Of a stretch of DNA of 64,000 bases, positions 1-64,000 are shown piece by piece; the first letter of the stretch is position 1, and the number at the start of each line of letters is the position of its first letter. Position numbers and translations under genes: made by a program. The notes beneath the pieces were generated by a model. That model had not been told where the DNA came from and searched no databases. It worked only from the letters and a program-made list of their open reading frames with translations. Location: contig DASZCN010000101.1 of the NCBI GenBank assembly GCA_035943095.1, positions 19,614 through 83,613 of the forward strand, in the 5' to 3' direction. Origin of the DNA: Gemmatimonadales bacterium. Lineage in GTDB: Bacteria > Gemmatimonadota > Gemmatimonadetes > Gemmatimonadales > GWC2-71-9.

Positions 1-359
1 TGCTCCACGATCTCGACCGCGCTGTCGTTGCCAAACCGGAGCCGCCTTCCGGGCTTGAGCTTCCCGCCAGGGTGCCCCATCGCGAGCCACGTGCCGTCCG
101 GCAGCGGGCGCACGAGCAGGAGCTCCGCCGGGGCCCCGGTTTCTCTGTTTCCGTGTAGCCGCGCAGGGATCACGCGCGACACGTTGAGGACGACGACGTC
201 CTGCGGGTCCACCAGATCCACGATGGCACCAAAATCGAGATGCCGCAGTGTCCCGGTCGCGCGATCCAGCACGAGCAGACGGCTCCCGGCACGATCGGGG
301 AGGGGGTATTGGGCGATGAGCGCGGGGGGAAAGGAGTAATCGAAGTCGGAGGCGCGCAT
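1..359 (-). CDS. queA: S-adenosylmethionine:tRNA ribosyltransferase-isomerase QueA, N-terminal part (runs off window edge)
   Basis: Not in the ORF track because it is open at the window edge. Hand translation of the minus strand from ATG 359-357 gives MRASDFDYSFPPALIAQYPLPDRAGSRLLVLDRATGTLRHLDFGAIVDLVDPQDVVVLNVSRVIPARLHGNRETGAPAELLLVRPLPDGTW... It stays open to position 1. It matches the conserved QueA N-terminus (E. coli MRVTDFSFELPESLIAHYP...). Confidence 0.9.
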   Translation of the reverse strand, partial: MRASDFDYSFPPALIAQYPLPDRAGSRLLVLDRATGTLRHLDFGAIVDLVDPQDVVVLNVSRVIPARLHGNRETGAPAELLLVRPLPDGTWLAMGHPGGKLKPGRRLRFGNDSAVEIVE

Positions 360-365
360 CGGGCG

Positions 366-443
366 ATTGCGGATTTCGGATTGTGGATTGCGGATTGGAA
401 GGTCGGACGTCGAATCCGCAATCCGCATTCCGCAATCCGCAAT
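366..443. repeat. Long imperfect palindrome built from inverted blocks of about 4 heptamer repeats (GCGGATT / AATCCGC)
   Basis: Left arm 366-398 is attgcggatttcggattgtggattgcggattgg. The loop is 399-410. Right arm 411-443 is cgaatccgcaatccgcattccgcaatccgcaat. About 29 of 33 positions pair. It fills nearly all of the ruvB-stop (447) to queA-ATG (359) spacer. Confidence 0.85.
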
Positions 444-446
444 TGT

Positions 447-1484
447 CTAGCTGTCAAACATCGTCGGCTGTTCAGCGCTCCGGGGTGGCGTGAATCCAAA
501 ATGTTTATACGCCCCCGTCGTGGCGCACCGGCCGCGCGGCGTGCGGGCGAGGAACCCCTGCTGCATCAGGAACGGCTCGTACACCTCTTCGAGCGTGCCC
601 GGATCCTCGCCGACGGCGGCGGCGATGGTGGTGAGGCCCACGGGACCGCCTTCGAACTGCTCGATGATGGTCTTCAGGATGCGGCCGTCCATGTCGTCGA
701 GGCCGAACTCGTCGACGTCGAGCCGCTTTAGTGCTTCGGCGGCCACCTGTGCGGTGATCTTGCCGCCCGCTCGCACCTGGGCGTAGTCGCGCACGCGCTT
801 GAGCAGCCGGTTCGCGACACGTGGCGTCCCCCGGCTGCGGCGGGCGATCTCGGCGATCCCTGCGACATCGGTAGGAACCTCGAGGATCCCCGCCGAGCGC
901 GCGATGATCTGTGCGAGGTCGTCGGGCGGATAATAGGAGAGCCGCTCCACGAGGCCGAAGCGTGCGCGCATCGGAGGTGTGAGCAGCCCGAAGCGCGTGG
1001 TCGCGCCGATCAGCGTGAATCGCTCGAGGGCCATGGGGATGGTCTGCGCGTGCGCGCCATCGGCGATACGGACGTCCACCCGGTAGTCCTCCATGGCCGG
1101 ATAGAGAAACTCCTCGAGGGCGGGCCGGAGGCGGTGTACCTCGTCGATGAACAAGATGTCCCCGGCCTTGAGCGAGGTGAGCATGCCGACCAGGTCCCCG
1201 GGCCGCTCGAGCACGGGGCCCGACGTCGTCCGGATATTGACGCCGAGCTCTCTCGCCATGAGGAGTGCGAGCGTCGTCTTGCCGAGCCCCGGAGGGCCGA
1301 AGAAGAGGGCGTGGTCGAGCGGCTCGTGGCGCTGCTTCGCGGCATCGATCGCGATCTGCAGGGATTCCTTCACCTTGGCCTGGCCGACGAACTCGTCGAG
1401 GCGAGAGGGGCGGAGGGCGGCGTCGGTCAGGCGCTCGTCGGGGAGCGCTTCGGGGGTGGTGACCTGCGCGCGCGCCTCCTTCAC
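447..1484 (-). CDS. ruvB: Holliday junction branch-migration ATPase RuvB
   Basis: C-terminal 345 codons of track ORF 447..1889. Motifs seen: [19 protein letters not shown], Walker [10 protein letters not shown], Walker [11 protein letters not shown] place the start at GTG 1484-1482. The upstream part of the ORF is Arg-rich shadow over ruvA. Confidence 0.93.
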
Positions 1485-1663
1485 GCGGCTTTCCCCACCG
1501 GGCGTGCGCGCCACCGCACCGGCCGCGTGTCGCGCTCGAGTGCGTGCGCGGTGTGGCACGTGACGCATTCGTCCATCGCTCGCGTTGCTCCGTCTGGGAC
1601 GAGCATGCGGTTGGTCGAGCCGCAGCGCGTGCAGATCCACTCGGCCGTCGTCGCCATGGTCAT
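1481..1663 (-). CDS. Small zinc-ribbon protein (two CxxC pairs), 60 aa, function unknown
   Basis: Track [48 protein letters not shown]... has CxxC-x18-CxxC. About 52 of 60 codons end in G/C, like the flanking genes. Its ATG overlaps the ruvA stop (ATGA at 1660-1663). Its TGA overlaps the ruvB GTG (GTGA at 1481-1484). Confidence 0.6.
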
Positions 1664-2268
1664 CCCTGCGTGAGAAGTTGTAGCGCCCGGCGCACCAGCC
1701 CCTCCGTGTCGCCTGCGGCGTTGCCGCCGCCATCCGCCGCGAGTGCCTGCCGCAGCGCGCGGTCCGCCTCGACGGTGGAGTAGCCGAGCCGCTCGAGCGC
1801 GTGCAACGCGGCCTCCGAGGCGCCTCCGCCCGCCGGTTGAGCAAGACCGGCGGCCTCCTCAAACTCGCCGAGCTTGTCGGCCAGTTCAAGCGCCAGGCGC
1901 TCGGCCGTCTTCTTGCCGATGCCCGGCACCGACGCGAGGAGGGCGATGTTGCGCTCCTTCACCGCCCGCACTCCCCGCTCCACCCCCAGGGCCGACACGA
2001 GCGCGATGGCGATCTTGGGACCGATGCCCGTCACGCCAATGAGCCGCTGGAAGAAACGTCGTCCGGTTTCGTTCTCGAATCCGTACAGCGCCCAACCGTC
2101 TTCCCGCACCACGAGCTCGGTCGCGAGGCTCACGGCCGCCCCCACAGCGGGGAGTCGCTCCATCACACCGAGGGGGACGACGACTTCGTAGCCCACGCCC
2201 CCCGACGTGTCGATCATCACGCGATCGGCGTCCTTGGCAGTGAGCCGTCCCGAAACCCGGGCGATCAC
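1660..2268 (-). CDS. ruvA: Holliday junction DNA-binding protein RuvA
   Basis: C-terminal 202 codons of track ORF 1660..2646: [34 protein letters not shown]...[12 protein letters not shown]...[12 protein letters not shown] (HhH motifs). The GTG start at 2268 overlaps the ruvC stop (GTGA). Confidence 0.92.
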
Positions 2269-2741
2269 GAGCGGAGCATGTGTGCGAGCGCCACGGCCAC
2301 GCCGTCCGCGGCGTCGGCCGGCCTCGGCGCCTCCTTCAGGTGGAGCAGGTGAGCGACCACGCTGCCGACCTGCGTCTTGGCTGCGCCCCCGGCGCCCACC
2401 ACCGTCTTTTTCACCGTCGCGGGCGGGTATTCCGCGATGGTGATCCCCGCCTGCTCGGCGGCGAGCAGAATGACGCCCCGCGCGTGACCCAACACCAGCG
2501 TTGTATGGACGTTCTTGTGGTAGAACGCGTTCTCGAGCGCGAGCACGGCCGGCCGGTGGCGCGCGATCAAGTCCGCGATATGGGCGTGGAGCTCGCGCAG
2601 GCGGCGGGGCAAGGGGCTCCGCCCGGAGAAACGGATCACGCCGCACTCGACCAGCCGACCCATCCCGGAGGCGCCGTTCCCCGATTCGATCACGCCGTAG
2701 CCGGTGACCGACGTCCCGGGGTCGACGCCCAGCACCCTCAC
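2265..2741 (-). CDS. ruvC: Crossover junction endodeoxyribonuclease RuvC
   Basis: Sequence (M/V)RVLGVDPGTSVTGYGVIE... with ENAFYHKNVHTTLVLGHARGV. This is the typical RuvC fold and length (158 aa). Confidence 0.93.
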   Translation of the reverse strand: MRVLGVDPGTSVTGYGVIESGNGASGMGRLVECGVIRFSGRSPLPRRLRELHAHIADLIARHRPAVLALENAFYHKNVHTTLVLGHARGVILLAAEQAGITIAEYPPATVKKTVVGAGGAAKTQVGSVVAHLLHLKEAPRPADAADGVAVALAHMLRS

Positions 2742-2742
2742 G

Positions 2743-3492
2743 CTAGGCCGTCGCCGCCGCCAGCGCCTCGGCGTCGATGTCGAAGTTCGCGGAAACCCTC
2801 GCGACGTCGTCCATCTCTTCCAGCGCTTCGATGAGCTGGAGCAATCGTTTCGCGTCCTTGCCGTCCACCTTCACGGTGCTCTTGGGGATCATCGCGATCT
2901 CGGCGGTCTGGGTCGGGATCTGCTTGCCCTTGAGCCGCTCCGTAATCTGATGCAGCTGGTGCACCGGACCAGTAATAAGGAAGGCGTCGCCGTCGCGTAC
3001 CATGTCCTCCGCTCCCGCATCGAGCGCCACCTCCATGACCGCGTCCTCGGCGGCGCGGCCGGCATCCACCGTGACCTGCGCCTTGCGGTCGAACATCCAC
3101 GCGACGGAATTCGCCGCCCCGAGATTTCCTCCGTGACGTTGGAACACGTTGCGGATCTCGGCGACGGTACGGTTGGCGTTGTCGGTCGTCGCCTCGATGA
3201 AGATGGCCGCGCCCCCGGGCCCGTAGCCCTCGTAGGTGACCTCCTCGTACGTCACCCCCTCGAGCTCCCCGGTTCCTTTCTTCACGGCCCGCTCGATATT
3301 GTCGAGCGGCATGTTCTCGGTCTTGGCCGCGTCGATCGCCGTGCGGAGCCGGGCGTTGCCGCCGGGATCGCCTCCTCCCTGCTTGGCGGCGATCGTGATC
3401 TCACGGATGAGCTTGGTGAAGAGCGCGCCACGCCGCGCGTCGGTGACGGCCTTCTTCCGCTTGATCTGCTTCCATTTGCTGTGGCCGGCCAT
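2743..3492 (-). CDS. yebC: YebC/PmpR family DNA-binding transcriptional regulator
   Basis: MAGHSKWKQIKRKKAVTDARRGALFTKLIREITIAAKQGGGDP... is the canonical YebC N-terminus. I prefer ATG 3492 over the upstream GTG 3498. Confidence 0.92.
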   Translation of the reverse strand: MAGHSKWKQIKRKKAVTDARRGALFTKLIREITIAAKQGGGDPGGNARLRTAIDAAKTENMPLDNIERAVKKGTGELEGVTYEEVTYEGYGPGGAAIFIEATTDNANRTVAEIRNVFQRHGGNLGAANSVAWMFDRKAQVTVDAGRAAEDAVMEVALDAGAEDMVRDGDAFLITGPVHQLHQITERLKGKQIPTQTAEIAMIPKSTVKVDGKDAKRLLQLIEALEEMDDVARVSANFDIDAEALAAATA

Positions 3493-3534
3493 GGGCACCC
3501 AAGTCCAAAGTCTACGGCCTACAACTTACCACTT

Positions 3535-4407
3535 TCATCTATCCGGATCGAGCATGTCCTCGAACCGCATCCATCGCCGATAGAAATACAAGTCGACGAA
3601 TCCCGTCGGCCCATTCCGGTTCTTCAATACGATAAGCTCGGTCGCTCCCTCCACGCCGTGGCCCGGGTTGTACATCTCTTCGCGGTAGATGCCGAGGATC
3701 ACGTCGGCGTGCTGCTTGATGGCGCCGAGGTGCCCGAAGTCGTCGAGCGACGGCCGCGCGTTGGGGCGTTTGGCGTCGAAGCGCGGGAGCTGTGACACCA
3801 CGACGAGCGCCACACGGCGCTCGATCGCCAGGGCCTTGAGCCGTTGGAGCACGAGGGCGAGATCTTCGTCCTGTGTCGAGCGCGGGACGCCGCGGGGCGA
3901 CGGTACCAGCTGCAGGTAATCCACGACCACCAGTCCGAGCTGCGCGAGGGGATCGAGCCGCTCCGCGGTCGTCTCGAAGTCCCGCGCCGCGAGGGGGAGA
4001 GGGGAGAGCGGCAAGCCTCGCAGCCGCACCGCGGCGCCACCGATTCCGGCGCGCGTCTGGTCGTTGAGCTTCGCGGTGCGGAGCTCGTCCACGGCCACCC
4101 GCCCTTCGATCGCGAGCGCACGCTCCATGAGACGCTCATCGTCCATTTCGCCCGAGAAGAGCGCTACGCCGGTCCCCTGCTGCGCCGTCCGGAGGGCCAG
4201 TCCGAGTGCGAGGGCCGACTTGCCGGAGCCCACGTCCCCTCCCAGGACTACGAGGTCCCGTCTGCGCAGGCCGCCGCCCAGCATGCGGTCGATCGACGGA
4301 AACCCCGTGGGCACCGTGTCGCCCGAGACCTCGCCGGGACGTTGCTGATCCACGCGCTCGACCAGCGCCTCGACCGATGGGCGCTTCGGAAAACGGCGCG
4401 GGGTCAT
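3535..4407 (-). CDS. DnaB-like helicase C-terminal (RecA-fold) domain protein lacking the DnaB N-terminal domain
   Basis: Motifs seen: TGFPSIDRMLGGGLRRRDLVVLGGDVGSGKSALAL (Walker A), LVVVDYLQLV (Walker B), SQLPR...RPSLDDFGHLGAIKQHADVILGIYREEMY, LKNRNGPTGFVDLYFYRRWMRFEDM. Only about 55 aa precede Walker A. Start taken as ATG 4407. Confidence 0.8.
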   Translation of the reverse strand: MTPRRFPKRPSVEALVERVDQQRPGEVSGDTVPTGFPSIDRMLGGGLRRRDLVVLGGDVGSGKSALALGLALRTAQQGTGVALFSGEMDDERLMERALAIEGRVAVDELRTAKLNDQTRAGIGGAAVRLRGLPLSPLPLAARDFETTAERLDPLAQLGLVVVDYLQLVPSPRGVPRSTQDEDLALVLQRLKALAIERRVALVVVSQLPRFDAKRPNARPSLDDFGHLGAIKQHADVILGIYREEMYNPGHGVEGATELIVLKNRNGPTGFVDLYFYRRWMRFEDMLDPDR

Positions 4408-4411
4408 CGGC

Positions 4412-5071
4412 TCAGAGCGCCACCGCGACCGCCGCCCACCGTTCGCCGCCCACTCCGGACGCCCGCATCGCGACTTCGGCGACGAGATGGCGGCCATGGA
4501 GCGCGAGGTCGGCCCGGCTCAAACGGTCGCGCAATGTGGCGACCGTCAGGGGCTGGCCAGCGACAATCAACAGGAGATAGCGGCTCGCCGGAGGCGTGAG
4601 CGGCTTGGTGAGGGGCTCGGTGGAGGAAACAGGGCAGTAGCTGGGGTGGTCTGGATCGGACGTGGCGCAAAGCTCCTGCGGGAGGTGCCCGAGCCGCTCG
4701 ACGCGAGTGGGCACGCCGCGCTCCAAACCCGGCGGTAGCGCCGCGACCACGTCCACCGGCACGCTGTCCGCCGGCGGCATCGCCCGCAGCGCGAGCCTAT
4801 GGGTACCTGCCGCGAGCTGGGCGGGTTTGGGCTCCGCGGTCGCGAATCGGAGCGTCACACGTCCGTCCTCGACCTCGAGCAGCGTGACGAACGCCGCCCG
4901 GGCGAGCTCCACCGTCACGCTATCGGGGACGCCGGGCTTGGCCGCGAGCGGTGTGATGCGAGGGGCGTAACTCAGATCGGGCCCGAGCACGTTCAGGGGC
5001 TGTGGATGGGCACAGCCGATCCATGGTAGGCACGCTGCGTAGGCGACGAACCGAACCAAATGTCCCCGCAT
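4412..5071 (-). CDS. Hypothetical secreted protein or lipoprotein
   Basis: The N-terminal hydrophobic segment ends ...CLPWIGC, a weak lipobox. GC3-rich. The stop is 4 nt upstream of the DnaB-like start. No family recognised. Confidence 0.55.
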   Translation of the reverse strand: MRGHLVRFVAYAACLPWIGCAHPQPLNVLGPDLSYAPRITPLAAKPGVPDSVTVELARAAFVTLLEVEDGRVTLRFATAEPKPAQLAAGTHRLALRAMPPADSVPVDVVAALPPGLERGVPTRVERLGHLPQELCATSDPDHPSYCPVSSTEPLTKPLTPPASRYLLLIVAGQPLTVATLRDRLSRADLALHGRHLVAEVAMRASGVGGERWAAVAVAL

Positions 5072-5119
5072 AGTCCCTCTCCCCTCTCCCCTCTCGATGC
5101 TTCTCGCTCCCTGCTCCCT

Positions 5120-5497
5120 CTATAGATGTATTCGGGCGGAGCGGGCGGCAACCGTGACGGCTTCTCCAGCCTCCGGCCCGAGCACCTCTCGCGCTGGCGC
5201 GATGAGTTGCGATAGCACCGACGCCGCGGCTGCCGGGGTGGCGGGCTCGAGGTGGTGGCGGGCTGCCGCCAGGGCGCGCTTGAGGGGGGCCGGGAGGGCG
5301 AGGCTGCCGAGCCTGGCTTCCAGGGCCACGAGGCGCCGCCGGTGGTTCTTGCCCGACACAGGCTTCGGCGGGAGCAGCGACTCGGCCGAGCGAACTACCA
5401 GCCACAGGGCGAACAGGCCCTCGCGCTTCGGTCCACGCACGGCCGCGGCGACGAGCTCGATCAGTCGAGCCTCCGCCGGCGTGGTCGACCCGATCAC
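5120..5497 (-). CDS. Hypothetical protein (125 aa)
   Basis: C-terminal part of track ORF 5120..6046: VIGSTTPAEARLIELVAAAVRGPKREGLFALWLVV... The GTG at 5497 overlaps the GT9 stop (GTGA at 5494-5497). The upstream part of the ORF is shadow over GT9. Confidence 0.45.
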   Translation of the reverse strand: MIGSTTPAEARLIELVAAAVRGPKREGLFALWLVVRSAESLLPPKPVSGKNHRRRLVALEARLGSLALPAPLKRALAAARHHLEPATPAAAASVLSQLIAPAREVLGPEAGEAVTVAARSARIHL

Positions 5498-6489
5498 GCG
5501 ACGAGGCGCTCGACGGCGGCGACCACCTCGGCGGGCGTGATGTCCGCGAGGCAGCGGTGGTGCCCGAGTGGGCAGCTCGCTGTCCCGGTCGCCGAACAGG
5601 GGCGACAGTCGAGTGCCCGCTCGATGACGAGGGCGGGGGCGCGATACGGCAGGAAGCCGAATTGCGCAACCGTGGGTCCAAACAGAGCGACCACCGGCGT
5701 GCCGACGCCGGTGGCCATATGCATGACGCCGGTATCGCCCGAGACGACGACCCGCGCGCGCGCGAGCAGACCTCCGGTTTCCTGCAGCGAGCACTCGCCG
5801 GCGGCGCTTTCGGCGGCGCCCGCCGCCGCGAGCTGCTGCGCCAACCCGCGGTCGTCGGGCCCGCCCACGACGATCGGTCGGTACCCCGCGGCGCGGAGCC
5901 GCTCGGCCAGCGCGCTCCAGTGGGCGACGGGCCAGCGCTTGGTGGCGTGCGCCGCGCCCGGGGCGAGCGCGGCGACCCGGGCGTCCGCCAAGCCCCGCTC
6001 GGCGAGCCATTGCGCCGCGCGGTCGCGGGCCCCCGGTCCAAGGCAAAACTCAGGCGGGCCGCCGTCGGGCTGCGCGTCGAGCCGCCGGGCCGCCTCGAAG
6101 TACCGCTCGGCCACCGACGTGCGCCGCCGGTAGGCGTCGACCTTGGTGGCAATAAGCAGCGCGCGCGCCAGCTTCCGCTTGCGATACCCTGACCAGTGGC
6201 AGCGCACGAGCAGGCGCAGGCCCGCGCTGCGGATGCTGCCATGCAAGTCGAGCCCATGCGTCGGCGTGAGCGCCCGCAGTCGGCGCGCGAGGTGCCGGAT
6301 CGGCTCGTCGGGGTCCAACGCCACCACCTCGGCGACGTGCGGGTTGTCGGCGACGAGCGGCGCCATCGCGCGCTTGGTGACGTACACGAGCCGCGCCTCC
6401 GGATGGCGCCGGGCGAGCGCGCGCACGAGCGGCGTGGTGAGCAGGATGTCACCGATGGAGCTGAAGCGCACCACGAGGACGCACAGCAC
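5494..6489 (-). CDS. Glycosyltransferase family 9 (LPS heptosyltransferase-like)
   Basis: VLVVRFSSIGDILLTTPLVRALARRHPEARLVYVT... and C-terminal GDTGVMHMATGVGTPVVALFGPT are typical RfaF/WaaC-family motifs. Confidence 0.82.
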   Translation of the reverse strand: MLCVLVVRFSSIGDILLTTPLVRALARRHPEARLVYVTKRAMAPLVADNPHVAEVVALDPDEPIRHLARRLRALTPTHGLDLHGSIRSAGLRLLVRCHWSGYRKRKLARALLIATKVDAYRRRTSVAERYFEAARRLDAQPDGGPPEFCLGPGARDRAAQWLAERGLADARVAALAPGAAHATKRWPVAHWSALAERLRAAGYRPIVVGGPDDRGLAQQLAAAGAAESAAGECSLQETGGLLARARVVVSGDTGVMHMATGVGTPVVALFGPTVAQFGFLPYRAPALVIERALDCRPCSATGTASCPLGHHRCLADITPAEVVAAVERLVA

Positions 6490-6546
6490 GCCGCGAAATT
6501 AGGCTGTCGTTGCCCGCGTTCGCCAGTCGCCATTAGCTTTTGGCGT

Positions 6547-8136
6547 ATGCCGCGGCCGAAGACCATTCTCTGGGTGGACGACGAAGTCGAGGGGCTCGCC
6601 GCGCACCGGCGTTTCCTCGAGGACCAGGGATTCACCGTCGCCGCCGCGTCCCACGGCGACGATGCGCTCGCGTTGCTCCGCCGACAGGCCTACAGCATCG
6701 TGCTCCTGGACGAGCAGATGCCCGGGCGCCGCGGCCTCGAGCTGATCGGGGAGATCCGGACCATCGATCCCGCGATGCCCGTGGTGATGGTCACGCAGAG
6801 CGAGGACGAAGGAACGCTGCGCGAGGCGATCGGCATCGAGGTGGACGACTACCTCGTGAAGCCGGTCCAGCCGCGCCAGATCCTCTCGGTGATCACGCGG
6901 CTGCTCGAAGGCGATCGGATCCGACAGCAGCGGCTGGCCCGCGACTTCGTCACCCGGTTCCGCGAGCTCGAGGGACGTCGGGGAGCGACGCTCGCGTGGC
7001 GCGAGTGGATCGAGCTGGTGGCGGAGCTGGCGCGCTGGGATGTCCGCCTGGCGGCCTCGAACGAGCCCGGACTGTCGGAGGCGCTCCGCGCGTTGCAGCG
7101 CTCACTCCGCAAGGATTTCTCGGAATACGTCGCGCGGCAGTACCCCCGCTGGCTCGCGGCGCCCGAAGGGGATCGGCCACCGCTTTCCGTGGACGTCGGT
7201 GCCGAGTTTCTCGTTCCGGTACTGCAATCGACCGGGCGGGTGTTGTTCATCGTGATCGATTGCCTGCGCCTCGACCAGTGGGAGGTGCTGCGCGAGCTCG
7301 TGACCCCGCTGTTCGACGTCGAAGAGTCTCACTACTATGGCATTCTGCCGACGGCCACCCCGTTCGCGCGCAACGCAATCTTTTCGGGACTGTTTCCCAT
7401 GGAGATCGCGGCCCGCCACCCCGAGTGGTGGGGCCAAGCGTCCGACGAGGAAAGCCTCAACGCGCATGAAGCCGAGCTCCTCACCGAGCAGATCCGGGAG
7501 CTGATGCACCGGCCGGTGCCGGTGCGCTACGAAAAGGTGTTCAGCTCGGGTGAGGGCGACCTGCTCCGCCGGCTTCCCGCGCACCTCGCACAGGACGGCG
7601 TCACGGCCCTCGTGTTCAACTTCGTGGACCAGCTGACGCACGGTCGTTCCGAGAGCGCCATCCTCTACGAGGTGGCGCGGGACGAGGCCGCGTTACGGAG
7701 TCTCACGCGCACCTGGTTCGAGCGCTCGCCCGTGCTCGCGGCCCTGCGGGAGGCCGAGCGCCGGGGCGTGACCGTGTTGCTCACCACCGATCACGGCTCG
7801 ATCCACTGCGAGACCCCGGCGACCGTCTACGCCAAGCGGGACGCCACCGCCAACCTGCGCTACAAGTTCGGTGAGGACCTGAAGAGTGAGGACTCGCAGG
7901 CGGCGATCCAGGTGGAAGACCTGAAGAGCTTCGGCCTGCCGGCCATGGGGCTGGGCGTGCGCCTGCTCCTCGCAACGGCGGATCGGTTCTTCGTGTATCC
8001 CACCAAGCTGCGCGAGTACCAGGCGCGCTATCGGGGCTCGTTCCTGCACGGTGGGGTGACCCCCGAAGAGATGATCCTTCCGGTCGCGCTGCTCACGCCG
8101 AGGGGACGCACCGGGTCCAGCGGAGGCGGTCGCTAA
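6547..8136 (+). CDS. PorX-like response regulator: CheY receiver fused to a PglZ/alkaline-phosphatase-superfamily domain
   Basis: Receiver: MPRPKTILWVDDE...VLLDEQMPG...DDYLVKPV. PglZ-type part: VLFIVIDCLRLDQWEVL, TATPFARNAIFSG, NFVDQLTHG, LLTTDHGSIH. Start taken as ATG 6547 inside track ORF 6196..8136. Confidence 0.8.
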   Translation: MPRPKTILWVDDEVEGLAAHRRFLEDQGFTVAAASHGDDALALLRRQAYSIVLLDEQMPGRRGLELIGEIRTIDPAMPVVMVTQSEDEGTLREAIGIEVDDYLVKPVQPRQILSVITRLLEGDRIRQQRLARDFVTRFRELEGRRGATLAWREWIELVAELARWDVRLAASNEPGLSEALRALQRSLRKDFSEYVARQYPRWLAAPEGDRPPLSVDVGAEFLVPVLQSTGRVLFIVIDCLRLDQWEVLRELVTPLFDVEESHYYGILPTATPFARNAIFSGLFPMEIAARHPEWWGQASDEESLNAHEAELLTEQIRELMHRPVPVRYEKVFSSGEGDLLRRLPAHLAQDGVTALVFNFVDQLTHGRSESAILYEVARDEAALRSLTRTWFERSPVLAALREAERRGVTVLLTTDHGSIHCETPATVYAKRDATANLRYKFGEDLKSEDSQAAIQVEDLKSFGLPAMGLGVRLLLATADRFFVYPTKLREYQARYRGSFLHGGVTPEEMILPVALLTPRGRTGSSGGGR

Positions 8137-8137
8137 C

Positions 8138-9919
8138 ATGGGCCGCAGCGCCCGCATCATCGGCCTGCTGCGCCCGTACTCGCTCCTCTTCGCCGTCAAC
8201 ATGTCCACCACGCTCGTCGCCTCCATGCTGGACGGCGCGACGTTCGTGTTGCTGATCCCCTTCCTGCGGACGTTCTTCGGGCAACAGGCGCTGCCGGCCA
8301 CCGGTGGCACCGTGGTGGAAACGGTGCTTGGGAAGGTGGTGGGCCCGTTGCTCGGCGCGGGGAACGCAGGGGGGGCGGTTCGCACCGTGGCGATCCTCCT
8401 CCTCGTCACCCTCGTGGTGAAGAACGCCGCGCTGTACGCCGCGGCGATGAGCAGCGTCGCGATCGAAGAGGGTGTGGTGCGCGACCTGCGGGTGCGCTTG
8501 TTCCGTCATTTGCAGACGCTTCCCCTCGGCTTCTTCCAGCGCACCCGCGGTGGCCAGCTGCTCGCCCGGGTCGTGTTCGACACCGATCAGGTGAAGACCG
8601 CCGTGACGGCCGCGCTCGCCGCGTTCCTCCGCAACGTCAGCCTCATCGTGGTCTACCTCGTGATCCTGCTTGGCTTGTCGTGGCGTCTCACCCTGATTGC
8701 GCTGGTGCTCGCGCCCCTACTCGTCCTGATCATCAGGCCGGTGGTGGCGCGCGTGCGGCGCCGCTCGCGCGCCCAGGCCGACGATCGCGGCGAGCTCACG
8801 AGCCTCGTGAGCGAAATGGTGGCGTCGGTGAAGCTCGTTCGGGCATACGTCGCGGAAGAGTTCGAGGTCGCGCGGTTTCGGCGCCTGGCCGACGGCTACC
8901 GCACGCGGGTGTTCGGCACTCAGGCCGCGTCGACGCTGACCAGCCCGATCAGCGAGATCTTCGCGGGTTTCGTGCTGGTGTTGCTGCTCCTGTTCGGGAT
9001 GAGCCAGCTCCGGCCCGAGGTGTTCATCGCGTTCATTATTCTGGCGCTCCGGCTGATGTCGCCGATGAAGGCGGTTGCGCAGTATCCGACCATCATGGCG
9101 GGTGCTGCGGCGGCGGCGGACCGCGTGTTCGAGGTGCTGGACCTGCCGTCCAATGAGGGTGACGCGCCCGACGCGGTCCCGGCGACGTTCCGTGATCGGA
9201 TCGAATATCGCGGCGTTTCGTTCGCGTACGACGGGGGGCCTCCCGTGCTCCGGCAGGTGAGCTTCGACGCGTGTCGCGGCCAGGTGATCGCACTGGTCGG
9301 TCCATCGGGTGCGGGCAAGACCACGCTCCTCGATTTGTTGCCCCGCTTCTACGAGCCGACGGCCGGGGCGATCCTGATAGACGGCGTTCCGATCTCCCGA
9401 TTTCAGCGCGCGAGCCTGCGCGGGCTGATGGGAATCGTCTCGCAGGAGACGATCCTGTTGAACGACACCGTGCTCGCCAACATCTCGTACGGTCGTGGCG
9501 ACTTCACCCTGACGCAGGTGGAGGCCGCGGCGCGGGTGGCCAACGCGCACGATTTCATCTCGCAGCTGCCGCTGGGCTACGAGACGCTGCTCGGCGAGCG
9601 AGGCACCCGCCTCTCCGGGGGTGAGCGTCAGCGAATCGCGATCGCGCGGGCGTTGTTGCGCGATCCGCCGATCCTGATCCTCGACGAGGCCACGAGCGCG
9701 CTCGATATGGAGTCCGAGCGCCTGGTGCAGGAGGCGATGGATCGGCTGATGGCGCACCGCACCACGTTCGTCATCGCGCACCGACTCGCCACGGTCCAGC
9801 ACGCGAACCTGATCGTGGTCGTGGCGGCGGGGCAGATCGTTGAGCGCGGCACGCACGACACGCTCTACGCCGCGGGCGGGCTCTACCGGCGTCTGTACGA
9901 CATGCAATTCCGCACCTGA
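8138..9919 (+). CDS. ABC exporter, fused permease/ATPase (MsbA/lipid-flippase-like)
   Basis: Six-TM N-terminal half. Walker A GPSGAGKTT, signature LSGGERQRIAIARA, Walker B ILILDEATSALD. Confidence 0.9.
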   Translation: MGRSARIIGLLRPYSLLFAVNMSTTLVASMLDGATFVLLIPFLRTFFGQQALPATGGTVVETVLGKVVGPLLGAGNAGGAVRTVAILLLVTLVVKNAALYAAAMSSVAIEEGVVRDLRVRLFRHLQTLPLGFFQRTRGGQLLARVVFDTDQVKTAVTAALAAFLRNVSLIVVYLVILLGLSWRLTLIALVLAPLLVLIIRPVVARVRRRSRAQADDRGELTSLVSEMVASVKLVRAYVAEEFEVARFRRLADGYRTRVFGTQAASTLTSPISEIFAGFVLVLLLLFGMSQLRPEVFIAFIILALRLMSPMKAVAQYPTIMAGAAAAADRVFEVLDLPSNEGDAPDAVPATFRDRIEYRGVSFAYDGGPPVLRQVSFDACRGQVIALVGPSGAGKTTLLDLLPRFYEPTAGAILIDGVPISRFQRASLRGLMGIVSQETILLNDTVLANISYGRGDFTLTQVEAAARVANAHDFISQLPLGYETLLGERGTRLSGGERQRIAIARALLRDPPILILDEATSALDMESERLVQEAMDRLMAHRTTFVIAHRLATVQHANLIVVVAAGQIVERGTHDTLYAAGGLYRRLYDMQFRT

Positions 9920-9920
9920 C

Positions 9921-10790
9921 ATGATCTCGGGCTTCACCATCGTACGGAACGCGGTCCGGCTCGACTACCCGATCGTTCCGGCGATCCGGTCCATCCTCGA
10001 CGTATGTGACGAGGTGGTCGTCAACGTCGGGCGGTCGGACGATGGCACGCGCGACGTCGTGGCGGGTGTCGGGGACACGCGCGTGCGGATCCTGGACACG
10101 GTCTGGGATTTCTCCCGAGGGAGCGGAGTCCTGGCCGTCGAGACCAACCGCGCGATGCTCGCGTGCCGCGGCACGTGGGGCGTCTATATCCAGGCGGACG
10201 AGGTGTTGCACGAGTCGGGGGCGACGGCTCTACGCGAGCGACTCGAGGAATGGGATCACGATCCGCGTGTCGAAGGGCTGCTCGTGGATTACCTGCATTT
10301 CTACGGCGATTTCGACACGATCGCGACGGATCGGCACTGGTACCGTCGGGAAGTGCGCGCGGTGCGACTCGGTCGGGATATCCGGTCGTACCAGGACGCC
10401 CAGGGCTTTCGCGTGGGTCCGGCGGTGCGGCGCGTGCGGGCGCGCTCGACCGGCGCGCGCATGTTTCACTATGGCTGGGCGCGCCCACCGCAGTCCATGC
10501 GCCAGAAACTCGTGTCGTCGCAGGAAGTCTTCCGGGAGGCCGCGGATCGCATCGCAGCCCGCGCGACGCACCTGCAGGCCTTGTATTGGACGCCCTTGCT
10601 GCGGCCATTTTCAGGGAGTCACCCCAACGTCGCGCAAGCATGGATCGGCGCGAGGCACGCGGTCGACGAGGGCCCACCCGTGGGGCCGCGGCGTCTGCGG
10701 CTCCCGCATCTCCGACTGTACGTCTCCGACTGGATCGAGCGGCTCACCGGCGTTCGCTTGTTCGAGTACCGCAACTACATCGAGGTATGA
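9921..10790 (+). CDS. Glycosyltransferase family 2-like protein
   Basis: MISGFTIVRNAVRLDYPIVPAIRSILDVCDEVVVNVGRSDDGT... is a GT-A-type N-terminus. Start taken as ATG 9921 inside track ORF 9840..10790. Confidence 0.65.
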   Translation: MISGFTIVRNAVRLDYPIVPAIRSILDVCDEVVVNVGRSDDGTRDVVAGVGDTRVRILDTVWDFSRGSGVLAVETNRAMLACRGTWGVYIQADEVLHESGATALRERLEEWDHDPRVEGLLVDYLHFYGDFDTIATDRHWYRREVRAVRLGRDIRSYQDAQGFRVGPAVRRVRARSTGARMFHYGWARPPQSMRQKLVSSQEVFREAADRIAARATHLQALYWTPLLRPFSGSHPNVAQAWIGARHAVDEGPPVGPRRLRLPHLRLYVSDWIERLTGVRLFEYRNYIEV

Positions 10791-11025
10791 CCGCCCGTAC
10801 GTTCGCGGGCCTCCGCGTGGTCCTCGTCGCGGCGTTCAACCGCTGCTACCACCGGAGCGCGCGGTCGCTCGCCTCTGCATTGGAGTCATTTGGGTGCGAG
10901 GTGCAACGCTGCGAGGAGCGATGGCGCGGGTTAAACACAATTCTGCGGCGCCCACTTGCCGGCTGGCTGGCGACGCGACTGCACCGCTCGAGAGCACACC
11001 CGGCGGCACTGCTTGGAGGAGCTGC

Positions 11026-12522
11026 TCACGGTTGTGCTGCCATGATCGGCGTGATGGTCAGCACGAGGGCGGTCGTGGTGTGGTTGTGTCGGGGATTGAT
11101 GAGGCGCGCCAGCTTGTCCCCCAGGCTCGGCTCGACTGCGGCCACTGGTGTCAGCCGCGCGCGCAGGGCTCGTTCCAGCAATCGCGTGTCCATCGCAGCG
11201 GCGTCGCTGTAGAGAACCAGGTAGTTGGGTCGCGGGCTCGCCGAGCGCGCCGGCGCCGCCTCCCGCGCGACGGCGTCACGGTCTTTGAGCACGAACACCG
11301 GGGGCCGGGGCCGGCCCAGATAATAGTCTGGGACCCAGAACGTGTAGGCGAACTCGGCCACCACCACTCCCGTGGCGTTATGGCGGCGTTGCACACGCAC
11401 CAGCGGCTCGACGCGATCCTTCTTTCCGTAGGAGAACAGCCCGACAACGAGCAGCGGCGTGTTCAAGGCGGCGAAATACACCCACGAGCAACGGTATGCC
11501 CTTGTCCACCCCCGACGCGCGAACCAGTCCCGCACGTATGGCATCCCCATGGCGCCGAGGATCAGAAGGGCCGGGAGCACTGGCAGGAGAAAACGCTCCT
11601 GCTTGTTCGGGACCAGGCTCGTGCCGACGAAGAACGCCAGGGTCGGAATGCCGAGGAGCGGGAACACCCGGACCCCGCGGATCGCGGCCGCCAGGAAGAG
11701 GAGGGAGAACGGCGGGAGCAAGATGAAAACGAGGGTCCCAAGGTACTTCCAGGGCGGGCCCTGGGGGTAATCCCCCCCGATCCCGGCTCGGTGGCGCGCG
11801 GTCTCAAGGAAGTAGTACCACGGATCGCCGTTGATCACCGCGCTGCTCCATGTCTGCAGCCCGAAGACGGCGAGCAAGCCCAGGACGAAGAACGCCTTGT
11901 GGAATCGCGGCGCGGGCCGCCACAGGGTCATGACGGCGAACGCCAGCACGAACGGGAGAGCGGGGAATCGCAGTAACAGCGTAGTCATGATGGCCGCCCC
12001 CGAGAGAAACGACCACAACTCCGCACGGCGGTCCGCGTCGTCCGCCTTGAGCAGCCACCAACAACCCGCCAGCAGCGGGACCTGGCACGCCGCTTCTTCG
12101 AACTGATGCACAGACGTGACGGGCAGCAGGTAGAAAGCCGCCACGAGAAGCCCGCCCAGGAGCGCGACGTCCTTACCCCCGACGCGCTCGAGGATTCGCC
12201 AGGCGAAGTACACGCCGAGCACCGCGCCGGCGGCGTGGATCAGCCGCACCACGAGCATCTCGACGGTGGGCGAGGTGTTTCCAAGGGCTCGCAGCGCGTC
12301 CATGACGAGCGCGACGCTACCGGGATACAGGATCGAACGCTTGTAGTCGTGGGGGAGCGGGATGCCGCTAGCGAGACGGTCCGCCGTGTCGACGAGGACC
12401 AGGTGGTCGTCTATCGTGAGGAAGCCTTGGCTGAAGATGGCCGCGACGAGCCGGAGCGCGGCGGCGAGGATCAAGACGGCGAGGAGCGGGTGCTCCTCCA
12501 CCGTGCGCCGGACCGCCGTCAA
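11026..12522 (-). CDS. Polytopic membrane GT-C-fold glycosyltransferase (ArnT/PMT/mannosyltransferase-like)
   Basis: There are many hydrophobic segments (LLAVLILAAALRLVAAIF..., LLVAAFYLLPV..., FFVLGLLAVFGL...) and a soluble C-terminal tail. The start is uncertain. I use TTG 12522, which overlaps the upstream GT4 stop (TTGA). Confidence 0.6.
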   Translation of the reverse strand: MTAVRRTVEEHPLLAVLILAAALRLVAAIFSQGFLTIDDHLVLVDTADRLASGIPLPHDYKRSILYPGSVALVMDALRALGNTSPTVEMLVVRLIHAAGAVLGVYFAWRILERVGGKDVALLGGLLVAAFYLLPVTSVHQFEEAACQVPLLAGCWWLLKADDADRRAELWSFLSGAAIMTTLLLRFPALPFVLAFAVMTLWRPAPRFHKAFFVLGLLAVFGLQTWSSAVINGDPWYYFLETARHRAGIGGDYPQGPPWKYLGTLVFILLPPFSLLFLAAAIRGVRVFPLLGIPTLAFFVGTSLVPNKQERFLLPVLPALLILGAMGMPYVRDWFARRGWTRAYRCSWVYFAALNTPLLVVGLFSYGKKDRVEPLVRVQRRHNATGVVVAEFAYTFWVPDYYLGRPRPPVFVLKDRDAVAREAAPARSASPRPNYLVLYSDAAAMDTRLLERALRARLTPVAAVEPSLGDKLARLINPRHNHTTTALVLTITPIMAAQP

Positions 12523-13448
12523 GCGGAGCCCGGCGGCAGCGTGCCCGTCTCGAGCAAACAGCGGTACATGCGCAGGTACTCGTCCGCCATCACCAGGTGC
12601 GTGAAGAACCGCTCGGCGCGCGCCCGGCACGCACCGGGGTCGCGGGTGTGGATGGTCGCAGCCGCCGCAATCATCTCGTCCATGGTGTCGCATAACGCGC
12701 CCACCTCGGGCGTGATGAGCTCCGGCAGCGCGCCCCGTCGCGTGCCGAGCACCGGCGTGCCCGACAGCAACGCCTCGATGGTCACGAGGCCGAACGGCTC
12801 ATCCCATTCCGCGGGATTCCAGAGACAACGGGCGCGCGCGAGCAATGCGGCCTTTGTGGTGCCATCCACCTCACCGACGTACTTGATCGACCCCGTGAAG
12901 CTGGGCCGCCACCCGCCCGCGACGATCAAGCGATGGCCCGTGTGCTTCGCGGCCTCGACCGCCCAGTGGTAGCCCTTCGCGCTATGCAGTTTCCCCAGGA
13001 ACAGGTCGTACTGCGTGCTTCGCTTGGGGTAGCGGCGGAACATGTATTCCGCGGGGTTCAAGCCGTTGTAGACGAACGTTTCGCTCCCATGGCGGCGCGC
13101 ATGATCGCGCGAGAGGAAGATCGCATTCGGATAGGGTGGCGAGCCGGGCTTCAGGTTGCGGTGAATCGTCTGGATGAAGGGGGCCGCCGTCGGGCCGCGC
13201 TTCAGAGGGAAATGGGCGTGGACGATATCGGCGTCGCCTGGCACATAGGGGGCGAGCCCTCCGTCGTCGAACCTGCGCGGAGGAACCTCGACCACTTTCC
13301 CCGCCGGAACGCGCGTGCCGGGTGGCGCGAGGAGCGTGACGCGATGCCCCAGCGCCGCGAGCCCCTGGACGAGCGCCACGACGACGCGCTCCGGGCCGCC
13401 GTAACCCTTCGCCGGCAATGGCTGATGGGAGGCGACGACGACGTGCAT
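12519..13448 (-). CDS. Glycosyltransferase family 4
   Basis: MHVVVASHQPLPAKGYGGPERVVVALVQGLAALGHRVTLL... and C-terminal EPFGLVTIEALLSGTPVLGTRRGALPE (GT-B E-x7-E region). Confidence 0.85.
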   Translation of the reverse strand: MHVVVASHQPLPAKGYGGPERVVVALVQGLAALGHRVTLLAPPGTRVPAGKVVEVPPRRFDDGGLAPYVPGDADIVHAHFPLKRGPTAAPFIQTIHRNLKPGSPPYPNAIFLSRDHARRHGSETFVYNGLNPAEYMFRRYPKRSTQYDLFLGKLHSAKGYHWAVEAAKHTGHRLIVAGGWRPSFTGSIKYVGEVDGTTKAALLARARCLWNPAEWDEPFGLVTIEALLSGTPVLGTRRGALPELITPEVGALCDTMDEMIAAAATIHTRDPGACRARAERFFTHLVMADEYLRMYRCLLETGTLPPGSA

Positions 13449-13464
13449 GCGCCCAACAAGATAA

Positions 13465-14349
13465 CTACCGCGCGGGGACGGCGAATACGTCGTAGACGTT
13501 CCACCGCATCAGGTTCTCCGGTGTGATGAGCTCGCCCGGGAACTCGCCCTGGCTCTCGATGCGATGTACGGTATACCCGTGGCCCACCAGAAAATCGTAC
13601 AGGTTCCGCCGGTAGCCCGGTGTGGACTTTCGGAGACTGAACATTTCGACCTGAAGGAAGGGCCGCTGTGCTCGGACCAGCTCCTCGAGAGTCTCGAGAA
13701 TAGCCAGGTCGAATCCTTCTGCATCTACCTTGATGAAACGAAGCCGCGAGATGAGGTCGGGGTGGCTCCGGCGGAGGAAGCCCGGCAGGTTCTTGCCCTC
13801 CACCTGCACCTTGAAGGCACTGCCGTGCGTCCACCGACTCATCCCCTCGTGAAACCCTCCGTTGCAATACCCCTCCTCTCCGTACTGGAACTCGTACCGC
13901 CCGTCCTCGCGCATCGCGGCGAACATCAGAGGTAATATCCGCATCTTCGCGAGGTTGAGGCCGGCGTTGCGCTCGAGCACGGGGAACACGTATGGGTTCG
14001 GCTCGAGCGCCAACACGAGCCCGGATGGTCCCACCGCCAGCGCGATTGGGATGGTGGTGTCGCCGGTGTGGGCGCCGATGTCGATGGCCACGTCTCCCTC
14101 GCGCAGGAACCGGCGGAGTTGATCGGCGACTCCCTGGATCTGCGGCGCAGACACTCGGTAGGCGCCGGGGTGCAGCCACCGCGCGATCTCGACGCGCCCA
14201 TCGGTCGGGAGGTCGTGCGACTCGATGACCAAGCCGAAGGTCTGCGGTTTCGGTTTGAGGCCGAGCAGGTAGATGAATTCCTTGGCTTTCAGGAGGCCGC
14301 GCCCTCGTGTGTGATCGAACACATAACATGCGGAACCAGCCCGCTCCAT
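13465..14349 (-). CDS. FkbM family methyltransferase
   Basis: DVAIDIGAHTGDTTIPIALAVGPSGLVLALEPNPYVFPVLERN... and IKVDAEGFDLAIL are the FkbM-family signature. Confidence 0.82.
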   Translation of the reverse strand: MERAGSACYVFDHTRGRGLLKAKEFIYLLGLKPKPQTFGLVIESHDLPTDGRVEIARWLHPGAYRVSAPQIQGVADQLRRFLREGDVAIDIGAHTGDTTIPIALAVGPSGLVLALEPNPYVFPVLERNAGLNLAKMRILPLMFAAMREDGRYEFQYGEEGYCNGGFHEGMSRWTHGSAFKVQVEGKNLPGFLRRSHPDLISRLRFIKVDAEGFDLAILETLEELVRAQRPFLQVEMFSLRKSTPGYRRNLYDFLVGHGYTVHRIESQGEFPGELITPENLMRWNVYDVFAVPAR

Positions 14350-14383
14350 GGAAAGGCGAACATCGAGCCACTAGCTTCGGACC

Positions 14384-15499
14384 ATGCGAGACCGGGCGCT
14401 CACGATCCTCCAACTCACGCATCAGGGGGGCGCGTCCGGCTCTACCATGATGATCGCGAACCTGAGCCGGCAGCTGGCGCTGCGCGGCCATCGCGTCCTC
14501 GTGGGGTGTCCGGCCGGCACGAGGCTCGCGGGGCTCGCCCGCGATGCGGGATTGGACGTCGTGCCGCTCGATTTTCGTCGGCTGGCGCCGCTCTCCCATG
14601 CCCTGGGGGCGGTACTCGAACGTGAGCGGGTGGACGTAGTCAACTCGAACGCCACGCGCGACCGCCGTGCGCTGACGTGGCTGCGCTGGCGGCGACGCCT
14701 CCGGCGCCCGTTCGTCGTGACACGTCACACCATGCCCCTCACGTCGCCCGCGGAGCTTCTGGCAGTAGGACTCTCGGCCGACCGCACGATCGCCGTGAGC
14801 CGGGCCGTGGCACGCGCCCTCCGACGGCGGCTGCACCCCGGCGCGCGGTTGCGCGTCGTGCCGAATGGCATCGACCTGACGCGCGTGCGCGCCGCGCCGT
14901 CCGAGAAGGATCTTGCCGACGCCCGCGCCGCCCTGGGGGACGTCGGGGGGGGGGACCGCGGGGGCCGGCCTGTGGTACTCGTCCTGGCGCGTCGCAAAGA
15001 TCAGCACATCCTGCTCAAGAGCCTTGGGGCGCTGGAACACCCGGTCGTCGTCGCGTGCGTGGGGATCGACGGCGACGCGGAGCTGCGCGCCCTCGAGCGC
15101 GGCGTCCCCACGCGCCATCGCGTCGTCTACGTGCCGTTCACCGACCGGCCGCTCGCCTTCTGCCGCCTGGCCGCGATCTCTGCCCTGCCATCCCGCATCG
15201 AAGGCCTGTCCATCGCGCTGCTCGAGACCATGGCCCTCGGATTGCCGGCGGTGGCGTCGCGGGCGGGGGGCAACCCGGATGTCATCACGTCCGAGGAGAC
15301 CGGCGTGCTCGTTCCCCCGCTCGACCCGCTGGCCTGGGCCGGCGCGCTCGACCGCGTGTTGGGGGATCGTGCGTTCGCACAGCGGATCGCGCGCGCGGGC
15401 CGCGATCTCGTGGAGCGTGAATTCACGCTCGAGTCCGCCGCCGAACGGACCGAGGCCGTGTACCGTGAGGCAGTGGAACGGCGGCGCGCGCTCGATTGA
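14384..15499 (+). CDS. Glycosyltransferase family 4
   Basis: ILQLTHQGGASGSTMMIANLSRQLALRGHRV... and EGLSIALLETMALGLPAVASRAGGNPDVI. Confidence 0.85.
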   Translation: MRDRALTILQLTHQGGASGSTMMIANLSRQLALRGHRVLVGCPAGTRLAGLARDAGLDVVPLDFRRLAPLSHALGAVLERERVDVVNSNATRDRRALTWLRWRRRLRRPFVVTRHTMPLTSPAELLAVGLSADRTIAVSRAVARALRRRLHPGARLRVVPNGIDLTRVRAAPSEKDLADARAALGDVGGGDRGGRPVVLVLARRKDQHILLKSLGALEHPVVVACVGIDGDAELRALERGVPTRHRVVYVPFTDRPLAFCRLAAISALPSRIEGLSIALLETMALGLPAVASRAGGNPDVITSEETGVLVPPLDPLAWAGALDRVLGDRAFAQRIARAGRDLVEREFTLESAAERTEAVYREAVERRRALD

Positions 15500-16671
15500 A
15501 TCCCACGCTCGTCCTCGCCCTCAACTTCCCGCCGTTCGGGGGCGGTATCGCGCGCATGATCGGCGAGATCACTGCCCGCTACCCGGCGGACGGCGTGGTG
15601 GTATCGACGGGCACGTGGCCGGGAAGCGAGGCCAGCGACGCCCGCTTTCGCCAGACCGTCGACCGTGTGCCGGTAGGCGCCAAGCGGCTGCGTACGGTGA
15701 ACGGCCTGGTCCGCTGGACCCGGCGCGCCGGCGCGCTCGTGCGTCGCACCGCGCCCGCCTTCGCGTGGTGCGACGAGGTCAAACCCGCCGGGTACGCGGC
15801 GGCGTGGCTGAACGCGCGCCAGGGTCTGCCGTTCGGGGTGCTCGCGCATGGAGCGGATTTCCTGCTGCTGCAGGCGAAGATCGGTCGCTCCGCGTTCAAG
15901 CGCTGGACCGCGTCCCGGATACTGCGGCGCTGCGCCGTGGTCGTCACCAACAGCCACTGGAGCGCCGCTCTCGTCCGCTCGGTTCTCGAGTCGCTCCACC
16001 TTCCCGGCCTCGCCGCCGACGTGCGCGTCGTGCACCTCGGCACGACGCCGGCCCGGTTCAACCCGGACGTGGACGCCGGCCCCGTGCGCCAGAAGTACGG
16101 ACTCGACGGCGGTCCGTGGCTCCTGACGGTCGCGCGCCTCGACCATCACAAGGGGATCGACACGGTGATCCGCGCCCTACCGGCGGTCCGTGCGGCGTTC
16201 CCGGCGGCGCGCTACGTGGTGGCGGGCATCGGGAGCCGCAAGGAGACCCTGGAACAGCTCGTCGCCGAGCTGCGGTTGGGGGATGCCGTGCGGCTGCTGG
16301 GCTTCGTTCCCGACGAGGACTTGCCGGCGCTCTATAACGCGGCCGACCTGTTCGTGCTCGCGTCGCGCCGCTACGACTTGCTCGTAGAAGGCTTTGGCAT
16401 CGCGGTGGTCGAGGCGTCGGCCTCCGGCCTTCCAGTCATCGGGAGCCGGTCCGGAGGCATTCCGGAAGCCGTTCGGGAAGGAGTCACCGGCCTGATCATC
16501 GAGCCCGACGATCCCGGCGCGGTGGCGGCGGCGGCGATCCGGTTGCTCGGCGACGCGTCGCTCCGGCAGGGGATGGGCCGCGCCGGCCGCGTGGCCGTGG
16601 AAGAGTACTACAACTGGGATCGGGTGGCGGCCGACCTGATCCGGATCGACTGGGAGTTCCGCCGGTCCTGA
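15496..16671 (+). CDS. Glycosyltransferase family 4 (PimB-like), tandem paralogue 1
   Basis: LALNFPPFGGGIARMIGE... and EGFGIAVVEASASGLPVIGSRSGGIPEAV. The TTG start overlaps the previous stop (TTGA at 15496-15499). Confidence 0.85.
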   Translation: MNPTLVLALNFPPFGGGIARMIGEITARYPADGVVVSTGTWPGSEASDARFRQTVDRVPVGAKRLRTVNGLVRWTRRAGALVRRTAPAFAWCDEVKPAGYAAAWLNARQGLPFGVLAHGADFLLLQAKIGRSAFKRWTASRILRRCAVVVTNSHWSAALVRSVLESLHLPGLAADVRVVHLGTTPARFNPDVDAGPVRQKYGLDGGPWLLTVARLDHHKGIDTVIRALPAVRAAFPAARYVVAGIGSRKETLEQLVAELRLGDAVRLLGFVPDEDLPALYNAADLFVLASRRYDLLVEGFGIAVVEASASGLPVIGSRSGGIPEAVREGVTGLIIEPDDPGAVAAAAIRLLGDASLRQGMGRAGRVAVEEYYNWDRVAADLIRIDWEFRRS

Positions 16672-16725
16672 TCCTCGGTTAGCATTCGCAAAGCGCATGC
16701 ATCCGCTCGCTCCGGCTCTCCCGCG

Positions 16726-17910
16726 ATGACCACGCTGCTTCTGGCGCAGGATTTTCCTCCAATGGGCGGGGGCATCGCCCGCCTGCACGGCGAGCTCGCG
16801 AAGCGCTACCCTCGCGGCGAGCTGGTCGTGTCCACGCCGGCCGATCCCGACGCCGCCGAGGTCGACGCCGGGCTCGGTGTCATCGTGGATCGACTCCCGA
16901 TCGGCGCCCGCCGGACCAAGACACTCACCGGCTTGCTGCTTTGGTCCCGGCGTGCCGCGAGCCTCGCGCGCCAGCACCGCGCCCGGTTCGTGCATTGCGG
17001 GAATGTGAAGCCCGCGGGATATCCGGCGCGCTGGGTGTTCGAGCGCCTGCGGGTGCCCTATAGCTTGTTCCTTTACGGTGCCGACCTGTTGAGCGAGCAA
17101 CACAAGATCCGCCAGTCTCCCCTGAAGCGCCGCATCGCCCGCGCCATTTTCGGCGGAGCCAAGGTGCTCCTCCCGATCAGCAACTGGACGCGTGACCTCG
17201 CCATGACGTTGCTCGGCGAGCTGGGAATCGACTCGGGCGGCACACGGATGCGCGTCATGCCGCTCGGCACCGATCCCGTGCACTTCCGTCCCGGTGTCGA
17301 TCCTGGTGCGCTACGGACGAGGTTCGGGCTTCCCGACGGTGATACGCGATGGCTGGTGACGGTGGCTCGGCTCCAGCGGCACAAAGGCATCGACACGGTC
17401 ATCCAGGCGCTTCCGGCGATTCTCGCCGGCGCACCGGACGTGCGGTACGCGGTGGCCGGCAGTGGGCCCGACCGCGAGCGATTGGAGCGGTTGGCGGAGC
17501 AGGTCGGCGTCAGGCATTGCGTGAGGTTTCTCGGCGCGGTGGACGACCAGGATCTTCCGGCGCTCTACAACCTGGGCTCGGTGTACGTCGGCGCTTCGCG
17601 TCGCTCGGAGCGACTGGGGGTGGAGGGGTTTGGGATCGCGCTGGTCGAAGCGTCGGCATGCGGCCTGCCGGTCGTCGCCGCCAACTCGGGCGGGATTCCC
17701 GACGCGGTGCGCGAAGGGGAGACTGGCTTCCTCGTCCCCCCCGAGGAGCCCGCGGCCTTCGCCGCAGCGATCTGCCGCCTGCTCGCGGACCCGGCGACCG
17801 GCAAGCGGATCGGACAGAACGGTCGCCGCGCGGTGGAGAGCTACTTCAATTGGGATCGCGTGGTGCGAGATCTCCGCGACGTCGAGTCGCAGGCCCTCGC
17901 CACTCCTTGA
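16726..17910 (+). CDS. Glycosyltransferase family 4 (PimB-like), tandem paralogue 2
   Basis: LLAQDFPPMGGGIARLHGE... and EGFGIALVEASACGLPVVAANSGGIPDAV. It is colinear with the preceding gene along its full length. I estimate nearly half the residues are identical by eye. Confidence 0.85.
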   Translation: MTTLLLAQDFPPMGGGIARLHGELAKRYPRGELVVSTPADPDAAEVDAGLGVIVDRLPIGARRTKTLTGLLLWSRRAASLARQHRARFVHCGNVKPAGYPARWVFERLRVPYSLFLYGADLLSEQHKIRQSPLKRRIARAIFGGAKVLLPISNWTRDLAMTLLGELGIDSGGTRMRVMPLGTDPVHFRPGVDPGALRTRFGLPDGDTRWLVTVARLQRHKGIDTVIQALPAILAGAPDVRYAVAGSGPDRERLERLAEQVGVRHCVRFLGAVDDQDLPALYNLGSVYVGASRRSERLGVEGFGIALVEASACGLPVVAANSGGIPDAVREGETGFLVPPEEPAAFAAAICRLLADPATGKRIGQNGRRAVESYFNWDRVVRDLRDVESQALATP

Positions 17911-17954
17911 GCCGCTTCATCAGCCGTCGCTCTTGACCGGGCGGCCGGCTCGAC

Positions 17955-18917
17955 ATGCTCGACATCCGCTGGTTTGCGCCGAACGAACACTGCGCGCTCG
18001 TGGTGCCTCGCTTGCAGGCCCGCGGCGTATCGATCGCCCTGGATGGCGGCGAACCTGCGCGTCTGGCGATCGCGATGGACGCGCGGGTGGCCGCCGCCGC
18101 GTACACGTATGCCCGCCGGGTCGGTTGCCCGCTGATCCATTATGTGTGGGATCTCCCGCCCTGGAGGCTGGGCGACGGTCGTCCCGACTGGGTGTGGCAC
18201 GTGTTTGGCCGGTTTTTGCGGGTCCCACGCATCGGGCGGCGCTACCCGGAGCGGAAGGGCTATTACAGCCGGCTCAAGTTCGTCGCATCCCGCGCTCGGG
18301 AGGTGTGGGTGCCGAGCGCATATACGGCGGGGAGCGTCGCAGCGCGGTTCGACGTGACGTGTCGGCGCGTGCCGTTCTGTTTCGATTCGGACCGCTTCAC
18401 GCCCGCTTCCGCGACCCGCACGCGCGGGCTGCTCAGCGTGTCGCGGCTCACCCCGCAGAAGAACCATGCGGCGGTGATTCGCGCCGCCGCTCGGTTCGGG
18501 CCCGCTCTCGCGGTCCGCGTAGTAGGAAGCGGCCCCGAGCGCGACGGGCTCGAGCGGCTCGCCCGTGAGCTGCGGGTGCCCTGCACGATCGAGTCCGGGC
18601 TTTCGGAGGGGGAAATGGTGAGCGCGTATTGCAGCGCGGACGTCGTCGTCTGCCCGAGCCGGTTCGAGGGGTTCGGGCTCACGCCGATGGAGGCCATCGC
18701 CTGCGCCGCGCCGGTCGTGGTCTCCGACATCCCGCCCCATCGCGAATTCCTCGGCGACACGCCTCACTACTTCACGCTGGATGACGACGACAGCCTGGTG
18801 CAGGCGATCGCCGCCGCGCGCACGGGGCGGCCGCCGTCACCGGCGGTCTTGGAAAGCGTGTCGATCGACGCGGCCGCGGATCGCTTCGCTGCCGGTCTCG
18901 CTCCCTACCTGCGGTAG
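17955..18917 (+). CDS. Glycosyltransferase family 4
   Basis: C-terminal GT-B motifs: SRLTPQKNH..., EGFGLTPMEAIACAAPVVVSDIPPHREF. Confidence 0.8.
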   Translation: MLDIRWFAPNEHCALVVPRLQARGVSIALDGGEPARLAIAMDARVAAAAYTYARRVGCPLIHYVWDLPPWRLGDGRPDWVWHVFGRFLRVPRIGRRYPERKGYYSRLKFVASRAREVWVPSAYTAGSVAARFDVTCRRVPFCFDSDRFTPASATRTRGLLSVSRLTPQKNHAAVIRAAARFGPALAVRVVGSGPERDGLERLARELRVPCTIESGLSEGEMVSAYCSADVVVCPSRFEGFGLTPMEAIACAAPVVVSDIPPHREFLGDTPHYFTLDDDDSLVQAIAAARTGRPPSPAVLESVSIDAAADRFAAGLAPYLR

Positions 18918-18926
18918 GAGGCGATC

Positions 18927-20009
18927 TTAGCCCGCGGCGCCCGCCGCGCGCGAAGTGGCCACGGGCCGCGCGCTGATCGCGTAGGTGGGACAGTGGCGGA
19001 TGAAGCCCCCGTCGATCGGGGACCATTCCTGATCGGGACGCGTGACGACCGCTTTCCCCTCCGCATCCAGCACGAACATGCCGGGTGGCGCCTGTACCAG
19101 ACATGCGCCGCAACCGATGCAGCGCTCGCGCTGGACCCGAACGGTCACGGGCCGGCGCGGATACACGCCGCCGTCCCCCAGCGCGGGCCATTCCTCCGGC
19201 CGGTCGAGCGCGGCGGCCGTCGCGCGGTAGCCTTCTTCCACGACTTCGCGCAGATGATCGAACGAGTCGAACGGGATGTGCTCGACGCGCGGGTGCACGT
19301 AGTAGATGGGCGGCGTGGTCCAGTCCCGCAGCCGCAGCTCGAGCAGGGCCTGCATGGCGATCTCGGTGGCGCGTGCGAACACGGCGGCGAATCCTTCTTC
19401 CTGCGTGTCCGCGCGGAACGCGTTCGAGGCGGAAACGTCCACCGCGAGGATGAGATCGGCGCCGAGGATGCGGGCCGTTCCCACCGGGAGGTTGTCCACG
19501 GTCGCGCCGTCGACGTAGAAGCGACCGCGGATCTCCCGGGGTGGCAGGTAGCCCGGCAAGGCGCAGGACGCGAACACCGCGTCGCCTACCGGCACCTCGT
19601 CGAGGCCGTCCAGGCCCCAGAACACCTGCATCCCCGAGTTGACGTCGACAGTGTTCACGATGAGGGGGTGCCGCAAGTCCTGGAACGTCACGTTGCCCAC
19701 CAGCTTCTGGATCAACAGATCGAGCGGATCCCGCCGGAACAGGGCGGGGGACCGCATGCGCTTGAACGCCATGTCGGCGTGCGCCACGGCGAAGATGTCC
19801 TTGCGTCGCAGGGCCACCGCGATGTCGCGCAGCTCGGCGATGCTCCGACCCGCCGACCACGCGGCACCGACGAGCGCGCCCACGCTCGTACCGACGATCT
19901 GCGCCGGCACGAGCCCGCGCTCGGTGAGCGCCTGCAGCACGCCGACATGGGCGAGGCCCTTCATGCCGCCGCCGCCCAACACGAGTGTGAATCGCGTCTG
20001 GGTGTTCAC
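18927..20009 (-). CDS. Patatin-like phospholipase fused to a C-terminal single-cluster ferredoxin domain
   Basis: Patatin part: LVLGGGGMKGLAHVGVLQAL...GTSVGALVGA (oxyanion G-G-G and G-x-S-x-G) and DGATVDNLP (Asp of the catalytic dyad). C-terminal part: VRVQRERCIGCGACLVQAPPGMFVLDAEGKAVV...IRHCPTYAISA (CxxCxxC...CP). Start taken as GTG 20009; the longer ORF to 20102 overlaps the divergent gene. Confidence 0.75.
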   Translation of the reverse strand: MNTQTRFTLVLGGGGMKGLAHVGVLQALTERGLVPAQIVGTSVGALVGAAWSAGRSIAELRDIAVALRRKDIFAVAHADMAFKRMRSPALFRRDPLDLLIQKLVGNVTFQDLRHPLIVNTVDVNSGMQVFWGLDGLDEVPVGDAVFASCALPGYLPPREIRGRFYVDGATVDNLPVGTARILGADLILAVDVSASNAFRADTQEEGFAAVFARATEIAMQALLELRLRDWTTPPIYYVHPRVEHIPFDSFDHLREVVEEGYRATAAALDRPEEWPALGDGGVYPRRPVTVRVQRERCIGCGACLVQAPPGMFVLDAEGKAVVTRPDQEWSPIDGGFIRHCPTYAISARPVATSRAAGAAG

Positions 20010-20055
20010 GTGATTCGCCGCTTGCCCGGGAGGTGAGCTTCCGAGTAACGTAGTC

Positions 20056-20895
20056 GTGATCCCTATGCCCGCGCTACTCTTTGGCCGTCGCGTCGCGCGC
20101 AATCGCTGGTCGCTCGCCGGTCTCGCGCTCGTGGCCGCGTTAGGCCTCGCCGCCGCCGCGGCACCGTGGCTGGCGCCGGCGGATCCAAATCATGGCGAGC
20201 TCGCCGCGGCGCTCCGCGCGCCCTCGACCGCGTTCCCGCTCGGCACCGACGCGCAGGGGCGCGACGTCCTGAGCCGTGTCCTCTTCGGCGCGCGGCTGTC
20301 GCTCGCGGTCGGTCTCACGAGTCAAGTGATCTCGCTCGCGACCGGACTGTTGCTCGGCCTGGTGGCAGGCTTCCGCGGTCGCTGGGTCGACGCCGTCGTC
20401 ATGCGCGCCGCCGACGTCACGCTCGCCTTCCCATCCCTTCTCCTGCTCATCGCCGTGGCCGCGGCGGTCCGGCCTTCGCTTCCGGTAGTCTGCGTGGTGA
20501 TCGGCGCGGTGGGCTGGGCGGGGATGGCGCGATTGGTCCGCGGACAGGTGCTCGTGGCGCGGGGACTCGATTACGTGCAGGCGGCGCGGGCGCTCGGCGC
20601 CTCCGACGTGCGCCTCGTGGCGCGGCACGTGCTCCCCAACGTGCTCGGGCCCGTGATCGTGGCCGCGACCCTCGGGGTGGGGAGCGCGATCATGGCGGAA
20701 GCCGCCCTCTCGTTCGTCGGGTTGGGCGCACAGCCGCCCACGCCGTCGTGGGGCGCGATGATCGCCGAGGGTCGCGATTTGTTGCGCGTCGCACCGTGGG
20801 TGTCCCTGTTTCCCGGCCTCGCGATCGGCCTCACCGTGCTGGGCGTGAACCTCGTCGGCGACGGCCTCCGCGACGCGCTCGACGTCCGCGCATGA
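20056..20895 (+). CDS. ABC transporter permease, DppC/OppC family (no partner subunits nearby)
   Basis: ...PLGTDAQGRDVLSRVLFGARLSL... and the EAA-type loop ...AARALGASDVRLVARHVLPN... are typical peptide/nickel ABC permease features. Confidence 0.85.
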   Translation: MIPMPALLFGRRVARNRWSLAGLALVAALGLAAAAAPWLAPADPNHGELAAALRAPSTAFPLGTDAQGRDVLSRVLFGARLSLAVGLTSQVISLATGLLLGLVAGFRGRWVDAVVMRAADVTLAFPSLLLLIAVAAAVRPSLPVVCVVIGAVGWAGMARLVRGQVLVARGLDYVQAARALGASDVRLVARHVLPNVLGPVIVAATLGVGSAIMAEAALSFVGLGAQPPTPSWGAMIAEGRDLLRVAPWVSLFPGLAIGLTVLGVNLVGDGLRDALDVRA

Positions 20896-22079
20896 CCGAT
20901 ATCGCCTACCATCCCACACGTCTGCGCGCGGTGCGCGAGCAGTTTCGCGCGCTCCGCGCCGCCGAATTCCCGTGGACCGCGGACACGGTGTACCTGAACA
21001 ACGCGTCCATCGGCCCCATTCCCGAACGCACCCGCCGCGCCCTCGACGAATTCACCGCGAAACGCACCGCCCCCCACCTCCTCCCCGACCGCGAGCTCCA
21101 GGCCGGTCTGCAGGCGGCGCGCGCCGCGGTGGCCGCGCTGCTCAACGCGGAGCCCGCGGAGATCGCCCTCGCGACGAATACCAGCCACGGCCTGAACCTG
21201 GCCGCGCGCGCGCTGCCGCTCACGCCCGGGGATGTGGTGCTCGTGTCCGATCGTGAGTTTCCCGCCAACGTCTATCCGTGGCTGCTCCTCAGGAAGCGAG
21301 GCGTCGAGGTGGAGCTGGCGCCGTGTGCCGCCGAGGGGTGGCCGGACGAAGACTACCTCGTGGAGCGCTTGCACGATCCGCGCGTCCGTGTTCTCGCGGT
21401 GTCCTTCGTACAATTCTCGAACGGCTATCGCGCCGACCTCGCGCGCCTTGGCGCGGCGTGCCGCGCCAATGGGACCTTCCTGGTGGTCGACGGCATTCAG
21501 GGCATCGGAAACTCGGTACTCGACGTGCGCGACACGCCGGTGGACATCCTGGCTTGCGGCGGGCAAAAATGGCTGCTGTCGCCCTGGGGATCGGGATTCG
21601 TCTACGTGCGGCGGGAGCTGATCTCGGCGCTCGAGCCCGCGGTGACCGGGTGGATGGCATTCGAGGGTACCGACGACTTCTCGCGGCTCACGGAGTACAA
21701 CCCCGCGTTTCGATCTGACGCCCGCCGTTTCGAGATGGTGACCCTGCCCTACCAGGACTTCTACGGGATGACCGCTTCGCTTGGGATGCTGAGCGAGCTC
21801 GGCATGGACGACATCGCGCAGTACGCGCGTACGCTGCACGAGCCGATGCTGAAATGGGCGGACGACAACGGCGTCCGCGTCGCCTCACCGCGCGAGGACG
21901 CGCATCGCTCGGCGATCATCTGTCTCGCCCCCGAGCATCCGGCGGAAGCGTACCACGCGCTGAAACGCGCGCACGTCGTGTGCTCGCTGCGGGAGGGCGC
22001 CATTCGCCTCGCGCCGCATTGCTACAACACGGTGGAGGAGCTGGAGCGGGTGCTGGATGTGCTTGACCAGCTCGAATGA
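20892..22079 (+). CDS. Aminotransferase class V-fold PLP enzyme (cysteine desulfurase/selenocysteine lyase-like)
   Basis: TVYLNNASIGPIPERTRRAL..., LVVDGIQGIG..., ACGGQKWLLSPWGSGFVY (PLP Lys). The ATG overlaps the permease stop (ATGA at 20892-20895). Confidence 0.8.
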   Translation: MTDIAYHPTRLRAVREQFRALRAAEFPWTADTVYLNNASIGPIPERTRRALDEFTAKRTAPHLLPDRELQAGLQAARAAVAALLNAEPAEIALATNTSHGLNLAARALPLTPGDVVLVSDREFPANVYPWLLLRKRGVEVELAPCAAEGWPDEDYLVERLHDPRVRVLAVSFVQFSNGYRADLARLGAACRANGTFLVVDGIQGIGNSVLDVRDTPVDILACGGQKWLLSPWGSGFVYVRRELISALEPAVTGWMAFEGTDDFSRLTEYNPAFRSDARRFEMVTLPYQDFYGMTASLGMLSELGMDDIAQYARTLHEPMLKWADDNGVRVASPREDAHRSAIICLAPEHPAEAYHALKRAHVVCSLREGAIRLAPHCYNTVEELERVLDVLDQLE

Positions 22080-22090
22080 GAAAGGCGATA

Positions 22091-22138
22091 CACGACGGCA
22101 CGTTGCCTGTCAGTTAGGTCGGGGAACGTGCCGTCGTG
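22091..22138. terminator. Hairpin between convergent genes (possible bidirectional terminator)
   Basis: Perfect 14-bp inverted repeat: cacgacggcacgtt (22091-22104) and aacgtgccgtcgtg (22125-22138), with a 20-nt loop. It lies between the aminotransferase stop (22079) and overlaps the last codons of the 22114 gene. There is no clear U-tract. Confidence 0.45.
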
Positions 22139-22797
22139 CCGTCGTGTAACGGGTTCTCCCGATGCCCATCCCCCCACCCTGCCCACGCGACGAATAACCA
22201 ACCGAACACGATACCGCCGATCGCGAACGCGCGCTCCGTCGATGGCGGCGGGCTGAACAGCGAGCCGTAATACGACAGAAGGAGCACCACGACGAACGTC
22301 CAGAAACCGTATCGTCCCACGCGATCGCGTGCGCAGGTGCTCGTGGCGTAGAGCCACAACGCTGCGGCGAACATCACGCTCTCGGTGATGACGGTTCCCG
22401 TCGGTGAGTTCCAGAGACCGAGTCCCAGCGGCGTGCCGCCCGGATAGAGCGGCATATCAGGTCGATGTGTGACCCAATCGAGCACCCAATGACTCACCAC
22501 TACCAGCGCGACGGCGATCGCTCCCGGCACGTATCCGGTGCGCATTCGGTAGAGGACCGCGAACAGCACCCCCCAACCGATGAGTGTGACGAGGCTGTGC
22601 GAGAGCGGAATGGAATCGAGACACAGCCTCAAGAACGGGTTTGGGTTGGCAACGATGTGGGCGTGCTCCCACCCGACAAGGAAGAAGACCGGTAGGAGCA
22701 GATCCGCGAGGGTTGCCGCCGCGACGAAGGTGCCGAGCGAGGTGCGGGGGGCGACGCGCTTGGCGGCCAACGCGACGGCGTAGTGACCGATGAACAC
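22114..22797 (-). CDS. Polytopic inner-membrane protein (YdjM/DUF457-type metal-dependent hydrolase-like)
   Basis: MFIGHYAVALAAKR..., six or more hydrophobic segments, conserved His residues (SHSL, SHWVLDWVTH). The family assignment is tentative. Confidence 0.5.
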   Translation of the reverse strand: MFIGHYAVALAAKRVAPRTSLGTFVAAATLADLLLPVFFLVGWEHAHIVANPNPFLRLCLDSIPLSHSLVTLIGWGVLFAVLYRMRTGYVPGAIAVALVVVSHWVLDWVTHRPDMPLYPGGTPLGLGLWNSPTGTVITESVMFAAALWLYATSTCARDRVGRYGFWTFVVVLLLSYYGSLFSPPPSTERAFAIGGIVFGWLFVAWAGWGDGHRENPLHDGTTARSPT

Positions 22798-22806
22798 GGG
22801 TGATCG

Positions 22807-24066
22807 CTACGTCCCAGCCCGCAGCAGAGCGTAGTCCTTCTTGCCTTTGCGAAGCAAGAGATTGCCTCCGCTGAGCCAGTCGGGGGATTCGATCTTGCGC
22901 GCCGGGTCCTTCACGCGCTGCTGGTTGACGTAAATCCCCCCCTGCTCGATCGCGCGGCGCGCCTCGCTTTTTGATTTCGCGAGGCCTGTCTGTACGACCG
23001 CGTCCACCAGGGAGAGGCCGTCCGTCGATTGCACTCGCGCGGTCGGTATCTCTTGGGCCAGGAGATCGAGCGCACTCGCGTGGACTTGCCGGGGATCCAT
23101 ATCGCTGAACAGAACGGCATTCACGGCCATGGCATTCTCGGCCGACTGCCTCCCGTGCACCATCGTGGTCACTTCGGTCGCGAGCCTCGCTTGCGCCTCG
23201 CGGCGACTCGGGTCCTTCTTGTGCGTCTTGATCTGCGCGTCGACGTCGTGCCGAGACAGCAACGTGAACAGCTTGAGGTACGCCTCGACATCGCGGTCGT
23301 CGACGTTGTACCAGAACTGATAGAACTTGTATGGGGACGTGAGGGTCGGGTCGAGGTACATCGCCCCCGCCTCCGTCTTCCCAAACTTCGCGCCCGACGC
23401 GGTGGTCACGAGCGGTGCCACGAGCCCGTGCGCCTCGCCGCCTTCCACGCGGCGGATGAGATCGATCCCGGCCGTGACGTTCCCCCACTGATCGCTCCCA
23501 CCCACCTGGAGCGTGCAGCCGCGCTCGCGGAACAAGTGCAGGAAGTCGTACGCCTGCAGCAACATGTAGCTGAATTCGGTGTAGGAAATGCCCGTGTCGA
23601 GCCGCGCCTTCACCGCCTCCTTCTGCAGCATGATGTTGACGCTGAAGTGCTTCCCGACGTCGCGCAGGAAGTCCACCAGGCTCTGCTTCACCAGCCAGTC
23701 CGCGTTGTTGAGCACGAGCGCCTGCGCCGGCCCGTCGAAGTCGAGGAGCTTCGCCATCTGGTCGCGCTGGCGCTGGAGGTTTTCACGGATCTGCTCTTTC
23801 GAGAGGAGCGGGCGCTCGCTGCGTTTTCCGCTGGGGTCGCCGATCAGGCCGGTGCCGCCGCCCATGAGCACGAGCGGCTTGTGGCCCGCCAGCTGGAAGT
23901 GCCGCAGCAGCATGATCGGCATGAGATTGCCGAGCTGCAGACTCGGCGCGGTCGGATCGAAGCCGCAGTATACCGTGCGGCTGGCGCCGGTCAGATGAGT
24001 GCCGATTCCCTGCGTAGCGTGGTGTACGAAGCCGCGCCACTCGAGCTCGCCGAAGAGGTCCGACAT
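22807..24066 (-). CDS. tyrS: Tyrosine--tRNA ligase
   Basis: MSDLFGELEWRGFVHHAT...YCGFDPTAPSLQLGNL (HIGH-type region), KFGKTEAG (KMSKS-type), and a C-terminal S4 domain. Start taken as ATG 24066. Confidence 0.95.
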   Translation of the reverse strand: MSDLFGELEWRGFVHHATQGIGTHLTGASRTVYCGFDPTAPSLQLGNLMPIMLLRHFQLAGHKPLVLMGGGTGLIGDPSGKRSERPLLSKEQIRENLQRQRDQMAKLLDFDGPAQALVLNNADWLVKQSLVDFLRDVGKHFSVNIMLQKEAVKARLDTGISYTEFSYMLLQAYDFLHLFRERGCTLQVGGSDQWGNVTAGIDLIRRVEGGEAHGLVAPLVTTASGAKFGKTEAGAMYLDPTLTSPYKFYQFWYNVDDRDVEAYLKLFTLLSRHDVDAQIKTHKKDPSRREAQARLATEVTTMVHGRQSAENAMAVNAVLFSDMDPRQVHASALDLLAQEIPTARVQSTDGLSLVDAVVQTGLAKSKSEARRAIEQGGIYVNQQRVKDPARKIESPDWLSGGNLLLRKGKKDYALLRAGT

Positions 24067-24134
24067 GGCGCGGAATCGTACGAGAAGCCGTAACCGCTGG
24101 CAAGCGCCGAGCCGCCTCACTAGCTTGTAACGCG

Positions 24135-26297
24135 ATGGTGTCCATCCCAGCGCCCGCGCCGCTCTCCGGGCCCGTCACCTGGTGGCACAATCCGAAGATC
24201 CGCGGCCGCGTGATCACGGCCGCCGTGCTCGCGGTGGTGTACGGCCTCGGGCTCGCTTACGGATCGTGGACTCGCGTGTGCGCGGGTGAGCACTGCCCCA
24301 GCATCTCCCGCCTGGTTGCGAACCCGAACCATCAAGTTCAGACATCCAAGGTCTTTGCCGCCGACGGCCGCTTGATCAGTGAGCTCGGCGCGGAGCGCCG
24401 CACCGTCCTGCCCCTCACCGACATCCCGATCGGGCTGCGCCAGGCGTTCATCGCCACCGAAGACAAGCGGTTCTACGACCATCACGGGATCGACTACTGG
24501 CGCATCCTGGGCGCCATCAAGAACGACGTCCTGACGATGAGCTTTGCGCAAGGGTTTTCGACCATCACGATGCAGCTGGCCCGCAACATCTTTCCCGAGG
24601 AGATCAGCCGCGAGAAGACGCTCACGCGCAAGCTCAAGGAAGCGCGCGTGGCGGTCGAGATCGAAAACAGCTTCCCCAAGGACACGATCCTTCAGCTCTA
24701 TCTGAATCAGATCAACCTCGGGGCGGGGGCGCACGGCGTCGAAGCCGCGGCGCAGATCTACTTTGGCAAGCACGCGCGGCAGCTGAACGTCGCCGAAGCG
24801 GCGACGCTCGCCGCGCTGCCCAAGCTGCCGGCCTTCTACAATCCGCGTACGCATCCCGAGCGCGCGGTGCGGCGCCGCAACGTGGTGCTCGGACTCATGC
24901 GCGACCAGGGCTTCCTCTCGCCTGAAGAAGCGGAGCTCTGGAGCTCGTACCCCCTGGTGCTCACGTCCACCCGCACCAACTACGGCGACGTCGCGCCGTA
25001 CTTCGTCGAGTGGCTCCGTGTGCAGCTGGACGCCCGCTTCGGGCGGGACCTGTACGAGGGGGGCCTGCGTATCTACACGACCCTGGACCTCGACATGCAG
25101 GAGGCGGCCGAGCGCGCCCTTCAATCCCAGCTCGACGCGATCGAAGCCGGCGTGTATTCGAACGGAAAGTTCCCCGGACGCACGACGTATCGCGAGTACC
25201 TCGAGTCGTCCAAGGCCTCGGGTGAGGACCACGGCCCGTTCACGCCGTATCTGCAGGGCGCGCTCGTCGCCATCGAGGCCAACACCGGCTACATCCGCGC
25301 CATGATCGGCGGCCGCGACTTCGACGACTCGAAGTACAACCGTGCGACCCAGGCGATCCGGCAGCCCGGCTCCACGTTCAAGCCCTTCGTGTATTCCGCG
25401 GCGGTGCGCGCGGGCCATCCGGTCACCGAGATCCTCGACGATTCACCGCTCAACCCGCCGGTGATTCAGCTCGATTCGACGTTGTGGCAGCCCAAGGACG
25501 ACGACGACACGACGCTCGGCATGATCCCGATGCGCGAAGGCCTGTATCTGTCGCGGAACCTCGCTACCATCAAACTCGGCATGGCGCTGGGCGAGCAGAC
25601 GGTGATCGGTGAGGCGCGCCGCTACGGGATCACGACGCCGCTGCCGCCCTATCCGTCGATCCATATCGGCGCGAAGGGCGTGCGGCCGATGGAGATGATC
25701 GCCGCGTACACGGCCTTCGCCACGCTCGGCACGCGTGCCGAGCCGGTGGGCGTCCTGCGCGTGGAAGACCGCCAGGGCAACATCCTGTGGCAGCCCGCAA
25801 TCCGGCGCGAGCCCGTCATGGATCCCGAGCACACCTGGCTCATGGTCGACATGATGAAGGACGTGATCCGCCGCGGCACCGCGTTCAGCGCGGTGTGGAA
25901 GGCGGGCTTTACGCTCCCGGCCGCCGGCAAGACCGGTACGACTGACGATTACACCGACGCTTGGTTCATCGGCTACACGCCCGAGCTCGTGGCCGGCATC
26001 TGGGTCGGCTACGATCTGCAGCAGCGCATTCTCGAGCACAACGCCGGCGGCGGCCGTATCGTCGCGCCGGCGTGGACGGCGTTCATGCGCGACGTGTACG
26101 ACCGTCGGCCCGCGCCACCCGATTGGGTCCGGCCCGACTCGCTCATCACCCGCGAGGTGGACTGGTCGAACGGGTACCTCGCCACGCCGTTTTGCCCCCA
26201 GGACGTACGCCACTGGGACTGGTTCTATCCCGGCACGGAGCCGACCCAGGCGTGCCCGGTGCACACGCCGTTCGGCGGCATCGGAGTGTCTCCGTAA
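24135..26297 (+). CDS. mrcA: Class A penicillin-binding protein (transglycosylase/transpeptidase)
   Basis: GT51 motifs: FIATEDKRFYDHHGID, STITMQLARN. Transpeptidase motifs: SAFKPFVY-type (STFKPFVYSAA), SRN, KTGTTDD. Confidence 0.93.
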   Translation: MVSIPAPAPLSGPVTWWHNPKIRGRVITAAVLAVVYGLGLAYGSWTRVCAGEHCPSISRLVANPNHQVQTSKVFAADGRLISELGAERRTVLPLTDIPIGLRQAFIATEDKRFYDHHGIDYWRILGAIKNDVLTMSFAQGFSTITMQLARNIFPEEISREKTLTRKLKEARVAVEIENSFPKDTILQLYLNQINLGAGAHGVEAAAQIYFGKHARQLNVAEAATLAALPKLPAFYNPRTHPERAVRRRNVVLGLMRDQGFLSPEEAELWSSYPLVLTSTRTNYGDVAPYFVEWLRVQLDARFGRDLYEGGLRIYTTLDLDMQEAAERALQSQLDAIEAGVYSNGKFPGRTTYREYLESSKASGEDHGPFTPYLQGALVAIEANTGYIRAMIGGRDFDDSKYNRATQAIRQPGSTFKPFVYSAAVRAGHPVTEILDDSPLNPPVIQLDSTLWQPKDDDDTTLGMIPMREGLYLSRNLATIKLGMALGEQTVIGEARRYGITTPLPPYPSIHIGAKGVRPMEMIAAYTAFATLGTRAEPVGVLRVEDRQGNILWQPAIRREPVMDPEHTWLMVDMMKDVIRRGTAFSAVWKAGFTLPAAGKTGTTDDYTDAWFIGYTPELVAGIWVGYDLQQRILEHNAGGGRIVAPAWTAFMRDVYDRRPAPPDWVRPDSLITREVDWSNGYLATPFCPQDVRHWDWFYPGTEPTQACPVHTPFGGIGVSP

Positions 26298-26338
26298 AGG
26301 ACAGGTGTCCGGTTTCTGGTGTCCGAAGACCCGCCTCC

Positions 26339-27532
26339 ATGCTTCTCATCCGCGCCCGCTCCGTGCATCCCGTGACGGCGCCGCCCATCGCAGACGGCGC
26401 CGTTCTCGTTGACCACCGCGGGAAGATCGTGGCAGTGGGACCCGCTGCGACCGTGCCGGCACCGGAGGGAGCGCGCCGGCTCGAGTTCCCGGAGGGCGCC
26501 CTGGTCCCGGGACTCGTCAACTGTCACACGCATCTCGAGCTCACCCACCTAGCCGGAAAGAATCGGGAGACCGCCTTCGCGCCGTGGATTCGCGCGATCC
26601 GCGCTCTCAAGGACGCCACGACCACGGAAGAAATCTCCCGCTCCGCCGAGCAGGGTGTGCGCGACGCGTGGGCCGCGGGTGTCACCTGCGTCGCAGATAC
26701 CGGGAGCACCGGCGCGCCCCTCGAGGCGCTCACCCGTCTCGGCGGACGGGGGATCTACTATCAGGAGGTGTTCGGGCCCGATCCGGCGAAATGCGGTGCA
26801 AGCCTCGCCGAGTTGGAGCAGGCCGTCGCTCGCCTCACACCACTCGCCTCGCGCCACGTTCGCCTCGGTGTCTCCCCCCACGCGCCGTACACGGTGAGCG
26901 AGCCCCTGTATCGCGCCGTGACAGACTTCGCGCGGCGTGAGGGACTGCCGGTGGCGGTTCATCTCGCCGAATCCCGCGAAGAGAGCGAGCTCGTCCGAGA
27001 CGGCACGGGGCCCTTTGCCGACGCGCTGCGCGCGCGTGGCATCGCCGTGCACGCACACCACTGCTCCCCGGTCCAGTACCTCTTGCGACTTGGCGTCTTG
27101 CAACGTGCGACGGAGTGGCTGTTCATTCACTGCGTTCAGGTAGATGAACGGGACATCGCGATTCTTCGGGACTCGGGCGGGGCGGTGGCTCACTGCCCGC
27201 GCTCCAACCGGGCGCACGGGCACGGCGCGGCGCCGCTTGGCGCGTTCCGTCGCGCCGGCGTTCGCGTCGGGCTCGGCACGGACTCAGTTGTCAGCGTGGG
27301 AGACGTCGATCTCGGAGCGGAGGCCCGAGCCGCCGGTCTCGATGGCGAGGAAGCGTTGCGAATGCTGACCCTCGACGGCGCGCGCGCTCTCGGCCTCGAA
27401 CGCGAGATCGGATCTCTCGACGTCGGCAAGGAAGCAGATCTCACGGTCTTTCCCCCTACCGTCCTCTACCGCCCTCTGCCGTCCTCTACCGCTCTTCTTA
27501 CAGTCGTCGCCGGGCGCGTGGTTCGCGGCTAG
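26339..27532 (+). CDS. Amidohydrolase family protein (metal-dependent deaminase/chlorohydrolase type)
   Basis: GLVNCHTHLELTHL (HxH metal site), VSPHAPYT, IHCVQV, GLGTDS. Start taken as ATG 26339 inside track ORF 25961..27532. Confidence 0.78.
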   Translation: MLLIRARSVHPVTAPPIADGAVLVDHRGKIVAVGPAATVPAPEGARRLEFPEGALVPGLVNCHTHLELTHLAGKNRETAFAPWIRAIRALKDATTTEEISRSAEQGVRDAWAAGVTCVADTGSTGAPLEALTRLGGRGIYYQEVFGPDPAKCGASLAELEQAVARLTPLASRHVRLGVSPHAPYTVSEPLYRAVTDFARREGLPVAVHLAESREESELVRDGTGPFADALRARGIAVHAHHCSPVQYLLRLGVLQRATEWLFIHCVQVDERDIAILRDSGGAVAHCPRSNRAHGHGAAPLGAFRRAGVRVGLGTDSVVSVGDVDLGAEARAAGLDGEEALRMLTLDGARALGLEREIGSLDVGKEADLTVFPPTVLYRPLPSSTALLTVVAGRVVRG

Positions 27533-27543
27533 ATTCTGGCCCC

Positions 27544-27999
27544 ATGAAAACCCAGCGCCACGCCGCCATCTTGAAAATCGTCCGCGCGGAGACGGTGGCG
27601 AGCCAGGAGCAGCTGCGCGAGCTACTCAGGGGCGAGGGGTTCGACGTCACGCAGGCGACGCTCTCTCGCGACATCCGCGAGCTCGGTCTCGCCAAGGTGG
27701 CGGCGCCGGATGGTGGCTCGCACTACGCGCCGGCGCCCGAGTCGGGCCCCATCCGGCCGCAGCTCGCGCAGCTCTTGCCCACACTGCTCGTGTCGGTCGA
27801 CGGCGTCGGCCCGCTGCTCGTCGTGAAAACGCCGGCCGGCGGCGCCCAGGCGCTCGGCCTCGCCATCGATGCGGCGGGATGGTCCGAGATCATCGGCACC
27901 ATCGCCGGCGATGACGCCGTACTGGTCATCACGCGCAGCGAGCGCGCGCGCCGCGCGGTGCAGACGCGCCTGAAGGAGCTGGGCGGCATTCCGGAGTGA
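27544..27999 (+). CDS. argR: Arginine repressor ArgR
   Basis: MKTQRHAAILKIVRAETVASQEQLRELLRGEGFDVTQATLSRDIRELGL..., and the C-terminal oligomerisation domain ...GTIAGDDAVLVI. Confidence 0.92.
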   Translation: MKTQRHAAILKIVRAETVASQEQLRELLRGEGFDVTQATLSRDIRELGLAKVAAPDGGSHYAPAPESGPIRPQLAQLLPTLLVSVDGVGPLLVVKTPAGGAQALGLAIDAAGWSEIIGTIAGDDAVLVITRSERARRAVQTRLKELGGIPE

Positions 28000-28742
28000 A
28001 CCCCTTTTCCGCTCTGACGGAGGAGACGAGAGTGGCCCACTTGAGCCGAGTTGGCCTCGCGGTCGCGTGCCTGGCGGCCGCGCTTGTGAGCGTCCCGCGG
28101 TTGGTGCTGTCGCAGGAACCGACGCTCACGGCAGCTGAGCGTTCCGCCGGCTGGCGCCTGCTGTTCGACGGCCGGACCACGGCCGGATGGCGAGGCTTTC
28201 GCATGGACTCGATGCCCGCGGGCTGGTCCGTGGTCGATGGTGCGCTGACCCGCGTGGCGCGCGCGGGCGATATCATCACCACTGAGCGGTTCGCCAACTT
28301 CGAGCTGGTGCTGGAGTGGAAGATCTCTCGTGCCGGCAATAGCGGCATTTTCTACCGGGTCAGCGAGGACGATTCCACGGCGTACTGGAGCGGCCCGGAG
28401 ATGCAGGTGCTCGACGACGCCGGGCATCCCGATGGCAAGTCCCGGCTGACGGCGGCCGGGTCGTGTTACGGGATCTATCCCTCGCCGGCGGGTGTCGTCA
28501 AACCAGCTGGCGAGTGGAACCGGGTCCGACTCGTGGTTCGCGGGAATCATGTCGAGCACTGGCTCAGCGGCGTCAAGGTGGTCGAGTACGAGCTCGGAAG
28601 CCCGGACTGGGAGGCGCGGGTCAAGCGGAGCAAGTTCGCGCCCCACGTGCACTACGGCCGCAACGCGAGCGGGTACATCGGCCTACAGGACCACGGCGAC
28701 TGGGTAGCGTACCGCGACATCAAGATCCGCGTGTTGCCGTGA
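27996..28742 (+). CDS. DUF1080 (3-keto-disaccharide hydrolase-like) domain protein, secreted
   Basis: [17 protein letters not shown]...WSVVDGAL...[20 protein letters not shown]...[17 protein letters not shown]. The GTG start overlaps the argR stop (GTGA). Confidence 0.8.
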
Positions 28743-29950
28743 CCGTCCGGGTCCGGCTGTCGGTGATGATGTTTCTCCAGTACTTCGTCTGGGGAGCGTG
28801 GTTCGTGACGATGGGTACGTACCTCACTCAGACGCTGCATTTCACCGGACAGCAAGTGGGATGGGCCTACGGGGCGACCGCGATCGCCGCCCTCATCTCG
28901 CCGTTCTTCCTCGGGATGGTGGCAGACCGTTTCCTGGACACGGAAAAGCTGCTCGCCGCATTACACGTCGCGGGTGCGGGCGTGATGTGGGTGGTCTCGA
29001 CGCGTACGGCGTTCGGGGAGTTCTATCCGTGGCTGATCCTGTACGCATTGTGCTATATGCCGACCCTGTCGCTCACGAACTCCATCTCATTTCACAACGT
29101 TCCGGATCCCGCCCGCGATTTCCCGCTCATCCGGGTGCTCGGGACGATCGGGTGGATCGTCGCGGGTATCATCGTCGGGAAGGTGCTGCACGCGGATGCC
29201 CTCGCCCTGCCGATGCGGCTTGCGGCCGGGGCGTCGGCCGTGCTCGGACTGTTCTCGCTCGCTCTGCCCCACACGCCGCCCAAGGCGGCCGGGACGCCGT
29301 TCAGCATGCGCGACGCCCTGGGTCTCGATGCGCTCGGACTCCTCAGGGACCGCGCATTCCTGGTGTTCGTGATCGGCTCGTTCCTGTTGTGCATCCCACT
29401 CCAGTTCTATTACGCGTGGGCGAACCCGTTCCTGAACGAGATCCACGCTCCCGATCCCGCCTTCATCCAGACGTTCGGGCAGATGTCCGAGATCGTCTTT
29501 ATGGTGATGTTGGGGTTCTTCTTGAAGCGGTTCGGCATCAAGACCATCATGCTGGGCGGAATGCTGGCGTGGGGCGTCCGCTACCTCGCGTTCGGTTACG
29601 GCAACGCGGGCGCCGGCATGTGGCTGATCTACCTCGGTATCCTTCTCCACGGTCTGTGTTACGACTTCTTCTTCGTGGCCGGCCAGATCTACACCGATGA
29701 GCAGGCAGGCCCGAAGATCCGAGCCGCCGCCCAGGGGTTCCTGAACCTCGTGACCAACGGGCTCGGCTATCTCATCGGGGCGACGGTTGTCGCGGGTCGC
29801 GTCGTCGACATGTACCGTGCGCCCGATGGCACACACGACTGGCGCGCGATCTGGACGGTGCCGGCGGTCGGCGCATTCACCATCCTCGTGGTCTTTGCCT
29901 TTCTGTTCCGTCCTCGGCCCGCGCCGGTCGCTGCGGCACCCGTTCGGTAG
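28739..29950 (+). CDS. MFS nucleoside permease (NupG/XapB family)
   Basis: [22 protein letters not shown]... resembles the NupG N-terminus, and there are about 12 TM segments. The GTG start overlaps the previous stop (GTGA at 28739-28742). Confidence 0.8.
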
Positions 29951-29959
29951 GAGTCATCC

Positions 29960-31297
29960 ATGGCTCGAAAACGCATCACGAGACGCAGGTTCGTCGGCGA
30001 CCTCGGCGCCGCCGGGCTTTTCACGATCGTGCCGCGCCACGTGCTCGGCCGAGGCCGTCGCGCGCCGAGCGATACGCTGAACGTCGCGTGCATCGGGGTG
30101 GGCGGCATGGGCAAGAACGATGTAAAGGGTATGGAGGGTGAGAACATCTATGCCCTGTGCGACGTTGATCTCAAGGCTGCCGAGGATTCATTCCAGGCTT
30201 ATCCGAAGGCGAAGCGCTACCGGGACTACCGCGAGATGTTCGACAAGGAGCGAAACAGCATCGACGCAGTGACGATCTCGACGCCGGACCACTCGCACAC
30301 GGCCGCCGGGCTGCTCGCGCTGAAGGTGGGCAAGCACACCTATATCCAGAAGCCGCTCGCCCGGACCATGGGCGAGGTACGGGCATTGGCGGACTACGCC
30401 CGCGCGCATCCTAAGCTCATGACCCAGATGGGCAACCAGGGACATGCGCGGGAGGGCGCCCGGCAGATCCGCGAATGGGTGGAGGCGGGCGCCATCGGCA
30501 CGGTGCGTGAGGTGCACTTCTGGACCAACCGGCCGATCTGGCCGCAGGCGATCGAGCGGCCGCTCGATGAGTACTACGTCCCGGCCACCCTCGACTGGAA
30601 CTTGTGGCTCGGCCCGGCTCCCGAGCGACCGTATCATCCCGCGTACGTGCCGTTCAAATGGCGGGGGTTTTGGGATTTCGGGACGGGAGCGCTGGGCGAT
30701 ATGGCGTGTCACATCATGGACGCGGCGTACTGGTCACTCGACCTCGGCTTCCCCTCGCGCATCGAGCCCGAATCGACTCCGCTCTTCAAGGAAACCGCAC
30801 CCGCCGGCTCGCGTATCACGTACACGTTCCCCGCAAAGGGAAACCGTCCCGAGGTGAGAGTCGTGTGGCGGGACGGCAGCCTGTATCCGGCGCGGCCGCC
30901 CGAAGTGACCGACGACGCGGCGTGGCCGGCCGATCGTGGGGGCGGGCAGCTCTGGATCGGGTCCGACGGCAAGCTCGTCGCCGGTACGTACGGCGACGAT
31001 CCCAGGGTGCTCGACGCCGCCAAGCAGGCCGAGCTCACGGCGCATCCTCCGGCCCAGAAATACCCGCGCTCCCCGGGCGTGTACGCCGAATGGATCGCCG
31101 CCTGCAAGGGCGGCGCGCCCGCGGGCTCGACGTTCGACGGGCATGCCGGTGGGCTCACGTCTATGGTGCTGCTCGGCTGTCTCGCGGTGCGACTGGGGCG
31201 CGTGCTCGAGACCAATCCGGCGACCGGCCAGGTGACCAACACTCGCGTTCCCGACGAGCTCGTCCGGCCAACGTATCGGTCCGGGTGGGTCCTGTAA
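29960..31297 (+). CDS. Gfo/Idh/MocA family oxidoreductase with twin-arginine signal
   Basis: MARKRITRRRFVGDLGAAGLF (TAT motif), then the Rossmann motif VACIGVGGMGKNDV. Confidence 0.85.
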   Translation: MARKRITRRRFVGDLGAAGLFTIVPRHVLGRGRRAPSDTLNVACIGVGGMGKNDVKGMEGENIYALCDVDLKAAEDSFQAYPKAKRYRDYREMFDKERNSIDAVTISTPDHSHTAAGLLALKVGKHTYIQKPLARTMGEVRALADYARAHPKLMTQMGNQGHAREGARQIREWVEAGAIGTVREVHFWTNRPIWPQAIERPLDEYYVPATLDWNLWLGPAPERPYHPAYVPFKWRGFWDFGTGALGDMACHIMDAAYWSLDLGFPSRIEPESTPLFKETAPAGSRITYTFPAKGNRPEVRVVWRDGSLYPARPPEVTDDAAWPADRGGGQLWIGSDGKLVAGTYGDDPRVLDAAKQAELTAHPPAQKYPRSPGVYAEWIAACKGGAPAGSTFDGHAGGLTSMVLLGCLAVRLGRVLETNPATGQVTNTRVPDELVRPTYRSGWVL

Positions 31298-31299
31298 CA

Positions 31300-32001
31300 A
31301 TGCTCGGCGGCTTGTCAGGCAGCCTCAGCGCTCACCCGTTGCTGGCCATAGTGACGTTGTTCGGGGCAGGCATCGTGACGAGCCTGACGCCGTGCATCTA
31401 CCCAATGATTCCGATCACGGCGGGCATTCTCTCGGGCGTGAGCGCGGGCCAATGGTCGCGCGCCCGGACGGCGCGACTCACGCTCGCGTACGTCACCGGC
31501 CTCGCGCTGTTCTACGCCATCCTCGGACTCATCGCCGGGCTCTCGGGATCTCTTTTCGGCACCGTGAGCGCGAGTCCCTGGGCCCGCCTCGCGATCGGGA
31601 ACCTCTTGCTCGTGTTCGGCCTTGCTATGCTCGATGTGATCCCGGTCTCCGCACCGCAGGGTCTCATGCGATGGGCGGGGAGTCTGGGCGGCGGGTCGTA
31701 TCCCGCCGTGTTCCTGCTTGGAGCGACGTCCGGCATCGTTGCCGCGCCGTGTGGTGCGCCGGCCTTCGCAGCGGTGCTCACCTGGGTGGCATCCACGCGG
31801 AGCGGACTGCTCGGATTCGTGTACTTATTCGTATTCTCACTGGGGATGACGGCGCTGCTGGTAGTGGTCGGCCTGTTCTCGGGCACCGTGGCAACGCTCC
31901 CTAAGGCAGGGATCTGGATGGTATGGATCAAGAAGGCCGCCGGCGTCATCATGCTGGCGATGGCGGAGTACTATTTCATCAAAGTGGGGCAAGTCTTGTG
32001 A
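31300..32001 (+). CDS. ccdA: Cytochrome c biogenesis/thiol-disulfide electron transporter CcdA (DsbD-core family)
   Basis: SLTPCIYPMIPI and AAPCGAPAF are the two conserved Cys-containing TM motifs. Six TM segments. Start taken as ATG 31300. Confidence 0.85.
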   Translation: MLGGLSGSLSAHPLLAIVTLFGAGIVTSLTPCIYPMIPITAGILSGVSAGQWSRARTARLTLAYVTGLALFYAILGLIAGLSGSLFGTVSASPWARLAIGNLLLVFGLAMLDVIPVSAPQGLMRWAGSLGGGSYPAVFLLGATSGIVAAPCGAPAFAAVLTWVASTRSGLLGFVYLFVFSLGMTALLVVVGLFSGTVATLPKAGIWMVWIKKAAGVIMLAMAEYYFIKVGQVL

Positions 32002-32492
32002 CGAAATACGGATTGGCAGTCGTCGCCGCGCTGGTCGCGCCGGTAACGCTCAGGGCCCAGGACATCGGCCTACCGCTGGGGACCAAGCCCCCGGCGGTCA
32101 CGGTGCAGGATCTCGACGGCAATGCCGTCGATCTCGGTCGCTACGTCGGCAAGCAGCCGGTGTTGCTCGAGTTTTGGGCTACGTGGTGCCCGTTGTGCAA
32201 GGCGCTCGAGCCCGCGCTCAAGGCGGCGCACGCGCGTTATGGCGCGACCGTCCAGTTCGTGGCCGTCGGCGTAGGGGTGAACGAGTCGCCGGCCTCGATC
32301 AAGCGCCACCTCGCGGACCACCCGCTCCCGTTTCCGGTCCTGTTCGACGCGAGTGGCGCGGCGGTCCGAGCCTATCAAGCTCCTACGACATCGTACATCG
32401 TCGTCCTGGACGGCACCGGGAAGGTGACCTACACCGGTGCCGGTACGGACCAGGACATTGTGGCGGTGCTACGCCACGTGGTCGGAAGCTAG
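31998..32492 (+). CDS. Periplasmic TlpA/ResA-like thioredoxin-fold thiol:disulfide oxidoreductase
   Basis: Signal peptide VTKYGLAVVAALVAPVTLRAQ, then LLEFWATWCPLCK (WCxxC). The GTG start overlaps the ccdA stop (GTGA at 31998-32001). Confidence 0.82.
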   Translation: MTKYGLAVVAALVAPVTLRAQDIGLPLGTKPPAVTVQDLDGNAVDLGRYVGKQPVLLEFWATWCPLCKALEPALKAAHARYGATVQFVAVGVGVNESPASIKRHLADHPLPFPVLFDASGAAVRAYQAPTTSYIVVLDGTGKVTYTGAGTDQDIVAVLRHVVGS

Positions 32493-32497
32493 CCGCC

Positions 32498-33079
32498 TTA
32501 CTCTCCCTCCGCGGTCCGCGGCGTGATCTTATCGATCGCGGCCGAGAGATCCTTGTAGGACTGCGGGTCGATCTCCCGGAACGGCGCCATCTTGTAAGCG
32601 ATTTTCCCGTCCGGTCCCACCACGAACAGGTTGCGCACATCCATGCTGTATTTCGGATTGTGGGCGCCGTACGTCTTGCCGACTGCGCCGCCCGAATCGC
32701 TCGCAAACAGGAACGGAAACTCGTCGTCATGAGACCATGCCGCGAGCGTATCCACCGGGTCCACACTGACGCCGATGAGTACCACGTTCCGCCCGTCGTG
32801 AAACAGCTGTGCGTACTGATCACGGTACGCATGCATTTGGATCGTTCAGCCCTTGGTTCGCGCCTTGTAGAAGAAGGCGAGGACGACCGTCTTCCCCTTG
32901 AAATCGCTCAGGTGGATGGGGGCCTTGAGCACGCCGAACCGCGTGGCCCCGGGGAGCGTGAAGTCGGGCGCCACCGAGCCGACGGCCAGCTCGGGAGCCG
33001 CGGGCTGCTGCGCGCCGATCCGCGACGCGGCCAGGGCGAGCGCGAGCGGGATGGCGAGCGGTGCTGCTTGGCGAATCAT
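32498..33079 (-). CDS. Secreted AhpC/TSA-BCP-type peroxiredoxin with in-frame TGA (32848-32846) at the peroxidatic position; predicted selenoprotein
   Basis: Track ORFs 32846..33079 and 32498..32836 share one frame. Joined reading: ...LSDFKGKTVVLAFFYKARTKG-TGA-TIQMHAYRDQYAQLF...VLIGVSVD...FPFLFASD...RNLFVVGPDGKI. The TGA sits at the C of the T-x-x-C motif. There is a signal peptide at the N-terminus and no Cys elsewhere. Confidence 0.65.
32810..32831 (-). promoter_or_regulatory. Candidate bacterial SECIS hairpin 3' of the in-frame UGA
   Basis: mRNA sense: UGA-ACGAUCCAAAUGCA-[UGCGUAC-CGUGAUCA-GUACGCA]. It has a perfect 7-bp stem and an 8-nt loop containing G. The stem starts 15 nt after the UGA. 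Confidence 0.45.
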
Positions 33080-33135
33080 GTCGAGTGTCCTCGGCAGAAC
33101 GGGTCACCCAAGGTACGCATGACGGTGAAACAGCG

Positions 33136-34383
33136 TTAGGGTCGGGGCCTCCACGTTCCTTTTGCGACGGCGGGCACGAATCCGCCGAGGCCCTCCGGGG
33201 GAAAATCGAGCGTGCGACCTTGCTCCGCGCTCATGTACGCCGCCATCAGCAGCTTCACGACCTCGAGGCCATCGCCGAACGTGAGCTGCGGCGGTTCGCG
33301 TCCCTGAAACGCGCGCACGAAGTGCCGGTCCTCCGCCTCGTAGCCGTATACGGCGGGCTCACCCGCGACCACGGGCATCAGCCCGATCTCGGCGTTTTGC
33401 TTCTCGACCAAGTCCTCACCCGCCTGACCCTTGACCTGCCGGCTGAAGAACAGCTTGAGCGGGCTCTCGAGGGAGTTCCACGCCATCGAGTATTCTGGGC
33501 CGAGTAGCTCGGCCGACAGGCGGAGGCCGGCCCCGACGAAGCTCCAGGATGTGGTCGCCTCGCCGATCACCGTGGCGCCGTCATCGGTCTCGAACTCGAC
33601 GGTGAGGCTCGCGAAGTCCTCGGCAGGATGCTTGGCGTAGTCGACCTCCCGGCCCATCGCCTGCCGCAGGCGCTCGGTGTATTCCGGTCGCGTCCACTTG
33701 AGGCTCGCGATGTGCCCGGTCACCCGCATGGGTCGGACGGAAGAGAGGGGCGCGCCGGGTTGAGTCAGCAGGTGACGCACGACGAGGCCCGAGTGGCACA
33801 TCATGTCGTTGAGCACGCCGCCACCCTGCAGCTCGCCCCGCCAGAACCACGGCATGTGGGGCCCACTGTGCTCTTCGGCGGCGCGGGCGAGGTAGGGACG
33901 GCCGGTGAGCGCGGCGCCGCGGGCCCAGATGATCGCGCGTCCCTGGGTCACGGCGGGCGCGAACACCTGGTTCTCGAGGTAGCCGTGTGTGACGCCCGCC
34001 TGTTTCGCCAGCTCGATCACCCGCGTCGCCTCGGCGACATTGCGTGCGAGCGGCTTCTCGCAGGCGATCCCGGTGAGCTCGGCTTTGCCGCGCGTGACCG
34101 TGTCCGCGATCTCCTCCATGTTGGCGACCCGCGTATCGTTCCGGCCACACAGCCATAGCGCATCGATCGCTGGGTCCGCGATCATCTCGGCGATGGAGCG
34201 GAACGGCCTCGCTTCGCCCAGGTCGAGCCGGCGGGCGAGGGCGGCCGTTTCGACGGCGCGCTTCGTGGTCGGGCTCCACACGCCGAGCACATCGGCGTCG
34301 CGCACGGTCTGGAATGCCTGCAAATGAAACCGCGCGTTGAATCCGCTCCCGACGAAACCCACGCCAAGGCGCTTATTCGTCAT
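33136..34383 (-). CDS. Gfo/Idh/MocA family oxidoreductase
   Basis: MTNKRLGVGFVGSGFNARFHLQAF... (Rossmann fold) and a C-terminal alpha/beta domain typical of the family. Confidence 0.85.
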   Translation of the reverse strand: MTNKRLGVGFVGSGFNARFHLQAFQTVRDADVLGVWSPTTKRAVETAALARRLDLGEARPFRSIAEMIADPAIDALWLCGRNDTRVANMEEIADTVTRGKAELTGIACEKPLARNVAEATRVIELAKQAGVTHGYLENQVFAPAVTQGRAIIWARGAALTGRPYLARAAEEHSGPHMPWFWRGELQGGGVLNDMMCHSGLVVRHLLTQPGAPLSSVRPMRVTGHIASLKWTRPEYTERLRQAMGREVDYAKHPAEDFASLTVEFETDDGATVIGEATTSWSFVGAGLRLSAELLGPEYSMAWNSLESPLKLFFSRQVKGQAGEDLVEKQNAEIGLMPVVAGEPAVYGYEAEDRHFVRAFQGREPPQLTFGDGLEVVKLLMAAYMSAEQGRTLDFPPEGLGGFVPAVAKGTWRPRP

Positions 34384-34389
34384 GCCTCG

Positions 34390-34989
34390 TCAATCCTCGT
34401 ACCGCACACCCAGCTTGGCGAGCGCGTCCGGCGGGCAGCCCTTCCACTCGGGAACGAACGTGTTGCCGATGTAACGCAGGTCGTGCACGCCGAGGCGACT
34501 GGAGAAGAACCCCGAGGCGGTGAGATCACGGAACCTGTTGAAGAACGCCACGCCGGAGGCGTGCTGCGGCTTGGCCTTGCGCGGCCATGCGATGTCATCC
34601 AGCACCGCGGCGCGCTCCGCCTCGCCGCAGGTGACGAAGGTCTTGCCGTACCGATCGTCGCATTCATGGTCGAGCCAGGCCAGGCCGCCGCGCACGGGGA
34701 CCTCGAGGTCGGGATCGTCGCCCAGCATGAAATCCATGAATTCGGGCACGCCCGCCTCCGTGGCGCTCCCGGAGCGCTCGTCTTTGGGAATGATCAGGTC
34801 CACCAGAACACGCACCGTCTCCCATTCGTGCGGCGTGAACTGCTTCGGCTCATATGGCGCGCCGCGAGCGAGCGCCTCGCGCGCTCGCGCCGAAGCTTCG
34901 CGCGCCGATTCGGGCGACCACCGAAGCGCTAGGGCGAGCGGGGCGGCTGCGAGCAGTCCGATGACTTCGCGCCGCTTCATGTCTCTCAT
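34390..34989 (-). CDS. Gluconate 2-dehydrogenase subunit 3 family protein (TAT signal)
   Basis: MKRREVIGLLAAAPLALAL..., FTPHEWETVRVLVDLIIPKDERSGSATEAGVPEFMDFML. This is the family signature, and the gene sits next to a GMC flavoprotein. Confidence 0.75.
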   Translation of the reverse strand: MRDMKRREVIGLLAAAPLALALRWSPESAREASARAREALARGAPYEPKQFTPHEWETVRVLVDLIIPKDERSGSATEAGVPEFMDFMLGDDPDLEVPVRGGLAWLDHECDDRYGKTFVTCGEAERAAVLDDIAWPRKAKPQHASGVAFFNRFRDLTASGFFSSRLGVHDLRYIGNTFVPEWKGCPPDALAKLGVRYED

Positions 34990-35005
34990 GACATCCCGTC
35001 CTCGG

Positions 35006-35100
35006 TGCGGGAACCGGTAGCCCCTCCGGCTCGGGGTCCCTGACTTCCCCCCGCCGCCGCACCCCGGACCTTCGCCTTCGGGGCTACCGGTTCCCGCACA
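35006..35100. repeat. Perfect 20-bp inverted repeat (large intergenic hairpin 1)
   Basis: gtgcgggaaccggtagcccc (35006-35025) pairs with ggggctaccggttcccgcac (35081-35100). The spacer is 55 nt and C-rich. Confidence 0.85.
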
Positions 35101-35118
35101 TGACGAGGCCGGAGCGGC

Positions 35119-35208
35119 GCCGAGTGGCGGTCCCGCAGGCGAAGACGCCTGGGGTGGAGGGCGGCGGTGTCAGGCGTCCCGAGCCGGAGGGACTGCCACT
35201 CGGCGCGC
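35119..35208. repeat. 18-bp inverted repeat with 1 mismatch (large intergenic hairpin 2)
   Basis: gcgccgagtggcggtccc (about 35119-35136) pairs with gggactgccactcggcgc (about 35191-35208). It lies directly 3' of the GMC oxidoreductase stop. Confidence 0.75.
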
Positions 35209-35215
35209 CATGTTC

Positions 35216-36904
35216 TCACAGAGCCCGGTTCCTCATTTGATCGGCGATGTGCTCGCTCGTCCGCATGGCCAATGCGAGAATGGTCCATGTCGGATTCTTG
35301 TCCGCCTGCGACACGAACGGTCCTCCATCGGCGACGAACAGGTTCTTGCAATCGTGCGCCTGGCACCAGCGGTTGACCACCGAAGTCTTGGGATCATCGC
35401 CCATGCGCACCCCACCGAGCTCGTGGATGATCGTGCCGCCGGCCGCGATGCCATAGCCCTGCTCGCGCGTCGGCATCGGGGCGAACACCTCGCCGCCCAT
35501 TTCGGCGATGAGCGCCCGAAACGTCTCCTGCATGTGCTTCACCTGCCCGTGCTCGTGGTCGGACCATTTCCAGTGGAATCGGAGCACCGGGATGCCCCAG
35601 CGGTCCACTACCGTGGGGTCGAGCTCACAATAGGTGTCGTCGTTGGGAATCATCTCGCCGCGGCCCGAAAACCCGATGCTCGCGCCATAGTAGCGGCGGT
35701 AATCGTCCTTGAGCTGCTTGCCGTAGCCTCCCCCGGACGGGTAACGGTGGATGCCGCCCAGGAATCCGTAGGACGGCAGGTTTGAGCCGCCCCAGACCTC
35801 GATGTGGTAGCCGCGCGGGAAGTCGAGTTTCGCGTTGTCGAGCCACCACGGCATGTACAAATGCATGCCGCCCACGCCGTCGTGGTTGTGGGGGACGTGG
35901 TCCATCATCTTTGGGATGAACCCGGAGACATCCGTTCCCGTGGTGTCCGTGATGTAGCGTCCGACCACGCCACTCGAGTTGGCGAGGCCGTTCGGAAACA
36001 GCGTGGTCTTCGAGTTGAGCAACAGGCGTGCCGATTCGCAGGCGCTCGCGGCCAGGACCACGACCCGGGCCCGCACGCGGGAGTCGGCCCCGGTGGCCTT
36101 GTCGATATACGCCACGCCCGTCGCCCGGCCGTTGGAATCGACGGTCACCTCGCGCGCCATCGCGTTGGTCATCAGCGTGAGCTTCCCCGTCGCCAGCGCC
36201 GGCGCGATCAGCACATTCGTGGACGTGAAGTTCGCGTTGACGCGGCAGCCGCGGTTGCACTGGCCGCAATAGTGGCACGCGGCCCGCCCGTTCACGGGTC
36301 GCGTGAGGATGGAGAGGCGCGCGGGAATGCAGGTGACGTGCAGCTTGTCGGCCGCCTGCTTCACGAGCAGCTCGTGGCAGCGAGGGCGGGGGGGCGGCAG
36401 AAAAAGGCCGTTCGGTTCGTTCGGCAGGCTCTCCTTGCTGCCGAACACTCCGATCAGCCGGTCGACCTCGTCGTAATAGGGGGCGACGTCGTCGTAGGCG
36501 ATCGGCCAATCGTCGCCCAGCCCGTCCCGGCTCCTGCGCTTGAAGTCGTAGGGTCCGAACCGGAGCGAGATGCGGCCCCAGTGGTTGGTTCGGCCGCCAA
36601 CCATGCGCGCCCGCCACCAGCTGAATTCCGTGCCGTGCGCGCGCGTGTACGGCTCGCCCGCGATCTCCCATCCGCCGATGCAGGCGTCGAATTCGCCGAA
36701 CGGCCGATCGCGCGTGGACGCGCCGCGCCGCGGCGATTCGTACGGCCACTCGAGCATCGCCGAATCCTTGGCGTTGTCCCAGGGCTGGCCGGCCTCCAGC
36801 ACGACGACGTCGGCCCCCGCCTTGGTGAGCATGTACGCCGCCATGCCGCCGCCGGCACCGGACCCGACGATACAGACGTCATACGTCTTGGGAGATGGGC
36901 GCAT
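35216..36904 (-). CDS. GMC family FAD-dependent oxidoreductase
   Basis: YDVCIVGSGAGGGMAAYMLTKAGADVVVLEAG (FAD motif) and a C-terminal GMC domain ...GGVRMGDDPKTSVVN...LFVADGGPF. Start taken as ATG 36904. Confidence 0.87.
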   Translation of the reverse strand: MRPSPKTYDVCIVGSGAGGGMAAYMLTKAGADVVVLEAGQPWDNAKDSAMLEWPYESPRRGASTRDRPFGEFDACIGGWEIAGEPYTRAHGTEFSWWRARMVGGRTNHWGRISLRFGPYDFKRRSRDGLGDDWPIAYDDVAPYYDEVDRLIGVFGSKESLPNEPNGLFLPPPRPRCHELLVKQAADKLHVTCIPARLSILTRPVNGRAACHYCGQCNRGCRVNANFTSTNVLIAPALATGKLTLMTNAMAREVTVDSNGRATGVAYIDKATGADSRVRARVVVLAASACESARLLLNSKTTLFPNGLANSSGVVGRYITDTTGTDVSGFIPKMMDHVPHNHDGVGGMHLYMPWWLDNAKLDFPRGYHIEVWGGSNLPSYGFLGGIHRYPSGGGYGKQLKDDYRRYYGASIGFSGRGEMIPNDDTYCELDPTVVDRWGIPVLRFHWKWSDHEHGQVKHMQETFRALIAEMGGEVFAPMPTREQGYGIAAGGTIIHELGGVRMGDDPKTSVVNRWCQAHDCKNLFVADGGPFVSQADKNPTWTILALAMRTSEHIADQMRNRAL

Positions 36905-36977
36905 GCGCCGGCAAACATCGGCCGAGCGGAGGGAGTCCGCCAGGTTCGGCGGGCGTTGACAGCACATTCGCCTGCTG

Positions 36978-37004
36978 TATGTTTATGCAACCAAGTGCAT
37001 AAAC
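36978..37004. promoter_or_regulatory. AT-rich dyad / ARG-box-like operator candidate upstream of argG
   Basis: tgtatGTTTATGCAaccaagTGCATAAAC has perfect 9-bp inverted arms at 36981-36989 and 36996-37004. TGTATGTTTATGCA fits the 14-nt TG-N10-CA core of ARG boxes. It lies 18 nt upstream of the argG ATG, just before the ggagggg RBS. argR is encoded in the same window. Confidence 0.45.
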
Positions 37005-37021
37005 CTACGGAGGGGTGCGAC

Positions 37022-38254
37022 ATGGGGCCGTTGGTGGTTCTCGCCTATTCGGGTGGACTCGACACCTCGGCGATCGTGCCCTGGCTCCGCGAGCAGTATG
37101 GTGCCCGGGTCCTGTGTTTCGCCGCCGATGTTGGGCAGGGGACGGGAGAGCTGGGCGGTCTGGTCGACAAGGCCAGACGATCGGGGGCCGTCGACTGCGT
37201 GATCGAGGACCTGCGCGAAGAATTCGTGCGCGACTTCGTGTTCCCCACGCTCCGCGCCGGCGCCGTCTACGCCCGCACGTATCTCCTCGGTACGGCTATG
37301 GCCCGTCCCGTGATGGCGTCACGCCAGGTGGCCCTCGCACAGCAAGCGGGCGCACAGGCGGTGGCCCACGGTTGCACCGGCAAGGGCAACGATCAAGTCC
37401 GATTCGAGCTCACCTACGCCGCGCTGGCGCCGGAGCTCCAGATCATCGCGCCCTGGCGCGAGTGGCAATTCAAGGGGCGCGAGGACTTGATCGCGTACGT
37501 CAAGGCCAAAGGCGTACCGGTCCAGGCGACCGTCGACAAGCCGTACTCCACTGACCGCAACTTGTGGCATTGCTCGCACGAAGGCGGCATCCTCGAAGAC
37601 CCGGCGCGCGAACCCCCCGAGCACATCTTCGTCATGACCAATGATCCCCTCGAAGCTCCGGACCTCCCGGTGATAGTGGAGGTCGGGTTTGAGGAGGGGA
37701 CGCCCGTTAGCATCAACGGCGCCCCCATGGGACCGGTCGAGCTACTGGAGGCGTTGAACGAGATCGCGGGCGAGCACGGTGTGGGCCGCGCGGACGTGGT
37801 CGAGGACCGACTCGTCGGAATGAAGTCGCGCGGCGTGTACGAGACGCCGGGGGGCACCTTGCTCCACGCGGCGCATCGCGAGCTCGAGCAGCTCGTGCTT
37901 GACCGGCGCACGTTACGCCTCAAGGACGAGCTCGCGCTGCGTTACGCGGACCTCGTGTACGACGGGCGGTGGTGGTCCCCCGAGCGCGAGGCGCTGGACG
38001 CGGCGGTCGCGAGCACGCAAAAGCGCGTGACCGGCGCCGTGCGCCTCAAGCTCTTCAAGGGCGGCCTCACCGTTGCGGGACGCGAGAGTCCGCACGCCCT
38101 GTATCAGCCATCGTACGCGACCTTCGGGAAAGACAACGTCTACAATCAGCGGGACGCGGAAGGATTCATCCACCTGTACGGGCTGTCGATCAAGATCGCG
38201 GCCGGACTCGAGGCCGCGCGCGGACAACCCGAAGTCAGCACGGTGGCGGACTGA
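37022..38254 (+). CDS. argG: Argininosuccinate synthase
   Basis: VVLAYSGGLDTSAIVPWLRE... (ATP-PPase SGGxDT motif), GCTGKGNDQVRFE, SHEGGILEDP. Confidence 0.95.
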   Translation: MGPLVVLAYSGGLDTSAIVPWLREQYGARVLCFAADVGQGTGELGGLVDKARRSGAVDCVIEDLREEFVRDFVFPTLRAGAVYARTYLLGTAMARPVMASRQVALAQQAGAQAVAHGCTGKGNDQVRFELTYAALAPELQIIAPWREWQFKGREDLIAYVKAKGVPVQATVDKPYSTDRNLWHCSHEGGILEDPAREPPEHIFVMTNDPLEAPDLPVIVEVGFEEGTPVSINGAPMGPVELLEALNEIAGEHGVGRADVVEDRLVGMKSRGVYETPGGTLLHAAHRELEQLVLDRRTLRLKDELALRYADLVYDGRWWSPEREALDAAVASTQKRVTGAVRLKLFKGGLTVAGRESPHALYQPSYATFGKDNVYNQRDAEGFIHLYGLSIKIAAGLEAARGQPEVSTVAD

Positions 38255-39699
38255 TGCCGCGCCCACCTGCGGACACGCCCCCGCCGCCAGCCCCGCCCGC
38301 CGCGCCAGCATCGCACCAGATGTGGGGCGGCCGGTTCACCCTGGGTCCGAGCGAGGCGCTCCACGCCCTGAACCGGAGTTTGCCGGTCGACCACCGGCTG
38401 TGGCCTCAGGACGTAGCCGCGAGCAAGGCGTGGGTGCACGCCCTCGGCCGCGTCGGCGTGCTGACGCCCGCGGAGGAGACGCAGCTCTTGGATGGGCTCG
38501 ATCGGGTGGCTGAGCGGCTCGCCGACGGCGCGGCCGTGGGCGCTCCTGACGAAGACGTGCACACGCTCGTCGAGCGCCTGTTGTACGCCGACGTGGGAGC
38601 CGCCGCGGGGAAGTTGCACACCGGCCGATCGCGCAACGATCAGGTCGCCACCGACCTTCGGATGTGGACCCTCGACGCGATCGATCAGCTCGACCGGGAC
38701 TTGGCCACGCTCGGGCGGGCCCTCATCGCGCGCGCCGAAGGCGGCGTGGAGCTCCTCCTGCCGGGATATACGCACGGACAGCGCGCCCAGCCCGTACGTT
38801 GGGCGTACGTTCTGCTCGCGCATGTATGGCCGCTCGTGCGGGACCGCCAGCGGCTCGCGGACGCGCGGCGTCGCGTCGCTGAGCTGCCGCTCGGGTCCGG
38901 GGCGCTCGCGGGATCGGGGTTTGCCGTCGACCGGGTGCTCCTCAAGGAAGCGCTCGGGTTTCGCTCGGTCTCCGCGAACGCCCTGGACTCAACCGGTGAC
39001 CGCGATTTCGTCGCCGAAGTGGCGTTCGCGCTGGCGCTGGTGGGCACGCATCTGTCGCGGCTCGCGGCGGAGCTCGTGCTCTACACCAGCGCGGAGTTCG
39101 GCTTCGTGCGCCTCGCGGATGACTTCAGTACCGGCTCGAGCCTCCTGCCTCAGAAACGCAATCCCGACGTCTTCGAGCTCGCGCGCGCCAAGTCAGGACG
39201 GTTGCTGGGCGATCTGGTCGCGCTCTTGACGACCCTGAAGGGCCTCCCGGCGGGTTACAGCAAGGATCTCCAGGAGGACAAGGCGCTCCTGTTTGACGCC
39301 TTCGACACGCTCGCCCTCGTGCTCCCTGCAGTCACGGGCGCCATCGCCACGATGACCGCCGATGAGAGCCGGATGCGCGGTGCCCTCGACGCTGCCCTGC
39401 GCGCCACCGACCTCGCCGACTTCCTGGTGGAGACGGGCGTGCCATTTCGTGAGAGTCACGGGTTGGTCGGGAAACTGGTGCGCGAGGCGGAGCGTTCCGG
39501 AGTGCCGCTCGACCGCGTGCCGCATGCCCTGGCGGCCGGGATCCACCCGGCGCTCGGCGCGGCACTGGCCCAGCTTGGAACGTGGGAGGATTCGGTGGAG
39601 AGTCGTGCCACCCCGGGGGGCGCGTCCCGGAGCTCCGTGGCGGAGCAAATCAGTGTGCTTCGGGCTGGGTTCGCCGAGGGCGGGGGTGGAGGGACTTAA
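38254..39699 (+). CDS. argH: Argininosuccinate lyase
   Basis: MWGGRFT..., LHTGRSRNDQVATDLR, GYTHGQRAQP, GSSLLPQKRNPD (fumarate-lyase signature). The ATG shares one base with the argG stop (TGATG). A start at the internal MWGGRF is also possible. Confidence 0.93.
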   Translation: MPRPPADTPPPPAPPAAPASHQMWGGRFTLGPSEALHALNRSLPVDHRLWPQDVAASKAWVHALGRVGVLTPAEETQLLDGLDRVAERLADGAAVGAPDEDVHTLVERLLYADVGAAAGKLHTGRSRNDQVATDLRMWTLDAIDQLDRDLATLGRALIARAEGGVELLLPGYTHGQRAQPVRWAYVLLAHVWPLVRDRQRLADARRRVAELPLGSGALAGSGFAVDRVLLKEALGFRSVSANALDSTGDRDFVAEVAFALALVGTHLSRLAAELVLYTSAEFGFVRLADDFSTGSSLLPQKRNPDVFELARAKSGRLLGDLVALLTTLKGLPAGYSKDLQEDKALLFDAFDTLALVLPAVTGAIATMTADESRMRGALDAALRATDLADFLVETGVPFRESHGLVGKLVREAERSGVPLDRVPHALAAGIHPALGAALAQLGTWEDSVESRATPGGASRSSVAEQISVLRAGFAEGGGGGT

Positions 39700-39750
39700 C
39701 CCAAGCTCTTGCCGGGCCTTAGCCTGTTGTGTAGCATACGTGGCTGGCTA

Positions 39751-39847
39751 GAGGTCGGTGAGGTGGTGGAGATCGTGGAGGACGGAGGAGGCTGTGAAGT
39801 TGCCTCCACCAACCTCCTGAACCTCCCGAACCTCCTCCAACCTCCTC
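39751..39847. repeat. Long imperfect hairpin: GGAGG-rich arm against an arm of four AACCTCC repeats
   Basis: Left arm: gaggtcggtgaggtggtggagatcgtggaggacggaggaggc (39751-39792). Right arm: gcctccaccAACCTCCtgAACCTCCcgAACCTCCtccAACCTCCtc (39802-39847). It lies between the argH stop and the HNH start. Confidence 0.75.
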
Positions 39848-39860
39848 GTGCTGGCCACGT

Positions 39861-40427
39861 TTGCCACTGGGGAGTCCCTTGCGCTGTCTAGCCCTGAATG
39901 CCTCGTTCGAGCCGCTGACCATGGTGCCCGTGCGCCGGGCGCTGCGGCTGGTCATCGACCACAAGGCCGAGATCGTCGAAGCAGACGGCCCCGTGGTGAA
40001 GAGCGAGCGCCTGGCGATCCCCCGGCCGGCGGTCATCCGTCTGGTAAAGTTCGTCCACGTGCCGCGGCGCTTCCGGCGCCAGGTCACGAATACGTTCCTG
40101 TTCGCCCGCGACAACTACCGCTGCCAGTTCTGCGGGCGAAGCCAGCCGGAATTGCGGCACCGGGAGTGCTTAACGCGTGACCACCTGGTGCCGCTTTCGC
40201 GTGGAGGCACGAACGCCTGGACCAACGTGCTCACGGCGTGCAGCTCGTGCAACACGCGTAAGGGCAATTTGCTACCCGAAGAGGCCGGCATGCACCCACT
40301 GCGGCCGCCCTTCGAGCCCCACTTTGTGCACCTTGCCTGGGCCGTGCGGCGCCTGACCTCGATCCAGTCCAAGTACATCCGGCTGTTCTACGGCGGCCAG
40401 GTCCTCGCGACCCTCGAGGCGCTCTGA
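39861..40427 (+). CDS. HNH endonuclease (stand-alone, McrA-like)
   Basis: LNASFEPL..., DNYRCQFCGR...LTRDHLVPLSRGGTNAWTNVLTACSSCNTRK (CxxC...H-N-H...CxxC). The start is TTG 39861 or a nearby TTG. Confidence 0.85.
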   Translation: MPLGSPLRCLALNASFEPLTMVPVRRALRLVIDHKAEIVEADGPVVKSERLAIPRPAVIRLVKFVHVPRRFRRQVTNTFLFARDNYRCQFCGRSQPELRHRECLTRDHLVPLSRGGTNAWTNVLTACSSCNTRKGNLLPEEAGMHPLRPPFEPHFVHLAWAVRRLTSIQSKYIRLFYGGQVLATLEAL

Positions 40428-40828
40428 CGCAGAAGCTTCCCTGGACGATCGCAGGGGCAGCGGCGGTCGCCGCCGTCGCCGTGCTGGCGACAAATAAGGG
40501 CGCCGCGAGCACGGTGCCGCACCCCGATCCGCGCCCTGGGGTGACGGCCGAGCGGGTGTTGGCTCCTTCCCTGATACCAAACACGGCCGGTGCGGGAGAA
40601 GCCTACGCTGCCGCACGGAGCGTCCCCCGCATGCTCGACGGCCTGTACTGCCATTGCGATTGCTCTAAGCATTTCGGGCACCGCTCGCTGCTCACGTGCT
40701 TCGAGTCCGACCACGGCGGCCGGTGCGACATCTGCATGGGAGAAGCGATGCTCGCGGCCCAGCTGGCCTCCAGGGGTGGCTCCCTCGACGACATCCGCCG
40801 CGCGATAGATCTGCGTTTCGGCTCTTAG
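40424..40828 (+). CDS. CYCXC/PCYCGC-motif family-like membrane-anchored Cys-rich protein (5' end uncertain: CTG 40424 or GTG 40481)
   Basis: MLDGLYCHCDCSKHFGHRSLLTCFESDHGGRCDICMGEA shows the motif pattern CYCxC...H.S...CF...H...CxxC. A signal-anchor-like segment (TQKLPWTIAGAAAVAAVAVLA) lies in frame upstream of the first canonical start codon. Confidence 0.5.
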   Translation: MTQKLPWTIAGAAAVAAVAVLATNKGAASTVPHPDPRPGVTAERVLAPSLIPNTAGAGEAYAAARSVPRMLDGLYCHCDCSKHFGHRSLLTCFESDHGGRCDICMGEAMLAAQLASRGGSLDDIRRAIDLRFGS

Positions 40829-41448
40829 TTTGCGTCGGGCCGGCTGAACGTCTCCGACCGCGCCTCGAGCGTTAGGCGCGGCAGGCCGGCAATCCGCACG
40901 AGGAGCCGTTGCGCGCCGCGAGACAACGCATCGCCCAGATTGCCACCGCCTGAGACCGCCGGGCTGACGTCCCCCTTAAGCCAGCGCGTGAGTTCTTCCA
41001 AGTCTGTCTCGTTGAGCGTGGTGACCGCGAGCCTGCAGAGGACGTAGTAATTCCCACTGCCCAGGGGCTTGAGGGTCACGCGATAGGGAATCTCGAACGC
41101 TTGCTCCAGGTCGTCGGCTGACCCGTAGCGGGCCACCGACCCCCCGGTCCGGATCAAGACGAAGTCGTCGGCGAGTGGATCGTGGCGCGCCACCGCGTCC
41201 CAGAACCGATCTGTGATGTGCTGATCGAACCACCCGGACCGCTCGCGCCACAGCTCCAGACGATAATGGAGGCGGAGAGGGAATCCGGATCGCATTAGCG
41301 TCGTGAATTTTCCGTCGGCGAGCAGGCTCGTGGCCTTCACTCGCGCCACGTCTTTCTGGAGGATGATGGTGAGTGCGGGCGCCTGCGCCCCGGCTCGAGG
41401 AGCCGTGGCGGCGCCGAGCAGGGCCAGGACGACGAGTCCCGGCCTCAC
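40825..41448 (-). CDS. DUF4390-like periplasmic protein
   Basis: Signal peptide VRPGLVVLALLGAATAPRAGAQ, then ...FPLRLHYRLELWRERSGWFDQHI... and ...YYVLCRLAVTTL.... It is the last gene of the kinase/sigma-54 activator operon, the usual genomic context of DUF4390. Confidence 0.55.
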   Translation of the reverse strand: MRPGLVVLALLGAATAPRAGAQAPALTIILQKDVARVKATSLLADGKFTTLMRSGFPLRLHYRLELWRERSGWFDQHITDRFWDAVARHDPLADDFVLIRTGGSVARYGSADDLEQAFEIPYRVTLKPLGSGNYYVLCRLAVTTLNETDLEELTRWLKGDVSPAVSGGGNLGDALSRGAQRLLVRIAGLPRLTLEARSETFSRPDAN

Positions 41449-43224
41449 CTAGAAGCGGTGGTCGAGTCGCAGGGTGAATCGCAACGGCTCTCCGGCCGTC
41501 ACCGCCTTGGCCACATACGCGCCGAATCCGCCCCAATCGACGCCCAGCCCGAGGTCGGCGAGCCAGCTGCCGAGCGTGGGCAGGCGATCGGACGGCAGCC
41601 GCCCGGGCCCGTTCCCGACCAGCCAGGCCTGACCCGCGTCGGCAAGGACGACCAGGTCCAGGCCTCGGAGCGTAAGCAGCGACTTCGACGCCTCGTCGGC
41701 AGGCGTCGAGGAGCCGGATGCCCAGTGCAGCGAGAGGTGCCCACGGTACTCGGCCTGTGCGAGTATCACGCGATCGCACGCTGCCACTTGGGTGTTCGTG
41801 AACGCGGGATCGATGATGTCGCGGTTGCAAGCGCTGTGGCGGAAGCCGTAGCCTGCGAGCGGATCGGGACCGCCAATGGAGAGCCGTTGCTGTAGCGGCA
41901 GCGGGTCGCCGCCGATCCAGCCACCGGCGAGCACCCGCAGGTTCACCCGGCCTGATGGGCTCACACGCGTGTAGCGCCGGAAATCGAAAAACAGCCGGTT
42001 GAACTGGTACGACCCGTCCGTGGGGACCGGCCCCCGGACCGAGCTGGGCACGCCGGTCTGGGGCTTCACATCGCCGGAGCTCGAGTGCTCGAAGCGGGCG
42101 CGGAGGAACCACCCCGCCGTCGGGTCGAGTCGATCGTTGCGCGTATCGAAGCTGACCGTCGTCCGAACGGTGGTGTAGTGGCCATCGTCGATCGGCGGGT
42201 TGGGGCGCCAGGCCTGGTCGTTGCGGAACACCGTCCACGGGTCGCGGGCCGCGACGGTCGTCTGCCAGTCGTGATGCAGCTCGAGGTCGAGGCGTAACGG
42301 CCGGTCCGGTTGCACGAACACGCGCCCGGCGAGGCCCTTGCTCAGGTAGTAGTCCCGATAGTCGCGCTGGAATAGGAACGCCGCCCACCCGACCTCACCG
42401 CTCCTCAAGCCCCAGTCCTCGACCGGGGCGACGTCGTCGAAGGCGCGGAACTCGACGCCGTACGCGGGGAGCTCACCCGTGCGGAGCTCGGTCCTGAACA
42501 GGTAGCCCAGATCGCTCCGCTTGTCGGTGAAATCGCCGGCGGTGCGGAAGATGCCCAGGGCATCGATGTGCAGCCGCACGTTCTGATGGAGCCTCCAGTC
42601 GAACAAGGGGCCGAACGCGACGGGCAACCCCTCCACCCGATTGAACGTGCCACCGGTCGCGAGCGAGAGGGATGAGCGCGAATCCGCTGTCCCCCACGAC
42701 TTCTCGATCCCGAGGCTTTGGAACCAGCGCCGCAGATCGGGCGGCGCGAGCGCGATCTCCTCGCCCTTGACGCGATAGGTGAGTGGCGCCGGGTACACGT
42801 GGACCACTCCCCCAACGGTGGCGGTCGAGCGACGCGCTACGGTCCCGCCGACCACGATCACGTCGCCCGTCACCACCGCCCCGGAGTCGAGGATCGCGTC
42901 GCCGTTGATCACGAGGAGGGTTCCGTCGATCCGTCCTGCGAGGACCACGCCGCCGTTGCGTATCGCGACATCGCCCCGCCATTCGTTGCCGGCGGGCAGC
43001 CGGGACCGACCCACGAGTCGCGTGGTGGTCGGCGCGTTGTACCGGCGTACGGCATCTTCCGCCACCTCGCGCGGCAGCTCCGGCGGTCGGACGAAGACGC
43101 CGCCGCTTTCCGGTTGGATGACGATGGCCGTGTCCTGCGCGGCGGCGAGGCCGGGGGACAACGCACAGAGGGCCAGAAGCACGGAGAGACGCATAACGGA
43201 GATCCTGGTTTGGGCAGGGTTCAT
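41449..43224 (-). CDS. Omp85/BamA-TamA-family outer-membrane beta-barrel with N-terminal bactofilin-like beta-helix segment, no obvious POTRA
   Basis: Signal peptide MRLSVLLALCALSPGLAAAQD. Repeats: GDVAIRNGGVVLAGRIDGTLLVINGDAILDSGAVVTGDVIVVGGTV. Barrel motifs: LSIGGPDPLAGYGF, VLADAGQAW, and a C-terminal ...LRLDHRF. The ATG at 43224 overlaps the upstream stop (ATGA). Confidence 0.7.
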   Translation of the reverse strand: MNPAQTRISVMRLSVLLALCALSPGLAAAQDTAIVIQPESGGVFVRPPELPREVAEDAVRRYNAPTTTRLVGRSRLPAGNEWRGDVAIRNGGVVLAGRIDGTLLVINGDAILDSGAVVTGDVIVVGGTVARRSTATVGGVVHVYPAPLTYRVKGEEIALAPPDLRRWFQSLGIEKSWGTADSRSSLSLATGGTFNRVEGLPVAFGPLFDWRLHQNVRLHIDALGIFRTAGDFTDKRSDLGYLFRTELRTGELPAYGVEFRAFDDVAPVEDWGLRSGEVGWAAFLFQRDYRDYYLSKGLAGRVFVQPDRPLRLDLELHHDWQTTVAARDPWTVFRNDQAWRPNPPIDDGHYTTVRTTVSFDTRNDRLDPTAGWFLRARFEHSSSGDVKPQTGVPSSVRGPVPTDGSYQFNRLFFDFRRYTRVSPSGRVNLRVLAGGWIGGDPLPLQQRLSIGGPDPLAGYGFRHSACNRDIIDPAFTNTQVAACDRVILAQAEYRGHLSLHWASGSSTPADEASKSLLTLRGLDLVVLADAGQAWLVGNGPGRLPSDRLPTLGSWLADLGLGVDWGGFGAYVAKAVTAGEPLRFTLRLDHRF

Positions 43225-44606
43225 CCCGCTACGTTGCGCGGAGGCTCGAGCCCCAGTCGGCGCATGCGGCGATAGAGATTGGCGCGATCGGTGGCGAGCC
43301 GGCGCGCGGCCTCGGCCACGTTGCCACGCGCGGCCGAGAGGGCGCGCGCGATGAGCGAGCGCTCGAACCCGTCGAGCGCTTCCGCCAGCCCGATGTCCGT
43401 CCACCCCTCGGGCGCAGGGGCGGGGGCTCCTCCGCCGTCCGTCGGCACGAGGCGGGCGACGTCGTCCGCAGTCACTACATCCCCCGCGGCGAGGATCGCG
43501 AGCCGCTCGAGGATGTTCGCCAGCTCGCGAGCATTCCCGGGCCATGGATACGACGTGAGGAGCTGCACCGCGCCGGCGTCGAACCGGACGGGACGTCCGC
43601 CCCCCAAGCGCGCCGCCAGCCGGGCGGCGAAATGCTGCACCAGCGGCGGGATGTCGTCGGGCCGCTCCCGCAGCGGCGCAATGTGGATCGGCAGGACATT
43701 CAGCCGGAACAGGAGGTCGTCCCGGAAGTGACCCAGTTGTGACGCCTTCCCGAGGTCCTTGTTGGTCGCCGCGATCACCCGGACGTCCACCCGAACGGGC
43801 TTTTCGCCTCCCAGGCGCTCGATCACGCCGGCTTCGAGTACGCGCAGGAGCTTGGCTTGCGCTTCGGGCCCGAGATCGCCGACTTCATCGAGGAATAACG
43901 TTCCGCCGTCGGCCAGCTCGAAACGGCCGACGCGGCGTTCCGTGGCGCCCGTGAATGCGCCGCGCTCGTGCCCGAACATCTCCGATTCCACCAGGTCCTT
44001 CGGGATGGCCGCGCTGTTCACGCAGACGAACGGCCGCGCGGCCCGCGCGCTCTGCCGGTGGATGGCGGAGGCCACGAGCTCCTTGCCGGTGCCCGATTCG
44101 CCCGTGATCAGGACCCGCGCATCGGTCGGCGCCACGCGCGCGATCAGCGCTCGAAGGTCCACCATCGCCTTGCTCACGCCGACCAGTGGGTCGGCGTGCC
44201 CGAGGGCCTCGTGCAAGCGCCGGTTCTCCGCGAGCGTGCGCGACAGCTCGAGCGCCGCCCGGAGCGTCGAGAGCACGCCTTCGGGCGTCAACGGCTTCTC
44301 GAGGAACTGAAAGGCACCGAGCTTGGTCGCCTTCACTGCGTCGGCGAGGTTTGCCTTACCACTCATCATCACCACGGGCAGGTCCGGCGCTACCCGCTTG
44401 AGTTGCTCGAGGGTCGCGAGGCCGTCCGGTCCACCCGGCATCATCAGGTCGAGCAGTACGGCGTCCGGCGGATCCCGCTCCACAGCCGCCAGTGCCGCCG
44501 TTCCGTTGGGGGCTTCCGCGGTTTCGAAACCCTCCGACTCGAGCAGTGCCGCGACCATGCGGCGGATGTTCGCCTCGTCGTCGGCGAGCAGGACGCGAGG
44601 GCTCAT
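43221..44606 (-). CDS. Sigma-54-dependent response regulator (NtrC/NtrX family)
   Basis: Receiver: VLLADDE...LLDLMMPG. AAA+ domain: GESGTGKELVA, GAFTGA, TLFLDEVGDL. C-terminal HTH: GNVAEAARRLATDRANLYRRM. The ATG at 44606 overlaps the kinase stop (ATGA). Confidence 0.92.
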   Translation of the reverse strand: MSPRVLLADDEANIRRMVAALLESEGFETAEAPNGTAALAAVERDPPDAVLLDLMMPGGPDGLATLEQLKRVAPDLPVVMMSGKANLADAVKATKLGAFQFLEKPLTPEGVLSTLRAALELSRTLAENRRLHEALGHADPLVGVSKAMVDLRALIARVAPTDARVLITGESGTGKELVASAIHRQSARAARPFVCVNSAAIPKDLVESEMFGHERGAFTGATERRVGRFELADGGTLFLDEVGDLGPEAQAKLLRVLEAGVIERLGGEKPVRVDVRVIAATNKDLGKASQLGHFRDDLLFRLNVLPIHIAPLRERPDDIPPLVQHFAARLAARLGGGRPVRFDAGAVQLLTSYPWPGNARELANILERLAILAAGDVVTADDVARLVPTDGGGAPAPAPEGWTDIGLAEALDGFERSLIARALSAARGNVAEAARRLATDRANLYRRMRRLGLEPPRNVAG

Positions 44607-45796
44607 GCGGCCGAGAGCACGACGGCAAAGGTGGCGCCGCCGCCCGGCGTCTCGGCGATGCTGATGGTGCCGTGGTGCGCCTCGATGGTCTGGCGCACGA
44701 GCGCGAGCCCAAGCCCGGTCCCGTCCTGTTTGGTCGTGAAGTACGGATCGAACACGCGCTGGCGCAGATCGTCGGGAATGCCGGGGCCGTGATCGGCGAT
44801 GGTCACCAGCAGACCGGCTCCGTCCGTGGTTACTCCGACCTCGATCGCGCCCCGGCCGCCCATCGCCTCCGCGGCGTTGCGGAGCAGGTTCGCGAACGCC
44901 CGCCGCAGCGGGTCGTAGTACCCGAGCACCCGGCACGATCCGCCATTGGCGCGAACGCGCACGTCCACCGCGGGCGGCACGGCGCTCTTTCCCAGATCCA
45001 TGAGCAGGTCCACCAGGTCCACCTCGCTCTTCGGTCCCTCGGGCAGCCGGCCGAACTCAGAAAACTCCTTGGCGAGCCGCTCGAGCCGCTCGGTTTCCGC
45101 CGACATCACATCGATCGCGACGCCGGTCCGGCTGTCCGACCGGCCGTCCGTCCGCCGCATCTGATCGACGGCGATGCGCATGGCCGTGAGCGGGTTCTTG
45201 ATCTCGTGTGCCACGCGCCGCGCCACCTCGCGGAACGCCCGCAGCCGCTCCGCCTCGAGCTCGCGGTCCCGCGCGGTCTCGAGCGCGGTCGCGAGCTCGC
45301 GCAACGCCTGGCGCAGCGCCTCGAACTCGGGCGCTCCGCGCGTGGGGGGGCCTGCCGGCAGCGGCATGCGACGCCGGATGAATCGCGTCCACCCGACCAG
45401 CTCGTCGATCGGCCGGGAGAGCTGGCGTGACAAATGACCCGCAACTCGCACCGCCGCGATGATCACCAGCGCCCCGAACACGATCACGACCGCCGCGAAC
45501 CCGCCCGCGTAATAGCGCAGGTAGGTTTCGGCGCGGCGGGCGAGCGTCACGGAATTCGAGAGCTGCTCGAGATGGTCACGCATGGCGGCCCGCTCACGAG
45601 CCGTGAGGTGTGTCGTATCCACTCGGTCCACCATGTGCCGGGCCGACGCCGCCACCTCCTCCAGCGCGACGCGTGCTCCGGCCGAGGGCGCGACGGTTCG
45701 CACGGCGAGCGCCCAGCCCACCACGGCGAGGGCGGTCGGGACGGCAGTCAACGCGACGAGGATCACGAAGATCCGCTGCCGGAAGGGAAGCGGCAT
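44603..45796 (-). CDS. Membrane sensor histidine kinase (two TM, HAMP, HisKA-HATPase; NtrY-like)
   Basis: H-box: VAHEIKNPLTAMRIAVDQM. N-box: LLRNAAEAM. G-boxes: DHGPGIP and GTGLGLALV. Confidence 0.88.
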   Translation of the reverse strand: MPLPFRQRIFVILVALTAVPTALAVVGWALAVRTVAPSAGARVALEEVAASARHMVDRVDTTHLTARERAAMRDHLEQLSNSVTLARRAETYLRYYAGGFAAVVIVFGALVIIAAVRVAGHLSRQLSRPIDELVGWTRFIRRRMPLPAGPPTRGAPEFEALRQALRELATALETARDRELEAERLRAFREVARRVAHEIKNPLTAMRIAVDQMRRTDGRSDSRTGVAIDVMSAETERLERLAKEFSEFGRLPEGPKSEVDLVDLLMDLGKSAVPPAVDVRVRANGGSCRVLGYYDPLRRAFANLLRNAAEAMGGRGAIEVGVTTDGAGLLVTIADHGPGIPDDLRQRVFDPYFTTKQDGTGLGLALVRQTIEAHHGTISIAETPGGGATFAVVLSAA

Positions 45797-45863
45797 ATTT
45801 CAAGGCCAATCTAGGGGTTCGGCTTTCGTGTGACAATTCGACACGGTCGAAAGAAACCAAAAT

Positions 45864-45947
45864 GGGAGAGGGGAGAAGGGAGAGGTTCGCTCGTGCAACG
45901 CAACTCACCTTGCGCTGGAGCGTACCTCTCCCCTCTCCCTTCTCCCC
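45864..45947. repeat. Oligopurine/oligopyrimidine long hairpin in the kinase/yjbQ divergent spacer
   Basis: gggagaggggagaagggagaggt (45864-45886) pairs with acctctcccctctcccttctcccc (45924-45947). That is 23 positions with 1 mismatch and 1 G-T. The 37-nt loop is itself partly self-complementary. The 15-mer cctctcccctctccc recurs at 5076-5090. Confidence 0.8.
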
Positions 45948-45959
45948 GGCGAGGAGACG

Positions 45960-46379
45960 ATGCGGAGCCATACTCACTACCTCTGGTTCAATACCAAGTC
46001 CCGCCAGGAAATCATCGACATCACCGACCAGGTGGCCCAGCAGGTACGCGAGAGCGGCGTGGTCGAGGGCCTGACGCTGGTCAGCGCCATGCACATCACC
46101 GCGTCCGTATTCGTGAACGATCACGAATCGGGGCTATGGTCTGATATCCTGAAGTGGCTCGAGACCACGGTCGCCCCGTGGGACCCCAAGCGGTATCGCC
46201 ACAACGAGACCGGGGAAGACAACGCGGCGGCTCACCTGCGCAGCCTTACGATCGGGCACGAGGTGATCGTGCCGGTGACCGCCGGCAAGCTCGACCTCGG
46301 GCCCTGGCAACGCGTGTTCTACGGGGAGTGGGATGGCCAGCGCAAGAAGCGCGTGGTCATCAAGGTGCTGGGGGAGTAG
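45960..46379 (+). CDS. yjbQ: YjbQ/UPF0047 family protein (secondary thiamine-phosphate synthase-like)
   Basis: [39 protein letters not shown]...[39 protein letters not shown]. This is the canonical family sequence. An RBS (gaggag) precedes the ATG. Confidence 0.9.
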
Positions 46380-47412
46380 CGGAAATGAGAGTGCTCTCGG
46401 TTAGGAAGTCGCGTCCGCCTCCCCTGGTCTTGATGAGCCAACCGCGGTCCTTGCTCGCCCACAACGTGAGCGGTGTTTCGTCTCCAGTTCGCATCTCAAT
46501 TTTCCAGCAATTAAATCGCCCGGCGGGAACGTCAATTCGGTCGCTCCCGAGGACTCTGAAGTCGAGAGGTGGGAACGGCGAGGCGCCTGGAACGCGACCG
46601 ATCAGGCCGACCGAATACACGCTGCCTTGCCACCCCCGGACCAGCGGAAGCGCCTGCAGCAGCATGGCGACGTCGTAGCGGGCCCACCGTAACACCAGTG
46701 GCGCGTCCTCGGCAGTGGGAAGTTTCGCCCTCGCGCGCCAGCTCCGAGGGTGAGGTCCGGTAATGTCGACTGCTTCACGCAGGCTGTCATGAGCGAAGTG
46801 CCGAGCGGCGTGAATCCGCTCGCCCGTCATGGACCATTCGATCGGCCGGAGCGTTTGCCGCACGAAGTACGTTGTGTCGGGCGGAACGTAGAATGTGTCC
46901 CCAGTCGGAGTCTGACCCACCAGCTTTTGAATCATCAGCCACGCAGGCTGTTCTGCCCGCACCGCCTCACGGACCGTAATCGTCAAACGATTGTGGCACT
47001 TGGTGAGAACCTCGTCTATCGTGGCGCACATGTCGTACGTCCAAGTTCCCGCCTGAACTCGCGACGCGTCCACGTGGCGTACCAGGTCGTATCGAGGGGC
47101 GCGAGGCGGACCTGTCTGCTGGGCCAGCGCCGCTCGGGGCCACAGTGACAGCGCTGCAGCAATGTCCTCATAGCCGGTATCGGAGGCAACAGGACTCCGC
47201 TCGCGAATGCGTGAGCTCATCACGACGGCCAGCGCTACCCCTGCGGCGACTGCGCCGACGATCCAGCGCGTGCGATCGCGGCTTACGTGCGGGAGGGCTA
47301 CGCGGATTCCGGTAGCCCTGCTCTCGAGGATTTTGGGCAACAGGTGCGGCGGCGGCTCGGGCGCGGTCAATGCCCTGAGCCCTCGTTGAATCTCGTCGAC
47401 CGTTCTCTTCAT
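46360..47412 (-). CDS. Putative anti-sigma factor: short cytoplasmic N-terminus, one TM, about 280-aa extracytoplasmic domain
   Basis: The ATG at 47412 overlaps the ECF sigma stop (ATGA). The TM segment is [16 protein letters not shown]. There is no HxxxCxxC zinc motif. The C-terminal domain is unassigned. Confidence 0.5.
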
Positions 47413-47918
47413 CGCCCATCCTCCAGTGCCTTGCGGAGACGTCGCAGCGCGCGGGCCGCGCGCACGCGCGAAGCGCCGACGCTGATCCCGAGGAGATCCG
47501 CCACCTCGCCGTGCGAGTAGCCTTCGACCTCTCTGAGCATGACCACGACCCACAACGAGTCGGGAAGCCCGTTCACCGCACTCTCCAACGCCGAGGCATC
47601 CGTGCTGGCGGGGAGAGTCGGTTGCTGATCCGCGAAGTTCAACGGGACCTGGCGGCGGCGGGCGCGGCCCCGCAGCCGCAGGAGCGCGACGCGTGCGGTC
47701 ACGCGTTTCAGCCAGCTCGTGAATTTCCCTCGCTCTTCATACCGAGCGAGCGCCTCGGGAAGGCCGACGAACACGTCGTGCACCACGTCCTCGGCATCCT
47801 CGCGAGTTCCCGTGAGCCGGTATGCCAGGCGATACAGAGCGCCTCCGTGCTCTCGGTAGAGCGCGGCCAGCGCCTCCGGACTACCGGCCCGGACCGCCTC
47901 GATCAAGGCTGCGCTCAT
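47409..47918 (-). CDS. ECF-type RNA polymerase sigma factor (sigma-70 family, regions 2 and 4)
   Basis: ...[14 protein letters not shown]... (region 2) and ...[32 protein letters not shown] (region 4 HTH). Confidence 0.9.
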
Positions 47919-48040
47919 CGGCCTCTACGCCAATGCTCTTGGATGGCAAAACGTTACCTCTTACGCCGCTCGCTCCGCGCCCCGTCGTTTGGCCTACCTC
48001 TTTTCACGCAAGTTGTTTATTTTCAAAGGTTCCCAACGTT

Positions 48041-49633
48041 GTGAGGGACGTGGCAGACGTCGTGACAGGTCATTTAGCGGCGCTCTTTGCGCGAGCTGCG
48101 CAGGAGCATCCCGACCGAGAGTTCCTTGTATACGGTTCGCGCCGCATGACCTACGGGCAGGTGGAGCGTGAAGTCGTCGCGCTGGCTGAGTCGCTGGCCG
48201 GCCTGGGCCTCCGGAACGGGGACCGGCTGGCGGTGGACCTGCCGAACTGGCCGGAATGGGTGGTTACTCTGCTCGCCGCTGCATATCGCGGCGTCGTCCT
48301 CGTCCCCCTTGATCCCTCCCTCGCGATCCACGAGCGCAAGTACCAGCTCCGGCATGCCGAAGTACGTGCGGCAGTGGCGCCCGAGGGCTACGAGGGAACG
48401 GACTTCCTCGAGCTGTACGACGAGCTGCTGCCGGACTTGCCCGAGCTGCGCGCGCTCATCCTCGTGGGCGCGAGCGATCGCTGGCTCGACGACCGCGTGT
48501 ATCGTTACGCGGACCTTATTTCCAAGCGCCCCGCGACGCCGGGAGTGATCGCGACCGGCGATCCCACCACGCTCCCGCTGGCGATCCTCTACACGTCCGG
48601 AACGATGGGCAAACCGAAGGGCGTCACGCTGTCCCACGGCAACATCACCATGACGGCACGCGCCTCGTGTGAGGCGGTGGGGCATACCGGGAGCGACCGG
48701 GTACTGGGGGCGGTTCCGGTGTTCACGATCTTCGGCGTACATGTCGTGGCCGTCACCATCACCGCCGGCGCGACGCTGGTGCTGCAAGAGCGCTTCGACG
48801 CAGGCGCTGCACTGGAGCTGATCCAGCGTGAGCGGCTGACGATGGTGCATGGCGTTCCGACGATGTTCGAGCTCCTCATGCGTCATCCCTCGTTTGCGAA
48901 GTTGAGGCCGACGACGTGCCGGTCGGGCCTCGTCGCCGGCAGCCCGGTCTCGCCCGATCTGGCGCGGCGCATCCGGCAGTGGTGCGACGTCCAGATCGCC
49001 TATGGGCTTACCGAGACCGGGCCCACGGTGACGGTGACCCGGTTCGAGGATCCGGCGGAGCGGCGGGCACACACGGTCGGCCGGCCGATCGCGGGCGTGA
49101 CCGTGAAGGCCGTCGACTTGAAGAACGGCAGCCTGCATGGGCCCGAGGCCGTGGGCGAGCTGGCGGTGCGGGGACCGAACGTGATGCTGGGCTACGACCG
49201 GATGCCCGGCGAAACGTCGCGGTCCGTCACCGCCGAGGGATTTTTCTTGACGGGCGACCTGGCCCTCGTCGACGAGGACGGCTACGTCAAGATTCTGGGC
49301 CGCCGGGCGGAGGTCATCATCCGCGGCGGCTACAAGATTTATCCACGCGAGCTGGAGGATCTCCTCCGGACGCACCCTGCCGTGGGCGACGCGAGCGTCG
49401 TCGGCATCCCCAACGAGATGCTCGGGGAGCTGATCTGTGCCTGCGTCGTGCCCACGGAGGGATCCATCGTGACAGGCGACGAGCTCAAGGACTTCTGTCG
49501 TGAAGCCGTCGCCGACTACAAAGTGCCCGACCTGGTGCGCTTCTTCGATGTCCTGCCGCTGACCGGAAGCGGCAAGGTGAAGCGAAGGGAGCTCGCGCAG
49601 GTCGTCGGCTTGGAGCTGAGCACAACCCCATGA
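48041..49633 (+). CDS. AMP-dependent acyl-CoA synthetase/ligase (FadD-like)
   Basis: [14 protein letters not shown] (AMP-binding motif), [27 protein letters not shown]. The start is uncertain. I use in-frame GTG 48041. Confidence 0.85.
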
Positions 49634-51579
49634 CCCAACCGCCGCATTCGTATCTGCCTCGGCAGCACAAGGAGCCGCCGGCCCACGCGCCGAACGCTGC
49701 GCTCCTGATCGACTTCGACAACGTGACGATGGCGATCCGCTCGGATCTGCAGACGGAGCTGAAACGCCTCCTCCAGTCCGAAATCATCCGTGGTAAGGTC
49801 GCCGTCCAGCGCGCCTACGCCGACTGGCGACGCTACCAACAATACGTCGTGCCGCTCGCGGAATCCTCGATCGATCTGATCTTCGCGCCGGCCTACGGTT
49901 CCAACAAGAAGAACGCGACCGACATCCGTCTTGCCATCGACGCATTGGAGCTCGTGTTCACGCGGCCCGAGATCGGTACGTTCATCCTCCTCTCGGGCGA
50001 TTCTGACTTCTCCGCCCTGGTCCTGAAGCTCAAGGAGTACGGCAAATACGTGATCGGCGTGGGGATCCGCGAGTCGTCGAGCGACTTGTTGATTCAGAAC
50101 TGCGACGAGTACTACTCCTACAACGAGCTCGCCGGATTCACGAAGGAGAGCGACGTCACGCACGTGCGCCACGACCCCTGGGAGCTCGTGGTCGAGGCCG
50201 TCAAGCAGATGACGGCGCACAACGACGTGATGCGCTCCGATCGCCTGAAGCAGGTGATGCAGGAGATCGACCCGAACTTCGACGAAAAGGACGCAGGGTT
50301 CTCGCGGTTCTCGAAGTTCGTGGTCGAAGCGGCCCATCGGGGGCTGATCAACCTCACGAAGCTGGACAACGGTCAGTACGAGATCGGGCTGGGCTCCGAG
50401 GTGCCAGGGGCGGCGGCGCAGCCGTCGATCCGAGGCTCCGCTGAGCGATCACGAGGTGGGACTGGAGGGGGCCGCGGAGCAAGCCGCCGCGCAGGCGGCC
50501 GCGGGCAGGAGATGCCGGAGCCGGCCGGCGAAGCGGCACCAGCCCCCTCCTCCCCGGCGCGGCGCAGTGGCTTCTCGCTGGATGGCGCGTTTGGGCTCAT
50601 CAAGCAGGCCATCGGCAAGCTCGGAGGCGAGTCGCGGCCCGTGAGCGCCGAAGAGATCGGCGAGGCCATGGCCCAGATCAAGGGCGACGACGAGCCGATC
50701 GAGCCGGGGCAGGTGCAGAAACTCCTGCGCCAGGCGCATGACCGCGAGCTGATCGACCTCGCGAAAGAGGACGACGGCGCCTACACCGTCAAGCTACGGG
50801 AGGCGACGTCGCCCCCCCCCATGGCTCAACCGGAACCAGCCGCCGTCGCCGACGCTGACGAGGCGAACGACCCGCCGATGCCCGAGTCGTCCGCGCCGCC
50901 GTCGATGCGGCCCGCCCTCCAGGTGCCACCAGCGGGTGGAATCCCCTCTCGCAGCGCGCGGTTCCGCCGCGGCTCGCGCGGGCCGCGGGTCGCGCCGCCC
51001 GAGGTCCCCAAGATCGGTGTCGTCGAGGTTGATCCTAACTTCAAACCACGCATTGAGTTACTTCCTCCCAAGCCGACTGCCCCCGCGCCGCTCGCCTCCG
51101 AGGGCGCGCCCGTCGAGGCGCCGTCCGGTGGTGGCATCGAAAGGCCGGAGCCGAGGAGTGGTGGCGGTGAGCGAGGGCGCGGCGGGCGCGGGGGGCGCGG
51201 CCGTCAGGGAGGTAGCGGCGGTGGGGACGAGCGAGAGTCCGCTCTGGGTGATCGTGGAGACCGGGGACAACGCGGCGAGCGCAGCGAGCGCGGTGAGCGT
51301 GGTGGTCGGGGCCGTCGCGGCGGCCGCGGGCGAGGCGGTCGCGGGCGAAGCGCCGGCCGGGCGGGGGGCGGCGGGGGGGAGCCACGCAACGGGGAGCGCG
51401 CGGAGCCTCGAGAACCGCTCGAGCCGCGGATTGGGGCAGCCGGGGGCGGGGGGGCCGCTGACTCACGCCCGTCCACGCCTCCCCCGCCTCCCAAGCCGCC
51501 GGCTCGCGAATCGGACGGCGAGGGCGAGGGAGAGTCCTTCTGGTCGAGAGTCAAGCGCGGGCTCACCGGCGGGGCGTGA
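49630..51579 (+). CDS. NYN (LabA-like PIN-fold nuclease) + two OST-HTH/LOTUS domains + about 200-aa Arg/Gly-rich low-complexity tail
   Basis: NYN: ALLIDFDNV...[34 protein letters not shown]-like: [12 protein letters not shown]...[20 protein letters not shown], plus a second copy [11 protein letters not shown]...[13 protein letters not shown]. Tail: ...[22 protein letters not shown]...[29 protein letters not shown]... The ATG overlaps the ligase stop (ATGA). Confidence 0.8.
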
Positions 51580-52169
51580 CGCGCTCCTCCGGAGCGCTGC
51601 CGGCATCGTTCTACGCGCGACCCACTCCCGAGGTCGCGCGTAGGCTTTTGGGGCACGTATTGGTGAGCGACATCGGTGGCCGCCGCACCGCGGGCCGGAT
51701 CGTCGAGACGGAGGCGTATCTCGGTCCCGAGGATCCTGCGAGTCACGGTTACCGCGCGCGGCGCACGCGCCGTAACGAGAGCCTCTTCGCCCCGCCCGGC
51801 ACTGCGTACGTCTACTTCACCTACGGCATGCACTGGTGCCTGAACGCCGTGACCGAGCGGGCCGGCTTTCCCTCGGCGGTGTTGATCCGCGCGGTCCAAC
51901 CGCTCGAGGGGCTCGACACGATGCGGCGGCGCCGCGGTGGCGTCGACGATCGGCAGCTCTGCTCCGGGCCGGCCAAATTGTGCCAGGCTCTCGGCGTCAC
52001 CGGTCGGCAGGACGGCGTGCCACTGACGGGGCGCAGCGGGTTGCGGATCGTGCGGAACGAGATACGACAGCGTCCAGCCATCACCACGACACCACGAATC
52101 GGCATCACCCACGCGGCCGCATGGCCGTTGCGATTTCTGATCGAGGACTCTCCATGGGTGTCCCGCTAG
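51576..52169 (+). CDS. mpg: DNA-3-methyladenine glycosylase (Mpg/AAG family)
   Basis: FYARPTPEVARRLLG...GRIVETEAYLGPEDPASHGY...RNESLF..PGTAYVYFTYGMHWCLN. The GTG start overlaps the NYN gene stop (GTGA at 51576-51579). Confidence 0.9.
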   Translation: MTRSSGALPASFYARPTPEVARRLLGHVLVSDIGGRRTAGRIVETEAYLGPEDPASHGYRARRTRRNESLFAPPGTAYVYFTYGMHWCLNAVTERAGFPSAVLIRAVQPLEGLDTMRRRRGGVDDRQLCSGPAKLCQALGVTGRQDGVPLTGRSGLRIVRNEIRQRPAITTTPRIGITHAAAWPLRFLIEDSPWVSR

Positions 52170-53266
52170 GTCTGCTGCTCATGCTCCAACAGCCTATCAT
52201 CGTGGACGGCCACATCGATACGCCGCAGCGCATGCTGGACATGAGAACGGACATCTCGGCGCGCCTCGCGGACGGGCACATTGACGTCCCGCGCATGCGC
52301 GAGGGCGGACTCACCGCCGCGTTCTTTTCGATCTGGGTCGACGCCCGCTACGGGCGGGGAACGGCGTTCCAGCGGGCGATCGACTTGATCGGCGCGGTGC
52401 GGTCGCTGGCCGACACGAACCACGACGTCGAGCTTGCGACCACCGCCGAGGAGGTGCGGGCGGCCGCCGCCCGCGGGCACATCGCCGCGCTCATGGGGGT
52501 CGAGGGCGGGCATGCGATCGAAAACTCCCTCGAGAAGCTCGACTCCCTGTACCGCCTCGGCGTGCGCTACATGACGCTCACCTGGAACAACAGCAACGAC
52601 TGGGCGGGCTCGTCCAGCGATGAGCGGCGCCGCGGGGGATTGACCCAGTTCGGGCGACGCGTGGTGCGGCGGATGAACGAGCTGGGGATGCTGGTGGACG
52701 TGTCCCACGTGTCGGATGCCACGTTCTGGGACGTGCTGGCAACGAGCACCAAACCGGTGATCGCCTCACACTCGTCCTGCCGCGCCCTGGCCCACAACCC
52801 GCGTAACTTGAGCGACGACCAGCTGCGTGCCATCGCCCGGAACGGGGGCGTGGTGGGAATCAACTTCTACCCGGTGTTCCTGGACGACCACTTCCGCCAA
52901 CAGTACGAAGAGCTCCGACGCCGTCTCAAGCCCGAGACGGATGCCATCCACGTGCGGTACCGCGGCCATCCGGGGGAGTCGGCGTTCGAGGTGGACAAGT
53001 TCGTGGGTCAGCACGCGGAGAGCCTCGACGTTCCGTCGATCGATCGGCTCCTGGACCACATCGACCACGCGGTGCAGGTGATGGGCATCGACCACGTGGC
53101 CTTGGGCAGCGACTTCGACGGCATCAGCGTGCTACCGATGCCCATGAAAGACGCGACGTCGCTGCCCGAGCTCGTCCGCGCGCTTCACGGCCGCGGCTAC
53201 TCGGACGGCGACGTCCGCAAGATCCTCGGTGAGAACTTCCTGCGCCTGCTTACTGCCGGTCCGTGA
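52154..53266 (+). CDS. Membrane dipeptidase (peptidase family M19)
   Basis: IIVDGHIDTP..., MGVEGGHAIENSL..., RYMTLTWNNSN, VDVSHVSD, ASHSS..., ALGSDFDG. Confidence 0.9.
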   Translation: MGVPLGLLLMLQQPIIVDGHIDTPQRMLDMRTDISARLADGHIDVPRMREGGLTAAFFSIWVDARYGRGTAFQRAIDLIGAVRSLADTNHDVELATTAEEVRAAAARGHIAALMGVEGGHAIENSLEKLDSLYRLGVRYMTLTWNNSNDWAGSSSDERRRGGLTQFGRRVVRRMNELGMLVDVSHVSDATFWDVLATSTKPVIASHSSCRALAHNPRNLSDDQLRAIARNGGVVGINFYPVFLDDHFRQQYEELRRRLKPETDAIHVRYRGHPGESAFEVDKFVGQHAESLDVPSIDRLLDHIDHAVQVMGIDHVALGSDFDGISVLPMPMKDATSLPELVRALHGRGYSDGDVRKILGENFLRLLTAGP

Positions 53267-54521
53267 TCCCTTCCTTGGAGCTGCCGAGCGAGTAGCGGAG
53301 CCCACCCTGGAACGTGTGCGTCGTGCCCTGGACCAGGAAGTTCGCCGCAGCAGACGTCAGGATGTAATGCCCGTACAGGGCGAGGCGGCCTTGCTTGATG
53401 TCGATCCCGCCCATCCACCAGAAGAACGCCTTGGTCCCCGCGTCTTCAGCCGCTGCCTGCAGCGTGGCCTGATCCCCTGCACTCTGGCAGCCCTGAGCAG
53501 AACAGCTCGTCTGGATGTTCAACGCCTCCATGATTGCGAACCCGCCGCCCGCGAACGGCTCTATGCGGGTTTGCGCTGGAAACGCCAACACGCCAACCAT
53601 GATGCGTCGCAGGTTGCTAAACGAGACATTCCCAGGATTCACGACGCCGTGGGGCTCAATGACGGTCGCCTGGCGGGGACTGATGAAGACCGATTGTTCG
53701 TACGAGGCGTACAGCGCCGTCTTCTTGGCGGTGATCAGCCAGTGGCCGCCAAACATCGGCTCGAAAGAATAGCCGTTGAAGTTGGTGCGGGACACGAAGA
53801 TACCGGCCTCTGCGCCCCAGTACCACTTGTGCTGCCAGTCGGTCGCGCGCTGCTCGTACGTCGGGCCGCCGCGCCGCAGTGGTGGTGGTTTGGGAACCTG
53901 CCCGCCGGCCGCGAGGATGGAGTCGCGCTTCGCCTTGGGGATCTCGGGCACCTTTTCCTCGGGCACGCCGCCGCTCCCGAGGAAGAACGAGAGACCTGCC
54001 TGTGCTTGGGCGTGGAAGACATTCTGCCCTGTGAGGCAGCAGTTCTTGGGCGCGTAGTACCCGCGCGCCTCGAGGCGCAGGGCCAGGTGGTTGCCGATAA
54101 AGAACCGCTCGCCGATCCCGCCGTGTACCGCGTTCAAGGCAAAGTTGTACGGCGGGTTCACGCCCATGTCGATCCGGGAATAGCCGCCCAGGAGGTACAA
54201 CACCGACTTGTTACCACCCGAGTTGAGAACGAGGCTGACGGATCCGATACGGACTTGCGTCTGGGTGATGTTCGGCGGGATAGGGCTGGGCCCGTTCTTC
54301 AAGTTCGCGTACGTGACGTTGCCGTCGACTTCGATGCCGAAGACGTCGTTCAGGAAGAAGCCGAGCCGTCCTCCGCCACCGAACTGGTTATCCAGCTGGA
54401 AGGCTTGATCGTAGCGCGTGAACGTCCCGTATCCCCCGAACTCGAGCTGGTGCGCGTGCTGCGCGCTCACAGTCCCGGCCGCGCCAACCACCAGCACCCC
54501 AAGTACAGTGACTACCCGCAT
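53250..54521 (-). CDS. Putative outer-membrane protein with two beta-barrel-like halves joined by a Pro/Lys-rich linker
   Basis: Signal peptide MRVVTVLGVLVVGAAGTVSAQ. Alternating-hydrophobic strands: GGYGTFTRYD, GRLGFFL, FGIEVDGNVTY... Linker: GGVPEEKVPEIPKAKRDSILAAGGQVPKPPP. No family recognised. Confidence 0.55.
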   Translation of the reverse strand: MRVVTVLGVLVVGAAGTVSAQHAHQLEFGGYGTFTRYDQAFQLDNQFGGGGRLGFFLNDVFGIEVDGNVTYANLKNGPSPIPPNITQTQVRIGSVSLVLNSGGNKSVLYLLGGYSRIDMGVNPPYNFALNAVHGGIGERFFIGNHLALRLEARGYYAPKNCCLTGQNVFHAQAQAGLSFFLGSGGVPEEKVPEIPKAKRDSILAAGGQVPKPPPLRRGGPTYEQRATDWQHKWYWGAEAGIFVSRTNFNGYSFEPMFGGHWLITAKKTALYASYEQSVFISPRQATVIEPHGVVNPGNVSFSNLRRIMVGVLAFPAQTRIEPFAGGGFAIMEALNIQTSCSAQGCQSAGDQATLQAAAEDAGTKAFFWWMGGIDIKQGRLALYGHYILTSAAANFLVQGTTHTFQGGLRYSLGSSKEGITDRQ

Positions 54522-54689
54522 GGGCGACTCCCAGGATCGCGTTCAGAGAGGAAAAAACGCCACCCAAAATAGGGAGTTTGTCCGGAAAACGCGATACCCC
54601 TTCGGTTTAAGCCTCTGACTCTTGAAATTACTTGAAGGTTGGGGGGTCCTTCAGGTGCTCCGATACCCGAACTAATACCGAAGATCGGG

Positions 54690-55913
54690 CTAGATCAGCC
54701 CTAGTCTTGCACCTACGCGCTTGAACGCCGCCAGGGCGAAATCCAGGTCCTCCCGCGAATGCGCCGCCGAAAGCTGGCAGCGGATGCGGGCCTGCCCCTG
54801 CGGAACGACCGGGTAGCCGAACCCGGTCACGAAGACGTGCTCCTCCAGCAGTAATTCGCTCATGCGGATCGCCTTGGAGGTCTCCCCCAGGATCACGGGC
54901 ACGATGGGCGTCTCGCCCGCTAGCGGCTTGAACCCCAGCGTCAGAAGTCGATCCCGGAAGTACCGTGTGTTCTCGCGGAGCCTGGCCACGAGCTCGGGAT
55001 GGCGTTCGAGGTGGCGCACGGCAGCCAACGCGCTCCCCGCCACCGTCGGGGGCAGTGCATTTGAGAAGAGTTGAGGTCGGGAGCGCTGTGTGAGGTAGTC
55101 GGTCAGCGCGAGCGACCCTGCCGTAAAGCCTCCAGCCCCGCCACCGAGCGCTTTTCCCAGCGTCGACGTGATGATGTCCACGTCGCCCAGCATCCCGTAG
55201 TGCTCGGCGCTGCCGCGGCCCGAAGTCCCGAGCACGCCGGTTGCATGAGAGTCGTCCACGGCCACGACGGCCTCGTGCTTCCGGGCCAGGGCGACGATGT
55301 CCGGCAGTTTGGCGAGGTCGCCCTCCATCGAAAACACGCCGTCAGTGAAAATGACCTTCAGCCGCGCGCCTTTAGCCGCCCCCAGCTTCTCCGCGAGGTC
55401 CGCCATGTCCGAGTGGCGATAGACGGCGGTCTGGCATCGGGTAATCGCCTTGGCGAGTCGAATGGAGTCGATGATCGAGGCGTGGTTCAGCTGGTCCGAG
55501 ATCACGATGTCCTGCTCCCCCAGCAGCGTGGGACACAGGCCTTCGTTGGCGTTCCAGCAGCTCACGTAAGTGAGTGAGGACTCGCATCCGACGAACCGAG
55601 CCAATGCCTGTTCGAGCTCGCGATGGATCGTGAACGTGCCGCAGATGAATCGCACCGAGCCGGTTCCAGCGCCGAACTCGTCGAGGGCGCGTTTGCCCGC
55701 GGCCACCACCTCGGGCTGGTCGCAGAGGCCCAGATAGTTGTTCGACGAGAGGATCACCACCTCGCCACGCCCCTGCATCTTGGTTCTGGCGGCTTGCGGC
55801 CCTTCGAGATAGTTGAGGCGCTTGTAAACGCCGTCCTGGCGGAACTGGTCGAGCTCGGCGGCAAGCCGGGCGGCGAGGGGGGAGGGGAGGGAGGGGGGGG
55901 AGAGGGGCGTCAT
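54690..55913 (-). CDS. kbl: Glycine C-acetyltransferase (2-amino-3-ketobutyrate CoA ligase)
   Basis: VYKRLNYLEGPQ..., ILSSNNYLGL..., SVRFICGT, DDSHATG, TLGKALGG (PLP Lys). The ATG overlaps the tdh stop (ATGA). Confidence 0.92.
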   Translation of the reverse strand: MTPLSPPSLPSPLAARLAAELDQFRQDGVYKRLNYLEGPQAARTKMQGRGEVVILSSNNYLGLCDQPEVVAAGKRALDEFGAGTGSVRFICGTFTIHRELEQALARFVGCESSLTYVSCWNANEGLCPTLLGEQDIVISDQLNHASIIDSIRLAKAITRCQTAVYRHSDMADLAEKLGAAKGARLKVIFTDGVFSMEGDLAKLPDIVALARKHEAVVAVDDSHATGVLGTSGRGSAEHYGMLGDVDIITSTLGKALGGGAGGFTAGSLALTDYLTQRSRPQLFSNALPPTVAGSALAAVRHLERHPELVARLRENTRYFRDRLLTLGFKPLAGETPIVPVILGETSKAIRMSELLLEEHVFVTGFGYPVVPQGQARIRCQLSAAHSREDLDFALAAFKRVGARLGLI

Positions 55914-56938
55914 GCGATCTCCAGGATGATCTTGCCCGCGTCACCCGACCGGATGGCCGCGAGCGCGTCGTCGATCTTGGCGAGGGGGAACTGGTGGGTG
56001 ATGACGGGCCGGGGATCGAGCAGACCGGCGCTCAAATAGCGCCGCATCTGGTGCCAGGTCTCGTACATCTTGCGGCCGATGACGCCATAAACCGTGATGC
56101 CCTTGAAGATGATTTCGTTCGCGAGGTCGATCGGCACCTGACCCTTGGGAAGGCCCAGCAGCTGCACGCGGCCACCCATTCGCACCGCCGCGAACGCCTG
56201 GTGCAGCGCCGACGGCACGCCGGACATCTCGCACACCACGTCGGCGCCCTCGGCGGACGTCTCGTCGAGCACCGTCCGCACGACGTCCTCCGTGGCGGCG
56301 TTGACAGTGACGTGGGCGCCCATCTGGCGTGCCAATGCCAGTCGAGTGGCGTTCACATCCGAGGCGATGACCTTGGCAGCGCCCGCGGCCCGGGCGATGC
56401 CGACCGCGAAGCAGCCGATCGGCCCGCACCCCACGACCAGCACGCTACTGCCCGGAATGTCGGCGGAGAGCACCGTATGGAACGCGTTGCCCATCGGGTC
56501 CATCACGGCGCCCACGGTGGTGGGGATACCGTCGAGTGGCAGGACATTCGTCGCCGGCATCGCGATGTACTCCGCGAACGCGCCGTCGCGATCCACGCCG
56601 ATGATGCGCGTGTTGCGACAGATATGACTGTTCCCGGTGCGGCACTGGAGGCAGTGTCCGCAGACGATGTGTCCCTCGGCGGTCACCAGTTGACCGGTCT
56701 TGAGCTCCGAGACGGCGTCACCCACCGCCACGATCTCCCCGGCGAATTCGTGGCCGACCACGACGGGCGGCTTGATGCGCCCTTCCGCCCACGCATTCCA
56801 GTCGGCGATGTGCAGGTCCGTCCCGCACACGCCCGCGTGACGCACGGCGATGAGGACCTCGCCCGGTCCCGGCGACGGCTTGGGGACGGACGTCACCGTC
56901 AGGCCGGGGGCGCGCTTCTGCTTGACGATCGCTTGCAT
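55910..56938 (-). CDS. tdh: L-threonine 3-dehydrogenase
   Basis: AGVCGTDLHI..., GHEFAGEIVAVG, zinc-ADH fold, GCGPIG nucleotide motif, paired with kbl. Confidence 0.93.
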   Translation of the reverse strand: MQAIVKQKRAPGLTVTSVPKPSPGPGEVLIAVRHAGVCGTDLHIADWNAWAEGRIKPPVVVGHEFAGEIVAVGDAVSELKTGQLVTAEGHIVCGHCLQCRTGNSHICRNTRIIGVDRDGAFAEYIAMPATNVLPLDGIPTTVGAVMDPMGNAFHTVLSADIPGSSVLVVGCGPIGCFAVGIARAAGAAKVIASDVNATRLALARQMGAHVTVNAATEDVVRTVLDETSAEGADVVCEMSGVPSALHQAFAAVRMGGRVQLLGLPKGQVPIDLANEIIFKGITVYGVIGRKMYETWHQMRRYLSAGLLDPRPVITHQFPLAKIDDALAAIRSGDAGKIILEIA

Positions 56939-56972
56939 CTTAAGAGGGGAAAGGGGAAGGGGAACGAGGTGG

Positions 56973-57764
56973 TCAGATGATGGAGCGCGTGAAGCCCCCG
57001 TCTACCTGCAGCACCGCACCCGTAATATAGCTGGCCCGCTCCGACGCGAGGAACGCCACCGCGGCGGCGAGCTCTTCGGTCCGACCCATGCGACCGAGCG
57101 GGATCCCCGCGACCATCTCGCGCAAGATCTCCTGCGACGCCCGCTGCTCGCGCTCGGCCCGGCTCTCCGCGAGCTCCGTGATCCGCTCCGTCGCGATGAA
57201 CCCGGGGCATACGACGTTGACGGTGATCCCTTCGGCGGCGACTTCGTCGGCCAGGGCCTTCGAAAAGCCGAGGACACCGGCCCGGGCGGTGGTGGACAGG
57301 ATCAGACCGGGAAGCGGCTGCTTGGCTGCTACGGACGTGAGGCAGATGATCCGGCCCCATTGCAGCTTGCGCATGAGCGGCACGGCGGCGCGGACGAGGT
57401 GCACGGTGGACAGAAGATTCAGCTCGATCGCGCGATGGAATGCCTCAGCGGTCTGCTGGCTGAACGCGCCGGCAGGCGGGCCGCTCGCATTGCAGAACAG
57501 CACATCCAGGCGCCCGAGCTCGTGGTGTACACGCGTCACCAGTCCGACGGCTTGCGCTTCGACTCCTACATCGGCGGCGAACGGCGACACGCTCTGGCCG
57601 GTTTCCGCGGCCAATTGGCGCGCGGCCTGGTCGACCGCGTCCTGGTGGCGACCGTTGAGCGCGACCCGTGCGCCTTCCTGCGCCAGCGCCTTCGCCACGG
57701 CGCGGCCGATTCCCTTGGTGCTGCCGCACACGAGCGCGACGCGGCCCGCGAGACCGAGATCCAT
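56973..57764 (-). CDS. SDR family oxidoreductase (FabG-like)
   Basis: [15 protein letters not shown] (TGxxxGxG-type motif), NASG, and the catalytic S...[11 protein letters not shown] region (YxxxK-equivalent). Confidence 0.82.
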
Positions 57765-57806
57765 TGGGGGCTCGAAATCTACGCCCGGAGGTTGGTGCGG
57801 GTTAGA

Positions 57807-60761
57807 TCAGTCGGAAACCGCCACGTGCGCCGGTTCGAGACGCACGGCGCAACACTTCAGCTCGGCCATCTTCGCGTACGGATCGAGCACGGGGTTCGTG
57901 AGCAGATTCGCCGCCGCTTCACGGAAATGGAACGGGACGAACACCTGGCCCCGGGCTACGCGCTCGGAAATACGGCACGAGCTCACCATGGTGTTTCGCC
58001 GCGACGTGAGTCGCACGAGGTCGCCGTCCTGCACCCCGAGCTCCCCGGCGTCATCGGGATGGATTTCGACGGTGGGGGTCGGCTCGCGCTGATCGAGGCC
58101 CGATGCGCGGCGGGTCATGGTTCCGGTGTGCCAGTGGTACAGCTGGCGTCCGGTGTTCATCACGAACGGATACTCATCGTCCGGTAGCTCGACCGGCGGG
58201 GCGTACTCCACCGGCACGAAGGTTCCACGGCCGTCCGCGGTAGGGAAGTGGTGGTCGAACAGGAATGACGTGCCGGGGGAGTCCGGAGTGGGCACGGGGT
58301 ACTGCAGTCCCGCTCCCTCGAGGCGCTCGTAGGTCACGCCTCGCCAGGACGGCGTCACCTGCGCGATCTCCCGCATCACGTCCTGCGCGGAAGTGAACGG
58401 CGTATCGAGGCCGAGGCGGTTCGACAGCTCGATCAGGATCTCGAGGTCGCCGCGCGCGTGCCCCGGCGTGGGGACCGCGGCGTGCGTGACCTGGATACGC
58501 CGCTCCGTGTTCACGAACGTGCCGGCTTTCTCGGCGAAGCTCGACCCGGGGAGCACGACATCGGCGTAGCGGGCCGTCTCGGTGAGGAACAGGTCGTGGA
58601 CCGTCAGGAACTCGAGCTCCTGGAACCAGTGCTCTGCGTGCGCGATGTCGGGGTCGGAGATGATCGGGTTCTCGCCCATGATGTACATCCCGCGGACGCC
58701 GCTCTCCTCCTTGACGATCTCGGTGACCATGAGTCCCTCATTGAGCGACAGGGACTCCGCGGGCACCTTCCACGCCTGGGCGTATTCCGCGCGGATGGCA
58801 GGATCCTTGACGGAGCGATAGTCCGTGTAGACGAACGGGATGGCGCCGACGTCCGACGCCCCCTGCACGTTGTTTTGGCCCCGGATCGGCATCATCGCGG
58901 CGCCCCAGCGCCCGATCATGCCGCAGCCGAGCATCAAGTTCAGGAGCGACGTCACGAGATCCGTGCCGTTGGCGTGCTGCGTGAGCCCCATCGCCCAGAG
59001 CGTGCTCGTGTTCGGCCCCTTCGCGTAGATCTCGGCCGCTTCGCGGATCCGGTCCGCGGGGACTCCGGTAATCTTGGCCGCGACCTCCGGGGTCATGGCC
59101 CGCACCGCCTGGCGCACGTTGTCGAAGTCGTGCATGCGATCGGCGATGAACCGGCGGTCCTCGAGACCCTGCGCGATGATGTGGCTCAACATCGCGTTGA
59201 ACAGAGCGACGTCCGTGCCGGGCTGCATCTGCAGATGAATGTCGGCCCGGCCCGCGAGTTCGGTCTTCCGCGGGTCGGCGACGATCAGGGTGACACCGCG
59301 CTCGTGGGCACGCTTGATCGCGGCGCCGAACACGGGATGCGACTCGGTTGTGTTCGCGCCGGCGATGAAGATGACGTCCGCCGCGTGCTCCACCTCCCGC
59401 ATCGAGCCTGACGCGGCGGACGTATTGAGCGCTCGCTGCATCGCCGCCACCGACGTGGAATGGCACAGGCGGGTGCAGTGGTCGATGTTGTTCGTCCCAA
59501 GCGCCGCCCGGAACATCCGCATCATGAGATAGTTCTCTTCGTTCGAGCACTTGGCCGACGAAAAACATGCGAGCGCGTCGCCCCCGCGCTCGCGCTTCAG
59601 GCGCGACATCTCCTGCGCCACGAGCTCCATCGCTTCGTCCCAGGTCGCCTCGCGGAACGGCTCGTACCACGCCGGCGGCGTGGCCACCCGGTCGCGAATG
59701 TCCAGGTCCACGCGCTCGAGCAACGGCAGGTCGCGCACCGCCTTGCCCACGGACCGCGGAGGCCCGGCGGGCTTCGGCCGTTGCCCCTCGCCCTCGATGG
59801 TTTGCCAGGGGCCGCCGCGCCGGTTCGGGCCCGTCCGGCCGCGCCAGATCCAGCGGCCGCTCGCCTTCTCCCAACCTTTACGAATCAGCGGCGCGGTCAG
59901 GCGGTCGTGGTGCTGGGGGAAATCGTAGCCGAACCGACCCTTGACGCACGTCGAACCCTGGTTGGGCGTGTTCAACTCGATGTCCGGGGATGTGACGCGG
60001 ACCACCGTGCGGTCAGCGACGTGCAGATCCACCTGGCAGCCCACGCCGCAGTACGGGCAGACCGAGCGGACCGTCTGCTCGGGGTGACGGATCTTGTCGG
60101 GCGCGAACCGCTCGCGCGGCATCACCTCGAAGATCGCACCGGTCGGGCACACGCGGACACACTCGCCGCACCACGTGCACCCCGCCTTGTCGGGGTCACC
60201 GTCGGCGCCCACAATGATCTCGGTGTGCTCGCCCCGCTGGCCGACGTCGAGCACCCCGACGACCTGGATGTCCTCGCATGCCCGCACGCAGCGGGTGCAG
60301 AGGATGCAGGTGCTCATGTCGTGCTGGATCATCGCGTCGCCCGGACGCTCGTCGCCGTGGCGCAGCGGCAGGTCGCGCTGCTCCACCACGGAGGGGACCA
60401 CGCCGTAGCGGACCACGTAACCCTCGAACTCGTTGCGCGGTCGGGCGCGACCGCCGTTTCTCAGATGGTCGCCGGCGTAGCGCTCGAGGAGCAGCCGGAG
60501 CACGCCCTTCCGGTTCTCGACCGCCGCGTGCGACTCCGAGTGCACGACCATCCCGTCGGCCACCTTCGTCGCGCACGCGGGCAGCAGTTTGCCCTGGCCT
60601 TCCACCGACACGAGGCAGATCCGGCAGTTACCGACGATCGACAGCTTGGGATACCAGCACAGGGTGGGGATGTCCGCGATTCCCGCCGTCCGCGCGGCCT
60701 CGAGAATCGTCTGTTCCGTATCGGCGGTGACCGAGCGGCCGTCGATGGTGAGCGTCGCCAT
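57807..60761 (-). CDS. fdhA: Formate dehydrogenase alpha subunit (NuoG-like 2Fe-2S/4Fe-4S N-terminus + Mo/W-bisPGD domain), Cys-type
   Basis: N-terminal: MATLTIDGRSV...NCRICLVSVEG. Two CxxCxxCxxxCP ferredoxin motifs. CPYCGVGC (4Fe-4S of the MopB domain). Active-site region: NIDHCTRLCHSTSVAAM. Start taken as ATG 60761. Confidence 0.9.
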   Translation of the reverse strand: MATLTIDGRSVTADTEQTILEAARTAGIADIPTLCWYPKLSIVGNCRICLVSVEGQGKLLPACATKVADGMVVHSESHAAVENRKGVLRLLLERYAGDHLRNGGRARPRNEFEGYVVRYGVVPSVVEQRDLPLRHGDERPGDAMIQHDMSTCILCTRCVRACEDIQVVGVLDVGQRGEHTEIIVGADGDPDKAGCTWCGECVRVCPTGAIFEVMPRERFAPDKIRHPEQTVRSVCPYCGVGCQVDLHVADRTVVRVTSPDIELNTPNQGSTCVKGRFGYDFPQHHDRLTAPLIRKGWEKASGRWIWRGRTGPNRRGGPWQTIEGEGQRPKPAGPPRSVGKAVRDLPLLERVDLDIRDRVATPPAWYEPFREATWDEAMELVAQEMSRLKRERGGDALACFSSAKCSNEENYLMMRMFRAALGTNNIDHCTRLCHSTSVAAMQRALNTSAASGSMREVEHAADVIFIAGANTTESHPVFGAAIKRAHERGVTLIVADPRKTELAGRADIHLQMQPGTDVALFNAMLSHIIAQGLEDRRFIADRMHDFDNVRQAVRAMTPEVAAKITGVPADRIREAAEIYAKGPNTSTLWAMGLTQHANGTDLVTSLLNLMLGCGMIGRWGAAMMPIRGQNNVQGASDVGAIPFVYTDYRSVKDPAIRAEYAQAWKVPAESLSLNEGLMVTEIVKEESGVRGMYIMGENPIISDPDIAHAEHWFQELEFLTVHDLFLTETARYADVVLPGSSFAEKAGTFVNTERRIQVTHAAVPTPGHARGDLEILIELSNRLGLDTPFTSAQDVMREIAQVTPSWRGVTYERLEGAGLQYPVPTPDSPGTSFLFDHHFPTADGRGTFVPVEYAPPVELPDDEYPFVMNTGRQLYHWHTGTMTRRASGLDQREPTPTVEIHPDDAGELGVQDGDLVRLTSRRNTMVSSCRISERVARGQVFVPFHFREAAANLLTNPVLDPYAKMAELKCCAVRLEPAHVAVSD

Positions 60762-60837
60762 GAGGTTGTGAAGATTAGAGCTCGAGCGCGGGCTGGGCAA
60801 CCGCGTACGCGGCTAACTACCGGAGTGCCAACGAGAA

Positions 60838-60858
60838 GGGCCGGCGCGGTGCCGGCCC
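60838..60858 (-). terminator. GC-rich stem-loop downstream of the small ORF
   Basis: Minus-strand sense: GGGCCGGC-ACCGC-GCCGGCCC followed by TTCTCGTT. It begins 9 nt after the stop at 60867. Confidence 0.45.
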
Positions 60859-60866
60859 CGAATGCT

Positions 60867-61040
60867 TCAGTCTACATGCTCTGGCAGATGTCGATGCGTG
60901 TGGTCGCCGCCACCCGACTCCGCTTCGTCCGTGAACCAGCAGTAGGCCCAGATCTTCGCCGGGCGGAGCATTTGTCGACCGGCGCGGAGGATGATACCGA
61001 TTGGCTCGTGGTCGTCGAGAATCAGTGGCAGGCTGGTCAT
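60867..61040 (-). CDS. Hypothetical small protein (57 aa)
   Basis: MTSLPLILDDHEPIGIILRAGRQMLRPAKIWAYCWFTDEAESGGGDHTHRHLPEHVD. It has moderate GC3 and is followed by a hairpin. It lies in a locally lower-GC spacer upstream of fdhA. No family recognised. Confidence 0.3.
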   Translation of the reverse strand: MTSLPLILDDHEPIGIILRAGRQMLRPAKIWAYCWFTDEAESGGGDHTHRHLPEHVD

Positions 61041-61160
61041 GTTGTGAGCCCGTTTCACGTAGCAGGTTGCACGTTGCCCGAAGCAAGAGATTTGCCACAA
61101 GCCATTTCGTGTAACTTGCCGTCCTGCAACGTGTAACGAATGCGTGGGGTGGGCGAGTGG

Positions 61161-62012
61161 TCACTCCGACACGTTCAAGGCCGTGTCGAGCTGACGCTCA
61201 GGCTTGGTGGCGGTGAATCCCCCGCCCGCCTTGGAACGGCGGCGCCGGACGATCTCCCAACCGCCGTACAGCGCCTGCAACGCCTCGGGCGCGAGCGGGA
61301 TCACCTCATTCGTCGCCGGGCTCGGCAGGACGATATGGACGCCGCCGGGCCGGGTGCGCCTCTGGAGCTCGGCCAAGAGCGCGTCGCGGTCGCGGAGGCG
61401 CGCCGGCGCGAGCGCCGCCGGGTCGATCACCGCGACCCCCGGCGCCACGTCCGGGAACCACCCGCCGAAGGTCACGACGAGCGCCTGAAACCGGCCGGCG
61501 AGCTGCTCGCTGACCGCCCGGCTCTCCGCCCCTTCGACCGACGCAAGATCGTGATCGAGCAGGAACACCTCCGCATCGTGCGCCGCGATGAACAGCGCCG
61601 CCGGGAGGGCGGCCGCGCCAAGGACGACGGCCACGTCACCGGGTTCCAGGCGCCGCACGGCGGTGACCAGCGGCCCGTCCGCCTCGAGGCCCCAATGGGT
61701 GGGCGAGCGCTGGGCCGCGCGCAGGGCGCGATGCTTTTGCCGCCAGCGCGGAAACGAAGGCAGCCGCAGCCGTCGGATGATGATCCGGTCGACATGCTCG
61801 AGCAACAGGACCTCGGTGAGGAGGTACTGCCCGGCGGCATTCTCCTCGAGCTCGCGGACGGCCTCGTCGCCGATTTCCATCAGCTGCTCGCGGGTGAGGG
61901 CGTTCTTGTACTCCTCGATCCGCTGCAGCAGGAACTCTTGATACTCCTGCTTGAGCGACCGCGGCGGCCGCCGCGTGGTGCGGGAGCGAGGCTCGCCCGA
62001 GAGGCTCAGCAT
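61161..62012 (-). CDS. Hypothetical protein, possible degenerate Rossmann/methyltransferase-like C-terminal half
   Basis: N-terminal part: SLKQEYQEFLLQRIEEYKNALTREQLMEIGDEAVRELEE... Later: VAVVLGAAALPAALFIAAHDAEVFLLDHD...RPGGVHIVLPSP. Start taken as ATG 62012, which overlaps the CDF gene end by 7 nt. Confidence 0.5.
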   Translation of the reverse strand: MLSLSGEPRSRTTRRPPRSLKQEYQEFLLQRIEEYKNALTREQLMEIGDEAVRELEENAAGQYLLTEVLLLEHVDRIIIRRLRLPSFPRWRQKHRALRAAQRSPTHWGLEADGPLVTAVRRLEPGDVAVVLGAAALPAALFIAAHDAEVFLLDHDLASVEGAESRAVSEQLAGRFQALVVTFGGWFPDVAPGVAVIDPAALAPARLRDRDALLAELQRRTRPGGVHIVLPSPATNEVIPLAPEALQALYGGWEIVRRRRSKAGGGFTATKPERQLDTALNVSE

Positions 62013-62860
62013 GGCTCGACGTGCACGGTGACTTCGTGGAACTGGAGGTCGCGCTTGAGTCGCTCTTCCACCTCGTCCGCGATCGCGTGCGCCGATTCCA
62101 CGTTGGCGTGACGGTCGACGGCGATCGTCACCTCGGCATAGCGCAGGTCGGAAGGCCCACGCGAGCGGATCCCGTAGGCACCCTTCACGCCCGGGACGGC
62201 CTGGGCAGCGTTCTGGATGTCGCGCGTGGGGATGGCGCGCTGGTCCACGAGCACCGGGACCGTGCGGGCGAGGATTCGATACGCCACGAACACGATCACC
62301 AGGGCTACGATGATCGCGACGGCCGAATCGGCCCACCACAGGCCCTGCCGCGTGAGCAGGATGCCCACGATGACGCCGACCGTTATGAAGACGTCGGCCC
62401 GGGTGTGCGCCGCGTCCGCGACGAGCAGCTCGCTGCCGAGCTCGATCCCGCGGCGGTGCTCGTACCAGGTGATCAGCACGTTCACCCCCAGGGTGAGGAC
62501 CAGGAGCGCGAGCTGAAAGTCGCTTACGTCCACCCGCTGCATGCCGCTCACAAGATGGTTGACTGCCCCCCGTACCAGCTCGAAGCAGGTGATCGACAGG
62601 AATCCCACGATGGCCAGCGCGCCCAGCGTCTCGAACTTCCCGTGGCCGTAGGGGTGGTCCTCGTCAGGCTCCTTGGCGGCCACGTGGACGACGACCAGGG
62701 CGAACACGTTGTTGAGCGCATCCACGCACGAGTCCACCGCGCCGCCGAGCACGGCGAGGGAGCCGGAACTGATCCCCACCCCGAGCTTGACCCCCACGAC
62801 CGCCACGTTGGCGACGAGGAGCCCGATGAAGACTCGGCGAACCAGGGCGGACGCCGGCAT
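62006..62860 (-). CDS. Cation diffusion facilitator family transporter (CzcD/FieF-like)
   Basis: ...GSLAVLGGAVDSCVDALNN..., DEDHPYGHGKFETLGA, ADAAHTRADV. Six TM segments plus a C-terminal cytoplasmic domain. Confidence 0.9.
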   Translation of the reverse strand: MPASALVRRVFIGLLVANVAVVGVKLGVGISSGSLAVLGGAVDSCVDALNNVFALVVVHVAAKEPDEDHPYGHGKFETLGALAIVGFLSITCFELVRGAVNHLVSGMQRVDVSDFQLALLVLTLGVNVLITWYEHRRGIELGSELLVADAAHTRADVFITVGVIVGILLTRQGLWWADSAVAIIVALVIVFVAYRILARTVPVLVDQRAIPTRDIQNAAQAVPGVKGAYGIRSRGPSDLRYAEVTIAVDRHANVESAHAIADEVEERLKRDLQFHEVTVHVEPC

Positions 62861-62923
62861 GGACAGGACTGCAAGGTTATAAGGGACAGCGGTTTAGTCA
62901 ACAGTCAAAAGCAAAATGGGACC

Positions 62924-64000
62924 CTAGTCCACCGCTCGAAGCAATGCGCCCTTCAAGTATCCCGTCTCCGGTACGTTGATTAGCTCCGGGTGATCCCGGC
63001 CTGCGCCCACCACTCCGAGGAGCTGGAGCCGCCGGCCGGAATCGCGCGCCGCGTCGGCCAGCATCTCGAAGAAGGACGCCCGGCTCACGTGGTAGGAGCA
63101 GGAGCAGGTGAACAGGACCCCGCCGGGTGAGAGGATCCGCATGGCCCGGAGGTTGATCTCCTTGTAGCCGCCGAGCGCACGCGGAACGTTCTGCTTCGAT
63201 TTCGCGAAGGCGGGCGGGTCGAGCACCACCGTGTCGAAGGTATCCTCCCGGCTCTCGAGCTCCCGCAGCAAGTCAAACGCGTTGGCCTCTTGCCACGAGA
63301 TGTTCGTGAGCCCGTTCAGCGCGGCGTTCTCGCGTCCCCGAGCCAGGGCGTCGGCGCTCGAGTCGACCGCGAGCACCTCGCGGGCCCGCCGGGCGAGGTG
63401 GAGCGCGAACGAGCCGTGATACGTGAACAGATCGAGCGCCCGGCCCGGGCCGGTCTGCTCCCCGACGAGTACGCGGTTCTCACGCTGGTCGAGAAACGCA
63501 CCGGTCTTCTGGCCCGTCTGGGGGGCGGCGAGGTAGCGCACGGCGTGCTCCTCGACCGGCACGGTGTCCGGCACGGAGCCCCGCGCGGCGACGACCTCGA
63601 GCGGCAGTCCTTCGTGCCGGCGGACCGCCGAGTCGTTGCGGAGCAGAATGGCCTGGGGTGTGAGGGCGACCGTGATTCCGGCGAGCACGTCCTCCCGCGC
63701 CCGCTCGAGACCGGCGGAGAGCAGCTGCGCCACGACGTAGGGGCCGTAGCGATCGATCACGAGAGACGGCAGCCCGTCGCCCTCGGCATGGACGACGCGG
63801 TATGCCGTGGCGGGGACGCCGGCGCGTCGGGCCGCCGACGCGGCGATCCGCTGGGCCCACCAGGCGGCGTCGATCGGCTCGCGTCCACGCGTCAGGAGTC
63901 GCAGCCGGATCTCAGAGGCGGGGGAGTAGAGCGCCTGGCCCAGGTGGCGCCCCCGGCGCTCCGTGACGGAGACGATTCCCGGGCCATCACCAGGCTCGTC
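62924..64000 (-). CDS. rlmI: Class I SAM-dependent rRNA (cytosine-C5) methyltransferase, RlmI-like (N-terminus beyond window)
   Basis: QKTGAFLDQRENR..., ALDLFTYHGSFALHLA, VVLDPPAFAKS, LFTCSCSYHV. The frame stays open from 63760 to 64000 (...DEPGDGPGIVSVTERRGRHLGQALYSP...). Confidence 0.82.
   Translation of the reverse strand, partial: DEPGDGPGIVSVTERRGRHLGQALYSPASEIRLRLLTRGREPIDAAWWAQRIAASAARRAGVPATAYRVVHAEGDGLPSLVIDRYGPYVVAQLLSAGLERAREDVLAGITVALTPQAILLRNDSAVRRHEGLPLEVVAARGSVPDTVPVEEHAVRYLAAPQTGQKTGAFLDQRENRVLVGEQTGPGRALDLFTYHGSFALHLARRAREVLAVDSSADALARGRENAALNGLTNISWQEANAFDLLRELESREDTFDTVVLDPPAFAKSKQNVPRALGGYKEINLRAMRILSPGGVLFTCSCSYHVSRASFFEMLADAARDSGRRLQLLGVVGAGRDHPELINVPETGYLKGALLRAVD

Follow-up and report, generated by a model that had tools for sequence, protein, structure and literature searches.

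Many Gemmatimonadales carry a conserved small zinc-ribbon gene within the ruvCAB operon, between ruvA and ruvB

RuvAB(C) belongs to the textbook machinery of recombination and is regarded as fully described, and we know of no zinc-ribbon component in the described RuvABC resolvasome. In the window, the whole 64,000-nt stretch of DNA analysed here, the gap between ruvA and ruvB is filled by an open reading frame of 60 codons that carries the motif CxxC-x18-CxxC, as an earlier note on this DNA had pointed out and as the sequence bears out. The locus therefore raises two questions: whether this zinc-ribbon ORF (ZR) is a gene, and whether its product belongs with the branch-migration proteins encoded on either side of it.

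The minus-strand order in the window is yebC-ruvC-ruvA-ZR-ruvB-queA, tightly packed in the first 3.5 kb (Table 1). The TAG of yebC lies one base ahead of the GTG of ruvC, and the following junctions are formed by overlapping stop and start codons: GTGA at 2268-2265 joins the TGA of ruvC to the GTG of ruvA, ATGA at 1663-1660 joins the TGA of ruvA (1662-1660) to the ATG of ZR, and GTGA at 1484-1481 joins the TGA of ZR to the GTG of ruvB. All three overlaps agree with the reading given in the earlier note, and so does the codon usage, with 52 of the 60 ZR codons ending in G or C (GC3 0.87) and flanking genes ranging from 0.84 to 0.92. A scan of the window sequence finds no terminator-like site between ruvA, ZR and ruvB, and a terminator-like hairpin is located upstream of yebC at 3608-3594. 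No RNA family is detected in the ZR region by an Rfam scan of positions 1-4600, and no paralogue of ZR is present elsewhere in the 64,000-nt window.

Table 1. Features at the start of the window, in the order of transcription.
Feature	Position	Strand	Basis
yebC (TACO1/YebC family)	2743..3498	minus	Pfam TACO1_YebC_N and Transcrip_reg; heads the cluster
ruvC, 158 aa, GTG start	2265..2741	minus	Pfam RuvC (1.7e-43); NCBIfam RuvC
ruvA, 202 aa, GTG start	1660..2268	minus	Pfam RuvA_N, HHH_5, RuvA_C; NCBIfam TIGR00084 over residues 1-197 of 202
ZR (zinc-ribbon ORF), 60 codons and TGA	1481..1663	minus	ORF and CxxC-x18-CxxC; TGA at 1483-1481
ruvB, 345 aa, GTG start at 1484-1482	447..1484	minus	Pfam RuvB_N, AAA_lid_4, RuvB_C; NCBIfam RuvB
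queA, 5' part, downstream of ruvB, cut by the window end	1..359	minus	Pfam Queuosine_synth (1.3e-27)

Apart from ZR, the locus resembles the canonical ruvAB and ruvCAB operons of E. coli, P. aeruginosa and T. thermophilus. As there, RuvC, RuvA and RuvB of the window are full-length and canonical: RuvA has its three domains, and RuvB, which lies close to solved RuvB structures (E 1e-120), has the P-loop, the lid and the winged-helix domain. The usual arrangement of these operons, ruvC-ruvA-ruvB joined by overlapping stop and start codons, recurs in the window, which differs from them by the fourth conserved cistron placed between ruvA and ruvB. The locus is a ruvCAB operon to which a conserved zinc-ribbon cistron has been added.

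The ORF alone is not evidence of a gene. At a G+C content of 68%, the first 4.5 kb alone contain forty ORFs that reach 40 aa or more, and the frame of ruvB runs without a stop from 1889 to 447, across the whole spacer. With ORF size uninformative at this composition, gene reality is decided by comparative data. A protein search returns homologues of ZR in 164 clusters with 62-87% identity, all of 54-80 aa, and a profile of more distant members extends the family to at least 1395 clusters. Family proteins measure 52-62 aa and share two invariant CxxC knuckles. In the alignments, E8, W9, C11, C14, N18, R19, D31, C33, C36 and W51 are invariant, H40 and P48 are nearly so, and the variable parts are the loops 22-30 and 41-46 together with both termini. 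The cysteines at residues 11, 14, 33 and 36 are kept in all of 38 close and 16 distant members.

Disruption of the ORF in relatives had been named in advance as the observation that would speak against a gene, and it is not seen: the frame is intact in all 81 loci from 80 species-representative GTDB genomes and the window, and in every one of the 95 ZR-carrying loci formed by the window and 94 relatives. Over 3240 pairwise comparisons, dN/dS is 0.19 when the region is read in the ZR frame. In four other frames, two shifted sense and two antisense ones, it is 1.9-2.2, and in the antisense frame whose third codon positions coincide with those of ZR it is 0.35. Measured by median identity to the window protein, ZR (77%) is as well conserved as the neighbouring gene products, namely RuvA (71%), RuvC (75%), YebC (80%) and RuvB (89%). 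On these sequence comparisons, ZR is to be regarded as a real protein-coding gene under purifying selection. The earlier note's claim of a genuine, conserved and undescribed small zinc-ribbon gene is upheld, its start with one amendment. The ATG at 1663 is present and overlaps the ruvA stop as described, but this overlapping ATG/GTG is absent in some relatives in which ruvA ends in TAA (for example L004, L006 and L010), whereas a second in-frame ATG at 1657-1655, two bases past the ruvA stop, occurs in every close relative. Since the second ATG is always kept and the first is lost in some, the protein may consist of 58 rather than 60 residues.

The AlphaFold2 model of ZR built with the family alignment (pLDDT 87.3) comprises five strands, at residues 4-10, 17-23, 28-32, 39-44 and 51-55, with the CxxC motifs at the hairpin turns between strands 1 and 2 and strands 3 and 4. 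The predicted layout corresponds to a zinc ribbon extended by one C-terminal strand that bears RPVRW, in which the four cysteines would hold one zinc ion. The composition is basic, with 8 R, 1 K, 3 D and 3 E, and the basic residues lie mostly in the C-terminal third. Beyond RPVRWxA the tail is variable, both in length and in sequence, and its coding sequence coincides with the stretch immediately before the ruvB start.

ZR falls into an ordinary fold class and an undescribed family that has no Pfam or NCBIfam model. It scores at most 17.2 bits in Pfam, where the cut-off is 25.6, and at most 14.9 in NCBIfam, where the cut-off is 32, and scans of the 16 distant members give nothing below E 2e-4. 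The candidates Zn_ribbon_Nudix, Vps36-NZF-N, DUF2387, Zn_ribbon_8, RPC12/RpoP and L40E do not reach their curated cut-offs. PHROGs and PADLOC scans of ZR and the distant members return sub-threshold generic zinc-ribbon or cytochrome noise, and a PDB sequence search with the family profile yields nothing significant. A c-type cytochrome with a CXXCH haem site was also considered and rejected, as the histidine after C36 is variable (H, R, G or K occur there) and Pfam Paired_CXXCH stays below threshold. In databases, ZR proteins are named "hypothetical protein" or "zinc ribbon domain-containing protein", or carry spurious RPC12/L40E labels from JGI. A literature search finds no paper on a zinc-ribbon protein that partners RuvAB, or on any gene located between ruvA and ruvB.

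Structural comparison of the ZR model with the PDB by Foldseek gives weak best matches to LysW, Shiftless and archaeal ribosomal proteins (E 0.4-0.9, TM 0.45-0.59), with the thioredoxin-2 zinc finger also among the weak matches and MCM appearing only at E 6-9; in the viral library all E values are at least 0.03. The best match is LysW (PDB 3wwl, 3vpb), with a probability of 0.82-0.89, a TM of 0.5-0.6 and a non-significant E of 0.4-0.9. Like ZR, it is an all-beta protein of about 55 aa with two CxxC knuckles at hairpin turns. LysW is an amino-group carrier and needs its conserved acidic tail for this function. ZR has no sequence similarity to LysW and stands in a ruv context rather than one of lysine or arginine biosynthesis; a LysW-type carrier is rejected on its basic, variable C-terminus and on its neighbours, which are ruvA and ruvB instead of genes of the lysX/argX type.

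The position of ZR is constant across relatives. The order yebC-ruvC-ruvA-ZR-ruvB is found in 80 of 80 GTDB loci, and ruvA lies directly upstream and ruvB directly downstream of ZR in 94 of the 95 ZR loci, the remaining one being a contig of 608 nt; the question posed by the earlier note, whether the gene always lies between ruvA and ruvB, is answered in the affirmative in this sample. The 95 loci span RuvA divergence down to 39% identity. The most divergent ZR members, at 33-57% identity (P0158, which is 33% identical to ZR of the window, together with P0138, P0132, P0130 and P0256), are likewise flanked by ruvA and ruvB. The wider cluster in relatives continues with queA-tgt-yajC-def-fmt after ruvB, and the ruvA-ZR-ruvB arrangement is kept in three loci where TPR genes replace queA at this place (L089, L090 and L094).

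In most relatives ZR is coupled to both neighbours by overlapping or near-abutting stop and start codons. In 71 of 94 loci an in-frame ATG or GTG of ZR shares 4 nt with the ruvA stop, and in 22 more a start follows within 10 nt. At the other end, 45 of the 94 loci that allow a ruvB start to be placed have an ATG or GTG that shares 4 nt with the ZR stop. A gap of 16-135 nt separates ZR from ruvB in 15 genomes. In 8 genomes a structured element of 108-135 nt lies between the two, so that tight coupling to ruvB is not obligatory.

The family is narrow, yet not universal within Gemmatimonadales. An exhaustive HMMER search of 1.84 billion representatives at the 50% identity level gives only 42 matches. 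About twenty of these are full-length members; the others are fragmentary, result from frameshifts or, in a few cases, are multi-ribbon proteins without relation to ZR. All but one of the named sources are metagenome-assembled genomes (MAGs) labelled Gemmatimonadales, Gemmatimonadota, Gemmatimonadetes or Gemmatimonadaceae; the sole exception is a member labelled Gaiellales by one source. Against ascertainment bias, loci were also sampled through RuvB alone. An intact ZR is found in all seven public-assembly loci selected in this way, five of which leave it unannotated. Of 80 RuvB-selected metagenome loci, 57 contain ZR, 17 were classed as ZR-less and 6 end too soon upstream of ruvB to be scored, which places ZR in 57 of the 74 loci that are informative at first scoring. 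Two of the 17 calls were then revised: L119 has too little upstream sequence, and L150 proves ZR-positive at a shorter ORF cut-off.

Fourteen of the remaining 15 ZR-less loci fall, with two uninformative ones, into a single RuvB clade with 85% bootstrap. Exact-sequence look-up identifies this clade as Gemmatimonadales MAGs, including Gemmatimonadetes bacterium GWC2_71_9. Here the ruvA stop and the ruvB start directly abut or overlap, which is exactly the usual junction of the canonical operons. The fifteenth locus, L095, is sister to the ZR-bearing L083 and has an 82-nt spacer without ZR; it looks like a separate loss. In a RuvB tree rooted with the P. aeruginosa protein, nesting of the ZR-less lineage among ZR-bearing ones receives 50% bootstrap and monophyly of the ZR-bearing lineages 25%; ZR may be ancestral and later lost, or a later gain. 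A core subunit would be present wherever its complex is; ZR, with 42 matching representatives, is absent between ruvA and ruvB in the GWC2_71_9-like clade and in L095, so RuvAB works without it in close relatives.

ZR is encoded and co-inherited with the ruv genes, and strict synteny and translational coupling are the grounds on which an accessory role in the resolvasome may be suggested. The preferred reading, which stands at about even odds of being right, takes ZR as a dispensable, lineage-specific zinc-ribbon cofactor of RuvAB. ZR forms a lineage-specific cistron of the yebC-ruvC-ruvA-ZR-ruvB operon in many Gemmatimonadales. Overlapping stop and start codons are established to allow termination-reinitiation, from which joint production is deduced, and ZR would accordingly be translated through such coupling and made in fixed proportion to RuvA and RuvB. 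The protein may serve the branch-migration motor RuvAB as a small adaptor or modulator, either at Holliday junctions or at reversed forks. Its conserved face (AEW, NR, D, H and RPVRW) could provide the docking surface for RuvB or RuvA, and its basic C-terminal part could also, or instead, contact DNA. Since the sister clade does without ZR, as does one further lineage, the protein would be an auxiliary factor rather than a core subunit.

Several observations hold the probability of any RuvAB-related role at roughly one half. RuvA and RuvB are canonical, which leaves nothing missing for ZR to replace. Among the positions of RuvA, RuvB and RuvC, only Q147E of RuvB and G34R and W59Q of RuvA separate ZR-bearing from ZR-less lineages, and these are unclustered; so few positions give no sign of a co-adapted interface and weigh slightly against an intimate one. 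The ZR-less sister clade counts in the same direction. No true fusion of ZR with RuvA, RuvB or RuvC occurs among the 1.84 billion representatives, and the long matches that resemble such fusions (P0144, P0149, P0152, P0160 and P0161) arise from the translation of contigs with many errors and frameshifts. Finally, yebC is a faithful member of ruv operons, and queA and tgt are conserved neighbours too, so membership in the operon need not mean membership in the complex. A stronger version of the cofactor reading, in which ZR is a zinc-dependent third component of RuvAB in most Gemmatimonadales, held at a fixed ratio by coupling and binding the RuvB hexamer or RuvA so as to change loading, directionality or hand-over to RuvC, is possible and rather doubtful.

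The alternatives differ in how much of this evidence they accommodate. At one extreme there would be no separate gene, and the spacer would be a chance ORF in G+C-rich DNA or an N-terminal extension of RuvB. The abundance of chance ORFs and the open ruvB frame are in keeping with this, as are database RuvB entries of 365-398 aa and the passing over of the ORF by annotators in five of the seven RuvB-selected loci. Yet the shifted frames, that of ruvB included, have a dN/dS of about 2 against 0.19 in the ZR frame, and the offset of ZR from the frame of ruvB differs among loci, being 1 at 60 of them, 2 at 24 and 0 at 11; this variation means that ZR is not the N-terminus of RuvB, and a spacer belonging to RuvB, which the earlier note had listed as fatal to its proposal, is not seen. 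In addition, the NCBIfam RuvB model begins to match at residue 16 of the product started at GTG 1484, and in ZR-less relatives the ruvA stop is followed directly by ruvB, whose product starts at the corresponding residue (M..R.EITTPE.LP). The long database entries are over-extended calls. By these sequence criteria both the chance ORF and the RuvB extension are refuted, and their remaining probability is minimal. A further alternative regards ZR mainly as a translational-coupling device that sets the RuvA:RuvB ratio or the expression of ruvB, with a peptide of little or no function. Stop/start overlaps on both sides and a variable C-terminal tail encoded just upstream of the ruvB start would suit such a device. 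A pure spacer, however, would not conserve a metal site, and the low dN/dS, the ten invariant residues (four cysteines and two tryptophans among them) and the confidently predicted fold all point to a selected protein; moreover, ZR is separated from ruvB by 16-135 nt in 15 genomes, and ZR-less relatives couple ruvA to ruvB directly. This explanation is improbable, if less so than the preceding one.

The main rival to the cofactor reading accepts ZR as a real zinc-ribbon protein but makes it an operon passenger, with a function unrelated to Holliday-junction processing. It could be a general nucleic-acid-binding protein, a ribosome- or translation-associated factor or a regulator, co-transcribed in the manner of yebC, queA, tgt, yajC, def and fmt. 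The cluster is indeed rich in translation-related genes, with yebC upstream and queA-tgt-yajC-def-fmt downstream, and ribosomal zinc-ribbon proteins are among the weak fold and profile matches of ZR; the missing co-adaptation signal in RuvA and RuvB and the existence of the ZR-less sister clade also suit a passenger. Against it, an unrelated gene is expected to move, or to show other contexts, at least sometimes, whereas ZR occurs nowhere but exactly between ruvA and ruvB among the 95 loci, stays there when the genes after ruvB change and has no paralogue elsewhere in the window. A passenger role is on balance unlikely, with a tangible chance of being correct.

For the preferred reading of ZR as an auxiliary RuvAB cofactor, several known systems offer analogies. 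The N-terminal zinc-binding domain of ClpX, the N-terminal zinc ribbon of MCM, the zinc finger of RadA/Sms and the zf-HIT partners of eukaryotic RUVBL1/2 all place a small Cys4 module with a hexameric ATPase, where the module mediates adaptor, DNA or ring-ring contacts; except for the zf-HIT proteins, each module is part of the motor polypeptide. ZR differs from these modules of AAA+/RecA-like motors in being a separate polypeptide, and no homology to them is detected, so the likeness is one of analogy only. YacG, a zinc-binding gyrase inhibitor of about 60 aa, has a conserved C-terminal segment with a tryptophan, through which docking could take place. It shows no sequence or structure match to ZR, again an analogy only, and its gene lies outside the operon of its target.

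ZR is a concrete, testable lead to a lineage-specific RuvAB cofactor in abundant, barely studied soil organisms. If the stronger version of the cofactor reading is true, bacterial RuvAB would have in ZR its first dedicated small accessory protein. Since near relatives differ in whether they carry ZR, they provide built-in controls for comparative and genetic tests. The finding also documents a small-protein family of at least 1395 clusters that gene callers usually skip, and in some records ZR is swallowed by an over-extended ruvB call.

The zinc-ribbon gene (ZR) lying between ruvA and ruvB is systematically under-annotated. At five of seven loci found through RuvB alone, the ZR open reading frame is intact yet has no gene call, and the annotation leaves a seemingly empty ruvA-ruvB gap of about 160 nt. 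In this G+C-rich DNA no stop codon closes the ruvB frame ahead of the gene, and some RuvB calls consequently reach upstream across ZR; RuvB entries of 365-398 aa occur in the databases (P0353, P0403 and P0359). Apparent RuvA-ZR or ZR-RuvB fusions (database proteins P0144, P0149, P0152, P0160 and P0161) are rejected as arginine-rich, out-of-frame translations from error-laden contigs.

Only three positions divide ZR-bearing from ZR-less Gemmatimonadales: RuvA 34, RuvA 59 and RuvB 147. In the ZR-less clade, the tryptophan of REDGW in RuvA (W59) is replaced by Q, RuvA G34 by R and RuvB Q147 by E, differences that may be plain lineage markers. A further locus without ZR, L095, is a near RuvB relative of the ZR-bearing locus L083. 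Its spacer, which contains a run of nine C and a 28-codon open reading frame devoid of cysteines, means either that ZR has been lost here or that the assembly is at fault.

Coordinates of features in the window and at homologous loci of relatives
Feature	Locus	Position	Remark
RuvA residue 59	window	about 2094-2092	
Uncalled intact ZR frame	L088	2340-2504	
Uncalled intact ZR frame	L090	2337-2501	
Uncalled intact ZR frame	L091	1343-1504	
Uncalled intact ZR frame	L092	1340-1504	
Uncalled intact ZR frame	L093	1340-1501	
ZR-less ruvA-ruvB spacer	L095	about 1521-1602	82 nt, G+C-rich
Multi-hairpin element	L003	4187-4304	ZR stop to ruvB start
Multi-hairpin element	L006	4190-4324	ZR stop to ruvB start
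Multi-hairpin element	L012, L018, L019, L024, L034, L066		ZR stop to ruvB start
Heptamer-repeat hairpin	window	362-440	between ruvB stop (447) and queA start (359)
Terminator-like hairpin, then T-rich run	window	3608-3594	minus strand
DnaB_C-domain gene	window	3535-4497	320 aa

In 8 of 80 genomes, a multi-hairpin element of 108-135 nt is inserted precisely between ZR and ruvB, leaving ZR unbroken in every carrier. The element comprises CCCAGGCTGAAGCCTGGG, CTCGGC...GCCGAG and CACTCTTCAGAGTG, has a folding energy of -45 to -80 kcal/mol, and looks like a REP/MITE-type repeat. On the other side of ruvB in the window, a long hairpin pairs about four copies of GCGGATT with about four of AATCCGC, reaching a minimum free energy of -45 kcal/mol when folded as RNA (z = -6 against shuffles). 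This heptamer repeat has no second occurrence within the window, and Rfam returns only sub-threshold, miRNA-like matches to the hairpin, which may act as terminator or attenuator or represent a REP-like element.

At the opposite end of the operon, the DnaB_C-domain product shows no match to the DnaB N-terminal domain. Near the 3' end of its gene and ahead of yebC, a terminator-like hairpin is followed by a T-rich run, suggesting that the yebC-ruvCA-ZR-ruvB unit begins at this point.

Follow-up and report, generated by a model that had tools for sequence, protein, structure and literature searches.

A predicted selenocysteine-containing peroxiredoxin lineage of the BCP/PrxQ type in Gemmatimonadota

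Results

An in-frame TGA lies within a peroxiredoxin gene

On the minus strand of the window (the whole 64-kb stretch of Gemmatimonadales DNA that was analyzed), two open reading frames at 33079..32846 (77 aa) and 32836..32498 (112 aa) share a common frame. Only a TGA (32848-32846) and the codons ACG ATC CAA lie between them. An earlier note on this DNA had described the same layout and had proposed that reading through the TGA yields a 193-codon AhpC/TSA peroxiredoxin. Both points agree with our re-reading, as the Pfam AhpC-TSA match (PF00578) runs across the TGA from residue 33 to 162 (E = 1.3e-28; bit score 99.9, cutoff 26), and the gene structure is established on this basis. The features of the locus are listed in Table 1.

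Table 1. Features at the peroxiredoxin locus, with positions numbered along the window.
Feature	Position	Strand	Description	Basis
CcdA-type (DsbD transmembrane domain) thiol-disulfide electron transporter	31300..32001	+		NCBIfam DsbD, E = 4.1e-41
TlpA/ResA-like exported thioredoxin	31998..32492	+	WCPLC motif; convergent with the peroxiredoxin gene
Predicted complete Sec-peroxiredoxin coding sequence	32498..33079	-	193 codons including UGA-78; stop TAA 32500-32498	Translation, Pfam, orthologues
Conserved active-site Arg149	32633..32635	-	DVRNLFVV	Aligned with the Arg before a beta-strand in 2ywn, 3hjp, and 2cx3
SECIS-type hairpin (predicted)	32810..32831	-	7-bp stem 32831-32825 x 32816-32810; 8-nt loop CGUGAUCA 32824-32817
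UGA codon 78, predicted to be read as Sec at the peroxidatic position	32846..32848	-		Aligned Cys in homologues
Active-site Thr75 of the TxxU motif	32855..32857	-		Aligned with the TxxC Thr of Sulfolobus and Aeropyrum Bcp
Tyr71 in place of the active-site Pro of PxxxTxxC	32867..32869	-		Alignment
Putative Sec-type signal peptide	33011..33079	-	Residues 1-23, MIRQAAPLAIPLALALAASRIGA; cleavage before QQ	Read from sequence
Shine-Dalgarno-like motif (putative)	33088..33092	-	GAGGA, 8 nt upstream of ATG 33079	Read from sequence

In GenBank the locus is entered as two proteins, HEV2751117.1 and HEV2751116.1, so gene callers do split it as the note had anticipated. Records in GenBank, JGI, and ENA for the exact window sequence and for many related clusters also consist of two fragments, labeled "hypothetical protein" and either "redoxin domain-containing protein" or "peroxiredoxin". 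JGI rendered the TGA as Trp in at least one confirmed case. The note had further described G/C-rich third codon positions in both halves. This holds in general but not just after the TGA, where CAA, CAT, CGT, and GAT end in A or T; these AT-ending codons coincide with the hairpin described below.

The N-terminus of the protein starts with basic residues, continues into a hydrophobic core (residues 5-19, mean Kyte-Doolittle 1.89), and has small residues at -1/-3. An equivalent signal-like N-terminus ending in A(A/G)AQ(Q/E) is present in all orthologues. It would be expected to direct export of the peroxiredoxin.

The TGA occupies the peroxidatic Cys column

Homologues read at full length as FFPKARTKG-C-TIQMHAYRDQY in this region, with the Cys in the TGA column. 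The TGA thus falls in the column of the peroxidatic Cys. Cys is found at this column in 86 full-length homologues, establishing a Sec/Cys pair. The claim that the TGA replaces the catalytic Cys of a T-x-x-C motif is therefore borne out by alignment with Cys-containing homologues of the BCP/PrxQ type, and Thr75 and residue 78 (U78) align with the TxxC of Bcp structures. The best structure matches are the Sulfolobus and Aeropyrum Bcp and the M. tuberculosis AhpE (E = 4e-16 to 1e-9). T75, U78, and R149 are kept in every orthologue aligned.

The read-through product of the window has no Cys, in line with the proposal that the UGA-encoded residue is its only redox center. The Cys count is likewise zero in all 38 Sec forms, and 85 of the 86 Cys forms have the peroxidatic Cys alone. 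With no Cys besides U78, an external thiol must recycle the enzyme, a 1-Sec mechanism. The protein scores 64.4 bits with the NCBIfam PrxU equivalog (NF040737, cutoff 270) and 62.7 bits with the BCP equivalog (NF006960, cutoff 140), below the cutoff in both cases. With a PrxU score so far under its cutoff, the protein belongs to a separate BCP-like lineage.

The Pro of the PxxxTxxC motif has been termed "absolutely conserved" in peroxiredoxins (PMC3322552) and is present in 83 of the 86 Cys forms. By this criterion of the peroxiredoxin active site the window protein deviates, as it has Tyr71. All 38 sequences in the alignment have Tyr, Phe, or Ile at the position, and the sequences from loci L038 and L083 also have Tyr. 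The more distant Sec forms L105 and L150 retain the Pro. Sec is not always paired with loss of the Pro, as L105, L133, L134, L150, and L152 are Sec forms that have it. A Tyr in place of the Pro might alter or weaken the peroxidase chemistry.

The protein could instead be a Sec-containing thioredoxin-fold protein other than a peroxidase, for example a periplasmic oxidoreductase acting on thiol-disulfide or selenenylsulfide bonds of proteins, with the Pro loss marking a changed function. The Tyr, Phe, or Ile of the Gemmatimonadales Sec clade and the NCBIfam scores under both equivalog cutoffs would fit such a role, and the linked TlpA and CcdA proteins (see below) also act in non-peroxidase pathways. 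Yet the Thr, the Cys/Sec column, and the Arg of the peroxiredoxin active site are all conserved, the close Cys forms and the distant Sec forms have the full PxxxTxx[C/U], and the protein has neither a CxxC-type nor a UxxC-type motif. We consider a non-peroxidase quite improbable.

The TGA is conserved across Gemmatimonadota

To the window protein we compared orthologues from 42 species-level Gemmatimonadota genomes, with every sequence coming from MAGs or metagenomes. Protein identity to the window protein ranges from 57 to 91%. In 41 of the 42 species-representative genomes this codon is likewise a TGA; the remaining one has TGC. Five more metagenome loci (L105, L133, L134, L150, and L152) have the TGA, and of these L105, L133, and L150 encode proteins that share about 51% identity with that of the window. 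The dN/dS is 0.12 upstream of the TGA and 0.22 downstream with a dS of ~1, values indicating that both halves are under purifying selection. Independent decay of the two halves, named in the note as the mark of a true pseudogene, was not seen: 41 genomes retain the TGA and, in a common frame, the two halves. The locus is not a pseudogene, given that the TGA and the hairpin are conserved and that each half is under purifying selection.

Were the TGA a true stop, the locus would be a pseudogene or would hold two independent small genes, one for a secreted peptide of 77 aa and the other for a C-terminal redoxin fragment of 112 aa that begins at ATG 32836. The two GenBank entries agree with this reading, although neither half by itself has a complete peroxiredoxin fold or a redox residue, and the retention of the frame in 41 species at that dS and those dN/dS values would be left to explain. 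The ATG does lie four codons past the TGA. However, it is the conserved Met of TIQM, which is present in the Cys forms too, and the codons before it (ACC AAG GGC TGA ...) are free to change synonymously and thus show no conserved ribosome-binding signal. No sel genes turned up in the 64-kb window or the ±10-kb flanks of the 42 relatives, which a true stop would allow, but it would leave a covarying hairpin at SECIS distance without a role. We regard this explanation as exceedingly improbable.

More window genes end normally in TGA than in any other stop (17 of 31), which rules out a genome-wide reassignment of the codon. Other in-frame TGAs within coding-like sequence were looked for in the window and the 42 loci, and only gene boundaries and antisense artefacts were found. 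A candidate in L017/L019 proved to be an artefact, running antisense to a UvrD-like helicase. Among database translations, W, L, and R occur at the TGA position. The DNA was read for one W form (L083) and one L form (L084), with the R and the remaining W and L forms taken as translations. The W of L083 is a TGA translated under another code. The L of L084 is a TTA on a contig with 1.6x coverage and an intact hairpin.

A conserved hairpin follows the TGA

A hairpin that the earlier note does not mention lies beyond the TGA, its stem beginning 14 nt 3' of the UGA. Published criteria for bacterial SECIS elements (bSECIS) are a loop of 3-9 nt with a G in its first two positions followed by G or U, a stem of 4-16 bp, a UGA-to-loop spacing of 16-37 nt, and an MFE <= -7.5. 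The window hairpin falls within all of these, with an 8-nt loop (CGU…), a 7-bp stem, a spacing of 21 nt, and an MFE of -8.6 kcal/mol. Folding the single sequence of 74 nt after the TGA gave nothing better than shuffles (z = +0.68), so support for the hairpin comes only from the cross-genome comparison. An Rfam scan of the whole window gave no match.

Across the genomes, RNAalifold independently recovers the same 7-bp helix. Codons +6 to +11 (GCG TAC CGT GAT CAG TAC) have near-zero synonymous variation, against about 0.4-0.5 pairwise elsewhere, and invariant columns make up five of six within the hairpin versus two of 57 outside (Fisher p = 1.7e-5). Compensatory changes are found at three base pairs: 18:39 (C-G, U-A, G-C, and A-U), 19:38 (G-C and U-A), and 20:37 (C-G, A-U, and G-C). 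No cell is unpaired, and none of 500 shuffles reached the covariation score. Some compensations change the amino acids on both sides, from Ala/Ala to Glu/Ser or Trp/His. These comparisons establish a conserved, covarying hairpin. The Cys-type genes L041 and L081 have GC-ending codons at the site and lack the hairpin, with MFEs of 0 and -0.7 versus -8.6 to -10.3. The hairpin most likely acts as a bacterial SECIS. It also shows with unusual clarity how an RNA structure within a coding region constrains both synonymous sites and amino acid choice.

In a metagenome scan for the apical hairpin in genes other than peroxiredoxins, the matches had no upstream in-frame TGA and resembled chance hits. 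The hairpin scan also brought up divergent Sec-peroxiredoxin lineages.

Selenocysteine machinery

We searched for the selenocysteine machinery in the 64-kb window and the ±10-kb flanks of the 42 relatives. ARAGORN found no tRNASec in the window or in these 42 loci. Using approximate E. coli queries for SelA, SelB, and SelD, tblastn against the window and all loci gave nothing below 1e-4 in the Gemmatimonadota loci. Pfam searches of 40 further predicted open reading frames in the window detected no SelA, SelB-wing, or AIRS domains. In the accessible literature we found no report of Sec use or of a selenoprotein in Gemmatimonadota (searched also as Gemmatimonadetes and Gemmatimonas). Soil Gemmatimonadales are largely aerobic bacteria.

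The UGA might also be read through without Sec, by a near-cognate or suppressor tRNA stimulated by the hairpin (inserting Trp, Cys, Arg, or Gly) or by a mis-charged tRNASec giving Cys when selenium is scarce. The inserted residue is not identifiable from sequence, and the search for sel genes, over the scope just given, is compatible with this. Against it, only Cys or Sec can be peroxidatic at the site and the homologues all have Cys there, while the hairpin has the loop size, the G[U/G] at the loop start, and the spacing expected of a SelB-type bSECIS. The database translations with W, L, or R would favor a different residue, but L083 has a TGA and L084 a TTA of low coverage that still precedes the hairpin. 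Read-through without Sec is improbable in our view. The in-frame TGA is almost certainly the codon of a catalytic selenocysteine.

CcdA- and TlpA-like proteins are encoded next to the peroxiredoxin

The gene convergent with the peroxiredoxin gene matches the NCBIfam ResA subfamily (E = 8.7e-18) and TlpA (3.3e-8). Its probable start is a GTG at 31998 that overlaps the stop of the CcdA gene (GTGA). The CcdA-type protein has two membrane Cys residues (LTPCIYP and AAPCGAP). In 32 Sec loci the peroxiredoxin gene adjoins a TlpA-like match, mostly with CcdA alongside, even where the other neighbors differ. The TlpA-like gene is co-directional with the peroxiredoxin in L037, and the linkage is also found at the Cys locus L081/L082. 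Five Sec loci with complete flanks (L022, L024, L034, L133, and L150) have no CcdA and TlpA nearby, so the proposed reductant is not universal.

[quoted passage not shown] By analogy, the linkage with CcdA and TlpA suggests an envelope peroxide-reduction relay like the Caulobacter ScsB-TlpA-PprX. We assign the TlpA-like protein as the likely partner because the gene linkage is conserved and because of this precedent.

Discussion

A single gene for a Sec-containing peroxiredoxin of the BCP/PrxQ type, decoded by way of a SECIS, exported, and recycled by TlpA and CcdA, is the explanation we favor for the locus as a whole, with a probability of roughly 0.87. Its steps of selenium insertion, export, peroxidase activity, and electron donation are predicted ones. 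The hairpin would recruit SelB with Sec-tRNASec to the UGA, where Sec would be inserted in place of a stop. The signal sequence would direct the protein to the periplasm by way of the Sec translocon. There H2O2 or organic hydroperoxides would be reduced by the selenolate of U78 (motif T-K-G-U), leaving it as a selenenic acid. An outside thiol would reset the enzyme, the best candidate being the neighboring exported TlpA-like thioredoxin, which the adjacent CcdA membrane transporter may keep reduced with electrons from cytoplasmic thioredoxin.

A bolder extension is that soil Gemmatimonadales keep Sec decoding and that this Pro-less, exported 1-Sec peroxiredoxin is the terminal peroxidase of a CcdA-TlpA-peroxiredoxin chain, the first selenium-dependent peroxide defense of a bacterial envelope. 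We offer it tentatively, at somewhat worse than even odds.

As at least 41 species-level Gemmatimonadota genomes carry the gene and their records are often split, the main practical point is annotation. NCBIfam has no model for the lineage, so a dedicated one would correct many records and flag genomes of Sec users. The locus would give bacteria that are abundant in soil an envelope selenoenzyme, tied to the reducing pathway of CcdA and TlpA. With Sec plus Tyr/Phe, Sec plus Pro, Cys plus Tyr/Phe, and Cys plus Pro forms, the family is a natural series for asking what Sec buys a peroxiredoxin.

Comparison with known systems

TxxU peroxiredoxins are an experimentally verified selenoprotein family (PMC13188914, PMC9312934). 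The prototype of the family (PF00578/COG1225) is PrxU of Eubacterium acidaminophilum. Its members are abundant in ocean metagenomes, with 253 sequences in the GOS survey, and arose several times by Cys-to-Sec conversion. The earlier note had remarked that such selenoproteins are already known from bacteria, and given how long established they are, the window gene represents a new lineage within a known family. It shares with the family the AhpC/TSA fold, a predicted Sec for the peroxidatic Cys in TxxU, a bSECIS-type hairpin immediately 3' of the UGA, and numerous homologues with Cys. Unlike the PrxU type, the window lineage has a signal-like N-terminus. The motif of its main Gemmatimonadales clade is [Y/F/I]xxxTxxU rather than PxxxTxxU, and the host is a soil Gemmatimonadota.

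The closest solved or known kin are the BCP/PrxQ proteins (Sulfolobus Bcp 2ywn/4g2e and 3hjp, Aeropyrum pernix 2cx3, and E. coli BCP) and the 1-Cys AhpE (1xvw). At Thr-x-x-Cys and at the Arg, the Sulfolobus and Aeropyrum Bcp align with the window protein. These Bcp have a resolving Cys at CP+5, whereas the window lineage has His, Asn, or Glu there and so departs from the atypical 2-Cys type of BCP/PrxQ.

With the fdhF-type SECIS of E. coli and the bSECISearch consensus, the window hairpin shares its place as a coding-region stem-loop just 3' of the UGA, a small loop starting N-G-U, the 21-nt spacing, and a stability reaching the threshold. Its primary sequence is unrelated to that of the fdhF SECIS, and we saw neither a bulged U nor a lower helix in it.

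The Caulobacter crescentus ScsB-TlpA-PprX relay has the same gene set, a PrxQ-type peroxiredoxin, a TlpA-like thioredoxin, and a DsbD-family transporter (PMC3322552). At the window locus the three genes of the putative relay are physically clustered. The transporter is of the minimal CcdA type and not an ScsB, and the peroxidatic residue is predicted to be Sec where PprX has Cys.

The split gene encodes a peroxiredoxin

On the minus strand the frame runs uninterrupted from an ATG at 33079 to a TAA at 32498, save for a single TGA (32848-32846). Translation bore out the earlier note's description of two ORFs in one frame (33079..32846, 77 aa; 32836..32498, 112 aa) separated by the TGA and ACG ATC CAA. 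Read as one, the ORFs give a 193-codon product with matches to Pfam AhpC-TSA over residues 33-162, across the TGA (E = 1.3e-28), and also to Pfam Redoxin. On read-through it is an AhpC/TSA peroxiredoxin (Prx), as proposed, and has zero cysteine, in agreement with the note's statement on the mature protein. The exact halves are in GenBank from a Gemmatimonadales MAG as HEV2751117.1 ('hypothetical protein') and HEV2751116.1 ('redoxin domain-containing protein'), the split by gene callers that had been foreseen. We interpret the locus as a genuine selenoprotein gene, mis-annotated, with a comparative signature of textbook quality.

Coordinates of features in the window
Feature	Position	Strand	Remarks
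CcdA-type DsbD transmembrane domain	31300-32001	+	two membrane Cys; E = 4e-41 to DsbD
TlpA/ResA-like thioredoxin	probable GTG start 31998	+	WCPLC
GTGA overlap	31998-32001	+	CcdA TGA stop with probable TlpA-like GTG start
Hairpin	32831-32810	-	U-GCGUAC-CGUGAUCA-GUACGC-A; fourteen nt past the TGA
Tyr71	32867-32869	-	in place of the PxxxTxxC Pro; from alignment
Sugar-oxidising enzyme cluster around the redox genes	29960-31297; 33136-34383; 34390-34989; 35216-36967	+; -; -; -
Molybdopterin oxidoreductase	57807-60800	-	997 aa
Receiver-PglZ fusion	6196-8136	+	646 aa

Homologues found by protein search number 2624, and of the 120 best, 86 are full-length proteins that carry Cys in the TGA column (...[K/R]AR[T]xG-C-T[I/V]QM...). 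Another 23, the closest relatives in this set (79-93% identical), are 110-199 residues long, mostly 112 aa, and start at the Met four codons past the TGA; all 23 appear to have been cut by gene callers at one same place. The best solved-structure matches are Sulfolobus Bcp (2ywn/4g2e, 3hjp), Aeropyrum pernix BCP (2cx3) and M. tuberculosis AhpE (1xvw). In the structure alignment the TGA is the peroxidatic Cys column, T75 the active-site Thr and R149 the conserved Arg, so both kinds of alignment place the TGA at the catalytic Cys of a BCP/PrxQ-type enzyme, as had been claimed. Unlike the archaeal Bcp enzymes, with a resolving Cys at CP+5, the window protein has His there.

A few protein records have other residues at this position. 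JGI record P0072 has Trp, and its DNA (L083 484-486, Ga0526441_067991) reads TGA, so the Trp evidently arose when the short contig was translated under another genetic code. A further JGI record, P0007, has Trp too. Full-length 'proteins' with Leu (P0002, P0004) or Arg (P0106) are also found. The DNA of P0002 (L084 332-334, ENA NODE_137323, coverage 1.6x) has TTA with the hairpin intact; the uninterrupted ORF was probably created by chance through a sequencing error.

The TGA and both halves are conserved

We scanned one genome per GTDB species and obtained 42 Gemmatimonadota loci, not counting L049, whose contig ends before the catalytic codon. Their proteins share 57-91% identity with the window protein. 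The catalytic codon is TGA in 41 of the 42, with TGC in L041 only. Across 37 non-redundant Sec loci (ungapped 94-codon alignment), dN/dS averages 0.12 over the 42 codons preceding the TGA and 0.22 over codons +14 to +51 after it, at a mean dS of ~1; selection has therefore retained both halves while more than one substitution accumulated per synonymous site. This alignment has zero frame-breaking changes around the TGA, and the decaying halves expected of a pseudogene were not seen in it. With the TGA itself kept, we reject that explanation. In two loci a stop 6 (L011, ~3160-3178) or 35 (L040, ~1099-1204) codons upstream of the TGA cuts the upstream frame; either a frameshift in the assembly or real decay of the N-terminal half in these two lineages could explain this. 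Genome-wide reassignment of TGA is ruled out because it is the commonest normal stop in the window (17 of 31 genes).

A candidate SECIS hairpin follows the TGA

The hairpin region is unremarkable on folding of the window sequence alone, and Rfam has no model for it. Among the 37 loci, codons +6 to +11 (GCG TAC CGT GAT CAG TAC) have essentially zero synonymous variation, against 40-50% of same-amino-acid pairs differing outside them; 5 of 6 columns are invariant in the hairpin versus 2 of 57 outside (Fisher p = 1.7e-5). CGT and GAT, both atypical at 68% G+C, are among the frozen codons. RNAalifold independently gave the same 7-bp helix. Its closing pair alternates between U-A (CAU…GCA) and C-G (AAC or CAC…GCG) with 0 broken cases in 39 sequences, and is G-C in L083 and A-U in L038/L039.

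Scanning metagenomes with the apical 16-mer, deliberately excluding the usual C…G flank and not demanding pairing, found more distant Sec forms, including L105, L133 and L150 (~51% identical to the window protein). Their lower stems have been rebuilt as GGA-GUAC…GUAC-UCC (Ala/Ala to Glu/Ser) or GUG-GUAC…GUAC-CAC (Ala/Ala to Trp/His). A representative 12-sequence alignment has 84/84 cells paired and double compensatory changes in 3 of 7 pairs; no shuffle reached its covariation score. The Cys-type loci L041 and L081 lack the hairpin (MFE 0 and -0.7, versus -8.6 to -10.3 kcal/mol) and have CGC and GAC at the hairpin codons. The published bacterial SECIS model has a loop of 3-9 nt, a stem of 4-16 bp, a UGA-to-loop distance of 16-37 nt, MFE <= -7.5, and G then G or U within the first loop positions (PMC13188914). 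The hairpin agrees with it throughout, and both loop variants, CGGGAUCA and CGUGACCA, are within the pattern.

Neither the 64-kb window nor the 10 kb on each side of the gene in 42 relatives encodes a tRNA-Sec, SelA, SelB or SelD, which is uninformative on the rest of a genome of several megabases, and no discussion of selenoproteins in Gemmatimonadota was found in the accessible literature. Sec insertion therefore rests on the three accepted computational criteria, the Sec/Cys pair, conserved flanks and a SECIS, all of which are unusually clear here. On these grounds the selenocysteine reading first made of the TGA was right, and we put the probability that UGA encodes Sec at roughly 0.87-0.9.

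The commonest bacterial selenoprotein is FdhA. The window's molybdopterin oxidoreductase, with N-terminal 2Fe-2S and 4Fe-4S domains, is built like the alpha subunit of an NAD-linked formate dehydrogenase and has no in-frame TGA. A second selenoprotein candidate (L017 ~14296, L019 ~10903), an in-frame TGA with conserved 'coding-like' sides, was rejected as a high-G+C artefact antisense to a UvrD-like helicase gene.

Replacement of the active-site proline

The Pro of PxxxTxxC is described as 'absolutely conserved' in the Prx literature. It is Tyr, Phe or Ile in 38/38 aligned sequences, with Tyr also in L038 and L083, and is present in 83 of the 86 Cys forms among the best 120 of 2624. Loss of Pro as a requirement for Sec is refuted by the distant Sec forms that retain it (L105, L133/L134/L150/L152) and by three Cys forms with Tyr or Phe (P0020, P0086, P0098). 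P0020 nests in the Sec clade of a crude neighbour-joining tree, suggesting a Sec-to-Cys reversion.

Probable export and possible redox partners

The N-terminus (MIRQAAPLAIPLALALAASRIGA|QQ) resembles a Sec-type signal peptide, as do its counterparts in all orthologues; none has a lipobox Cys or twin arginine. All 38 Sec forms are Cys-free, and the peroxidatic Cys is the sole Cys in 85 of 86 Cys forms. These counts make the subfamily 1-Cys/1-Sec, so that recycling of the selenenic acid depends on a thiol from outside the protein.

Immediately downstream, in convergent orientation, is a two-gene unit, CcdA-type then TlpA/ResA-like, whose GTGA overlap suggests translational coupling. In 32 Sec loci TlpA-like matches adjoin the Prx gene, mostly accompanied by CcdA, even where other neighbours are different. 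The unit is upstream and co-directional in L037, accompanies the Cys-form gene in L081/L082, and is missing from several Sec loci with complete flanks (L022, L024, L034, L133, L150). In Caulobacter the periplasmic PrxQ-type PprX draws its electrons from TlpA, and TlpA from the DsbD-family ScsB (PMC3322552). Given this precedent, the gene linkage and the need for an external thiol, we propose that electrons would pass from cytoplasmic thioredoxin through CcdA and the TlpA-like protein to Prx-SeOH; we lean slightly towards the pair being partners of the peroxiredoxin.

The sugar-oxidising cluster (a glycoside 3-dehydrogenase-like protein with a twin-arginine N-terminus, a Gfo/Idh/MocA-type protein, and a small twin-arginine protein then a GMC oxidoreductase) is syntenic only in the closest relatives and appears unrelated to the Prx. 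Elsewhere the window encodes a fusion of response-regulator receiver and PglZ domains.

Comparison with known selenoprotein families

'Peroxiredoxin (Prx), PF00578/COG1225, TxxU' is a listed, experimentally verified bacterial selenoprotein (PMC13188914, PMC9312934), with PrxU of Eubacterium acidaminophilum as prototype. A 2006 genome survey counted 12 members and inferred five Cys-to-Sec conversions, and the Global Ocean Sampling data contain 253 sequences, in line with the earlier note's statement that such selenoproteins are known from surveys. The window motif, in which the TGA was correctly taken as the C of T-x-x-C, reads TKGU, making the protein a member of this kind. With 64 bits against a cutoff of 270 it does not count as an orthologue of PrxU, and it is below the E. 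coli BCP equivalog cutoff (62.7 versus 140). No NCBIfam model captures it, which fits the GenBank labels. From these comparisons, we regard it as a predicted new lineage (soil Gemmatimonadales, probably exported, 1-Sec, CcdA/TlpA-linked) of a long-known selenoprotein family.

Follow-up and report, generated by a model that had tools for sequence, protein, structure and literature searches.

In a Gemmatimonadales bacterium, a gene for an outer-membrane barrel of the Omp85 superfamily stands between the gene of a sigma-54-dependent response regulator and that of a DUF4390-like protein, which raises the question whether these genes form one functional module and, if so, what the barrel and its partner do in it. 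The window is the whole 64,000-nucleotide stretch of DNA that was analysed. A preliminary description had read four of its minus-strand genes as a self-contained envelope module, consisting of an NtrY/NtrX-like kinase and regulator, an Omp85 barrel and a DUF4390 protein joined in an overlap-coupled operon. The features concerned are, in window coordinates:

44603..45796, minus strand: sensor histidine kinase, 397 aa
43221..44606, minus strand: sigma-54-dependent response regulator, 461 aa
43195..43220, minus strand: residual spacer from the regulator stop to the conserved ATG of the barrel, 26 nt
41449..43194, minus strand: Omp85-superfamily outer-membrane protein, 581 aa (591 aa if the start lies in the ATGA at 43224)
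40825..41448, minus strand: exported DUF4390-like protein with a GTG start, 207 aa
45808..45836, minus strand: sigma-70-type module promoter (TTGTCA, 17 nt, TAGATT), from a consensus scan and conservation
45830..45844, minus strand: GTGTCGAATTGTCAC motif overlapping the -35 element, a candidate regulator-binding site

The four genes are syntenic in relatives, their order being kept in 106 of 106 Gemmatimonadales loci and in four further loci from other orders or families of the class. In a sample of 121 genomes of the phylum, the DUF4390-like gene occurs in 75, and the same genomes hold a strong barrel match (E<1e-99) adjacent to it, so that the barrel is present wherever DUF4390 is present. 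Two genomes (G072 and G091) show an empty site, with all four module genes gone and yjbQ directly beside the HNH gene. Chance adjacency is ruled out by synteny, co-occurrence and this empty site. The claim of a self-contained module is thus borne out by gene order, strict barrel/DUF4390 co-occurrence and block loss between the same flanking genes, and judged by these comparisons the four genes are a block-inherited, envelope-linked module of the class Gemmatimonadetes. The proposed identities of the genes hold as well: kinase, sigma-54 regulator and Omp85 barrel are upheld by Pfam, and DUF4390 is found as a divergent match.

The kinase is composed of a transmembrane segment (residues 8-32), a periplasmic loop, helical and about 65 aa long (33-97), a second transmembrane segment (98-118), a conserved HAMP-like linker, and HisKA and HATPase_c domains. 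Its only Pfam family matches are to the HisKA and HATPase families, and no PAS or PDC domain was matched in Pfam or NCBIfam. Across 68 orthologues the loop (conservation 0.66, compared to 0.85 for the linker) is one of the two least conserved regions of the protein. The best NCBIfam models, AtoS and ZraS, score far below their equivalog cut-offs. The regulator combines REC, AAA+ with GAFTGA, AAA lid and Fis-type HTH domains, matching Response_reg, Sigma54_activat (227.8 bits) and HTH_8 in Pfam; GAFTGA is exact in 71 of the 77 orthologues and G[AS]F[TS]GA is found in all 77. Its best models are NtrC, AtoC and ZraR, again all far below the equivalog cut-offs. The genome (G000) possesses rpoN together with 13 sigma-54 activator genes. 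By its domains, the GAFTGA motif, the presence of rpoN and a cognate -24/-12 promoter next door in relatives, the regulator fits the NtrC-family sigma-54-dependent type.

These properties bear on the NtrY/NtrX-like label, under which the module would be an NtrY/NtrX orthologue in its usual DUF4390 context and the barrel an unrelated insertion. The regulator does reach 393.1 bits against the NtrX model with a DUF4390 gene nearby, but this score lies under the cut-off of 600 and under the 431.9 bits obtained for NtrC, itself below the equivalog cut-off. Moreover, the kinase, with two transmembrane segments, a 65-aa loop and neither PAS nor PDC domain, lacks the NtrY architecture, the regulator keeps GAFTGA, the DUF4390 gene comes after the barrel, 3' of the regulator, instead of 5' of the kinase beside rsmB (no rsmB was found near it), and the barrel is never missing where DUF4390 is present. 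Contradicted by architecture, model scores and co-occurrence, the label was dropped, and an orthologue of this kind is highly improbable.

The barrel protein consists of a signal peptide, a beta-strand-rich, beta-helix-like N-terminal domain, a barrel of about 16 strands and a C-terminal ...HRF. It matches Omp85 (PF01103) partially, with 37.5 bits (cut-off 24), and the same family is matched in 14 of 14 orthologues; none of these 14 has a POTRA family match in Pfam at E<=0.1, and no DUF5982 match was found in the barrel. The N-terminal domain gives a weak Bactofilin match in 3/14 orthologues, a weak ShlB match is seen in 2/14, and members of genus g7 possess a barrel without any N-terminal domain. 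In Foldseek, the AF2 model (pLDDT 72) has its top matches among BamA barrels (E 5e-10, probability 1.0; the TM scores, 0.37 and 0.53, are modest), and the barrel profile matches F. nucleatum BamA (PDB 9ccg, E 5e-6), the FADAGRAW stretch included. Aligned to this BamA stretch is a conserved (F/L)ADAG with an invariant Asp, from which alignment the FxDxG motif of strand 13 was assigned; the loop-6 candidate, assigned in the same way, reads L(A/P)G(Y/F) as against (V/L/M)RG(F/Y/W), its Arg being replaced. By the HMM cut-off and a predicted BamA-like fold, the protein qualifies as an Omp85-superfamily member. In other classes of the phylum, a related barrel is followed by an abutting gene for an exported FG-GAP protein, without a two-component system.

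The DUF4390-like protein scores 26.3 bits against PF14334, 0.7 short of the 27 bits required (E 6e-6), and the match spans positions 33-100 of the 161-position profile. Among its orthologues, 39 of 48 match DUF4390 at E<=1e-5 (best 1.2e-10), as do all 13 order-wide orthologues (best 2.1e-9), and by these profile matches the window protein is a divergent branch of DUF4390. It has a hydrophobic N-terminus with an AGA|Q cleavage site, and all orthologues keep the signal peptide; at 207 aa it agrees with the PlrP type, which is about 200 aa long and exported by means of a Sec signal peptide. Its AF2 model (pLDDT 81) has a strand-rich core (12 strands, 4 helices) and C-terminal helices; the strands at the end of the protein are conserved and include an invariant Phe. 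No solved relatives were found by Foldseek or by a PDB profile search, and the 534 representatives returned by a profile search beyond the phylum come without names or context and cannot show relatives outside it.

The claims on how the genes are joined fared unequally. The kinase stop and the regulator start share the ATGA at 44606-44603, an overlap kept within the genus, and the barrel stop TAG (41451-41449) touches the GTG at 41448 with which the DUF4390-like frame begins; this last junction, of 0-2 nt, is kept almost everywhere among the orthologous loci. The ATGA at 43224-43221, said to join regulator and barrel, is present and holds the regulator stop, but is probably incidental and not the working barrel start. 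A conserved ATG at 43194, 27 nt downstream of it, is preceded at 8 nt by a Shine-Dalgarno-like AGGA (43206-43203), and both AGGA and ATG are kept in relatives. Most public homologues are 581 aa long, matching this start, and in a relative with 92% identity (L004/L029) the regulator's GGATGA has its ATG out of frame with the barrel. The real start is therefore probably 43194, which leaves a 26-nt spacer between regulator and barrel in this genome; genuine ATGA overlaps of the two genes do exist in other clades. Small transmembrane protein genes lie between kinase and regulator in family f2, and no counterpart was found in this genome.

A consensus scan of 40500-46100 gave one sigma-70-like site, upstream of the kinase, and no terminator signal above shuffled expectation; no Rfam matches were found in 40000-46500. 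The leader would be very short, as the kinase ATG comes 12 nt after the end of the -10 element, and TTGTCAC-N16-CTA(G/A)ATT at about -40 of the kinase start is kept in most family-f1 loci. As no independent promoters or terminators were found between the four genes in this genome, these most likely form one transcription unit here, read from the sigma-70 promoter. A sigma-54 promoter scoring >=17 on our scheme was found neither inside nor upstream of the operon in the window.

A number of relatives differ between the regulator stop and the barrel start. Their regulator/barrel spacer measures 60-170 nt and holds a strong sigma-54 promoter, CGGCAC-N5-NTGCA, some 40-50 nt upstream of the barrel start. 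In most spacer-bearing f1 loci this reads CGGCAC-N5-(A/G)TGCA and lies 41-50 nt before the barrel ATG, both elements being invariant and the rest of the spacer variable. Sigma-54-type sites also occur in f3, in f2 (L016), in other orders (L110, where a terminator precedes the site, and L111), in L114 and in L121, the last with TGGTAC-N5-TTGCT in a complete 4.64-Mb genome. In total, a sigma-54 promoter follows the regulator gene in 23 of 77 distinct loci, deep branches and this complete genome included. Many lineages, deep ones among them, thus have a separate sigma-54 promoter for the barrel/DUF4390 pair, and the stoichiometric co-expression through overlaps that had been proposed is not a conserved principle. 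Compared with these spacers, the window shows an apparent deletion of about 90 nt, through which the sigma-54 promoter was lost and with it the right half of a dyad located at the regulator stop. The boundaries of such deletions differ among L001/L002, L004 and L012, and on the tree at least 12 changes of promoter state are needed, 9 of them forced by well-supported branches. We infer that the spacer form with its sigma-54 promoter is ancestral and that the compact form is derived and arose repeatedly.

The position of the sigma-54 promoter directly before the barrel suggests that the barrel/DUF4390 pair is the regulator's local target. As to where the regulator might bind, (C/T)GTGTCGA(A/T)TTGTCAC is kept in about 37 distinct f1 promoters, and a similar GTGTC(A/G)-N4-G(T/C)CAC is found at the regulator stop of spacer-bearing relatives, on the other strand. 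The strict 15-mer of this candidate dyad is not enriched in G000 (8 copies, 5-25 in shuffles), and the loose form CGTG[TGA]C-N4-7-G[ATC]CACG is too common to inform in a genome of 68% GC. The genome-wide search for sigma-54 promoters suggested in the preliminary description gave no convincing second target: scanning G000 for GGCA[CT]-N5-NTGC[AT] before long ORFs yielded 21 candidates, dnaK and lon included, none of which was tied to the regulator.

What such a target operon could do for its own two-component system is suggested by the first role assigned to DUF4390, in 2026, as PlrP, the third component of the Bordetella PlrSR system of the NtrYX family (Wolber et al. 2026, PMC13001219). Genetic evidence indicates that this periplasmic protein controls the phosphatase activity of the neighbouring kinase, and PlrP is thought to act through the PDC sensor domain of PlrS (PMC13001219). 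In our view this study adds plausibility to the earlier proposal that barrel and DUF4390 are what the two-component system senses. We consider it rather probable that the four genes constitute an envelope-linked signalling module, in which the pair is the regulator's local target, DUF4390 feeds back on the kinase and the barrel serves as its partner. A constitutive sigma-70-type promoter would then provide a small membrane kinase and a sigma-54-dependent regulator, and in spacer-bearing lineages the phosphorylated regulator would activate the sigma-54 promoter before the barrel and DUF4390 genes; in this genome a single transcript from the sigma-70 promoter would cover the four genes. The DUF4390 gene would probably be translated by ribosomes that re-initiate at the barrel stop. 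Its periplasmic product could exert feedback on the kinase by analogy with PlrP, ZraP and CpxP, while the barrel would be the partner of this product in the outer membrane, acting as an anchor or sensing the state of that membrane. Counting against this reading are the 54 of 77 distinct loci, the window's included, that have no sigma-54 promoter before the barrel, and the overlap of the candidate dyad with coding sequence; a PlrP-like action in particular is argued against by the lack of a PDC domain and the comparatively variable periplasmic loop of the kinase. A more specific version, which we put forward only tentatively, is a trans-envelope relay wherein the POTRA-less barrel would hold or release DUF4390 according to outer-membrane state, free DUF4390 would set the kinase/phosphatase balance, and the regulator would drive synthesis of both.

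The same promoter position is also what a plain target operon would be expected to show. Barrel and DUF4390 could be regulated effectors, e.g. a device for outer-membrane repair, uptake or export, without any part in sensing, and the kinase, which has no PDC domain and an only moderately conserved loop, would sense otherwise, through its transmembrane segments or the small loop. However, the sole DUF4390 protein studied acts on its neighbouring kinase (PMC13001219), and the repeated fusion of the pair into a constitutive two-component operon is odd for a purely inducible effector and suits partners in fixed ratio, so that we hold this possibility to be doubtful. The conserved stop-to-start pairing, for its part, would agree with a barrel that translocates or surface-anchors the DUF4390 protein encoded downstream, as in two-partner or type Vd secretion, the two-component system being regulatory only. 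The different exported partner that abuts the related barrel in other classes, the weak ShlB matches and the conserved terminal strands with their invariant Phe speak for it, and the FG-GAP pairing would suit such a 'barrel plus cargo' arrangement as well as the signalling one. Yet the barrel lacks the two POTRA domains of TpsB and DUF4390 lacks the TPS domain of TpsA, the lid-lock motif FxDxG, usual in closed barrels of the BamA kind, is kept by alignment, and the Bordetella protein is treated as periplasmic (PMC13001219), which makes secretion unlikely.

A distant DUF4390 branch is thus locked, in another phylum and always with an Omp85-type barrel, to a different and truly sigma-54-dependent two-component system, and as such offers an independent case for probing the role of DUF4390. 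For one group of POTRA-less Omp85 proteins, which are poorly understood, it also points to a candidate function in signalling or in the handling of a partner. That the same module exists in two forms, one with a sigma-54 promoter of its own and one fused to a constitutive operon, with at least nine switches, amounts to a natural experiment. If the relay were true, DUF4390 as third component would extend beyond the proteobacteria and gain an outer-membrane fourth component.

Of the known systems, PlrP-PlrS-PlrR shares with the module the fixed linkage of a membrane kinase and a regulator of the NtrC family to an exported DUF4390 protein about 200 aa long, and genes joined by 4-bp overlaps. It differs in that plrP lies 5' of the kinase beside rsmB while the DUF4390 gene of the module comes last, after the barrel, in that PlrS has a PDC sensor where the module kinase has the 65-aa loop alone, and in that the module regulator keeps GAFTGA with adjoining sigma-54 promoters in relatives. 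Furthermore, the module belongs to the Gemmatimonadota, and the PlrP survey covered proteobacteria only (PMC13001219).

ZraP-ZraS-ZraR, which responds to envelope stress in E. coli, and CpxP-CpxA-CpxR likewise join a two-component system to an adjoining gene for a periplasmic accessory protein. In both, this gene is the system's own strongest target, and in Zra it is activated by the system's regulator from a sigma-54 promoter. The module is not a ZraPSR orthologue, as its scores lie far below the equivalog cut-offs; its accessory protein is DUF4390 instead of a CpxP/ZraP fold, its genes are co-directional and not divergent, and it includes an outer-membrane barrel. FecA-FecR-FecI cell-surface signalling and RcsF threaded through OMPs resemble it in logic only, as an outer-membrane barrel and a periplasmic go-between genetically tied to an inner-membrane transducer, whereas the module has no TonB-dependent receptor, anti-sigma factor or lipoprotein. 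POTRA-less members of the Omp85 superfamily, 'noNterm' among them, are known (Heinz & Lithgow 2014, PMC4104836; Bettin et al. 2024, PMC11358297). The module barrel shares with them the absence of POTRA, an FxDxG that by alignment is kept as (F/L)ADAG, the C-terminal Phe and, in genus g7, the lack of an N-terminal domain. It differs in the beta-helix-like N-terminal domain of about 110 aa that most module barrels carry, in the replaced Arg of the loop-6 (L/M)RG(W/Y), and in being fixed to a DUF4390 gene and a sigma-54 two-component system.

The window belongs to Gemmatimonadales, judging by the names that its homologues bear. The module occupies 45796-40825 on the minus strand, in a region of 67-71% GC, and consists of four genes that are flanked as follows:

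upstream of the module, divergent: yjbQ/UPF0047 gene
45796-44603, minus: gene 1, histidine kinase of 397 aa (HisKA and HATPase_c)
44606-43221, minus: gene 2, response regulator of 461 aa (receiver, Sigma54_activat at 227.8 bits, AAA lid, Fis-type HTH)
probable start at ATG 43194, minus: gene 3, exported Omp85-type barrel (PF01103 at 37.5 bits, cut-off 24, over partial length)
41448-40825, minus: gene 4, exported DUF4390-like protein of 207 aa (26.3 bits, just below the cut-off of 27)
downstream of the module: convergent PCYCGC-motif gene, and HNH gene

Based on hydrophobicity, the kinase has two membrane segments flanking a helical periplasmic loop of ~65 aa, and a strongly conserved HAMP-like linker lies C-terminal to these segments; the GAFTGA motif of the regulator is intact. 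Between the divergent yjbQ and kinase genes lies a long oligopurine/oligopyrimidine inverted repeat (45864-45947, GGGGAGAAGGGAGAGG...CCTCTCCCTTCTCCCC), and one related locus (L024) has another repeat (GCGGAATGCG...) at the equivalent position. The window also encodes an ECF sigma factor (47409-47918), and the protein whose gene follows it (46360-47553, minus) matches DUF3108 (E 8.7e-6, residues 226-372).

The observation underlying the preliminary description is real, with one correction. All junction features that it reported were found at their positions in the window, including the ATG within GGATGA at the regulator/barrel junction, which is in frame with the barrel; its use as the working start of the barrel is unlikely. 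Public barrel homologues mostly measure 581 aa, corresponding to a start at ATG 43194, and this ATG is kept in relatives together with an AGGA 8 nt upstream, while in a 92%-identical relative (L004/L029) the ATG of GGATGA is not in the barrel frame; regulator and barrel are therefore probably separated by 26 nt in the window rather than overlapping. Real regulator/barrel ATGA overlaps are present in other clades, and the kinase/regulator overlap is kept within the genus. In nearly all loci the GTG of the DUF4390-like gene overlaps the barrel stop or is 0-2 nt away from it, which is consistent with translation of the DUF4390-like gene by re-initiation at the barrel stop.

The main new result is a predicted sigma-54 promoter in front of the barrel gene in relatives. 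Many of these have a spacer of 60-170 nt between regulator stop and barrel start, with the motif CGGCAC-N5-(A/G)TGCA, close to the sigma-54 consensus TGGCAC-N5-TTGCA, located 41-50 nt ahead of the barrel ATG in most spacer-bearing loci of family f1. When 23 of these spacers are aligned, conservation is confined to the -24 and -12 elements, the regulator-stop region and the ribosome-binding region, the remainder being freely variable. Sigma-54-type sites are also present in the spacer in family f3, in one genus of family f2 (L016), in L114 and in two loci that belong to other orders (L110 and L111), in the first of which a hairpin-plus-T-run terminator precedes the site; in a complete genome of 4,636,964 bp (L121) the site reads TGGTACGTGTCTTGCT. 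At L114 (G087:C3), an extra ORF of ~75 aa with a signal-peptide-like N-terminus follows the promoter TGGCACGGCAACTGCC and precedes the barrel. A GAFTGA-type motif occurs in all 77 distinct regulator orthologues, and the source genome of the window encodes RpoN and 13 sigma-54 activators. We infer from these sequence features that the regulator activates the promoter at the barrel, so that the barrel/DUF4390 pair would be its local target. The preliminary description had suggested that the two-component system could sense the pair; alternatively, the pair may be output only, without any part in sensing.

The promoter is present in 23 of the 77 distinct loci and absent in 54, and a tree built from the regulator and barrel of these loci implies a minimum of 12 switches between the two states, of which well-supported branches force 9. 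Repeated loss is the simplest reading, because deep branches carry the homologous site. Neither the window nor its nearest relatives have the spacer, and deletion boundaries vary: L001 and L002 have one common boundary, L004 still contains GCCCAT, which resembles a promoter remnant, and L012 preserves GACACGACC, after which its sequence resumes at the ribosome-binding region. No sigma-54 site was found upstream of the kinase, where a sigma-70-type promoter (TTGTCA-17-TAGATT) is conserved across f1 and is the sole one detected by consensus scan within 5.6 kb; over the same 5.6 kb, no terminator signal exceeded chance. The four genes are therefore most likely transcribed constitutively as one unit in this genome. 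The stoichiometric, overlap-coupled operon of the preliminary description is a derived, lineage-specific state. Genome-wide searches of the source genome revealed no convincing second target of the regulator. This genome has 21 candidate sigma-54-type sites in front of ORFs; GGCACGGGGATTGCT (G000:C38:29129, plus strand) and GGCACGGACGATGCT (G000:C92:79289, plus strand) each lie ~50 nt upstream of an ORF, with a DnaK-like and a Lon protease-like N-terminus, respectively.

An element overlapping the -35 of the kinase promoter, GTGTCGAATTGTCAC (45830-45844, minus strand), is kept across f1 and may be a regulator-binding site. Spacer-bearing relatives have a similar motif, GTGTC(A/G)-N4-G(T/C)CAC, at the stop of the regulator gene but on the other strand, and L121 has GACAC-N4-GTGTC upstream of its sigma-54 promoter.

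The four genes had been described as a self-contained module, and this is well supported by synteny, co-occurrence and block absence. Of 41 genomes sampled within the order, 40 have the barrel. The kinase-regulator-barrel-DUF4390 order is unbroken throughout 106 loci, 26 of them spread over three families and 80 taken from one genome per species; shorter sets, several of them at contig ends, were not checked one by one. The same gene order recurs at four loci outside the order but within the class. When 121 genomes were sampled evenly across the phylum, 75 had the DUF4390-like gene, always adjacent to a strong barrel match (E<1e-99), and neither gene was found in the remaining 46. Two genomes without the pair show an empty site, in which the HNH gene directly adjoins yjbQ, the whole module being absent en bloc along with the PCYCGC gene. 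Given the unbroken order, strict co-occurrence and block-wise absence, a chance neighbourhood was rejected. One genome of another order (G065) has a second full-length barrel copy away from the module (C90:206765-208492, E 6e-115).

The AF2 model of the barrel (pLDDT 72) comprises a helix, a short-strand domain (residues ~38-130 of the mature protein) and ~16 long strands. Foldseek placed BamA barrels on top (E 5e-10, modest TM scores), and the orthologue profile matches Fusobacterium BamA, the FADAGRAW stretch included. Among 14 barrel orthologues no POTRA family matched and 3 gave a weak Bactofilin match; in genus g7 the N-terminal domain is entirely absent. Judged from the alignment, the FxDxG lid-lock motif is retained, and the Arg that Omp85 proteins are described as having in loop 6 appears to be substituted. 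Within the Omp85 superfamily, the barrel comes nearest to the POTRA-less 'noNterm' group (PMC4104836, PMC11358297). The DUF4390-like protein (pLDDT 81) is modelled as a strand-rich core of 12 strands and 4 helices with C-terminal helices; it has no relative among solved structures, and a search of 1.84 billion proteins with its profile retrieves only 534 representatives.

As a further alternative, the barrel may export or anchor the protein encoded downstream. In favour of this, a related barrel in other classes of the phylum is abutted by an FG-GAP protein, and no two-component system lies in the vicinity. At L123:7194-10326 (G051, other class), a 529-aa Omp85-like barrel with a weak DUF5686 match is followed by an abutting 513-aa FG-GAP repeat protein, and barrels of this group may as a rule act together with the product of the next gene downstream.

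Loci of family f2 have genes for one to three small single-TM proteins (~90-100 aa) between kinase and regulator:

L016:10490-11076, L018, L019, L020, L021, L023, L121, L122: small single-TM proteins, kinase-regulator gap

They have a common C-terminal helix, RIEQAVDSIAVEIERISEGQRF(T/L)T(R/K)LL, and may be additional kinase modulators; tblastn found no counterpart in the source genome of the window.

For Bordetella, a paper of 2026 presents genetic evidence on the periplasmic DUF4390 protein PlrP, which joins PlrSR, an NtrYX-family system, as a third component and restrains the phosphatase activity of the kinase, probably via its PDC domain, and in surveyed proteobacteria DUF4390 genes always stand beside NtrYX-family systems (PMC13001219). 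Both systems link a DUF4390 gene to a two-component system, but the module differs in gene order and phylum, its kinase has no PDC or PAS domain, its regulator is truly sigma-54-dependent and the barrel is obligatory; the earlier NtrYX-like label fails by score and by architecture. In ZraPSR and CpxP-CpxAR, the neighbouring periplasmic accessory gene is the system's own target, and the module also resembles these systems in logic.
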